Shown here: piece by piece, positions 1-64,000 of the stretch | Position numbering within the stretch: position 1 is the stretch's first letter | How the letters are laid out: the number at the start of each line of letters is the position of its first letter | Origin: Amoebidium appalachense | Lineage: Eukaryota > Protista > Ichthyosporea | Direction of reading: 5' to 3' | DNA length: 64,000 nt | Assembly (NCBI GenBank): GCA_963693365.1 | Contig: CAVNZM010000016.1 | Coordinates: 1,369,038-1,433,037, forward strand | Notes under the pieces: generated by a model | Seen by the model: only the letters and a program-made list of their open reading frames with translations | Databases searched by the model: none | What the model was told of the DNA's origin: nothing | Translations under genes and position numbers: made by a program

Positions 1-2612
1 TGAGGGTCGGCAGGCTGGACGGGCACGGGGGCAGGGGGGCCGGTGGGGGGGGGTGTCGGGGGAACGACGATGGCAGGAGGGGGGCCAGAGTACACCAGAC
101 AAACATCATCTTCAGTGTCAACTGTGGGGGGTGGGGTGGTCGAGGTAGCAGTGGTGTCGGGGGTCGGAAGGGTTGATGGAATGTCGGACGGGAGATAAGC
201 TGATTCGTCGAAAATCACATCACGGAAGAGGCCGACACGATGGGTGGTGGCATTGAAGATCCGGTGGCAGTGTGATTGAAGATCATAGCCGATATACATG
301 CCGAGTTTGACGGTGGGGGCCAGCTTGTTCCGTTTAGAGGCTGGCACGTGAGTGTAGGCAGGGCAACCGAACACTTTGAGCTCGGAGATGTCGGGCTTGA
401 CACCGTAGAAAACCTCGAATGGTGTACGACCATTGGCAGTCGTGGACGGGGTGACGTTGATGATGTAGGCGGCATGTTGGAGGGCCTCAGCCCACAGTTT
501 GGGAGACAGAGACTGATCTTGGACTTGATGGAGGAGGCAACGGACAATCTCTTGGAGGAACCGCATACGTCGTTCAACATAGCCGTTCAGTTGAGGGCAG
601 TCCACCGGAGCATAGCTGGCCTTGATGCCCTGGGAGAGGCAAAAAGCACGGGTATCCTTGGAGGTGAACTCAGAGCCGGAGTCGAAGTGGTAAACACCAA
701 CTTTGGAGGGGGCATGGGTGGCAACGAGGTTGGTGTGAGCTGTGAGAATATCCAGGGTGGTGGTACGGTCGGCCATCGGGTAGATCTTGACGAGGCCAGA
801 GGCACGGCAGACAGTGACGAGAGCAACCTTGGAACCTCCGTACGATGTTGTGGTAGGCTCAAAAAAATCCCAATGCCATTCATGACCGGGGATGTTGGAG
901 TGAGGACGGTCACCCCTGAACGGAGCCTTGGTGGTCTTACCCATAATGCAGCCATGACAATCAGGAACATCACAGTCGAGGACAGAGGAGGGGAGACCAA
1001 TAACAAGGTCGTGTTTCACCATGTCCTTGATGCTGGTCATAGCTCGGTGCCCCAGACGATGGTGCCAGATGGATGGGTTAACACTGGTAGTGGCAGCCAG
1101 AGCCACAGGACGAGTGGGTGGTTGAATGGTGTAGTCCTTGAAGTAATACAGACCGTTGTGTAGACGGAGGTTGACGAGATGACGGCCGGTGAGTCGGTCG
1201 AAGAGGAATGACGGAGTGGAGGCATCGTTCAAATCACCCTTGATGTATTCGGCAGCAGCTTGGGATGTTGAAATGAGGAAGGCTTGGCCAGACGGGGTGT
1301 AGTAGGCTTCAATGGTTAGGGTGGTAGTGCCATGGTCGGTGGTGGTGTTGATGACGATATGGCCGGTGTGAGTGGCCAAGACGGGGGTGCCATTGAAGGC
1401 AGCAACGGGAGTCGGTGTCGGAAGGGGAGTGAGGTCATGGAAGAACTCACGGGTGGGGCAAACAGTCATGTTGCACCCGGAATCCCAGGCAGGGTCGGAG
1501 GACACGGGGACGGAGCTAGCATTGTATGCCGAGAAAGCAAAGGAGACAGATTTCTCACTGCCTTGACGGGAACGGTTGTGTCTGGACATACGGCATTTCG
1601 GCTCAGGGCAATCGATGATCGTGTGATCAGGCTCGTGGCAGTAGGAGCATTCTTTCACGGACGGGGTGTTAGAACGAGCCGGGGAATCAGAACGACGGGA
1701 ACCCGAGAAACGGGAACGACTGGGGGAACGAGACGTGGACCGGAAGGCAGGCCGGTGGGGGGAACGGGATCGGGTGTGCTGACGGGAGAGACGAGTTCGG
1801 AGGTCCGTGCCAGAGGTACGGTCAAGTCGGGTGCGTAAGTCACGGCGAGGAAGATCACGGGGGGGAGCACTGGCATTTAATGCCATGCTGGACTTGGAGG
1901 CACGGTGGGCACGGTTGTTCCGGAGTTGCATCTTGAGGTCTTGACGTAACTCGATGCCCTTGACGTGGTTATGGAGGGACTCGAAGTCGGGGAATAGCTT
2001 ATCACCGAAGTGATAGTCTTCGATAAGACGATTGAACTCAGGGGTGAGGTCGTCTCTGGTGGTGAGTTCATTGAAGAACTTCTCAGCTAGACGAGTGAAG
2101 TGAATGGACTCATCTTGGAGAGACTGGAGCTGGTTCACGATGGTCTGCAGACGGCTCAGGTAGGTGGTGAATGATTCACCGGGCTGAAGGGCACAGGCAT
2201 CCCACTGACGGTGAAGGATGCGGATCTGATCGGGTTTGCCTTGGAGATAGTGTTGACGGAATTTCCACATGGCCCGTTCAGGGTCCATGCCAATACGGTA
2301 CTGGGCAACGGTGGTGAGGACGGAAGGGTCGATGTTCTGTATCATATGGAGCAGGAGGCAATTGCGGGCCTCTTTGAGTTCCGCGGTAGTGCCGTAGCCA
2401 TAGAAGGGGGGTTCACCGTCAACCGCGACGGTGGTAGGGGGGACGTAGTTGTCAGCAAGGACAACATCCACGAGTCGGACACCTTTAGTGCCGGTCATCA
2501 TGCCGAGAAAAATGATTTCCCATTGAAAATAGGTAGTTTTGCTATCGGGACCAGTCTTCCCTTCACCTTTCCACATGGTGATTTTGTTTACGCCAGTTTT
2601 GTTTGGATCCAT
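1..2612 (-). CDS. Copia Gag-Pol polyprotein (partial, 870 codons visible, no stop inside the window)
   Basis: Hand translation from ATG 2612 (MDPNKTGVNKITMWKG...): CCHC knuckle CSYCHEPDHTIIDC, protease WDSGCN, HHCC IWHHRLGH...CHGC, integrase core WHWDFF...HFDSGSEF...LNGYVERR, LWAEALQHAAYIIN, KVFGCPAY...GMYIGYD. It is missing from the ORF track, probably because it runs off the window edge. Confidence 0.93.
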   Translation of the reverse strand, partial: MDPNKTGVNKITMWKGEGKTGPDSKTTYFQWEIIFLGMMTGTKGVRLVDVVLADNYVPPTTVAVDGEPPFYGYGTTAELKEARNCLLLHMIQNIDPSVLTTVAQYRIGMDPERAMWKFRQHYLQGKPDQIRILHRQWDACALQPGESFTTYLSRLQTIVNQLQSLQDESIHFTRLAEKFFNELTTRDDLTPEFNRLIEDYHFGDKLFPDFESLHNHVKGIELRQDLKMQLRNNRAHRASKSSMALNASAPPRDLPRRDLRTRLDRTSGTDLRTRLSRQHTRSRSPHRPAFRSTSRSPSRSRFSGSRRSDSPARSNTPSVKECSYCHEPDHTIIDCPEPKCRMSRHNRSRQGSEKSVSFAFSAYNASSVPVSSDPAWDSGCNMTVCPTREFFHDLTPLPTPTPVAAFNGTPVLATHTGHIVINTTTDHGTTTLTIEAYYTPSGQAFLISTSQAAAEYIKGDLNDASTPSFLFDRLTGRHLVNLRLHNGLYYFKDYTIQPPTRPVALAATTSVNPSIWHHRLGHRAMTSIKDMVKHDLVIGLPSSVLDCDVPDCHGCIMGKTTKAPFRGDRPHSNIPGHEWHWDFFEPTTTSYGGSKVALVTVCRASGLVKIYPMADRTTTLDILTAHTNLVATHAPSKVGVYHFDSGSEFTSKDTRAFCLSQGIKASYAPVDCPQLNGYVERRMRFLQEIVRCLLHQVQDQSLSPKLWAEALQHAAYIINVTPSTTANGRTPFEVFYGVKPDISELKVFGCPAYTHVPASKRNKLAPTVKLGMYIGYDLQSHCHRIFNATTHRVGLFRDVIFDESAYLPSDIPSTLPTPDTTATSTTPPPTVDTEDDVCLVYSGPPPAIVVPPTPPPTGPPAPVPVQPADP

Positions 2613-2650
2613 GATTGAAAAACGAGCGCGAGTTCTAGATGTGTGTAGGG

Positions 2651-2674
2651 AGCGTGCAAAAGGGCTGCATAACC
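2651..2674 (-). promoter_or_regulatory. Primer-binding site complementary to the anticodon half of initiator tRNA-Met (imperfect, bipartite)
   Basis: Plus strand agcgtgc-aaaa-gggc-tg-cataacc abuts the LTR and matches tRNAiMet AGCGTGCTGGGCCCATAACC with interruptions; half-tRNA priming is known for Drosophila copia and yeast Ty5. Confidence 0.8.
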
Positions 2675-3609
2675 TGTTAAATTCTATAAGTATTTAGGAT
2701 GTAAGCAGAGACACAGTGGTGCAGTGTGAAAACACTACAGACACACACAACAACAAAACACGGAACGATCGGAGCAGTGTACACAACAGACATCAATGTT
2801 TAGACACGACTGAACTCAATTTATTTTGATCGCTAATAAATACCTGAAATTCCCTTAAGTTAAATCCATACATGATTTCCGACCAGTCGGAATTCAGATC
2901 TATGTCTAAAATAACCAATCATAATTAACTGATTATTTCCCGGATAGATCCGGAGACGCGGGAACACACACCATAGGTCACAGCTATAAGAAAGAAAAGA
3001 GGTGAAGAGTAACGAGGAAAGAGGTGGTGTTTCTAACCTATCATCGGCTACAAAGACTCAGACATTTTCTGACTAAGTCCACTGATTGGATATAGTACGG
3101 CAACACACAAAACAAAAGTGGTTGACTAAGCTATGAATCATACCTGACAAGCTAAAGTGTAACCTAAGTGTTTTTCTACCAATCAAAACATAACGAGTAA
3201 TATAAATCTACTCAACGTATATTAGTGAGAGAGAAATATAATTAAATGAAAGGAAACAAGAGAAGAAAGAAAGAGAAAAGAAAAGACGAAGAAAGAGGAA
3301 AAAGAAAAGAAAGCAGGACAGAAAACACGAACAGCAAAACACAGTTATAACCGAAGATATTCATGTACACATAACATGTACACGTGTCTCCCTCACTGGG
3401 TAGACTCGTGTACCTATAATCAGTTGCTGTAATCGATATCTAAACACACGAATATAGCCGACACAACACGATTACAAGTACTCAAATACACTGGAGATCG
3501 ATGTCATAATTTACGTACAAGGAGCACATCTTTTTCATTAAGTAAATGAATGAAAACATAACACGAACTGAGAAGATCTTACAATATGTAAATACTACGT
3601 ATTATAACA
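2675..3609 (-). repeat. 5' LTR (935 bp) of the copia element (family A)
   Basis: Plus strand TGTTAAATT...ATTATAACA; same length and near-identical to 54471-55405. Confidence 0.93.
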
Positions 3610-3767
3610 ATGGATCTGCAATCGATTGAGTCAGACCGAGAAAGTCCGCCGTTTCAAGCACCGTGTTAACAGTCTGAGAGCACTTTTTGCTTACACTCGA
3701 CAGTAGGTACTGAGGCTTCCCGGTCCTTGCAAAACGTAGAGCTCCAGGCAGGACATCTGGATCAACA

Positions 3768-4046
3768 TCAACCATAACATTCCCTTCGGTGTCTGTTGTC
3801 TTCGGAACTGCAGTGGATAAATTGGTGGATAGAAGGGGTGTTGCCGGCGCCTGGGTGACAGTTGTACTTTCCCCCCCGCGCGTTGATGTAAACCGCTGCC
3901 TGAGCGTTTTCAGTTTGTGTTGTGGTTGTGGCGGTGTGTGCAGGGGTTTTGGGTGAGCTGGTAGAAATAGATTCTGCGAGGGTCAGCTCACTTAGCTGCT
4001 GTGCAACAGAGGATGTGGTATTACTTTGGGTTTGCTTGGAGTCCAT
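3768..4046 (-). other. Small ORF (92 aa) of unknown function, possibly a gene fragment
   Basis: Non-repetitive ATG-started ORF: Thr/Ser-rich N-terminus then VYINARGGKY; no family recognised. Confidence 0.25.
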
Positions 4047-5598
4047 TCTGTTTGTATTGGCAAGCTAGGCCAGGCGTTTTCGTTCATATACTGTCCCGAC
4101 AGGGAATATTAGTAACTTACATTCAAGGCCTATATTTAATTTGCGAGTACTAACCAGATTATACTTGCTGTATTGCCGCCAACTTGATAATATCAGACGA
4201 TATACATTTTTTCCAGTTAGTCGATGAACCAAAAGAAGGCGCGTGTTTTAAAAAATAGATTCTATACTCGAACCATGTGAGCATCGACAGTGTCCGAACC
4301 ACCCTCTTTTCCATCTAACAGCTACGTACTCTCAAACAAACGTGTCGAACGAACATCCGGATTGGCGGACATCCTCCCCCACGTGATCTGATGATGCTCT
4401 TGCATGATTATTATCCCGTGGTGATAGCTAGGTCACGGCCCTCTGACAAAGGGCCGTGTGTTGATAGGTACATATACATGTCAGTCTGAGAAACACGAAC
4501 ACGAATTTGCAGTACTGTGTAAAGCCACAGTTCGTATATTTGTGCATTGAGTATGCATGGATCAAAGTGACAAATTCCATCCTTGCCAATATTTTGATCA
4601 CACAAAGACAAGCGTCGAGACGTCGTTGGTACCACCCAACCAAACGTGCACCCATCCTTGGCCCCCCCGGCCCGCCCCAGCCTCCCTCCTCTCCCCCCCT
4701 CCCCCCCTCCCCGGCCTCTCCTAGAGCATAGAACAAGTACATTGATGTCGGCACAAAAATACACATGGAACTACTATCACGTGACTAGGATTAATCTTGT
4801 AATACACCATGCAATTGCAGCTTTAAATGTGGATTTTTTTTATATATTTTTTTTATATTTTTTTTTATCCCGTTTCACTCCCGGCGAGGCACTGCCTCAG
4901 GGGAGCTTACCGTCTTCCGCCTAGACACAGATCGTACTGTATAGCACACTCATAAGTCAGGATTCTAATTGACCCCAACTGGCACTATTTTTAGTTACGC
5001 CTTATCCCACGGTTCTAGCCGCAGCAACGCTAGTGGGGAAGTGAGCTGTGCTCACTTTAACAACACCAGCCGGGAGCGACCCGGGACACATACACAAACA
5101 TAAAGATTTGAAAGGGAAGACCCCATGCCCAGGACGCTGACCCGAACCGTGGCCGGTGACTCGGATTGGTCTCCCACTTGAAAGTTGGGCTGGGATGCCC
5201 AAGCGGCGCCCGTCGACGTCAGAGGGCCGGTGCTGTTCATGACGTCATGTCTTGCGGCCGGATGATAACAAATTGGTGGTGCTGCTTGACGGGGTCTGGG
5301 TGATGGCTTCTAGGGGGCGGCCAGACCGGTGGACCGTCGAGGCAGAAAAATCGGAAGTAACCAGGATCGATCCTGCGACTTTGAGCTTGACACGCAGAGA
5401 TCTTACCATTGCACCAACCCGCCCCCCTTAAATGTGGATATCATAGATTTGAATTTGTCACATGATAAAGTGATAAAGGCAAGCGAGCAATTGCAAACCT
5501 TACTTAGGAGGATGAGGAAAGGGAAAACGGGGGGCGAGGCCGGAGGGGGAGGAAGGGCCCGGGGGGGGGGAGGGGGAGGGGGGGGGGGGGGGGGGGGG

Positions 5599-5646
<48 letters not shown>

Positions 5647-6097
5647 GATGAGAGAGAGAGTGGGGGGTGGGGGGGTGGGTCCGGGCAAAAAAAAAAAAAA
5701 AAAAAAAAAAAAGAAGAAGAAGAGGTCGCAGGCAAGGCAGCACTCGGATAGGCTAGCGCTAATGTTGACATGATTGCCCATCAAGGGTAGTCAGGGGGGA
5801 ACTTATTCTACCAACCAGATGACACGATCTATATTTTGGCGGTAAACTGTTGCGCAAACAATCTATTGAGCCCCTCAACACCGGCCGCGGTCGACACCGT
5901 GACAGGCAGGACAGGCACGGTGAGTGACTCGATCGAGAAACCTCAAACGACAGGTAATAGACTAAACCCAAGGCTACCGTAAACAACACATATATTACTG
6001 AATAAATACAGGAGTAATAGGAGGTAGCACATGCACCCAAAGCGTCCAAAAAAAGTGCACAGAAACCCACATATACCTTTTTCGAGTTTCTGAGGCC

Positions 6098-6131
<34 letters not shown>

Positions 6132-6142
6132 TTCCTCCCCAC

Positions 6143-6210
<68 letters not shown>

Positions 6211-6306
6211 CATCTCACCCCCCCCCCATTCCCTCCCCCCAACGACTCCCCCCCCCCCCCCCCCCCCCCCCTCCCCCCCCCTTCTCCCTTACCCCCTTCT
6301 CCGTTC

Positions 6307-6337
<31 letters not shown>

Positions 6338-6476
6338 TTCCCACCCACCTACCCACCCACCCACCCACCCTTCCTGCCTGCTTGGGCTTCGCTGGACCTC
6401 GGTGGCTTTGTTGTGACGTTTCTTTCATGCGAAACACGTACTTTTTGTCAAGTGCTCGACGGCTGAGAAAACCAAA

Positions 6477-19129
<12,653 letters not shown>

Positions 19130-20351
19130 GATATGTGTGTGTGGTATGAGGAATGAAGACACAAGTCTATAAATGATTGGCATTTAGTGGGTGAAAGGTC
19201 TTTTGGATGTAATGAGAGCACGAATAACGAAGGGAATAGAGGCATTGTGTACAGTTAATAGGGGGACCTAGAAGGGGGGAAGGCGCCCCCGGGAGGGTTT
19301 GTGTACAGGGGGAAGGAGCCCGGGGGGGGGGGGGGGGGGGGGGATGTGAAATGATTTATGCCCAAACTCGTGCCCACGCCGGAGTTTTTCTTTTCCTGTT
19401 TTTGTGAATGATTTCCAGTTAAAATTAGCAGGAAAATGGGTGGCGCTGGTGGTGTGGGAACTTGTGGATAATTAATTGGTGATTGGGATAGGCACGAAAT
19501 GATGTGAATCTTGGGTTTCGAATGTATGCATGTACAGCGCAATTTAAATATATATGTTTTGTGTACAAGTATGTCTGTAGAAGCATACACTGCATGTTGA
19601 AAGGAAAATACAAATGTACAGTTGTAGATGATAAAAACAGTACTGAAATGAGGTTGTGTTATGGAAGTGAGGATGTTCTGATGCATTATGGAAAAAATAG
19701 ATACATCATACTACTATAAAACGGATGCCATACGATACGACAGAGAGAGGGAATAGAGGATGTATTGCAATAAAGAGGATTGCTATTGGTTATACAGTGT
19801 ACCCATCGTAAACACCGGCTAACTGTGTGTGCATTAGTAACGGTTAGAAAGGTACAGGGGAGGGGTTAATCGTTTACAATGGCTGAACAGGAGTAGGAGT
19901 TAGAATTCTCTTTCGGAATCTTTTGATATTTGTTGAGTATGCATGTACATATTTCTGTTATTCAAAGATTTCACTTCTGATAAAATATTAGCTAACCATG
20001 CAAGGGTTTTTTCGGTCCTCGAAATCCCCCCCTCCCCCCCCCCCATCCTCCCCACCTCCCGTCTGCCATGCATTCAATTCCGTCTGTTTCTCTCTTTAGA
20101 TCGGAAGGTCGGGTTGGTGAGTACCGGGTGAGATACGCATGGTGTAGAATATTGTGTGTGTATGTGTGTGTGTGGTGGGTCGTGGTGGTGGTGGTTGTGG
20201 TGGTGGTGGGGGGAGCGCGGGGGGGGGGGGAGGGGGGGGGGGGGTTTGATCATCGGCAGAGTTACAGTCCTTGTTGTCATGACGTGTATGGGGTGAGAGA
20301 GAGAGCGGGGGTGGGGGAGGAGAGGGGGGGGGGGGGGGGGGGGGGGGGGGA

Positions 20352-20382
<31 letters not shown>

Positions 20383-20802
20383 TCTCAGAGAGAAAGGCGC
20401 TGGAGATAAGGAGAGTGAGGGAGGAAGAAAGAGTGTGTGTTTGTGTGCGATGCGTGTGTGAGGGCATCTGTGGGGGGAGGGGGGGGGGGGGGGGGGGAGG
20501 GAGGGAGGGATAGGGGGTTAAACTCCCCTCAAGTTATGACATTTACTTACGCATACCGGCCACTGTATGCGCAAAATTTAATCTGGTTGGCAATAGAGCT
20601 GACTTCCATGAGCGCTCCTACGGTTTACAAGGATTGAAAGAGAAACTTGCTGTGCCGTGATCAGGAATACCACACATATAAATCCGTCTTTAACACTGTG
20701 TGCGTATGGGGTTTTTTACACGTCTTACAATTGCAAACACACACAATAGTGTACACACATTCTGGAGACTCCCTCTCTTTCTCTTTCTCCCGATCTTTCA
20801 CT

Positions 20803-20866
<64 letters not shown>

Positions 20867-21706
20867 TCCCCGTCCCCCCTCTTCTCCCTCGAGCTTCCTC
20901 TCTCGTGCGACAGAGGGGTATGCTTCATGTGCACGCCTGCATGTGTGAGCACTCTCGTAAACTCATAGGTATATAGGTATGCGACACAGTCGCCCGCTAC
21001 ATCAAAATTTCGTGTGGTTTATATTAAATCGAAAAAAGGAAAAAATCAGCCCACTTTATCAGGTAGTGGCTGTGATTAATTAAACTACACAGACAGCCTA
21101 GGCATTTCTTTAACAGTAAATTCAAAAACCTACCTTGAATCTCTATCCTCAAATGATTCGAAATCTCCAGCAAACGTTTCATAAAAACCAACTACTTTCT
21201 AGCCCCCCGCCCCTCCCCACTAAAACCCCTCCCCTTTCCAAAATTTCTTCTTGCTTGCTTTCTGTGATATTCGATAATAGTCACTCCATACTCCATGTTA
21301 CGTTTCCCCCCCCCCCCCCCCCCCCCCCCCTTACGCATGATAAACCACCCCAACTGCACTCAGTTCATTAATATAAAATGGGTACTCGTAGTCAAACATT
21401 TCATCGAGTGCATAGATTCCGTCGTTAAAAGCCAACAAAATTCCAGGGAGATTTTCAGTATAAAACCAGCTATTAGTAAGTCTATCGTATATGTGTTAGA
21501 GGCATTCGGCCAAGTATAAAAGTCTAGTATACATCTTCAATTCAGATTTCTCCTTACACATACCCGAACACAATTCTCCACCCAGCCCAGAGGAGGTGAA
21601 AGTACGCAAACAGCACACACATGCACACTTTTTCCTCACGCCAACACACACACACACACACACCCCCTCCCCCCCCCCCCCCCTCCCCCTCCACCCCCTC
21701 TTCCGT

Positions 21707-22709
21707 CTATGCTGCCACCACCCCTTCCTCCTCCTCCTCCCCCTCATGAGTAATCCCATGCTGTTCGTCATAAGTCTGTCTACACCACGCCATAATCCCC
21801 GGTGGTCCCCCTTCCACGACCTCTTGTGGTAGGTCTGAAAACGGGTTTCCTTCCGTGTTAAGTAGTTGCAGGTTGGGGCACATGCACAGTTCCGGTGGGA
21901 CACTGTTGAGTTCGTTGTCGTTTACGTGGAGGGTGTGGAGGGACTCGAGATGACCTGATGGGGAAGAAGGCGTTTAGACTATGGTTAGCGGGGGGGAGGG
22001 GGGAGGGGGAGGGGGAGAGAGGGAGGGTTAGAACGCAGGGGGGGGGGGGGGGATTAGAATGCATCACCTAGGGCGAAATACAGATAGGGGGGCGGGGGGA
22101 GGGGGGAGGGATAGGGAAAAAAAAAGTAAAGGGTTAACCCCAAACCCTAAAAGAGTGGGTAGAATGGAAGCGTGGTGGAGGGGTTGTGTCGTGTTTTGCA
22201 CCACGGCAAGGGTGGGAAAGACATAGTAGTAAACGTGATCGTACATGTTCTTGTGCGTGCGCGCGCACGCTCGTGTGTGTGTGTGTGGCTGTGCCTGCGC
22301 CTGCGAGTACATGCACCCGTTGTGATTGGGTGCGATGGGGACGCACAGGACATGATATAGTGCGTTACTTCTAGATCCTGGTTGGATGCCCCCATATCAA
22401 GAGTTTAATATCCCATCACAGATACAATCATCATTCACGCATGAGTAAGAGGTTGGGGGTTTGTACTGTGTTACAGGGTACGAAATAAATGCTTACGGTA
22501 AAGGGAAAGAGACGCGGACAGGACGGAAGGGGGGGTAGGGGGGTAGAACTCATACCAGAGTGTAGGCACTAATTAGAATCCCGTAGAGCCACCATCATAT
22601 TCCAATAAAGAGTAATAAGGTATGTGCATGTGCTTACGTCTGTATGTGTCTGTGTGTGTGTGTTGGGCTGGGTCGGGTTGGCTTGGTTTTCTTTTTTTTT
22701 TTTTTTTTT

Positions 22710-22776
<67 letters not shown>

Positions 22777-24062
22777 GTATTTACCAATTTCCGGAGGCAG
22801 TTTAGTCATTCCATTCTCCCCAATGAAGAAGAATTTGAGGTTTGTGAGTGTGCTGACGGCAGGAGAGAGAGTCTCCATTTCGTTGGATTGGAAGGAGAGG
22901 TAGGTGAGCTGCGTCAACTGGCCAATCTCGTCTGGTAGCTCACGTACACAGTTGCCTGTGTGTGTGTGTGGGGGGGGGCACGCAGATGAGTATGTGTGTG
23001 TGTGTATGTACGTACGTGTGTGTTTTTTTTTGGGGGGGGGGGGGGGGGGGGGGGATGGGCTTGGAAGGGGCGAAATACCCAGAGCAAGGTGTGATGAGGG
23101 GGGAGTGGGGAGGGGCGGGGGGAGGGGAGGGAATGGGAACGTTAACATCTACACACATTTTGCCAGAAATTGGCCTTTACGATATGCCATAAACAAAGGT
23201 TCCACAGTAGCTGAATTCCACACCGCCCTCCTCCCCCTCCCCCCCCCCCCCAAAAAACAAAAAACAAAAAACAAAACACCTCCCACAAGCTTACCTAATC
23301 ATTCCAGCACCCCCCCCCCCCCCCCCCCCCCCTCTCCCCCCCCTTCACAGTATGAAGGACACAGTATGAAGCACAACGACCCACCACTACCCACTCACGA
23401 AGAAAGCCACCAGAACTCCCCCACACCCAAGTTTGTGAACACCAGACTCAACAACCCATCCACCCACCCATCCGCGCACCCCCCCCCCCCCCCCCCTCCC
23501 CCACATCCTCCCCAACCCCGCCCGACCACCACCATCACACCAACACACTCATAGCCCCTCGTCCCCCCCCCCCCCCCTCCTCAGCCTCCCCCTTCACACA
23601 CACACACACACACCGACACCTATACACACCGACAAACCCACACAGGCACACACGTACGCACCCTCCATATCCAGCTTATCCAGATTCTTAAGGTTGCTGA
23701 TGCGAGGTGGCAGCACATCAATCTCGTTGTTGTTGAGAATCAGTGTCTGGAGGTTGGTGAGCTCACAGATGCTGCCTGTGTACGTGTGTGTGCGTGTGTG
23801 TGCGTGTGTGCGTGTGTGTTTATGGGGTGGGGGATGGAGGGGGTGGAAACGATCGAGCGTGTATGTATGTGCGTATTTGCACGTGTGTGTGGATGTGTGG
23901 AGGGGCACGGAGGGTTAGAATGTGGCACAGTGTATCATGCAAATTTATCGACCCCAGCAGGGTGTGATGGAATAACTTAAGCAGTTAATAAACCTAATTC
24001 AACCCCAAAAACACACACACACACACACACACATTCACACACACACATTCACACACACACAT

Positions 24063-24097
<35 letters not shown>

Positions 24098-24841
24098 ACA
24101 CACAGACACGGGGGAAGGGGAGAGAGCGAGAGAGCGAGAGAGCGAGAGAGAGTGAGTGAGAGAGAACGAAGAGCAACAGACACACACAAAGCCAACCACT
24201 CCCCTCCCCCCCCCCCCCCCCCCCCCCCCCACGGCCCCCCACGGCCCCCCACCCACCCACCACCCACCTACCTGGCAGATATGTGAGCCTGTTCTGAGCA
24301 AAGTTGAGCTCTCTGAGGTTGATGAGGGGGCTGAGGTCGTCGGGTAGTGACCGCACAAGATTCTCACTCATGTCCACACGCGTCAGGTGCTGTGTGTGTG
24401 TGTGTGTGTGTGTGTGCGTGAGTCACGTGTGCGCACATATAGAATCCCCCCCCCCCTCCCCCCCCCCCCCCCTCCCCCCCCCCCCCCCACAATTCGACTC
24501 CAATGTCCTCCTCAGTGAAACCCCCCCCCCGCCCCCCTCTCCCAGGCCATCCCCCCTCCCCCCCCCCCCCCCTGTACAGACATATACACCTCGCTCGATT
24601 CCAGCCTCCCCCCCAAGCACACACACACACACACACACAGATACACACACACACACACCCTTCCTCCTCCCTCCCACCCGCCCGTCCTTGCCCCCTTGCG
24701 CCTCCATTTATGTCGCTGAATATCCATCCCCTTCCCACCAACCTCTTTCGACGTGCATTTATAACAGTCCGTGCGTTGTTGTCCCCCTTCCCCCCCCCCC
24801 CCCCCCCCCCCCCCCACCTTCCCCCCCTCAGCACTCCCTCC

Positions 24842-24880
<39 letters not shown>

Positions 24881-26036
24881 TGTTGGATTAAGAAGAAATG
24901 AGGAACAGAGGACATACCTTGAGTTCGGCAAAGATTTTGCTGTTGAAAGTCTGGATTTTGTTGTTGTCGATGAACAGCAGCTGCAGGCCAATCGGATTGC
25001 ATGAGTGAGAAAAACGTGGGTTTTGATTGGGCGGGCCAATGGCTAATGAAACTTCATGAAGTGGAATAGAAAGAAACTCTCAAACAATAATTAAGCGAAC
25101 CAGAAGCCCGTGAATCTTTATTGGGTGATTGAGATCTAACTGGGCAAGCCATGAGATTGGAAGCGGGTGGACCCAGACGTTTGGAAGCATATTCAATGGC
25201 CGGCAAAAAAAACACAGGGTTATAAATGTAAATTACACAGGCAATGGAATCTGCACAATCACGGAAGGGAAAAGACGGATGTGTCGGGAAGAGGCGAGAA
25301 AACAGGGGAAAGGGGGGTATAGGCCTCAGGAAGTAAACGGACAGATGGAAGGATGATGGGCGGGAAAGGTTTGGGTGAGAAATTTTGCCCCACGAGGCTG
25401 TCAGATGGCCAATTGATTTGCGTGTGAGATGCGTACGGGCATGCTTGCCTGTGCATGTGTGCACACACACATATATATGCTTTTGGCCTGTGTTTGTGTG
25501 TATGTATGTGGGTGTGTGTGTGCGTGTGCGTGCGCACATGTGCGTGTGTGTATCTGTGTATGTGTGCGTCTGTGCGTGCGCGCGCACGTGTGTGTGTGAA
25601 AGACCTATATGTGCCCGTATATCTGGGGGCGAGTACTCTCCCGTTCGTGTTCACGTGCATTCGTATCAGTGCAGCGATATATATGTGCTGTTGAAAGAGT
25701 AGTGGGGTTGGGGGGGGGGGGGGGAGGGAGGGGGGGGGGGGGGGGGGGGAAGGGGGGGGGCGAAGGGGGGGAGGGATACAGGTTGGGGGGGGGGGGGGGG
25801 AGGGGAGGGGGTTGGAAAAGTAAGGTTTACCTTGAGTTCTGACATGTGTGCGATCTCCGGTGGGATCTCAGTGAGGGCATTCCGTGAGAGGGTTAAGTTC
25901 TTGACCGCAACAAGACCAGCTAGCAGCCCCTTGGGGATCTCTGTAGTGACCCAACGTGTCAGCCTAAGATTCAATCGCCCTCTTATCTACTTTACCCCCC
26001 CCCCCCCCCCCCCCCATCTCCCCTCCCACCTTCGAA

Positions 26037-26070
<34 letters not shown>

Positions 26071-26914
26071 TCCCCACAGGCCGAAAAAACAAAACAAGAA
26101 ACTTTGAAAAACAAAAAAACACATTCCCCTCCCTTGCACACATACGCATACACACACCCAGCCCACGCACTGCTTCATCCCACACCTTCACACGTAGTCT
26201 TCCCCCCCCCCCCCCCACACACACACACACACACACACACACCCCCCACCCCCCCGTCCCATCCCCCCCCCCCCCCCCCCCCCCCCACCACCACCACCAC
26301 CAAGAAAAAACACACACAACCACACAAAAACATACACACCACCACCAAGAAAAAACACACACAACCACACAAAAACATACACACCACCACCAAGAAAAAA
26401 CACACACAACCACACAAAAACATACACACCACCACCAAGAAAAAACACACACAACCACACAAAAACATACACACCACCACCGAGAAAAAACACACACAAC
26501 CACACAAAAACATACACAAACATACGCACCACCACCCCAAACCCCCAACTAAGTACCCAAGCACCCACACCCCTTAAATCCTAACTTCACTCGTTCAAAA
26601 ATGTTCAAGACTGGTGCAAACAGTACCACCTGTGCAAGCAATACACCTGTGCAAACAGTACACCTGTGCAAGCAATACACCTGTGCAAACAGTACACCAG
26701 TGCCGACGGTAGGCTTCCCAAGCGCATGCACACTGTACCATTAGTGGGTCAATTACACACCTGTTAGTTTGTTGCTCTCGAGGTTCAGTTCGTCCAATCT
26801 GTTGCACTTGCCTAGTGAGGCAGGTAGGCTGGTGAGCTGGTTGTACCTGCACGTACGTGTGTGTGTGTGTGTGTGCGTGTGTGTGTGTGTGTGCGTGTGT
26901 GTGTGCAAGTGTGT

Positions 26915-26951
<37 letters not shown>

Positions 26952-27249
26952 TGTGTGTGTGTGCATGTGAGGGCGCACGTGCGTGTGGGATGTAAAAGTG
27001 TAGTGTTAGTATGGGCTGCACATGCAGACCCGCAGCGAGAGGAGAAATTGAGGCGTGTAATGGAAGCACTAGGAATGTGCAAAGTATTCAGAACCGTTTT
27101 CCCGGGGTGGGGCATGTCTTAGTGTCCGAAACAGCACAAACCAACAGGTCCATGCTCTTTCTCCCTACCACCCTCCCCCGCCTCCCCGCCCTGACGCACA
27201 CACACACACACACGCATACAGGCACGCACAGTGTAGTTCCCTCTCTCTA

Positions 27250-27284
<35 letters not shown>

Positions 27285-27346
27285 CACCATTCTCCCCACA
27301 CACCCACAATCCCCCCCGCCCCTTCCGCCCCGCCTCCTCCCCCTTA

Positions 27347-27377
<31 letters not shown>

Positions 27378-27965
27378 AAGCAAGCACACACACACACACG
27401 CACATACACACCTAAGGCCAAGCAGTTTTAGCTTTGATAGGTCCCCGATGCTGTCGGGAAGGGATGTAAGCTTGTTGTGCTGCACGTCCAGATTCGTCAG
27501 GTTGATGCACTTGCCCACAACTGCACATTGTTGTGAAAGGTTGGTTAGTGGCCAAGCAGCGGCATTTCGTTTTGTCGCGTCATGGTATGCATGGTAAGTG
27601 GCCCACAATTGAATGGCTTGCTGGTACTCGTGTACGTGGTCTGTTGTTGGGTACGCACACTGTTTGCACTAAAGCAGTGTAGTACACTTGTTTCTTGCGT
27701 GCCAAAACGAAAAACGCAAAAGCAGTTGTGCAAGCACGACCGCCCAAGCGTACAACATTTGAATTAAGCCAGTCGTCAAAGGGTTCTTATACTTCGATAC
27801 TCCCAAAAAGAAAGAGGGGGGGGGGGGGGGGGGTGGGGGGGTGGGGAGGGGGGAGGGGGGCGGTGGAAAAGGCGCGCATGAGTGTGGGGAAGGTGGGGAG
27901 GGAGAGGGAGAAGGGGGGGGGGGGGGAGGGGGAAGAGAGAGAGAGGAAGAGGGAGAGGGAGAGGG

Positions 27966-28044
<79 letters not shown>

Positions 28045-28927
28045 AGAGAAGAGAGGGAGAGAGACAGGAAGAGGGGCAAGAGGGAGGAGGGCGGTCCCAA
28101 TTACAACGTATCTGGAGAAGACAGGGGGGGGGGGGGGGGGGGAGGGGGGGAGGTTTGAGTTTTTCCTCTTACCAGCTGGGAGCTCAGTAAGTACGTTGTG
28201 TGTTGCATCGAGCACCTGAAGATTTGTCAGCTCCTTGATCTCATCCGGTAGCCGCTCAATCTTGTTGTTGCGGATGGACAGGAACGTGATTTTCTGCAAA
28301 CATGATTGGCTGGAGGTCAGGTGCGCGGTGTAGCCAGGCAGGGGGGGGGGGGGGGGGGGGGCTGTAGAGTAGAATGTGGAATATGGTGTGATGTATAATG
28401 GATAGATAGGAACGTGATTTTCTGGATGGGTGATTGGGTGGAGGTCAGGTGCGTGGTGTAGCCGGGAAGGGCTGGGAGGGCTTGGGGGGGGGGGGGGGGG
28501 GAAGGGGAGAGGGGGTAAAATGCGCTACAGAATACCAAGCAAGACTCACGACAGACAGTTTGGTGACGATGCAGAATTTGCACAGCAAACATGAACAGTA
28601 TGTGTCATAAGCAAAGCCCATCCTTAGGGCTTAGCCTACCAGTGTGTGTGTGTTGGGGGGAGGGGGGGGGGGGGGGGGAGGGGAGGGTAAATGCATCATA
28701 AAGTGCAGGAGGGAGGGGTGGAATGGTTGGTTTGGATGTGGTGCAAAGTGTGGGTGGTGGTAGTGGTGCTGGCAAAGTGCAATAACTGGTGTGTGGGCAC
28801 GTGTGTATTCGTTCAAGCTTGTGCGGGTGAGTGTGGGTGCATGCGTGAGTGTGTGTGCATCTGTACATGTGTGTTTGTCTGTGTGTGGTGTGTGTGTGTG
28901 TGTGTCTGTGTGTGTGTGTGTCTGTGT

Positions 28928-28999
<72 letters not shown>

Positions 29000-29100
29000 T
29001 TTGTGCATACATGTTCATGTATGTACATGTACATCTCTAAGCTTGTATGCATGTGTGTATGTGTGTGTGTGTGCATGTGTGTGTGTGTGTGTGTGTATGA

Positions 29101-29156
<56 letters not shown>

Positions 29157-29861
29157 CCGCTGTGCACACATGTGCATGTATGTAAATGTATGTTTGTGCC
29201 GGTAAGCTTGTGTGCATGTGTATGTGTGTGCGTGTGTGCGCGCGCGCGTGCTTGCGTGTGTGTGGTTATGTGTATATGTGTGCAAGTGCATGCCCGTCCT
29301 TGTGCATTTGTTTATCTGTGAGCTGGAGTGTGCACGTATGTATTAGTGCTTGTTTATGGTCGTATGACTGCACACGCCCATAGGTGTATGTGTGTTTGGT
29401 GTCGGCGTCAGTGGTTTTATGTACACCTGTGAATACCCATGCAACATCCAGCACCATATGTCTCTTTGAATAAAACCACCCACTCTCACACACACACACC
29501 CTTGCACACTTTTCACCCTCACATCATGATCATTCAACTACAGCATTTACGTATTCTCACCTTCAGATTACCGATTTCGGGCCCTAGCTCCGATATCTTA
29601 TTCTGTCGTAGGTACAGCTTCTCCAAATTAGTACACCTGTAGATAACTGGCGGCACAGACGTGAATTTGTTATGTCTGTGCAATGAAACCGTGTCAGACT
29701 TATTAAGCAAAAACACAAACATCACCAGAAACAGTAACATTTTGGCGTATTTCCGTGGTTTGGATGACGAGGTAAAGGAATAATGAAGCAGTGGGTTTGG
29801 AGTAACGAGTAGGTGCCAATAAACTAGGCATGGCTGAAAAAAGAAGGGGTGAGTGAGTAGT

Positions 29862-29913
<52 letters not shown>

Positions 29914-30656
29914 GGGGGGGAGGAAATGAAGATTTTACAAATAAGCATCATACACAACGAGTAGGAATCGGAGGTGAAGTTCATCCTTCGAGGGAGATCG
30001 GAACAACTGTGTGGCTACATTACACGGTTTTACGCATAAAATCCCATCCTAGGTTGCGGGCCAACTTCCTACACTCCTCGGGGTAAATGTTTTACCTGAG
30101 ATCCAAAACCTCCAAATTCAAGTTTGCCAACTCATCCGGTAGAGACGACAGGTTGTTTTCGCTGATGGCAATGGTTTTTAGGTTGCTCATCTTGCAGAGC
30201 TCTGGCGGCAACACTGCGGGGGGGGGGGGGGGGGGGGGGGGGTGGAGAGGGAGAGGGGGGGGGGGGGGGGGGGAATTATTAATTTCCTCAATTCTGAGCC
30301 CCATATCGAGCAAACTATAATGAGTAACATGTCTTGGGTCGGATGTGGAGAAATATGGTGGCGATAGAGGGGTTGAGGGGGTGGCGTTGGGTTTGGAGGG
30401 GGAGGGAGTCGACAGGTGTAGGAAAAAAAAAGGGGGGGGGGGGGGGGGGGGGGTTGAATGCGTCATAAGGTACGAAGAACAACGGATAACACGATGCAGA
30501 ATGCAAACAATACATAAAGAGTATGCATAATAAGCAGAGCCCATTCTCAGGGGGGGGGGCACGTCATCCACAGTACCCGAGTTTCGACCTATTCACCTCG
30601 TTAACGAAACCCAACTCAGATACTGTTTCACTTGAACATGGGTAGGTCACCCGTCT

Positions 30657-30687
<31 letters not shown>

Positions 30688-31010
30688 TAGAATGCACCAA
30701 TGTAGGCGGGTGGTAGAAAACACCAATGTACATGATAAGGGGTGCCATGCAAAAGCGAACCCACAGACAGGAACATGTAACATGCATGCCGAGGAGTACA
30801 ACATCAAAAATTCGGCACATAAGAAAGTGGGAGTAGCATAACTCAACGTCCTGGGGGCATGCGACAAAATAGGGATGGAAGGCAGCAAGCATTTTTTTTG
30901 TGAGGCGCGTCGGGGGGGGGGGGGGGGGGGGAGGGGGGGGAGGGGGGGGGGGGAGGCACATAATTGCGAATTCAGAACGGCAAGGGTAATACGGATTGTG
31001 GGGAAGCGTT

Positions 31011-31043
<33 letters not shown>

Positions 31044-31875
31044 TGGGGGGGGGGGGAGGGGGGGGGGGGGAAGGCGGGGAGGGGGAGGGAGTAATATCCG
31101 CAGGGGGATTCTAAGTTGCTATTTTGAACACCTACCTGAAATCTTGTTTGTGTACAGATACAACTCCTTCACGTGGTGCAAATCCCCGATAGACGGGGGG
31201 ATAAAGTTCAGCTCCTTCGAACTCAAGTCCAGAAAAGCGCTGTTTTCCTTTTTGGCCTGTTTGATGGCCTATTGACCATGGGAGGAGGATACGTCAGTTA
31301 CTGTTTTGCAGAGTGCTCATCGTGCAAACTTATAAACTACTACTACGTTTTCCCCTCCATCCTCCCCCCCCCCCCTCCCCCCACCCTCCAAACATTCACA
31401 CCCAAACACCCGCCCTACTACGGCCTTCACATCCACCCCCACCTCCTTCCCCTCCCCCCCCTACATACCTGGGCCAGCCTCACACCTCACCCTTTTAAAC
31501 AATTTCTCACAAATGCCTACACGTGCACATACAGAAGTGCACACACACACACACACTATTCAACTCCCAACCAGCCTAACTTTATTGTTCGATGTAAGGT
31601 ATGAACCAAACAATGTAATGCATAAACTGTATCTTGCATGTACAGCAGCCAGGGGAATTTGTTTGCATGACAGAATAGCTAGAAAACGGTGGTAAAGTGC
31701 AAGCAGCAGATGGAAGTGATGGGGAAGAGAGAAAAGGGGGAGGGCCTAGTGAAGGACGTTTTGGAACCTTAGGGTGGAAGATGCGGGTGAGGAGGGCGCA
31801 GGGGGGGAGAAGGATTGTGTATGTATGAGAGTGGTTTGTGTGCATGAGTGTGTTTTTTTTTTTTTTGTATGGTGT

Positions 31876-31968
<93 letters not shown>

Positions 31969-32125
31969 ACGCACGCATGCATGTGTGTACGCGTGTGTGT
32001 GTATGCACATGTGTGGGTAAGGAGAAACGGTGGGGAAGAGGGGGGGCAGGGGGAAGGGAGCTCACCGCTTTGATAGCTGGTGGTACCTCTTCTTGAGAAG
32101 AGCTCTTTTTAAATAATTTCATCAT
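21707..32125 (-). CDS. SHOC2: Leucine-rich repeat protein SHOC2/Sur-8 homolog; 13 exons, 521 aa from the first ATG
   Basis: Minus-strand exons 32125-32066, 31268-31136, 30213-30096, 29675-29561, 28293-28173, 27520-27412, 26846-26761, 25940-25831, 24980-24918, 24389-24272, 23775-23662, 22955-22785, 21954-21707; all GT-AG, 1566 nt in frame. Colinear with SHOC2 as I recall it: [76 protein letters not shown], and C-cap [14 protein letters not shown]. The start codon is less certain (a 50-nt GT-AG intron lies upstream at 32216-32167). Confidence 0.88.
26291..26518. repeat. 45-bp minisatellite, about 5 copies, intronic
   Basis: Unit accaccaccaagaaaaaacacacacaaccacacaaaaacatacac. Confidence 0.9.
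26614..26698. repeat. 17-bp tandem repeat, about 5 copies of two alternating variants
   Basis: tgtgcaaacagtacacc alternates with tgtgcaagcaatacacc. Confidence 0.85.
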
Positions 32126-33430
32126 CCTGCCGGTGTCAGTGTGCTCACGCCTCGAGCACCTATCACCTACAAATAGATCTGAAGTCAGCCTTTGATGACA
32201 CCAAATAGACGCTTACTCCCCAAAAAAAGACACGAAACGAGAAAGCCTGCCAGATGTGAAATACACCACGAACCCAACGAAGGGTGTTTGCAACTATGCT
32301 TTAGGACGTTTCCCTAAATTATGTATCCATTTATCCTTGCCATTTTTTGCTTTTGGACGTGTTTTCTATGCTCACAGAAGCACCTTGTGTGTTCAAAGCG
32401 CACAGGTAACCTTGCAACTTCGCGGCAAACAGGAAACGAGATGCCAACCCTTAGGTGAAGTGCAAATAAAATTGAGTTAAACTACACTCCACTCCTAAAT
32501 CTTCCGAATTTATGGAGCATGAGCTTGCTAGCATTTTAACAAGTAACCATTACGGTCTCCTTGTCAGAAGCATGGTGGTTAGCTATAGTGCCCTGTCTGA
32601 CATGCACCACAGTTACCAAATCCACAAAACTTCGATGCGAGACAGAAGGTGTAGATCAAAGATTTCAGGCAAAACGAGAAAGGAATAGCAAGCATGTCAA
32701 CCCACCTGAATGTTTTTCTTGCTCGTTTGGCTAGGCGGAGCTATTGTAGTAAAGAGCCCTGCCAAGTTTTTCCTTATGCCTTTCAGTCAGATCTAAACAT
32801 AAAACATTTTAGTTGCACACGGGCTCAGCTTAGATCTGTGATGCCAGAAGGGGCCTACAATGTACCTCCCAAACACCTTATATGCCTAATAAACAGGACA
32901 ATAAAAGCTATATGATAATACATATGTTCCACTCCTTTTTCTTCTCCTTTCACATAGAAGTAATGTTGAAAAACGGTGTTTTTTGAAGTATCAAGCAAAC
33001 GAAACCACGAAACTGGGGCTCGTTACTGGCTTCGACTTGATACACGCGCAGCAACTCTGTCCTGCTGAGTTACGACGCGCACCGCCTAGACTATGTTTGC
33101 TGTAAACCACTCACTGTTTATGTAAGCATAGGGATTAGTGTATTCTTGTTGTAAAATAACTAAACGATCTTAAATGCGCAAAGCAAGGTCATATCACGCA
33201 TTGCGTAATTTTGCTGCTTAATTGTCACAATCTGCTGATTGGCCAAGCGCGCTCCAAATCCTGAGCGCGGCAAATTTTTTGTACATACGGTTTCCTTGAC
33301 GTTCCTTCGCCCACAGCTGCCTGGCGGCGACAGTTTCACCATCATGGCACAGTTTCACCATGTCTGGCTGGTCACATCGAGTGACAAAGCAACAAATAAG
33401 AGAATAGCCACCGTTCGGTTATTTACAGGC

Positions 33431-33432
<2 letters not shown>

Positions 33433-33478
<46 letters not shown>
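33433..33478. repeat. (TA)n microsatellite immediately 5' of the non-LTR element
   Basis: Read directly. Confidence 0.95.
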
Positions 33479-33481
<3 letters not shown>

Positions 33482-33603
33482 TCGCACACATCGATTCAAA
33501 TGTCGCTTTTTATTATCTGCTAATAAATAGTATCCTTCGCGCATCCACCCCTAAACCAGGCCATCCGTGGCCCTAAGGGCCGGGGAACACCCCCATCCAT
33601 GTC

Positions 33604-34788
33604 ATGGCACATGCCTATAATCGTTTCAGAACCTCTTTCAAAGTTCCATCTACACCCATCACACATGTGCGACCATTAAAACGTCCAGCAGATACACCTA
33701 CCACAGATGCACAACCAGAAAAACATCGCCTTAGACTAAGCGCAACACCTATTTACAATACACTACCCATTCAGAATAACACCACACCACTCCGTAGAAA
33801 CACAATAACAACCATGCCGAAACTTTCGGTTGATACAGTACTGGCAGAACTTGCCCTCGTTAAGAAACAGCTAAATGAGCTGTTACCACTCAAGAACATG
33901 ATAGAAAAACTCCAAACAGAAAATACCCAACTCAAGCTCACCATTGATTCACTCACAGCCCAGCTAAACATTAGTGGATCGCAAAACCCCAAAACTCATG
34001 AGCAAACATCTCGCGACGGAGACATTTCCACCCCAACACAAAACAACACAGGACCGGAAGCACAGCTCCCGGCAGAGATCCTAGAATATGCGAACTCTCG
34101 TAAAACACCCGAGCTCCGCCAAATTGCCAAGGAAACATATGCCAGCATTCTTGCAGGCAACGAGTACCGCCGCAACTCCCCTCCCAAACCGCCGGCTAAG
34201 GGGAACACCCAAGCAAACGGTAACATCAACATCCCACCCAAATACGAGAGGGTGTATTTCAAAGTCAAGCACGGCAGACGCCCACACAGGGCCATGTGGT
34301 CCATCTTCAAGGCTCTCGGCTTCCGGTGCTCTCGCATCCTTTGTCTGTCCTTCATTGGATACGATGTGCTGGAAGTAGCAGTACGGGGCGACTATAACCG
34401 TGCGTTCATCCGTGACGCGACAAAGGGGTGTGGAAGCTTCTTCACCCACCTCCCAAGCTACGACCCATGCGCGCCGGAAAACATTCAGAAAGCAGACAAA
34501 GAACGTAAAGTGTCTGCTAAGAATGCGTGCGCCACACGTTGTCGTGTACGCATCAGCAAGGCAAAAGAGTTCCTCGCAAAGTTGGAAAACGATGCTACGA
34601 GCGTGATAGACACGGACACGAAGGAACCAATGTTTTCTGGTGAGAAACTGCTCGAGCGCAAACGCCGATGCGAGATGGAAATCGAGCTCTTCTGCGAACT
34701 GTTCGCGCTGGCGGAAGGTCGTGCATACGACCCCGTAAGCGACAAGTGGGAACCAACCCCACAGGTGTCGGACCAAACCGATGCCTAA
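33604..34788 (+). CDS. LINE ORF1 protein (394 aa; coiled coil plus a possible RRM-like domain)
   Basis: Long non-repetitive ORF directly upstream of the RT ORF; heptad-like stretch LAELALVKKQLNELLPLKNMIEKLQTENTQLKLTIDSL. Confidence 0.85.
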   Translation: MAHAYNRFRTSFKVPSTPITHVRPLKRPADTPTTDAQPEKHRLRLSATPIYNTLPIQNNTTPLRRNTITTMPKLSVDTVLAELALVKKQLNELLPLKNMIEKLQTENTQLKLTIDSLTAQLNISGSQNPKTHEQTSRDGDISTPTQNNTGPEAQLPAEILEYANSRKTPELRQIAKETYASILAGNEYRRNSPPKPPAKGNTQANGNINIPPKYERVYFKVKHGRRPHRAMWSIFKALGFRCSRILCLSFIGYDVLEVAVRGDYNRAFIRDATKGCGSFFTHLPSYDPCAPENIQKADKERKVSAKNACATRCRVRISKAKEFLAKLENDATSVIDTDTKEPMFSGEKLLERKRRCEMEIELFCELFALAEGRAYDPVSDKWEPTPQVSDQTDA

Positions 34789-37700
34789 TTTATCCTTCTT
34801 CTTCTGGAATGCTCGGACACTGGGCCCCCAAAAGGGCCTCCCCCCCGGGACACTCGACGATAAAATCAGCTACATACAACAACAGACAAACAACCACACG
34901 TTTACAGTGATTTGCGAAACACAGTTTAAAAACCACCACAAATTCAACTCTACATTGGTCGACACATCCACACACCCCGGTTACGCGAAAAACCGAGGCA
35001 TTATTGTACTTGCCGCACCACACGTGAGAGTGAAGTGCAAACCGGTAGCAAAAACGGAATTCTCGGTTTCTATAGAGTTTCTTTCTAATGTTTTTACTTT
35101 TGTATATTACCCACCATCTATGTCGGTTGTCGAATTGACTCACGAGTTGTCACAGTTACCAATGTCCACTGTTATTTTAGGTGATTTTAACACGCGACTC
35201 CACCACACAGACACACTGCAAGTGAGTGTCGGGTACCCATCTAAGCCCCCGGAGCGTGCTATCCCTTTAGCAAGGTATGTCCAAAGTCACACTTTGCGGT
35301 TCCCTCAAATATCCCATGCCCACAACACCGACTGGGGAGTGGCCTTTTGGCCATCAACCATGTCAAAACTCTCTCTCCCTCCTAACCTCTCTAGGTCATC
35401 TGACCACTCTCCTATCCTTTTCCTACCTAAGATCTCCCTTGATCTGCTCCCCCCTCCCCCTCCCACCTTTCGCCTCCGTCTATCCCAGCTTAAGTCACAG
35501 TGGGGTAGAGTTGATGTATGTGTATGCTATGCTACGAAACACCCTATATATATGCGCCTATTAGAATCTGCACAAGCCAGGCCAGATTCACATCTCGTAC
35601 TAGATACATGCACTAACTTTATTGTTGATGATTTGATAGATCTCGGTGATTATGCTGGCGGTGGTAGGAAGGAATATCCCGATGCTCTCTTGTTACCAAA
35701 CACCACTCCCGCTAGACTAGGTGAACCCCTGTCTCAAAAGGAAAGCTTGCGCCGGCTTGCTAGTATGAATCGATTTGGCCCCCCTGCTCGTATTATTGGT
35801 GATACCACTGGAGACCCCCTCATAGACTCTGATAAGTATTTCTCGGAACTGTTTAAAGATAGGACCCCCGCTCAGAAACCTATTGTGTGGCCTGTAGACC
35901 CATCTATCCCCATAGAATCGATCCTCCCCTTTTTCAGTCCCGATGCCATATGGTCTGTGATATCTAGTTATAGCTCTAGTAAGTCTTGTGGACCTGATGG
36001 ACTCCCTGCTGGGTTTCTTAAAATCCTTGTTCCCTCCTACCCACAAAAGGAAAGTGATCGTGCTATTAAACCTGATCTTACTATCATGTTAAGCTCTCTC
36101 TTTTCTTGGTGTGTTAAATGTGGACATGTCCCGTCATCTTGGTTAGATACCTTAGTGATCCCCATAGTTAAGAAGGACTCTGAGGGCCCCATATCATCCT
36201 TTCGCCCCATTACACTAACCCAGGTTGTTCGTAGATTCTTTGAAGCTTGCTTACTTAGGTTATTTGCACATCACCCTAGGTTTCAATCTATTCTTCACAT
36301 ACACCCATGCCAATCCGCTTTTCGTAAAAACAATTCATGTTATGTTCAAATAATGGCACTGCACGATTCTATGCAAGTTGGTGCACAATATGTTGGCTTT
36401 ATTGATTGGAAAACTGCTTACGATTCTGTCTCCCCTGGTCTCCTATGGGAAAAGCTTGCTGCACGGGGTGTACCACACTGCATTGGTGTTCTGTTAGAAG
36501 CACTCTTGTCTCAAACCTATGGTAGAGCTGTGGTTAATGGGCATCTTTCATATGGTTTTGCTCGTACTAGAGGTCTCTTGCAGGGTTCATTGCTTAGCCC
36601 CTTTTTGTTTAACCTATTTATAGATGATTTGGCTGTCAAGATTTACGCCGAAAACGATGACCCTATTAATAACTTTCCGCCTGCACTTCTCTATGCTGAT
36701 GATCTGTCCCTCCTTGCCCGTACCCCTAGACGCCTGCAAAGATTGTTCGATGTAGTGTCAGAGTGGTGCAAGGCAAACCTTATGATCCTTAACATAGACA
36801 AATGTGGTGTTCTTGTACCTGATATAGCTAACAATTTACACACATTTACATTATCATCTAAACCTGTACCTATAGTTCCAGAATACAAATATCTTGGTGT
36901 TCCGGTTGATTCTGTTGGTGTTATGTTTCCCCATATGGTCGAAAAGAGGGTAGAGTTGGCTCGTAAGCGGTTAGCTTTCTTCTCGGCTAATATTTTTAAA
37001 GACACACCCCTCCATCCTTCTATTAGACTTACATTTATTCGCACTTTTGTCTTCCCGGCATGTGAATATGGTTTACCCCTTCTCGCCGCTTGGATCAAGA
37101 AAGAGAGAACTAGAGCGCTTAAACCCTTGGCAAATTTCCTTGAAGCAGAAGTTGCCTCCTTTCTATCTAACAACTGTTGTAAACCTGGGCCTGTAACGCT
37201 CTCGATATATGGTCTGGTCCCAATAGCTGCTAGAGTATCCTATCTCGCGCTGAAATTCAATAAGCACATAAGCCGCTTAAAGAAGTATTTGCCCTCCCAC
37301 CCTCTCTTCTCTATCCGACCTGTCCCCTCCTCACCTCTCCCCTCTTTCCTCCCCTCTCTCTCCCCTTCTCCCCTGGGCACAAATACAAATAAACCCCGCA
37401 ATAGTGTGTGTGTGACTTTGGACTGCCACTTACTTATTAAACATGTACACAATCACAAGATAATCACGCAATATAACAAATGGAAAAAGATACCACACGA
37501 CACTAGACCCGATGAAAGCATACACCTTGAAAAACTAAGCCTTATGTCTCGTTTTATATATACTGACCGCCTCAACCATATTGCCAAATATGGCACTCGC
37601 AAGTGTATAACACCTAAATACATATTACCTTCCTGTAGAACTGGTCTTTCTCTAGCTGATGGTATTATTGATCAATTACCACGCTTTTACTGTACACGTG

Positions 37701-37975
37701 CTATACAGTGGAGATCTAATAAGTATAAGGTGGCATCATTTGCATGCCCAAACAACACACACACACACCAGTTTAACCGGTCATGTATCGCCAAATGTAG
37801 TTTGATAGACCACATAATACCGCAACACACACACGTCACATTCACAACAGACACCCAGAAAGATAGCCTACCTGTAAATTACAACATCCTTGATTTTATA
37901 CTAAACACGCGTAACTACGACCTGTTTATTAGATGTATTGATTGGCTTGAGAAACACATCACTACAAAATTATAG
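34781..37975 (+). CDS. LINE ORF2: apurinic-like endonuclease plus reverse transcriptase (1064 aa)
   Basis: Endonuclease motifs WNAR, ICETQ, YYPP, ILGDFN, SDH; RT motifs KSCGPDG, FRPITL, QSAFR, FIDWKTAYDSV, GLLQGSLLSPFLFN, LYADD, YKYLG; C-terminal Cys cluster CPNN...FNRSCIAKC. Confidence 0.96.
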   Translation: MPNLSFFFWNARTLGPQKGLPPGTLDDKISYIQQQTNNHTFTVICETQFKNHHKFNSTLVDTSTHPGYAKNRGIIVLAAPHVRVKCKPVAKTEFSVSIEFLSNVFTFVYYPPSMSVVELTHELSQLPMSTVILGDFNTRLHHTDTLQVSVGYPSKPPERAIPLARYVQSHTLRFPQISHAHNTDWGVAFWPSTMSKLSLPPNLSRSSDHSPILFLPKISLDLLPPPPPTFRLRLSQLKSQWGRVDVCVCYATKHPIYMRLLESAQARPDSHLVLDTCTNFIVDDLIDLGDYAGGGRKEYPDALLLPNTTPARLGEPLSQKESLRRLASMNRFGPPARIIGDTTGDPLIDSDKYFSELFKDRTPAQKPIVWPVDPSIPIESILPFFSPDAIWSVISSYSSSKSCGPDGLPAGFLKILVPSYPQKESDRAIKPDLTIMLSSLFSWCVKCGHVPSSWLDTLVIPIVKKDSEGPISSFRPITLTQVVRRFFEACLLRLFAHHPRFQSILHIHPCQSAFRKNNSCYVQIMALHDSMQVGAQYVGFIDWKTAYDSVSPGLLWEKLAARGVPHCIGVLLEALLSQTYGRAVVNGHLSYGFARTRGLLQGSLLSPFLFNLFIDDLAVKIYAENDDPINNFPPALLYADDLSLLARTPRRLQRLFDVVSEWCKANLMILNIDKCGVLVPDIANNLHTFTLSSKPVPIVPEYKYLGVPVDSVGVMFPHMVEKRVELARKRLAFFSANIFKDTPLHPSIRLTFIRTFVFPACEYGLPLLAAWIKKERTRALKPLANFLEAEVASFLSNNCCKPGPVTLSIYGLVPIAARVSYLALKFNKHISRLKKYLPSHPLFSIRPVPSSPLPSFLPSLSPSPLGTNTNKPRNSVCVTLDCHLLIKHVHNHKIITQYNKWKKIPHDTRPDESIHLEKLSLMSRFIYTDRLNHIAKYGTRKCITPKYILPSCRTGLSLADGIIDQLPRFYCTRAIQWRSNKYKVASFACPNNTHTHQFNRSCIAKCSLIDHIIPQHTHVTFTTDTQKDSLPVNYNILDFILNTRNYDLFIRCIDWLEKHITTKL

Positions 37976-37996
37976 CGCACGCGCACACACACACAC

Positions 37997-38053
<57 letters not shown>

Positions 38054-38085
38054 CCAGCTGATACCGAGTGTCCCGAGGGGAGCCC

Positions 38086-38128
<43 letters not shown>

Positions 38129-40001
38129 GGGGAACCCCAACTAATTGATTTCTCCTTGTAGTCTTTATGGTGTCTCGTAGAGAAAGTAAACCCTGATATA
38201 TAGTCACCACCCGACATCTATGTACGTGATCATGATATACCGCTGAGGGGATATTCCGAGCAAACCCCCCCCCCCCCATACCTGAGACTGGTTCTCTTTG
38301 CCTCGAGTAAACAGCGTAAACCCCCCATATATATATATATAATTTAAGGTTCTGGTTTAACTGAAACAATACATATACGCACACGCGTACGAGTTATTTG
38401 TTGAAACTCCGCAAGGTCCGAGGACTGAGGCAACGTGATAACCTAGCGAGAGCGAAGTGCTGTGCACCCGCGAATCACCTTTCGGCACACCAGTGTTATG
38501 AATAAAACGCTCATTTACAATTTTTTGGCTAACGTCTTTTCGACCAAAACAATGAGCCCAAACAACCAACACACAATTAATCAACAGCTTTGCACGCACA
38601 CTTGGACTCATTTTCGGGCACTTGCACAGGGCATCTTTATACGTAAAGCCTTCACGCAGCACACCAGCACGCAAAACAAATTTGGGCAGAGGGGCACACA
38701 AACGAAAAAATACACAAAAACAACTATCCTGTAAAAAAGAAAAAACACTCTTATGTCCGGACAAATTTCACGCTTCCAGCACACGCAAACACCTGGTTCA
38801 TAACTGCAACTTCTGTACGAAAGAATCACGGAAAACTGATTTCATCACGGCAATCAACTTAATGTAATCCACAAACACATGCACACACACCGTTGCATAC
38901 ACACACGCGCACATACACACAACAGGCACACAGGCGCCAACACAAGCGCAGACACGTACACCAACCCACACGTATACACACAAACACACATACACAAGCA
39001 CCCATACCGACACACTCTCTCACGCACGTTTGCGGACACACGCGCGCACACACTCAAGCATACATGTCACACGTGCGCGCGCTCGCTTGCAAGCACATCA
39101 GATGTGTACGTATTTGCCCGAAGCCAAGTTCTCTTACAAACACATAGGCAGACACACTCATGACCCATTGCATGCCAATCAACATCCTACAAAGAAAACA
39201 TGTGCGGTTGGCACTCACAAGCTTCATGTTTGAACAGCTGTAGCATGTTTATTTGGGACTTACCAGCTCCGCTGCTGCTTTTTGTGCTTCCGTTCATCGA
39301 TGTGATCAAGGACTTCTATATAACACATCCCCATAGGAGGACATGCATGGGTGTGGTGCATGTCCCGTGGATGTCCTTGGTATAACGTGCGCATGGCGCC
39401 CGTGGCCAACCCACGCATACAATCTTGTTTTTTGTTATTTGTGCCTGGACAATAAATACATTTCTACGTAATGTATCTCCGACTAGCAACCTACACGTAC
39501 ACCCGTACACCATCAACTTTCTTAAGACCCGAAGTCAAAACCCCCCCAGGCACTGCATGCACGGGCCCGGGCATATATTATTTCCTGAACCTCAAAGTAG
39601 CTGTGGACTCCTGAAATAGAGATTTTTATGAGCCCACTTTGCAGGTCTACCCGAGGTTGTATCGGCATTGTAACCTCTAGGCCAAGAACCGCCAGAACCT
39701 CGAAAGCTGGGCTCGGCGAGCTCAGTGGGCCCAGGCCAGCCAGGTCCGGCGCCTTGCATATGCACTGCCGTCGAAACTCAGCACTGGCAAATATTTTCCC
39801 GCCAAAATTTCTCGCCCAACGACACCATTGGCTGGAGGCTTTCAATGAAATTTCGAATCCCGAGCGCCCTCGCACCTTTTCACTCTTCCATGTTCCCTCC
39901 CGGCACCTGGTCACACTTGCGAGTTTAAGTAAATGTACACTTCTTGTTTCCCAAGTCTAAAGACTTAAACACTACGTATATAATATACACGTTTTCTCAA
40001 G

Positions 40002-45448
<5,447 letters not shown>

Positions 45449-45679
45449 GTAGGTCTCCATCCCCCCCCCCCCCCCCTTCCCCCCCCCCCTTCTCCCCCCC
45501 TTCTCCCCCTCCTTCCCACCCACCCACACCCACCCACCCTCCCTCCCCTCTCCCCATTCTTCCCTATGCATACACACACATCCACAGAAAACACAGACAT
45601 GCACACACGCCCGCACGCCCCCCCCCCCCCCCAAAAAAAAAAAAAAAAAAAAAAAAAAATAGACACTCCAACACCAACA

Positions 45680-45795
<116 letters not shown>

Positions 45796-46729
45796 CACAC
45801 ACACACGAACACGCACATGCACACGTACCCGTACATTCACACGTACACGCACACACATACGCACACGCACACAATCACACACGCACGCACACACACACAC
45901 ACACAGACAGACACACACGCACGCGCCACTCACCTGGCTTCTTCTGAATAGGTTGAAGCTCATATACTGTAGATTACTTTTAGCACATAGAATTCCATGT
46001 TCGGTTAGATTCCATAGTGTGTTGGTATCGGCATCTCCGTTATAGTGAGTTAGTGGGTGAGTTAGAAAGTGTGCTAGTGAGTTAATGAGTGTGTGTGTGT
46101 GTGTTCCACAGTGATTTAGTATGTAGTGAGTGTGGGAGTGGGAGTGACTATGTAAGTGAGTGTGTGAGTGTGTGTTTAAGCAATTCAGTGAGTTAGTGAA
46201 TGAGTGCGCGAGCGAGCGCGTAGTGAGTGTTGTGTCCCTGCCTCGTGTGGCGCGTGTCGAAGCGTATAGATCGATCGATTCATATCTGTTCGATTTATTG
46301 GTTTGTCATGTTTACATTTCGTCGGTGCAGCCTAATCCAATCATATGTATCCAATCGGATATGGCTGACTATGCGTACACTGTTCACGTTTCTGTTCCTT
46401 TGCCAACTTCCTTCTAAGTTCGGTTGGGTGGGACTTTCAAAAAAAATGTGGACTCTTCCGTCATGACTGGGACTCATGAATACTCATTTTAGAGTGGACG
46501 AATGATTAACAAGCAGGTTCACAATCGATGGGAGAGTCTGGTATTCGACGAGTCATATCGAGGATATCCAGCTATTGGTCATCGAACTAGCGGCTCAAAT
46601 CAGCAACTGCATGTGTGTAACAGAGGGTCGGCACTCCAGAAGATAATTCATAACCAAAGTCACAGACGGGAAAAGCACTGCTACCGCGGAGCCCGTTGCT
46701 GCATGAGCCATAAGTCGTGCAGCCATGTA

Positions 46730-46816
46730 CAGGGGTCACTCACTTTTAAGATAACAGGTAAATACGGTTTAGGTGCTTAAGTCTTAAGGTTGCCCGGCTG
46801 TAGGGTTCATTATCTT

Positions 46817-46862
<46 letters not shown>

Positions 46863-46945
46863 GCCAACCCGCCCGCCCCGCCCGCCCATCCCGGTTCTGT
46901 GGGTGCTTCTTCTGGGCTGCGAGAGTTTTTTTTTTTTTCCCTTTT

Positions 46946-46998
<53 letters not shown>

Positions 46999-47162
46999 TA
47001 CACACACCGCGCAACCGTGGCACGGAGACACGGAGACACCCACACACCCACATTGTGATACACACGTGCACACACACACCACACACACACAAACACACCC
47101 AGTGACAAACGAGCACAAAATCCAAATGAACACACAGACATCTGCACACATTTTCGCACAGC

Positions 47163-47201
<39 letters not shown>

Positions 47202-47480
47202 AAAAAAAAAAAAAAAACCACACTGCCCATAAAAAGGACCCACAGGACAGCTGGGGAAAGGGGGCTGGGGGGGGGGGGGGGGGAGGGGGGAGTGGTTGGG
47301 GGGAGACGCACACACACACGGTGCACAGTCACACGGACACACACACAAAACACACACACATTGTGACACACACACGTGCACACGCACACACACACCACAC
47401 ACACACAAACACACCCAGTGACAAACGAGCACAAAATCCAAATGAACGCACAGACATCTGCACACATTTTCGCACAGCCC

Positions 47481-47534
<54 letters not shown>

Positions 47535-47763
47535 ACCCACAGGACAGCTGGGGAAAGGGGCCGGGGGGGGGGGGGGGGGGGGGGGGGGAGACGCACACAC
47601 ACACGGTGCACAGTCACACGGACACACACACAAAACACACACACATTGTGACACACACACGTGCACACGCACACACACACCACACACACACAAACACACC
47701 CAGTGACAAACGAGCACAAAATCCAAATGAACGCACAGACATCTGCACACATTTTCGCACAGC

Positions 47764-47794
<31 letters not shown>

Positions 47795-47933
47795 AAAAAA
47801 AAAAAAAAAAAACCACACCGCCCATAAAAAGGACCTAGCCTCGGTACCCCTACATCTTAATTGTTTTCAAAAAATCTACTACTGCTTATAATATAGGTGA
47901 TATATATATTATCTTAATCCTGAATGACCCCTG
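46730..47933. mobile_element. Non-autonomous TIR DNA element (Tc1/mariner-type, TA target duplication)
   Basis: Left end TA|CAGGGGTCACTCACTTTTAAGATAA; right end reverse-complemented TA|CAGGGGTCATTCAGGATTAAGATAA (21/25 match); no transposase inside. Confidence 0.7.
47051..47835. repeat. ~290-305-bp tandem repeat, about 2.7 copies, inside the TIR element
   Basis: Units start at about 47051, 47357 and 47642 and share cccagtgacaaacgagcacaaaatccaaatgaac...ttttcgcacag; their C/A/G runs differ in length. Confidence 0.92.
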
Positions 47934-48405
47934 TATATGTGATGTATGTGTTTTAGAACCTGCAGGAGGTAAGTTCACACGAAGTTACTAATACTAGCCC
48001 TGTTTCAATCTGTAATATGATTGGTCGCCAGCATCGGCCTCTGATCCTTGAGTAACCCAGTTTACTCTTTACACATACACATTACACTGAAGTGTCCGTG
48101 AGGATACTTAACAGTGAGCGAGTGAGTGAGTGAGTAAGTTAGTGAGCGAGTGAGTGAGTGGGTGGGTGAGAGAGGGACGGAGGGAGCGAGTGATTGAGTG
48201 AGTGAATGGGCGAATATTAATGAGTAAGTGAGGTGAGTGCATGTTCAAGAGAGAGAGAGGGGGGGGGGGGGGGGGGGGGGGATTAGTGTGTGTGTCTGTG
48301 TGTGTAGATTTGTGCGAATGTGGGTACGTGCTTGTGTGCATGGGTACAAGCGCCCGTGGCATGCATGTGGGTAAGTCCTTGAAGGGTAGAAGGTTGGGGA
48401 TAGAT

Positions 48406-48448
<43 letters not shown>

Positions 48449-49132
48449 AAGGGGACTGTGAGGAGGGAGGCGAGGGGAACCCTAAGAAGTCAATGAGAGG
48501 TTCGTGAGGCATGCATACGGAGACTGGGTGGACGGGGATGTGTTGGAGGTTTCCGAGAGGGCCCAGGGGAGGGGGAGATGGGGTTGAATGAGTTACAGCA
48601 TAAAAGGCACACATTCTCGACGTGCGACACAACGCACAAGTTGCAGGAGTTGCAGAGCACACACAAAGACCATGCATCGTAAGCAGAGCCCGGGGGGGGG
48701 GGAGGGGGGGGGGGGGGGGTTCCGAAATGACGTTTCAGAATCAAAGAATTTGAAGAGCGACTAAAGGATAGGGATGGGTGGGCTTGGCTTGTGTTTGGGT
48801 ATTGAAGAGGCGTAAAGGGCATCCAGAAAAAAGAAGGGTGAGGGATGGGGAAATACTAAGACTGTAAAAGGGCATCCAGAAAAAAAAAGGGGGGAGGGGA
48901 AGAGGGTGTGTGTGTGTGTGTTGGGGGGGGGGGGGGGGGGGGGGGGGGATAATTCTAGAGCAACACATGGGACAGGGGTTTCCTGTTGCGTAACATCGAG
49001 GTGTTCTAAATGAAACCGGGCATCATCAAGACATGGATGCAACCTCAGACAGCAATTTCTTGTGTTGTGGTTGTGGTGTGTGCTGCGCATGCGTGCTGCG
49101 TGCTGCGTGCTGTGTGCTCTGTGTGTGTGCTC

Positions 49133-49178
<46 letters not shown>

Positions 49179-49834
49179 GGCTTTATGTAGCCGCACAGCC
49201 TTAAAATTTTGCAGTCACACAGCTTCCTTCAGTACCCACAGCCTTTGCAGTCGCACCGTGCCTATATTCCAAGGCTGGGGCTCAACTGGCATATTATCAA
49301 TATATATAATGCGTTGTTTGCCGGACCTCAAATCCGGAATTTGGAGGGGACCTAAGGCCATTTTGTGAGGCATCAAAAACCATCGAAACGTTGCTTAGTT
49401 GTTTTTATGACATCAAAATCGCTAAATATTCTTGCGATACTAATGAAAAAGCCTAAAATAACTATATATTTGATAATGAGAAAATTGAAATATAGTGCCC
49501 TAAAGTTGGGCCCGAGAGGATGTACGTACTCGGGGCTTTGAAATAAAAAGAAAACAACCAGCGGTTTCGGAGTCTACTGTGAACATGCTGGGCTGAATGA
49601 CGGCAGAGGTCAGGTGATTCCCGTATCAAAACGGTTTTTGTTTCTAACCCAGAATGGAACGCACTTTTTTTAGAGAAATTCGGCGACATTTGTTTTACAA
49701 AGTACTATATCATTGGTACAACGACATTTTGAAAATTTTAATGTAATAGAACTACCAATCCAATCACAAAAACCTCAAAGGTCTGCTAACACCGGTTTAG
49801 GGGGACACGGGGATGAGGACGGCAAATTCTATAT

Positions 49835-49893
<59 letters not shown>

Positions 49894-50551
49894 GGCCTGT
49901 GGCACACACACACACACACACACAAACACATGTACATTTTAATGTTTTAATAGCTATAGGCAGACAGTTGTTGAAAAAAAAATAGAGTAAGAAACACAAC
50001 TAAATCAACTCAGTAATGTGAATATGACATTTAGGGCGAGTGTACTAGAAGGGTTTGTGGCTGATAATGATTATTTATTTACACTAGAGCTAGGGTGATT
50101 CTGGGCGGTGGTCATTGGTAATTGTTTTGTTATTTGTTTTTTGTCCACATGTACACACAAAGTAATAATCGAATAGAATACAAAAACAACTAAGACGACA
50201 AAAACGCATACAACCTTCACTTGGCCCACACACACACATTCACACACACACAAACATTTACACACACACACACACACATAGACGTTGAACACAATGAAAG
50301 GAAATATATCTAGAAGTCGTCTATTTGCTACCACACTTTTATTTTGGGTTATATGTGGCCGGCGTTTCTACCCGGAGTATTGTTATGCCCGTCAGATTCA
50401 CCAACATGAACTGTTAGTGCCACGGATAACACTTTACAGTTACAACGCCAAGTTACGTGTAGCAGCAAGATGCATTTATTTCTACCCGTACGCAAAAAAA
50501 AGGGCGGGGGGGGGGGGGGGGGGAGGGGGGAAGCGTGAGGGGAATGGCCAG

Positions 50552-50607
<56 letters not shown>

Positions 50608-50655
50608 GGGGGGAGGGAGGTAACAACCACACAACCCAACATCAATAACTGTCTC

Positions 50656-50712
50656 GTTATGTTTTGGCGCCGGCGACAGCCGTTATGTTTTGGCGCCGGC
50701 GACAGCCGGCGC
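50656..50712. repeat. 26-bp tandem duplication
   Basis: gttatgttttggcgccggcgacagcc twice. Confidence 0.85.
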
Positions 50713-50884
50713 ACAGACCTACTTGTATTGTTTAAAAAAAAAAAGGCTACAGCCTTGCACGTGTATGCATATCACAATACCTTCCAAGTTATAATATGAC
50801 CTAATAAACTTTAGAAAATCAATTTGACCAACCCTGCAGGCCCTGGACTTTGGATGATCAGTTCAGCACTATCCCGAATCCTGA

Positions 50885-51598
50885 GATCTTGTAAGCAGCA
50901 GTAAAGATGTCAAGAAGGAGACGATTGGATCGACTGGCTCTTATGAGATGGAATGGTTAAAGAAGCAGATCTTGTAAGCAGCAGTAAAGATAGTATAAAT
51001 GTAAAGATGTTAAGAAGGAGACGATTGGATCAACTGGAAGGAGACGATTGGATCGACTGGAAGGAGGCGATTGGATCGACTGGATCCTATGAGATGGAAT
51101 TAACTTGGTAGTACAAAGGAACAAGAAAAGATAAGAAGGAGACGATTGGATCGACTGGAAGGAGACGATTGGATCGACTGGAAGGAGACGATTGGATCGA
51201 CTGGATCCTATGAGATGGAATTAACCTGGTGAAATTGTAAATTGGAAATTTAGGATGTTGTAGGGCCCTCTCCTGAGGGCCACACATGTCAGTTGTAAAT
51301 TTTAATTTTCATAATTTTTAATTTTCATGTTAGTTGTAAATTGAAATTGTAAATTGGAATTGTAAATTGGAATATTAGGATGAGGATGAAATTGGAATTT
51401 TAGGATGAGGATGTTAGTAGGGTACTTCAGGGCCCTAGAGGGCCCCTAAGGGCCCTGAGGGCCACGGTTACCTTCCACTCCTAACATGAAATTTAAAATT
51501 ACCTCCTAACATAAATTGTAAATTGGAATTTTAGGATGATGATGTTAGTAGGGTACTTCAGGGCCCTAGAGGCCCCCCCCCCCCCCCTAAGGGCCCTG
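50885..51598. repeat. Array of 23-bp direct repeats followed by AT-rich repeats and GGGCCC palindromes
   Basis: AAGGAGACGATTGGATCGACTGG x7 in blocks of 1+3+3, each block followed by a tatgagatggaat motif; then repeated ttgtaaattggaat/taggatg and hairpins at 51427-51458 and 51559-51598. Confidence 0.85.
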
Positions 51599-52475
51599 TT
51601 TACTTATTATATTGTTATTATTGATTAGAATTTCATCCATGATTAACATGAGAAAAGGAGGGACCACCTTTTGTGTATGCAAATATTCTTGCAGCAATCA
51701 TGTTAAATATAGATGTATTTTATATCTGTTCTTTAGTTTCAATGATTATAAGAGCCATCGCTGCCTTAAATCAATCTTATATCAAACGTCTTCTTGCATG
51801 TCCTACTATCAACTAACCGATGAGACAGAGTATGGAGAATTCCCTTTTCAACGTCAGTATAGATGTTACTGTGACGTAGATATACATCGAGTCACCACAG
51901 ACACGGAAGCCCCCCAGATCAATAAACATCACGATGTAAATGGGGCTTCCGGGACTTGGCGTCCTCAGTCTTTTCCTTGTCCAAAACATATTTCTTGTCA
52001 ACGAAAGCTGTGACCATCCGTCCCCAATCCGACTTTCATCCGTGTTCAAATTCATATTCCCATCACAATTCGATGTCGCATGGTAGCAAAAGAGGAAGGT
52101 CTCCCTCGGGGGTAACAAGGTACACACGCTTCCACACGCGCGCTCTGCTAGCATGCTACGAAAGCTCATTTTTACGGACGGATGGTCACAGCAGTCCACG
52201 GATAACTACGGATACACGAGGATGCATTTGCTTACTTATTCGGACGTCGCCCCGCAATGAGGCCATTTTTTTGAACAGCCATATCATTTTTTCTTATTGT
52301 AGCACACACAACTCGGTTTTCGCACCAGCCCATTTCTCATGAGCGCATCATCTTTTCCCATTTTCCACACACGACCACAGTGATCGGCAAGTTTTAGTCC
52401 TGATACTTTGTGCGTATAAGCAAAGCACGAGAAACGCCACCCCCGTGTGCTGCTAATCCCGCATAATGGGTGCCG

Positions 52476-54396
52476 TGTTGTAATACGTAGTATTTACATA
52501 TGGTAAGATCTTCTCAGTTTGTGTTATGTTTCAGTTCATATGCTTACGAAAGGAAGGCATCCTTGTACCCTGATTTGATTGGCCAGATCCTGGATCAATA
52601 AGTTGAAATAAACACGGCCGTATGTCCGTGCAATGTACTCTGATCATGTCTTATAACCACGTGTCTGGAGACCATGGGAAGCTCCCATGAGCCATCTATC
52701 TTACCAGAGGCATGTAAAAGATTACGAAGTTCTATTCCCGTAATTAGTGTAACACATATTTGCTAACATATTACGTCTTAAACAATGAACATATGTATAC
52801 GCGTGCACCTGTACGCGAAAGGCAATCTAATTTATGGAATGTTGTGAATGAGTGTGAGCGAATGAACAATCAATAGACTTAGCTATATATGGCGAAAAGC
52901 CATGAGCCAAGAGCCACGAGCCGCCGGCGAAAGATTGCCATGAGGCTTGTACTTATATTCTTACAGAGAGATGAAATCAATTAACAGAAGTGTGTAAATA
53001 ATTAACAATGATATAAGGCTGATATATATCTGTCATTCTAGAGAAATATGTAGTAACTTGTAATGTAAATATGCCCTGTACGTACTGTCTCTATATGATA
53101 AGTAGCTGTGAGCCGGATCCACTCATAAGGTCTTATAGGATGACATCATAGTGAGCAAAGAATAGATCGAATAGATTGATTGGTTAGATCTGTAGCCGCG
53201 CACTTTGTACATAGATGTCGGAACTCTTTTAACATGATATTTAGTGTAGCCAAGAGCGCTAGAAAGTATAAAAGGTAGTTAGAATTCATTAGTTAGAAAG
53301 GGTCTTTCCCCTTCTTAGCACATGGTCACAACTAAGGGAAATAACACGAATAGAATAGGCATTGCTTGTCTATGGTCATCACTATTGCCTGTAGGCCATC
53401 GTATTGATACAGTCACGTACAGTTCCCTCGTCACATCTACATTACGGCCAGGTTGCCACAGCTTATGAGCATCAATAAACGTCCAAGTATTCATAAATTG
53501 CCATACTTAGTGTGTAACAGACCGCCGTCCTCAACGCTTAGTGTAAATGCCACACTCCTATTATGTAAAGTGTAGCATCGATCTCCGATATGCTTGTATA
53601 CTTGTAATCGTGTTGTATCGGCTTTAATCGTGTGTTGTAATATCGATTAGAATATTTATATGTGTGTACACGGATCCACCCACTCAGGGAGAGACGTGTA
53701 CATGTTCGTGTGTACATAAATATCTCTGGTTATAGTTATGCTATTACTATCTTGTTTGTTGATCTGTGCTCTCTTTTCCTTTCTCTTTCTCCTTCCTTAT
53801 TTTCTTTTCTTTCTCTCCTTGTCTTCATGTGTATAATCGTATTTCTTTTCTACTAATATATGTTAGGTAGATTTGTGTTACTTAATACGTGTTCATTGGA
53901 CGGTAACACACTTAGGCTACACTTAGAATAGCATGTGTGTTTAGACTTCATTAATTTACTTTAGTTTCCATGTGTTGCCGGGCTTTAACCAATCATCAAG
54001 GTTAAGTGTGATATGTCTGAGTCTTTGCAGTATGTCATAGGTTAGAACTTCCTTGATGATGACACGAGTTGACCTTAACTAGTGTCTGTGTCCTATCGTG
54101 TACGTCTCCGCGTACCGGATCTCTCTGAAAGCAATTGGTTCTTAGTGATTGGTTTCTATTAGAGATAGATCTGATTTCCGACTGGTCGGAATTCATGTAT
54201 GGATTGGACTTAGAGGAATTTCAGGTATTTATTCGAAGATCAGAATAAATTCAGTCCAGTCGTGTCTAAACATTGATGTCTGTTGTGTACACTGCTCCGA
54301 TCGTTCCGTGTTTTGTTGTTGTGTGTGTCTGTGGACCGTTTTCACACTGCACCACTGTGTCTCTGCTTACATCCCAAATACTTATATAATTTAACA
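52476..54396 (+). mobile_element. Solo LTR, long (1921-bp) variant of copia family A, TSD TGCCG
   Basis: TGTTGTAATACG...AATTTAACA flanked by TGCCG at 52471-52475 and 54397-54401; both ends match the family A LTR, with about 1 kb extra at 52569-53564. Confidence 0.88.
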
Positions 54397-54414
54397 TGCC
54401 GGCCAGACACTAAG

Positions 54415-55405
54415 TGTTAAATTGTATAAGTATTTGGGATGCGCAGTGGAAGCGTGCTGGGCCCATAACCTGTTAAATTGTATAAGTATTTGGGATGTAA
54501 GCAGAGACACAGTGGTGCAGTGTGAAAACACCACAGACACACACAACAACAAAACACGGAAGGATCGGAGAAGTGTACACAACAGACATCAATGTTTAGA
54601 CACGACTGAACTCAATTTATTTTGATCGCTAATAAATACCTGAAATTCCCTTAAGTTAAATCCATACATGATTTCCGACCAGTCGGAAATCAGATCTATG
54701 TCTAAAATAACCAATCACAATTAACTGATTATTTCCCGGATAGATCCGGAGACGCGGGAACACACACCATAGGTCACAGCTATAAGAAAGAAAAGAGGTG
54801 AAGAGTAACGAGGAAAGAGGTGGTGTTTCTAACCTATCATCGGCTACAAAGACTCAGACATTTTCTGACTAAGTCCACTGATTGGATATAGTACGGCAAC
54901 ACACAAAACAAAAGTGGTTGACTAAGCTATGAATCATACCTGACAAGCTAAAGTGTAACCTAAGTGTTTTTTCTACCAATCAAAACATAACGAGTAATAT
55001 AAATCTACTCAACGTATATTAGTGAGAGAGAAATATAATTATGTGAAAGGAAACAAGAGAAGAAAGAAAGAGAAAAGAAAGAAGAAGAAAGAGGAAAAAG
55101 AAAAGAAAGCAGGACAGAAAACACGAACAGCAAAACACAGTTATAACCGAAGATATTCATGTACACATAACATGTACACGTGTCTCCCTCACTGGGTAGA
55201 CTCGTGTACCTATAATCAGTTGCTGTAATCGATATCTAAACACACGAATATAGCCGACACAACACGATTACAAGTACTCAAATACACTGGAGATCGATGT
55301 CATAGTTTACGTACAAGGAGCACATCTTTTTCACTAAGTAAATGAATGAAAACATAACACGAACTGAGAAGATCTTACAATATGTAAATACTACGTATTA
55401 CAACA
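54415..55405 (-). mobile_element. Aberrant copia family A insertion: full LTR + 30-nt tRNAiMet copy + duplicated 26-bp LTR terminus, TSD CTAAG
   Basis: LTR 54471-55405; tRNA segment 54441-54470; terminus duplicate 54415-54440; CTAAG at 54410-54414 and 55406-55410; the empty site is visible at 59156-59160. Confidence 0.92.
54441..54470 (+). other. Fragment of initiator tRNA-Met (10th to 39th nucleotide); not a tRNA gene
   Basis: GCGCAGTGGAAGCGTGCTGGGCCCATAACC is the D-arm plus anticodon arm of eukaryotic tRNAiMet (anticodon CAT); acceptor stem and T-arm are absent. Confidence 0.92.
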
Positions 55406-55777
55406 CTAAGCCCAGCACACGTTTGCCGGAGGTTGTGAGTCTCGGACTTTGCTTGTGCCCACACGGTGGTTAAGATCACTACCTGACGAACACTAGAGTC
55501 GTGTGTTTTCCTTCAGTCTGAACAGCAATGGTTTGCGCAATCTACGTGTATGTACCCAATCACGTTATATTTCAACATGTATATCCGAAAGATCTATGTC
55601 TGCTTCTCGCTCTTGCTCGCCTCTGCTTACATGTTTTGCTTTTATGTTTTGTACCCACGTGAGGTCATCCTCAGAGGCACTGCAGCCCGCCCACGTGTGG
55701 TTAGGGGATGGCTTGGAGGTTTGCCTGTCCCTGACATATACACTGTGACGCCCCCCCCCTACCCCTAGTATGCATCC

Positions 55778-58455
55778 TGTCGTGGCAACAAACAGAGTGT
55801 ATATACGAACTACTCTAACTATCTGCACGCTTAAAGGGGCTCGAAACCGTGTATACGTATAAACTTTTCTTTGAGTTGGGTGGGAAGCGAGAAAAACGAG
55901 TTCTTAGAAGAACTTCGAAAAGCCCGCGACCCCGCGAGACACTTCACAGACACGCGGCCCACTGGCCAGACAAATACCACAGTGACATTCAGCCAATCAC
56001 AACACTCCCTCCCCCACAGACTACACGCACTCCACACCATTGGCTACCGCGACCTCAGACACCCCTACAGCACTAGAACACGTACACACGTTTACTCACA
56101 ATACATATAAGCATACACACACGCGAGCAGGCAACATGGGTCTCGCCACGCACACAGCAAGAAGCAATACAACATTTAACATGGAGAGTACGCAGAGGCA
56201 TGGGGCATGCACGCGCGCACCAAACAATCAGCCGCCGCTGCATCAGATTCTCCCCATACCACTGATTAATCTCCTCATACCCCATTTAGACCCCGGCATC
56301 ACTATGCAAGAAAACCCCCGAAATTAACTCACCAAAACACAAAATATAGAAGCAAACTAATACGAATCAGCTCAGCACATGACAACTCCCCCCTCGCACA
56401 GAAAATAACTGAGTTCCACCTCAGTAAAAACTACCTAAAAACAAAATAAAGTTATGTGCTGAGCGACTACAACTACCGCTAACCATGCAGGAAGCAACAT
56501 ATAACATATAACATAAACATATACATGCATCCACGCACCACCCCAGCATGGTTAGTACCCAACCCAACCCCAAAACAAGGATAATATGAACCGCCACTGA
56601 CGTTGCCCTGTAGATGCACCTCTGCCCCCGTCCACAACCTGCACCCAAAACCCCATGCCCCTGGCACAATGTTATATCGAGTGGAACATAGCAACAGACA
56701 TGATGCCAGACGCCATCCATACAACCACACTCAGCATGCCCCATCCACAAAGAATTCCTAACACAACCAAACATGCCGTGACGAACACCTCCAGACTCAT
56801 GTGACGTACACCTCCAGACTCTCTTGCTGGCCATTCCTCTACCCGACAAAGACGCCTACTACGTAGGTCCCGGTGGTTTGGGAATGCCTCCGCCCCAACC
56901 GTGCCCTACCCAGCGGTGTGTCTAAGGCCTACTGCTGCACTGGGCACCACAACACTACTCAACAACACTACGGGCAGCCACTGCAAAGGGCCTCAACACC
57001 AGGCCCAGGGCAGCCACTCCAAGGGGCCTCAGCACCAGGCCCTTTGACGACGGGGGTTCACAACAGTGGGGGCCTGCCACTGCCATGACTACACTTCGAC
57101 CCCCCCCCAGCCCCCTCGTCAGAGGGCCGAGCTCCCAAACAGCAGCAGGACTTTCTATTCCACTGACCCTAACCACACACGTCGCCAACACAGGACTCAT
57201 ACACACGTCGAAAACGCCAGGCACCAGTAGAAAACCCAGCGAAAAATAACAATACACAACTCTCATACAACAACAACAACCCAAGAGACGGCCTACCCCC
57301 TAATAAAACCTTCATACCAGCAACACGGTCACCGACGTCCCTGCCCCCCACGACGGGGCTGTTTACACCACGCGTTGCCCCCGCTCCTTGCAGTTGTCGC
57401 AGGTGCCTGGGAAAGAGCCTGGCGCCGGCTCTTGCTGTCCCGCCCAAAGACGCCAGCCTGGCCCATCTGTTATCCCGTTGTGGCCGTGGCTGGTAGGGCT
57501 GGTAGCGCCGTGGGGAGGGTGACCGCCGCCGGTCCCTTCTGAGGCCTCTGCTGGGCAAACGGCCCTGAGCTTGCTAAGTCACCTAGGGAGGTCAAGGTCC
57601 TTAGCGAGGACTAAGTCCCCTGTGATACTAGTCCTACTGCTCATGTTGCCTATGCCAACTGTTGCTAGCTGTAGGTCCGTGTGTGCGTATGTTTCTTCTA
57701 CCTCTAACCGGCGAAAAAGTCCTAAGTCAAAACCACTCATAACCGCTAGTCCTGAAAAAAAAAACTAGGGGTGAAAGCAACAGCCCAGAAGGACTAACAG
57801 TGCGTGTGCCCCCTCCCTGCAAAAAACTGCAGAGAAAGGGGGTGTAGCTTGTCGTAGCTACAAACAGAGTGTATACAAACTACTCTAACTATCTGCACGC
57901 TTAAAGGGGCTCGAAACCGTGTATACGTATAAACTTTTCTTTGAGTTGGGTGGGAAGCGAGAAAAACGAGTTCTTAGAAGAACTTCGAAAAGCCCGCGAC
58001 CCCGCGAGACACTTCACAGACACGCGGCCCACTGGCCAGACAAATACCACAGTGACATTCAGCCAATCACAACACTCCCTCCCCCCACAGACTACACGCA
58101 CTCCACACCATTGGCTACCGCGACCTCAGACACCCCTACAGCACTAGAACACGTACACACGTTTACTCACAATACATATAAGCATACACACACGCGAGCA
58201 GGCAACATGGGTCTCGCCACGCACACAGCAAGAAGCAATACAACATTTAACATGGAGAGTACGCAGAGGCATGGGGCATGCACGCGCGCACCAAACAATC
58301 AGCCGCCGCTGCATCAGATTCTCCCCATACCACTGATTAATCTCCTCATACCCCATTTAGACCCCGGCATCACTATGCAAGAAAACCCCCGAAATTAACT
58401 CACCAAAACACAAAATATAGAAGCAAACTAATACGAATCAGCTCAGCACATGACA
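55778..58455 (-). mobile_element. Non-autonomous LTR retroelement (family C, 2678 bp) with two ~606-bp LTRs and a gag remnant, TSD CATCC
   Basis: LTRs 55778-56384 and 57850-58455 (TG..CA); CATCC at 55773-55777 and 58456-58460; minus-strand polypurine tract GCGAGGGGGGAGT at 56385-56397; broken gag-like frame with FPGTCDNCKERG; no pol. Confidence 0.9.
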
Positions 58456-58541
58456 CATCCACATGCTTATATGTTTGCACCCACGTACTAGCCTTATCCA
58501 TGTGTGAGGACACACACTATCCTTCTCTTGTGCGCTTAACA

Positions 58542-59608
58542 TGTGACGTAGATATACATCGAGTCACCCCAGACACGGAAGCCCCCCAGATCAATAAACA
58601 TCACGATGTAAATGGGGCTTCCGGGACCTGGCGTCATCAGTCTTTTCCTTGTCCAAAACATAGTTCTTGTCAACGAAAGCTGTGACCATCCGTTCCCCAT
58701 CCGACTTTCATCCGTGTTCAAATTCATATTCTCATCACATTTCGATGTCGCATGGTAGCAGAGACGGAAGGTCTCCCTCGGGGTGTAACCAGGTAAACAC
58801 GCTTCCACACGCGCGCTCTACTAGCGTGCTACGATAGCTCATTTTTACGGGCGGATGGTCACAGCAGTCCACGGATAACTACGGATACACGAGGATGCAT
58901 TTGCTTACTTATTCGGACGTCGCCCCGCAATGAGGCCATTTTTTGCAACAACCATATCATTTTTCATAATGTAGCACACACAACTCGGTTTTCGCACCAG
59001 CCCATTTCTCATGAGCGCATCATCTTTTCCCATTTTCCACACACGACCACAGTGATCGGCAAGTTTTGGTCCTGATACTTTGTGCGTATAAGCAAAGCAC
59101 GAGAAACGCCACCCCCGTGTGCTGCTAATCCCGCATAATGGGTGCCGGCCAGACACTAAGCCCAGCACACGTTTGCCGGAGGTTGTGAGTCTCGGACTTT
59201 GCTTGTGCCCACACGTTGGTTAAGATCACTACCTGACGAACACTAGAGTCGTGTGTTTTCCTTCAGTCTGAACAGCCGTCGTTTGCGCAAACTACGTGTA
59301 TATACCCAATCACGTTATATTTCAACATGTACATCCGAAAGATCTATGTCTGCTTCTCGCTCTTGCTCGCCTCTGCTTACATGTTTTGCTTTTATGTTTT
59401 GTACCCACGTGAGGTCATCCTCAGAGGCACTGCAGCCCGCCCACGTGTGGTTAGGGGATGGCTTGGAGGTTTGCCTGTCCCTGACATATACACTGTGACG
59501 CCCCCCCCCTACCCCTAGTATGCATCCACATGCTTATATGTTTGCACCCACGTACTAGCCTTATCCATGTGTGAGGACACACACTATCCTTCTCTTGTGC
59601 GCTTAACA
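58542..59608. mobile_element. Family B 1067-bp TG..CA unit, copy 2 (uninterrupted)
   Basis: Abuts copies 1 and 3 directly at ...TTAACA|TGTGAC... junctions. Confidence 0.88.
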
Positions 59609-60601
59609 TGTGACGTAGATATACATCGAGTCACCCCAGACACGGAAGCCCCCCAGATCAATAAACATCACGATGTAAATGGGGCTTCCGGGACCTGGCG
59701 TCCTCAGTCTTTTCCTTGTCCAAAACATATTTCTTGTCAACGAAAGCTGTGACCATCCGTCCCCCATCCGACTTTCATCCGTGTTCAAATTCATATTCCC
59801 ATCACTTTTCGCTTCCATGGCTTCCGTGTCTGGGGTGACGAAAACGAAAAAGGCAAACCTCCAAGCCATCCCCTAACCACACGTGGGCGAGAAGCAGACA
59901 TAGATCTTCCGGATGTACATGTTGAAATATATCATGATTGGGTATATACACGTAGGTTGCGCAAACGACGGCTGTTCAGACTGAAGGAAAACACACGACT
60001 CTAGTGATCGTCAGGTAGTGATCTTAACCACCGTGTGGGCACAAGCAAAGTCCGAGACTCACACCCTCCGGCAAACGTGTGCTGGGCTTAGTGTCTGGCC
60101 GGCACCCATTATGCGGGATTAGCAGCACACGGGGGTGGCGTTTCTCGTGCTTTGCTTATACGCACAAAGTATCAGGACCAAAACTTGCCGATCACTGCGG
60201 TCGTGTGTGGAAAATGGGAAAAGATGATGCGCTCATGAGAAATGGGCTGGTGTGAAAACCAAGTTGTGTGTGCTACAATATGAAAAATGATATCATAATG
60301 GCTGTTGCAAAAAAAATGGCCTCATTGCGAGGCGACGTCCGAATAGGTAAGCAAATGCATCCTCGTGTATCCGTAGTTATCCGTGGACTGCTGTGACCAT
60401 CCGTCCGTAAAAATGAGCTATCGTAGCATGCTAGCAGAGCGCACGTGTGGAAGCGTGTTTACCTGGTTACCCCCGAGGGAGACCTTCCTTTTCTGCTACC
60501 ATGCGACATCGAAATGTGATGGGAACATGAATTTGAACATGGATGAAAGTCGGATGGGGGACGGAAGGTCACAGCTTTCGTTGACAAGAACTATGTTTTG
60601 G
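59609..60601. repeat. Family B copy 3 (first ~200 bp) fused to an inverted, deleted family B copy
   Basis: 59609-59811 is direct; 59820-59839, 59851-59889 and 59890-60601 are reverse complements of separate parts of the unit. Confidence 0.85.
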
Positions 60602-60734
60602 TTTCATTTGTGGAATTATAGACATAAATATTTTTCTGGGTAAACACGTAGGATGGGTGTTCGGTATCAACATAACCATGTAGGCTTCGTTTCGTGTTTT
60701 AGCAGTTCACGGTTGGCTGCCCGCACACGGGCAC

Positions 60735-60860
60735 CTATTAGCCAATCAAAACGTCAGATTCCACATATCACTAAACCGATTTTGATTGGCTCGGATCAGA
60801 TTTCACATATCACTAGATCGATTTTGATTGGCTCGGATCGGTAGGCTTAGGTATATAAGC
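60735..60860 (+). promoter_or_regulatory. Putative Pol II promoter of the Ngaro/DIRS-like element
   Basis: CCAAT box at ~60742, a 42-bp tandem duplication carrying two inverted CCAAT boxes (gattggc), and TATATAAG at 60852, 130 bp upstream of the gag ATG. Confidence 0.55.
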
Positions 60861-60981
60861 ACGACAGTTTTTAGCAGATCAGTAAGCTACAAACACACTG
60901 GCATCTTCTGTGTTGAGCACCTACAGCCCTCACAGCTACATTTTCTTTTCATTCTCCCTATCTTTCCCTACGCTGGTCAGC

Positions 60982-62144
60982 ATGCCGCCGAAAAAGCCCC
61001 AGGCCTCAGCCACCGCCCCTGCCGCAGCACCTAAGCGCCTGACCTGCAGCGACCTCCGTAACAGGCTGCCCAACGCTCCCGCGGGCACTGACGCGCCTCC
61101 GGAGACCCATACCACCACGGACCCTCCGGCTACTCTCCCCTCTACCCCTGAAGTCCCTCCTCAGGCCCCGCCGCCCCCGACGGTGACTTCTCAGGACGCC
61201 GTCCTTGCCGCCCTCACCGCCCTCAGCACCCAGATGGCCGGCGTCCTGGCCGCTCTCACCAACCGCGACCGTCCCGCGCCCCCAGCCGCGCCCTCCGCAC
61301 CTGGGGTGGTTTTCCCGGGGCTGCATCTCGGCCCTGACCTGGACCTACCTGCCCTGCCCGTGCCCCCCATTACAGGTGAGAACACTGGCGACATTCAGCC
61401 AGGCACACTGCCGCTTCCCCCGCGAATGTGCTGGCAGGTTTGCGCGCCAATCGCTTCGTCGACCTGTATAAGTTCACCCCCACAGCCCTGCTGGCCCCAT
61501 CCAAGAAAGGTCAGCAGCTGCGCATGGCCGACGACGGCAGCATCGAGACTTTTCGCACTGACAAACCTGTTCCCCTGCGTTCCCTCGTCATTTGGATCCA
61601 AGCTTGGGCCCATTACATGGCCGCCAAGCACCACCTCGACCTCCCCACTGACAAGGACGTACTTTGGACTCAGCACATCACTCGCCTCAGCACCCGATAC
61701 CCGTGGGCCCAGATCCACAACTACGACGTGTACGCCCGTACAGTTGCCCACCAGTAGGGTCGGGCTCCGATCGAGTGTCCCAACCTGCTCGCCCAACTCC
61801 ACCAGGATCTCCTCCTGCCACCCACTCTGCCCATCCCGGACGCATGCCAGCGCTGTGGCTTCCCCGACCACCCCAGCGCGACCTGTCCCATGTACCCCAA
61901 GCCCGGCTGTGGTCTTGATGGCTTCAAGCCGCCCCACAAGCCCGGCGGGGGGCAAACCCCCAACCGCCCTGGCCCGCAACCCGGCCCGGCAAGACCGGCC
62001 CGACCCATGGATCTACCCGCAACGCACTGCAGGAAATTCCACATTAACGGTCGATCCTGCGCTAAGCAGCCCTGCCCCTTCTCCCACGTGTACCCGCTCT
62101 GCTCTGGCACACCCCCCCGCAAAGACTGCAAGCACAATGCCTAG
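60982..62144 (+). pseudogene. Ngaro-type gag-like ORF with a frame change (~61376-61437) and an in-frame TAG (61755-61757)
   Basis: MPPKK start; NRFVDL, WIQAWAHY, YPWAQIHNYD; CCHC CQRCGFPDHPSATC; C-terminal HCRKFH...C...CPFSHV..LC...DC zinc-finger cluster. Confidence 0.75.
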
Positions 62145-62441
62145 TCTACGCGCACACCCACACACACAGATAGAACATAGGGGCTAGGAGCTAGGATACA
62201 CGGCACGGGTACAAGGAAACGGAGCTCGGGAGCACGGGCCACTAGGGCTGAGTAGAAATTTTTGCAGGCCAACTACGGCGCCCGCGCGCGCCAAGAATAA
62301 ATGTCCGTACAAAAAGACGTTATTCTGGCCACTGCACATAATTTTACTCCCCCCCCATCCCACGAGCATCCCCCCCTTACACTCTCACCTAGCACTCCCT
62401 CCCCCCCCTTCTTCTAACTCTGTGTCCGCCCGCACCCCCGC

Positions 62442-63304
62442 GTGCTCGGGCATCCCCTGCACAGGGCCCCGCTGCCCTCCCTGCAACCCTCCCTCGGGCC
62501 CAGCTGCCGTACTCTAACCCCCCGGGGCCTTGCTGCCTCCCCCCCCCCCCCCCCCCCCCCCCCGCTGCCGGCATCTCCCCGAGGGTGCCCCACCCTTGCT
62601 AACCACACCTTCCCCCGAGGCTCAGACCCGGAGGCCCGCCCCCTGCCCCAGCACCACATTGACACCTCCCGCCTCCGGGAGCTGCTGGCCTCCTACCCAG
62701 ACCAATCATTCGCCGCGCAGCTCCTCCACGATGTTGAATTCGGTGTCGACATCGGATATCGCGGCCTCTCCACCTCTCGGGTGGGCCCCAACCTACCCAC
62801 CACCCCGGATACAGCTGCCGCTATCACGGCGGATATTGCCAAAGAAGTCGCCCTCGGCCACCTGCGCGGCCCCCTCTCCCCGGACCAATTCTTTGCCGAA
62901 TTTCCGGTCCACCGTTCCTCCCCCATCGGGGCCGTTACTAAAAAAGGGAACCCCTCCAAGTACCGTCGAATCCACCACCTCTCATGGCCCCGGGGCAGCA
63001 GTGTCAATGACAGCATCACCTACCCCGACGAACTTCAGTACATTCGAGCCCGGGACGTCACCCAGCTCATTCTCGACGCAGGCCCCGGCTGCTACATGGC
63101 CGTAGCAGACGTGCAGGCTGCCTTCCGGCACATGCCCATCCGACCAGAAGACCATCACTTAATGGCATTCAAATGGCAGGGGCATTTTTACGTTGACACC
63201 AGACTGCCCTTCAGCCTGAAATCTAGCCCAGCCATCTGGGAACGGATCGCGGCCACCCTCTAGTGGCTGGCACACCAGCACGGTGTTGTTGGAGTACACT
63301 GGTA
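62442..63304 (+). pseudogene. DIRS/Ngaro-type reverse transcriptase, N-terminal part, with a premature TAG and truncation before YxDD
   Basis: FGVDIGY, KEVALGHLRGP, SSPIGAVTKK, KYRRIHHLSWP-GSSVND, ADVQAAFRHMPI, DTRLPFSLKSSP; the frame continues past TAG 63261-63263 as WLAHQHGVVGVHWY and then breaks. Confidence 0.88.
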
Positions 63305-64000
63305 CTCCCGGCTAGCAATGTCTGTTAGAGAAAGTTTCTGATCAATTGAATAATTGTTTCAACACTCACTCGAGTGCATAGAACTTTTGTTTACGGTCAT
63401 ATTCATATATGGTAGTTATATGTTTGAGCCAAAACTGTACCAATGACGAGCTTCACTAGCAACGTGCTAATTGTGCTCATTAATTAATATTCCCGGTTCA
63501 GATGATGTCATGTCTATATTTGCCACAGGATTCTATTCTTAGAGTGGTAGTGTGCTTTATTCCCGGATATTCTCAGAATATTTTTAGTTGTGTGAAGTAA
63601 GATTTACGTTTAACTGCAATTGGTGTGTTAAACACGTTTATTTGTGTGCTTTAGTGCAAGTTAACTAGCCACTCAACGTGCACAGTTAACTTTTATATCT
63701 TTAACGACTTGTTTTCATTGTGCTCTCTTTTCGGCCATGCTGTACATGGCCCACCACCAGGGTGCACACGAGGCCACCATGAGGTGGCCAACGACTATAT
63801 AAAGCAGTGCCTCTCATGTCACAAACATGGGAAGCAGAACGTTTGATTTACACTTTTCTACTGTCGTTTTCAGTGCACAAAACACATAGACTAGTTACCC
63901 ATCATACACGACACTATGTCTGACAACTTACAGTTGCAGCAACTAGTCCAACTACTGGAGCAGAGGTTGGCCTCACAAGATGCAATCATTTCCCACCTCA
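63305..64000 (+). mobile_element. Start of an unidentified insertion (probable DNA transposon) with a TATA box and an ORF from 63916 running off the window
   Basis: Abrupt switch from GC-rich RT to AT-rich sequence at TA|CTCCCGGCTAGCA; hairpin GGCCACC-atga-GGTGGCC at ~63772-63789; TATATAAA at 63796; ORF MSDNLQLQQLVQLLEQRLASQDAIISHL. Confidence 0.5.

What the first reader, a model, noticed from the sequence alone, without database searches (positions are those of the whole stretch)
54410..55410. Integrated fossil of plus-strand strong-stop DNA: an LTR carrying a perfect 30-nt copy of its tRNA primer that stops just before G9
Seen: between two CTAAG target-site duplications lies (minus strand) a full 935-bp LTR, then the exact complement of tRNAiMet nucleotides 39 to 10, then a second copy of the last 26-27 bp of the LTR ending in CA. 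The PBS of the coding element of the same family (2651-2674) matches the tRNA only imperfectly, so this 30-mer is not that PBS. Known: Drosophila copia and yeast Ty5 prime from the anticodon half of tRNAiMet, and eukaryotic tRNAiMet carries m1G9, which blocks Watson-Crick pairing. Inference: RT copied the half-tRNA primer until m1G9, jumped at a 1-nt microhomology back onto U5 and regenerated an integrase-competent end. The result is a solo-LTR look-alike made by reverse transcription rather than recombination, and it records both the primer's 3' end and a tRNA modification site in genomic DNA.
Basis: partly seen in the sequence, partly recalled or inferred. Interest (0 to 1): 0.78.

Follow-up and report, generated by a model that had tools for sequence, protein, structure and literature searches.

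The report
Integrated copia strong-stop DNA, half-tRNA primer
A lone retrotransposon end repeat sits in the genome with a perfect 30-base copy of half of the initiator tRNA and a short second copy of its own tail, likely a misfired reverse-transcription intermediate that was inserted anyway; this kind of error is known from HIV and yeast, but here it marks where copying of a cut tRNA primer likely stops.

Summary
The structure is real: 5-bp duplication, 935-bp copia LTR, exact complement of tRNAiMet nucleotides 39 to 10 (40 to 10 in standard numbering), the LTR's own last 26 bases, duplication again. Two empty copies of the target in the window confirm the duplication, and a read contig spans the odd junction. 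One part needs correcting. The perfect tRNA copy is not special to this locus. LTR ends followed by it stand at about 19 times the junction's depth in one run, and an unrelated copia element with an open gag-protease frame (L056) carries the same 30-mer as its primer site, also ending at nucleotide 10. So the G9 boundary looks like a general footprint of half-tRNA priming, and these elements likely inherit the primer sequence at times, unlike Ty1. m1G9 in this host is inferred, not tested. Integrated strong-stop products with tRNA copies are known from HIV-1 and Ty1, so this is a new variant of a known kind. Interest 0.45.

The parts
54410..54414 (.). 5-bp target-site duplication, U5 side
   Evidence: single copy in two empty sites
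54415..54440 (-). second copy of the last 26 bases of the LTR, ending in CA; carries this LTR's own bases at the two positions where the coding element's LTR differs
54441..54470 (-). exact complement of tRNAiMet sequential nucleotides 39 to 10 (standard 40 to 10)
54471..55405 (-). complete 935-bp copia LTR (family A), TG...CA
54500..54506 (-). 7-base U5 box complementary to tRNAiMet nucleotides 1-7, three bases before the point where the tail begins; role unproven
   Evidence: not paired in the cofold
55406..55410 (.). 5-bp target-site duplication, U3 side
2675..3609 (-). 5' LTR of the coding family-A element, 15 differences from the solo copy
2643..2674 (-). degenerate half-tRNA primer site of the coding element (7 exact bases, then bulges; 3'-terminal part mismatched to a perfect primer copy)
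3..2612 (-). gag-protease-integrase part of a Ty1/copia polyprotein, running off the window before RT
52476..54396 (+). related 1921-bp solo LTR (family B) with its own TGCCG duplication, inserted 13 bases from the family-A site in the same target repeat
59156..59160 (+). empty copy of the target site

Best explanation
The insertion is one copia LTR followed by an exact 30-base copy of the 5' half of tRNAiMet and the LTR's own last 26 bases between 5-bp duplications, and it is likely a plus-strand strong-stop DNA that missed its normal second transfer and was integrated as a mini-element. Inferred steps: (1) a tRNAiMet half ending at standard nucleotide 40 primed the minus strand; (2) plus-strand synthesis copied U3-R-U5 and then the attached primer down to nucleotide 10, stopping at G9, probably because of m1G9; (3) this perfect copy mismatches the family's common primer site at its 3' end, so it could not be extended in register; (4) the free end joined U5 26 bases from its end through 1 matching base, or 2 if the next A was added without template or opposite m1G9, either by the plus strand jumping to the minus strand or by a short nascent minus strand clamping onto it; (5) the product has two TG...CA ends and integrase inserted it. 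Shown: the structure, the duplication, the register, multi-copy perfect junctions, a fold-back junction centred on nucleotides 10-13. Inferred: all five steps.
For: The left breakpoint is exactly the end of the primer copy and the right one lies in the last 26 bases; a random deletion would do both about 4-6 times in a million (my own simple model). The primer end matches the hemivirus start at nucleotide 40 (PMC1181622). In human tRNAiMet G9 is virtually fully m1G, and the other marks listed between 10 and 39 are m2G10, m2G26 and t6A37, with m2G not detectable by RT methods (PMC7293042). An unrelated copia stops at the same nucleotide (L056). Contigs in runs X1 and X3 hold an inverted junction centred on the GCGC at nucleotides 10-13, letter for letter what two free strong-stop ends would give by priming each other. 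A 102-base X1 contig spans 54368-54469 with no difference. Precedents: tRNA inserts at deletion junctions of HIV-1 proviruses (PMC12657518); a Ty1 dead-end strong-stop end joined to foreign DNA and inserted (PMC2939329); two-base clamping by retroviral and Tf1 RTs (PMC3035444). Ty1 integrase accepts TG...CA-ended fragments with 5-bp duplications.
Against: One event only; no second LTR-tRNA-U5-tail copy was seen. Perfect primer copies follow LTR ends at about 19 times the junction's depth in X1 (950 against 50.9), and one X1 contig of another LTR family runs on for at least 255 bases after a 29-base copy, so longer parents with a perfect site likely exist and deletion from one is possible. Only 1 templated base of microhomology, whereas clamping needs 2. 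Host tRNA gene, Trm10 and m1G9 not seen (no genome). X1 may be the sample behind the assembly. The fold-back contig is 43 bases and does not show what lies beyond it.
Confidence: 0.72

Rival explanations
1. A full-length family-A element that carried a perfect 30-base primer site integrated here and later lost everything from the end of that site to the last 26 bases of its 3' LTR by an ordinary DNA deletion.
For: Perfect primer copies follow LTR-A-type ends in X1, X3 and X15 and in coding element L056; the tail equals the LTR's own end, as two LTRs of one insertion would; 1-base microhomology fits end joining.
Against: Both breakpoints would have to hit functional boundaries by chance (about 4-6 in a million); the imperfect site is roughly 4 to 5 times commoner by summed depth (rough).
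Confidence: 0.1
2. A normal solo LTR was already in place; a break in U5, 26 bases from its end, was patched with a free strong-stop DNA as template. The 30-mer is still a strong-stop fossil, but integrase never handled this molecule.
For: Gives exactly the same sequence; a plain solo LTR lies 13 bases away; capture of Ty1 cDNA at breaks is known (recalled, no call); scan note e1-7808317 reads a similar case this way.
Against: Needs three separate events at a young site (flanks 99% identical to the empty copy; junction absent from X3).
Confidence: 0.09
3. The origin is as in the best explanation, but the stop at nucleotide 10 is not due to m1G9: the primer fragment is itself trimmed to start at nucleotide 10, or RT stalls where tRNA nucleotides 1-7 are held by the U5 box. 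(This concerns the cause of the stop and is scored apart from the origin rivals.)
For: Host modification untested; one X1 contig stops at nucleotide 11; a U5 box complementary to nucleotides 1-7 is kept in all 3 LTRs of the window.
Against: L056 has no such box (longest match 4) yet stops at the same base; m1G9 is near complete in human tRNAiMet; the box did not pair in the cofold.
Confidence: 0.2
4. A LINE-type RT inserted a cDNA of a tRNA half into a solo LTR, the 26-base tail being its target duplication.
For: A LINE-like ORF with an RT domain lies at 34739-37975.
Against: The copy sits in the exact place, strand and register of a primer site, and the same LTR-tRNA joint is multi-copy.
Confidence: 0.03
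5. Assembly artefact.
For: Multi-copy LTR; no contig bridges the whole locus.
Against: A 102-base contig covers neighbour LTR end, duplication, tail and 29 of the 30 bases without difference; duplication agrees with two empty sites.
Confidence: 0.02

Closest known systems
HIV-1 defective proviruses from delayed (aberrant) second-strand transfer (PMC12657518; passages read)
   Same: Integrated product with LTR, a DNA copy of the primer tRNA at the junction, then a jump to a downstream place on the minus strand.
   Different: There the primer is a whole tRNA-Lys3 and RT reads past m1A58 (inserts of 7-54 bases). Here the primer is a 5' half, the copy stops at the predicted block, and all internal sequence is lost.
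Ty1/Ty3 dead-end plus-strand strong-stop DNA and Ty1 composite insertion MK44 (PMC5371799 section 2 read; PMC2939329 passages)
   Same: First strong-stop DNA carries a tRNA copy longer or other than the genomic primer site, cannot transfer normally, and can be joined to other DNA and inserted.
   Different: 12-base copy of the acceptor stem; laboratory event with foreign DNA. Ty1 and Ty3 do not inherit the primer sequence, whereas the multi-copy perfect sites seen here suggest this family sometimes does.
Hemivirus-type half-tRNA priming: copia, 1731, Ty5, Osser; plant Osser, Bryco, Gymco-II (PMC1181622, PMC6317226; passages)
   Same: Ty1/copia domain order; primer site abuts the LTR and starts at tRNAiMet nucleotide 40.
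   Different: A 30-base site bounded by G9 was not found described in the searches made; the common family site here is bulged.
Perfect versus common primer sites in mouse ETn/MusD/IAP (PMC7472051; passages)
   Same: A mismatched common site coexists with perfect sites thought to arise by copying the tRNA.
   Different: 18-base sites for whole tRNAs in retroviral elements, not a half-tRNA copia.
Recombination-derived solo LTR
   Same: One LTR between 5-bp duplications.
   Different: A solo LTR from LTR-LTR recombination keeps no primer site and no second U5 end.

Membership tests
Ty1/copia LTR retrotransposon (parent family A) | integrase upstream of RT, copia-type gag-pre-integrase, protease and SH3 domains | tested here: met
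   Pol_BBD, gag_pre-integrs, rve, SH3 in order, directly after gag; 42 homologues, 41 with copia-type domain sets. RT itself lies outside the window.
Ty1/copia LTR retrotransposon (parent family A) | TG...CA LTR and 5-bp target duplication | tested here: met
Hemivirus-type (half-tRNA primed) | primer site complementary to tRNAiMet from nucleotide 40 back through the anticodon arm | tested here: met
   (tRNA taken from metagenome locus L003, not from the host)
Hemivirus-type (half-tRNA primed) | priming by a cleaved tRNA shown biochemically | not testable with these tools
   needs particles or cDNA ends
Hemivirus genus | placement by RT phylogeny | not tested
   RT is not in the window
Aberrant second-strand-transfer product | tRNA-derived sequence at the junction that differs from the common genomic primer site | tested here: met
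   30 exact bases against 7 in the coding copy; weakened by multi-copy perfect sites
Aberrant second-strand-transfer product | junction at the plus-strand stop site set by a Watson-Crick-face methylation | tested here: inconclusive
   junction lies just before G9; the modification is shown for human tRNAiMet only
Aberrant second-strand-transfer product | the joined form exists before integration | not testable with these tools
   sequence cannot separate this from repair capture
Recombination-derived solo LTR | duplication directly abuts both LTR ends | tested here: not met
   56 extra bases lie between the LTR and the duplication

The most novel reading that the evidence does not exclude
In half-tRNA-primed copia elements m1G9 plays the part that m1A58 plays in retroviruses: it fixes a 30-base plus-strand primer copy. 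Unlike Ty1 and Ty3, these elements sometimes transfer and inherit that copy, which resets a degenerate primer site to a perfect one, while failed transfers give integrated solo-LTR look-alikes and two-headed LTR palindromes. Genomes would then hold a countable record of tRNA cleavage at nucleotide 40 and methylation at G9, and some 'solo LTRs' would not come from recombination.
Probability: 0.45. Interest if true: 0.65.

Novelty: new variant of a known kind. Interest (0 to 1): 0.45.

Why it matters
How half-tRNA-primed elements finish plus-strand synthesis was not found in the open papers searched. This locus and the read data give a sharp, testable answer: the primer is copied from nucleotide 40 to 10 and the copy can be inherited or can misjoin. 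It also shows that a TSD-flanked single LTR can arise without recombination, which matters for solo-to-full-length ratios if such copies prove common. As a single insertion it has no known function.

Tried and rejected
No whole genome is held, so family-wide counts and the host tRNA gene could not be had. ARAGORN found no tRNA gene in the window; Rfam on 54300-54600 gave only sub-threshold hairpin matches, caused mostly by the two facing LTR ends. Patterns for the LTR end plus primer copy or the primer copy alone found 0 stretches in viral contigs and 0 in prokaryote genomes. Related loci for the window's polyprotein and for L056 were not found in viral contigs; alignment A1 was too divergent to search. 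Run X10 gave no contig on the junction stretch, which proves nothing. The U5 box for tRNA nucleotides 1-7 did not pair in an RNA cofold. tRNA-guided target choice, prompted by a 9-base match beside the duplication, was set aside: 0.8% of window stretches match as well, the look was post hoc, and the coding element's flank has only 5. An integrase-made joint at the CA that spans the junction was considered and judged less likely than template switching, since the acceptor also has CA there. Ke 1999 (Ty5) and Pulsinelli and Temin 1991 are not held; only their titles were seen. Scan look-ups by place, by sequence and by the first word set returned nothing.

Full report
Observation. On the minus strand the window reads: duplication CTAAG (55406-55410 on the plus strand), a 935-bp LTR (55405-54471), 30 bases (54470-54441), 26 bases equal to the LTR's own end (54440-54415), and CTAAG again (54410-54414). 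The LTR differs at 15 alignment columns from the 5' LTR (3609-2675) of an element whose ORF holds copia-type protease, gag-pre-integrase, integrase and SH3 domains in that order. At the two positions in the tail where solo and coding LTRs differ, the tail follows the solo LTR. The target is a repeat that occurs twice more in the window without insertion and with one CTAAG; the flanks differ from the first empty copy at 1 of 100 bases on each side. So the duplication is real and the insertion young.

Identity of the 30-mer. A scan of 16 of 64 parts of the metagenome collection gave 127 loci. In the 126 loci laid as files there were 137 exact matches; 136 continue into the tRNA 3' half and 133 have G in front (overlapping loci repeat some genes). 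In a 72-nt tRNA-Met(CAT) gene from L003 the 30-mer is sequential positions 10-39 with the anticodon at 33, that is 10-40 in standard numbering, which fits the hemivirus start from nucleotide 40 (PMC1181622, passages).

Read support. Of 22 listed runs 20 hold part of the locus. In X1 a 102-base contig covers 54368-54469 with no difference at depth 50.9. X1 may be the source sample, so this checks the assembly, not recurrence. In X3 depth is 0 over 54420-54437 and a different contig takes 54440-54470, which suggests the insertion is absent there; the tool warns that holes prove nothing.

The perfect primer copy is not unique. A contig that joins nucleotides 11-39 to the TGT of an LTR end has depth 950 in X1, 18.7 times the junction contig, and 195 in X3; family A/B-like ends with a perfect copy have depths 277 and 155 in X1, and exact family-A ends with a perfect copy appear in X3 and X15 (18 of 44 laid pieces were shown). 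One X1 loose end shows at least 255 further bases after a 29-base copy, apparently on an LTR of another family. The bulged site of the coding element is still the commoner one: it appears as a loose end in 8, 9 and 1 contigs of X1, X3 and X11 and by summed depth is about 4 to 5 times more abundant (summed depth is a rough measure and unintegrated cDNA may add to it). The one non-tRNA match among 137, L056, is an unrelated copia element with an open gag-protease frame whose primer site is the same perfect 30-mer, again ending at nucleotide 10. The search demanded all 30 bases, so it could not find shorter sites, but it could have found longer ones. The coding element's own site is a degenerate form of the same box, mismatched in its last bases.

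A second product. Contigs in X1 and X3 (two studies) carry an inverted junction centred on the GCGC at nucleotides 10-13; it equals, letter for letter, the joint predicted if two 3' ends stopping at nucleotide 10 pair through GCGC and extend. The contig is 43 bases, so it does not show LTRs on both sides, and library fold-back is not excluded.

Mechanism. Inferred: plus-strand synthesis copies the attached half tRNA to the first blocking base. In human tRNAiMet G9 is virtually fully m1G and the marks between 10 and 39 are m2G10, m2G26 and t6A37 (PMC7293042, passages); m1G gives RT stops and mismatches (PMC5066629 and PMC8062790, passages). A perfect copy cannot extend in register on the bulged site, like the dead-end first strong-stop DNA of Ty1 and Ty3 (PMC5371799, section 2 read). 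The free end joined U5 26 bases from the end. Templated microhomology is 1 base; if the following A was added without template it is 2, the minimum for RT clamping shown for retroviral and Tf1 enzymes (PMC3035444, abstract and section 15; PMC8363836, passages). Which strand jumped cannot be told. The result ends TG...CA on both sides, which is enough for Ty1 integrase to insert with a 5-bp duplication (PMC2939329, passages).

Rivals. Deletion from a full-length element with a perfect site is now possible in principle, but both breakpoints would have to fall on functional borders, about 4-6 in a million under a uniform model. Repair of a broken solo LTR with free strong-stop DNA gives the same letters and cannot be excluded by sequence; it needs three events at a young site. 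A LINE-made tRNA insertion does not explain the register. The cause of the stop (m1G9, a trimmed primer, or structure) is a separate question; I put m1G9 at about 0.75.

Comparison with what is known. HIV-1 proviruses with tRNA inserts at the deletion joint from delayed second-strand transfer are described (44 sequences; PMC12657518, passages). Ty1 event MK44 joined a 12-base tRNA-complementary dead end to foreign DNA in an inserted composite. Mouse ERVs show perfect and common primer sites, with reversion ascribed to copying the tRNA, and the same review states that Ty1 and Ty3 strictly inherit their own site (PMC7472051, passages). Half-tRNA priming is known for about 2% of plant elements (PMC6317226, passages). 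PMC7197481 and PMC9278108 (passages) added background only. Ten searches showed no paper on a 30-base half-tRNA site bounded by G9 or on an LTR-tRNA-U5-tail insertion; I read listings only for most hits, and the primary copia and Ty5 papers are not held, so this absence is weak. No supplements were read. Unchecked notes of this scan describe similar fossils in other genomes, one of them with a tRNAiMet half; they are leads, not support, but they suggest the class is common.

Verdict. Observation confirmed; interpretation mostly right, with the uniqueness claim corrected. A new variant of a known kind of reverse-transcription error. The wider point, that half-tRNA copia elements likely copy and sometimes inherit a 30-base primer sequence bounded by G9, is more interesting than the single locus. 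Interest 0.45.

Noticed in passing
window 52471-55410: Two related copia LTRs inserted in opposite orientation 13 bases apart (8-base spacer between duplications) in one terminal repeat of another retroelement; possible hot spot.
   Followed up: partly
window 55410-55418 and 59160-59168: The target next to the duplication has a 9-base match to the primer-site sequence; 0.8% of 35-base stretches in the window do as well; absent at the coding element's flank.
   Followed up: partly
window 54500-54506, and the same place in the LTRs at 2675-3609 and 52476-54396: 7-base U5 box complementary to tRNAiMet nucleotides 1-7, three bases before the tail's start; 0.9% of shuffles; not paired in cofold.
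   Followed up: partly
L056:1036-1065: Unrelated copia element with an open gag-protease frame and a perfect 30-base half-tRNA primer site ending at nucleotide 10.
   Followed up: yes
runs X1 and X3, laid on window 54440-54470: Inverted junction centred on tRNA nucleotides 10-13; may mark two-headed LTR palindromes in the genome.
   Followed up: partly
window 52476-54396: Family-B solo LTR is 1921 bp: it shares the first 71 and last about 860 bases with LTR A and has about 1 kb of extra sequence without internal repeats.
   Followed up: partly
window 51870-60601 and ORFs 60886-64000: Nested direct and inverted repeats and an RT-like ORF that look like DIRS/Ngaro-type elements (label from recall; only a weak RVT_1 hit).
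   Followed up: no
window 33577-37975: LINE-like element with two long ORFs, the second 1078 codons with an RT domain.
   Followed up: no
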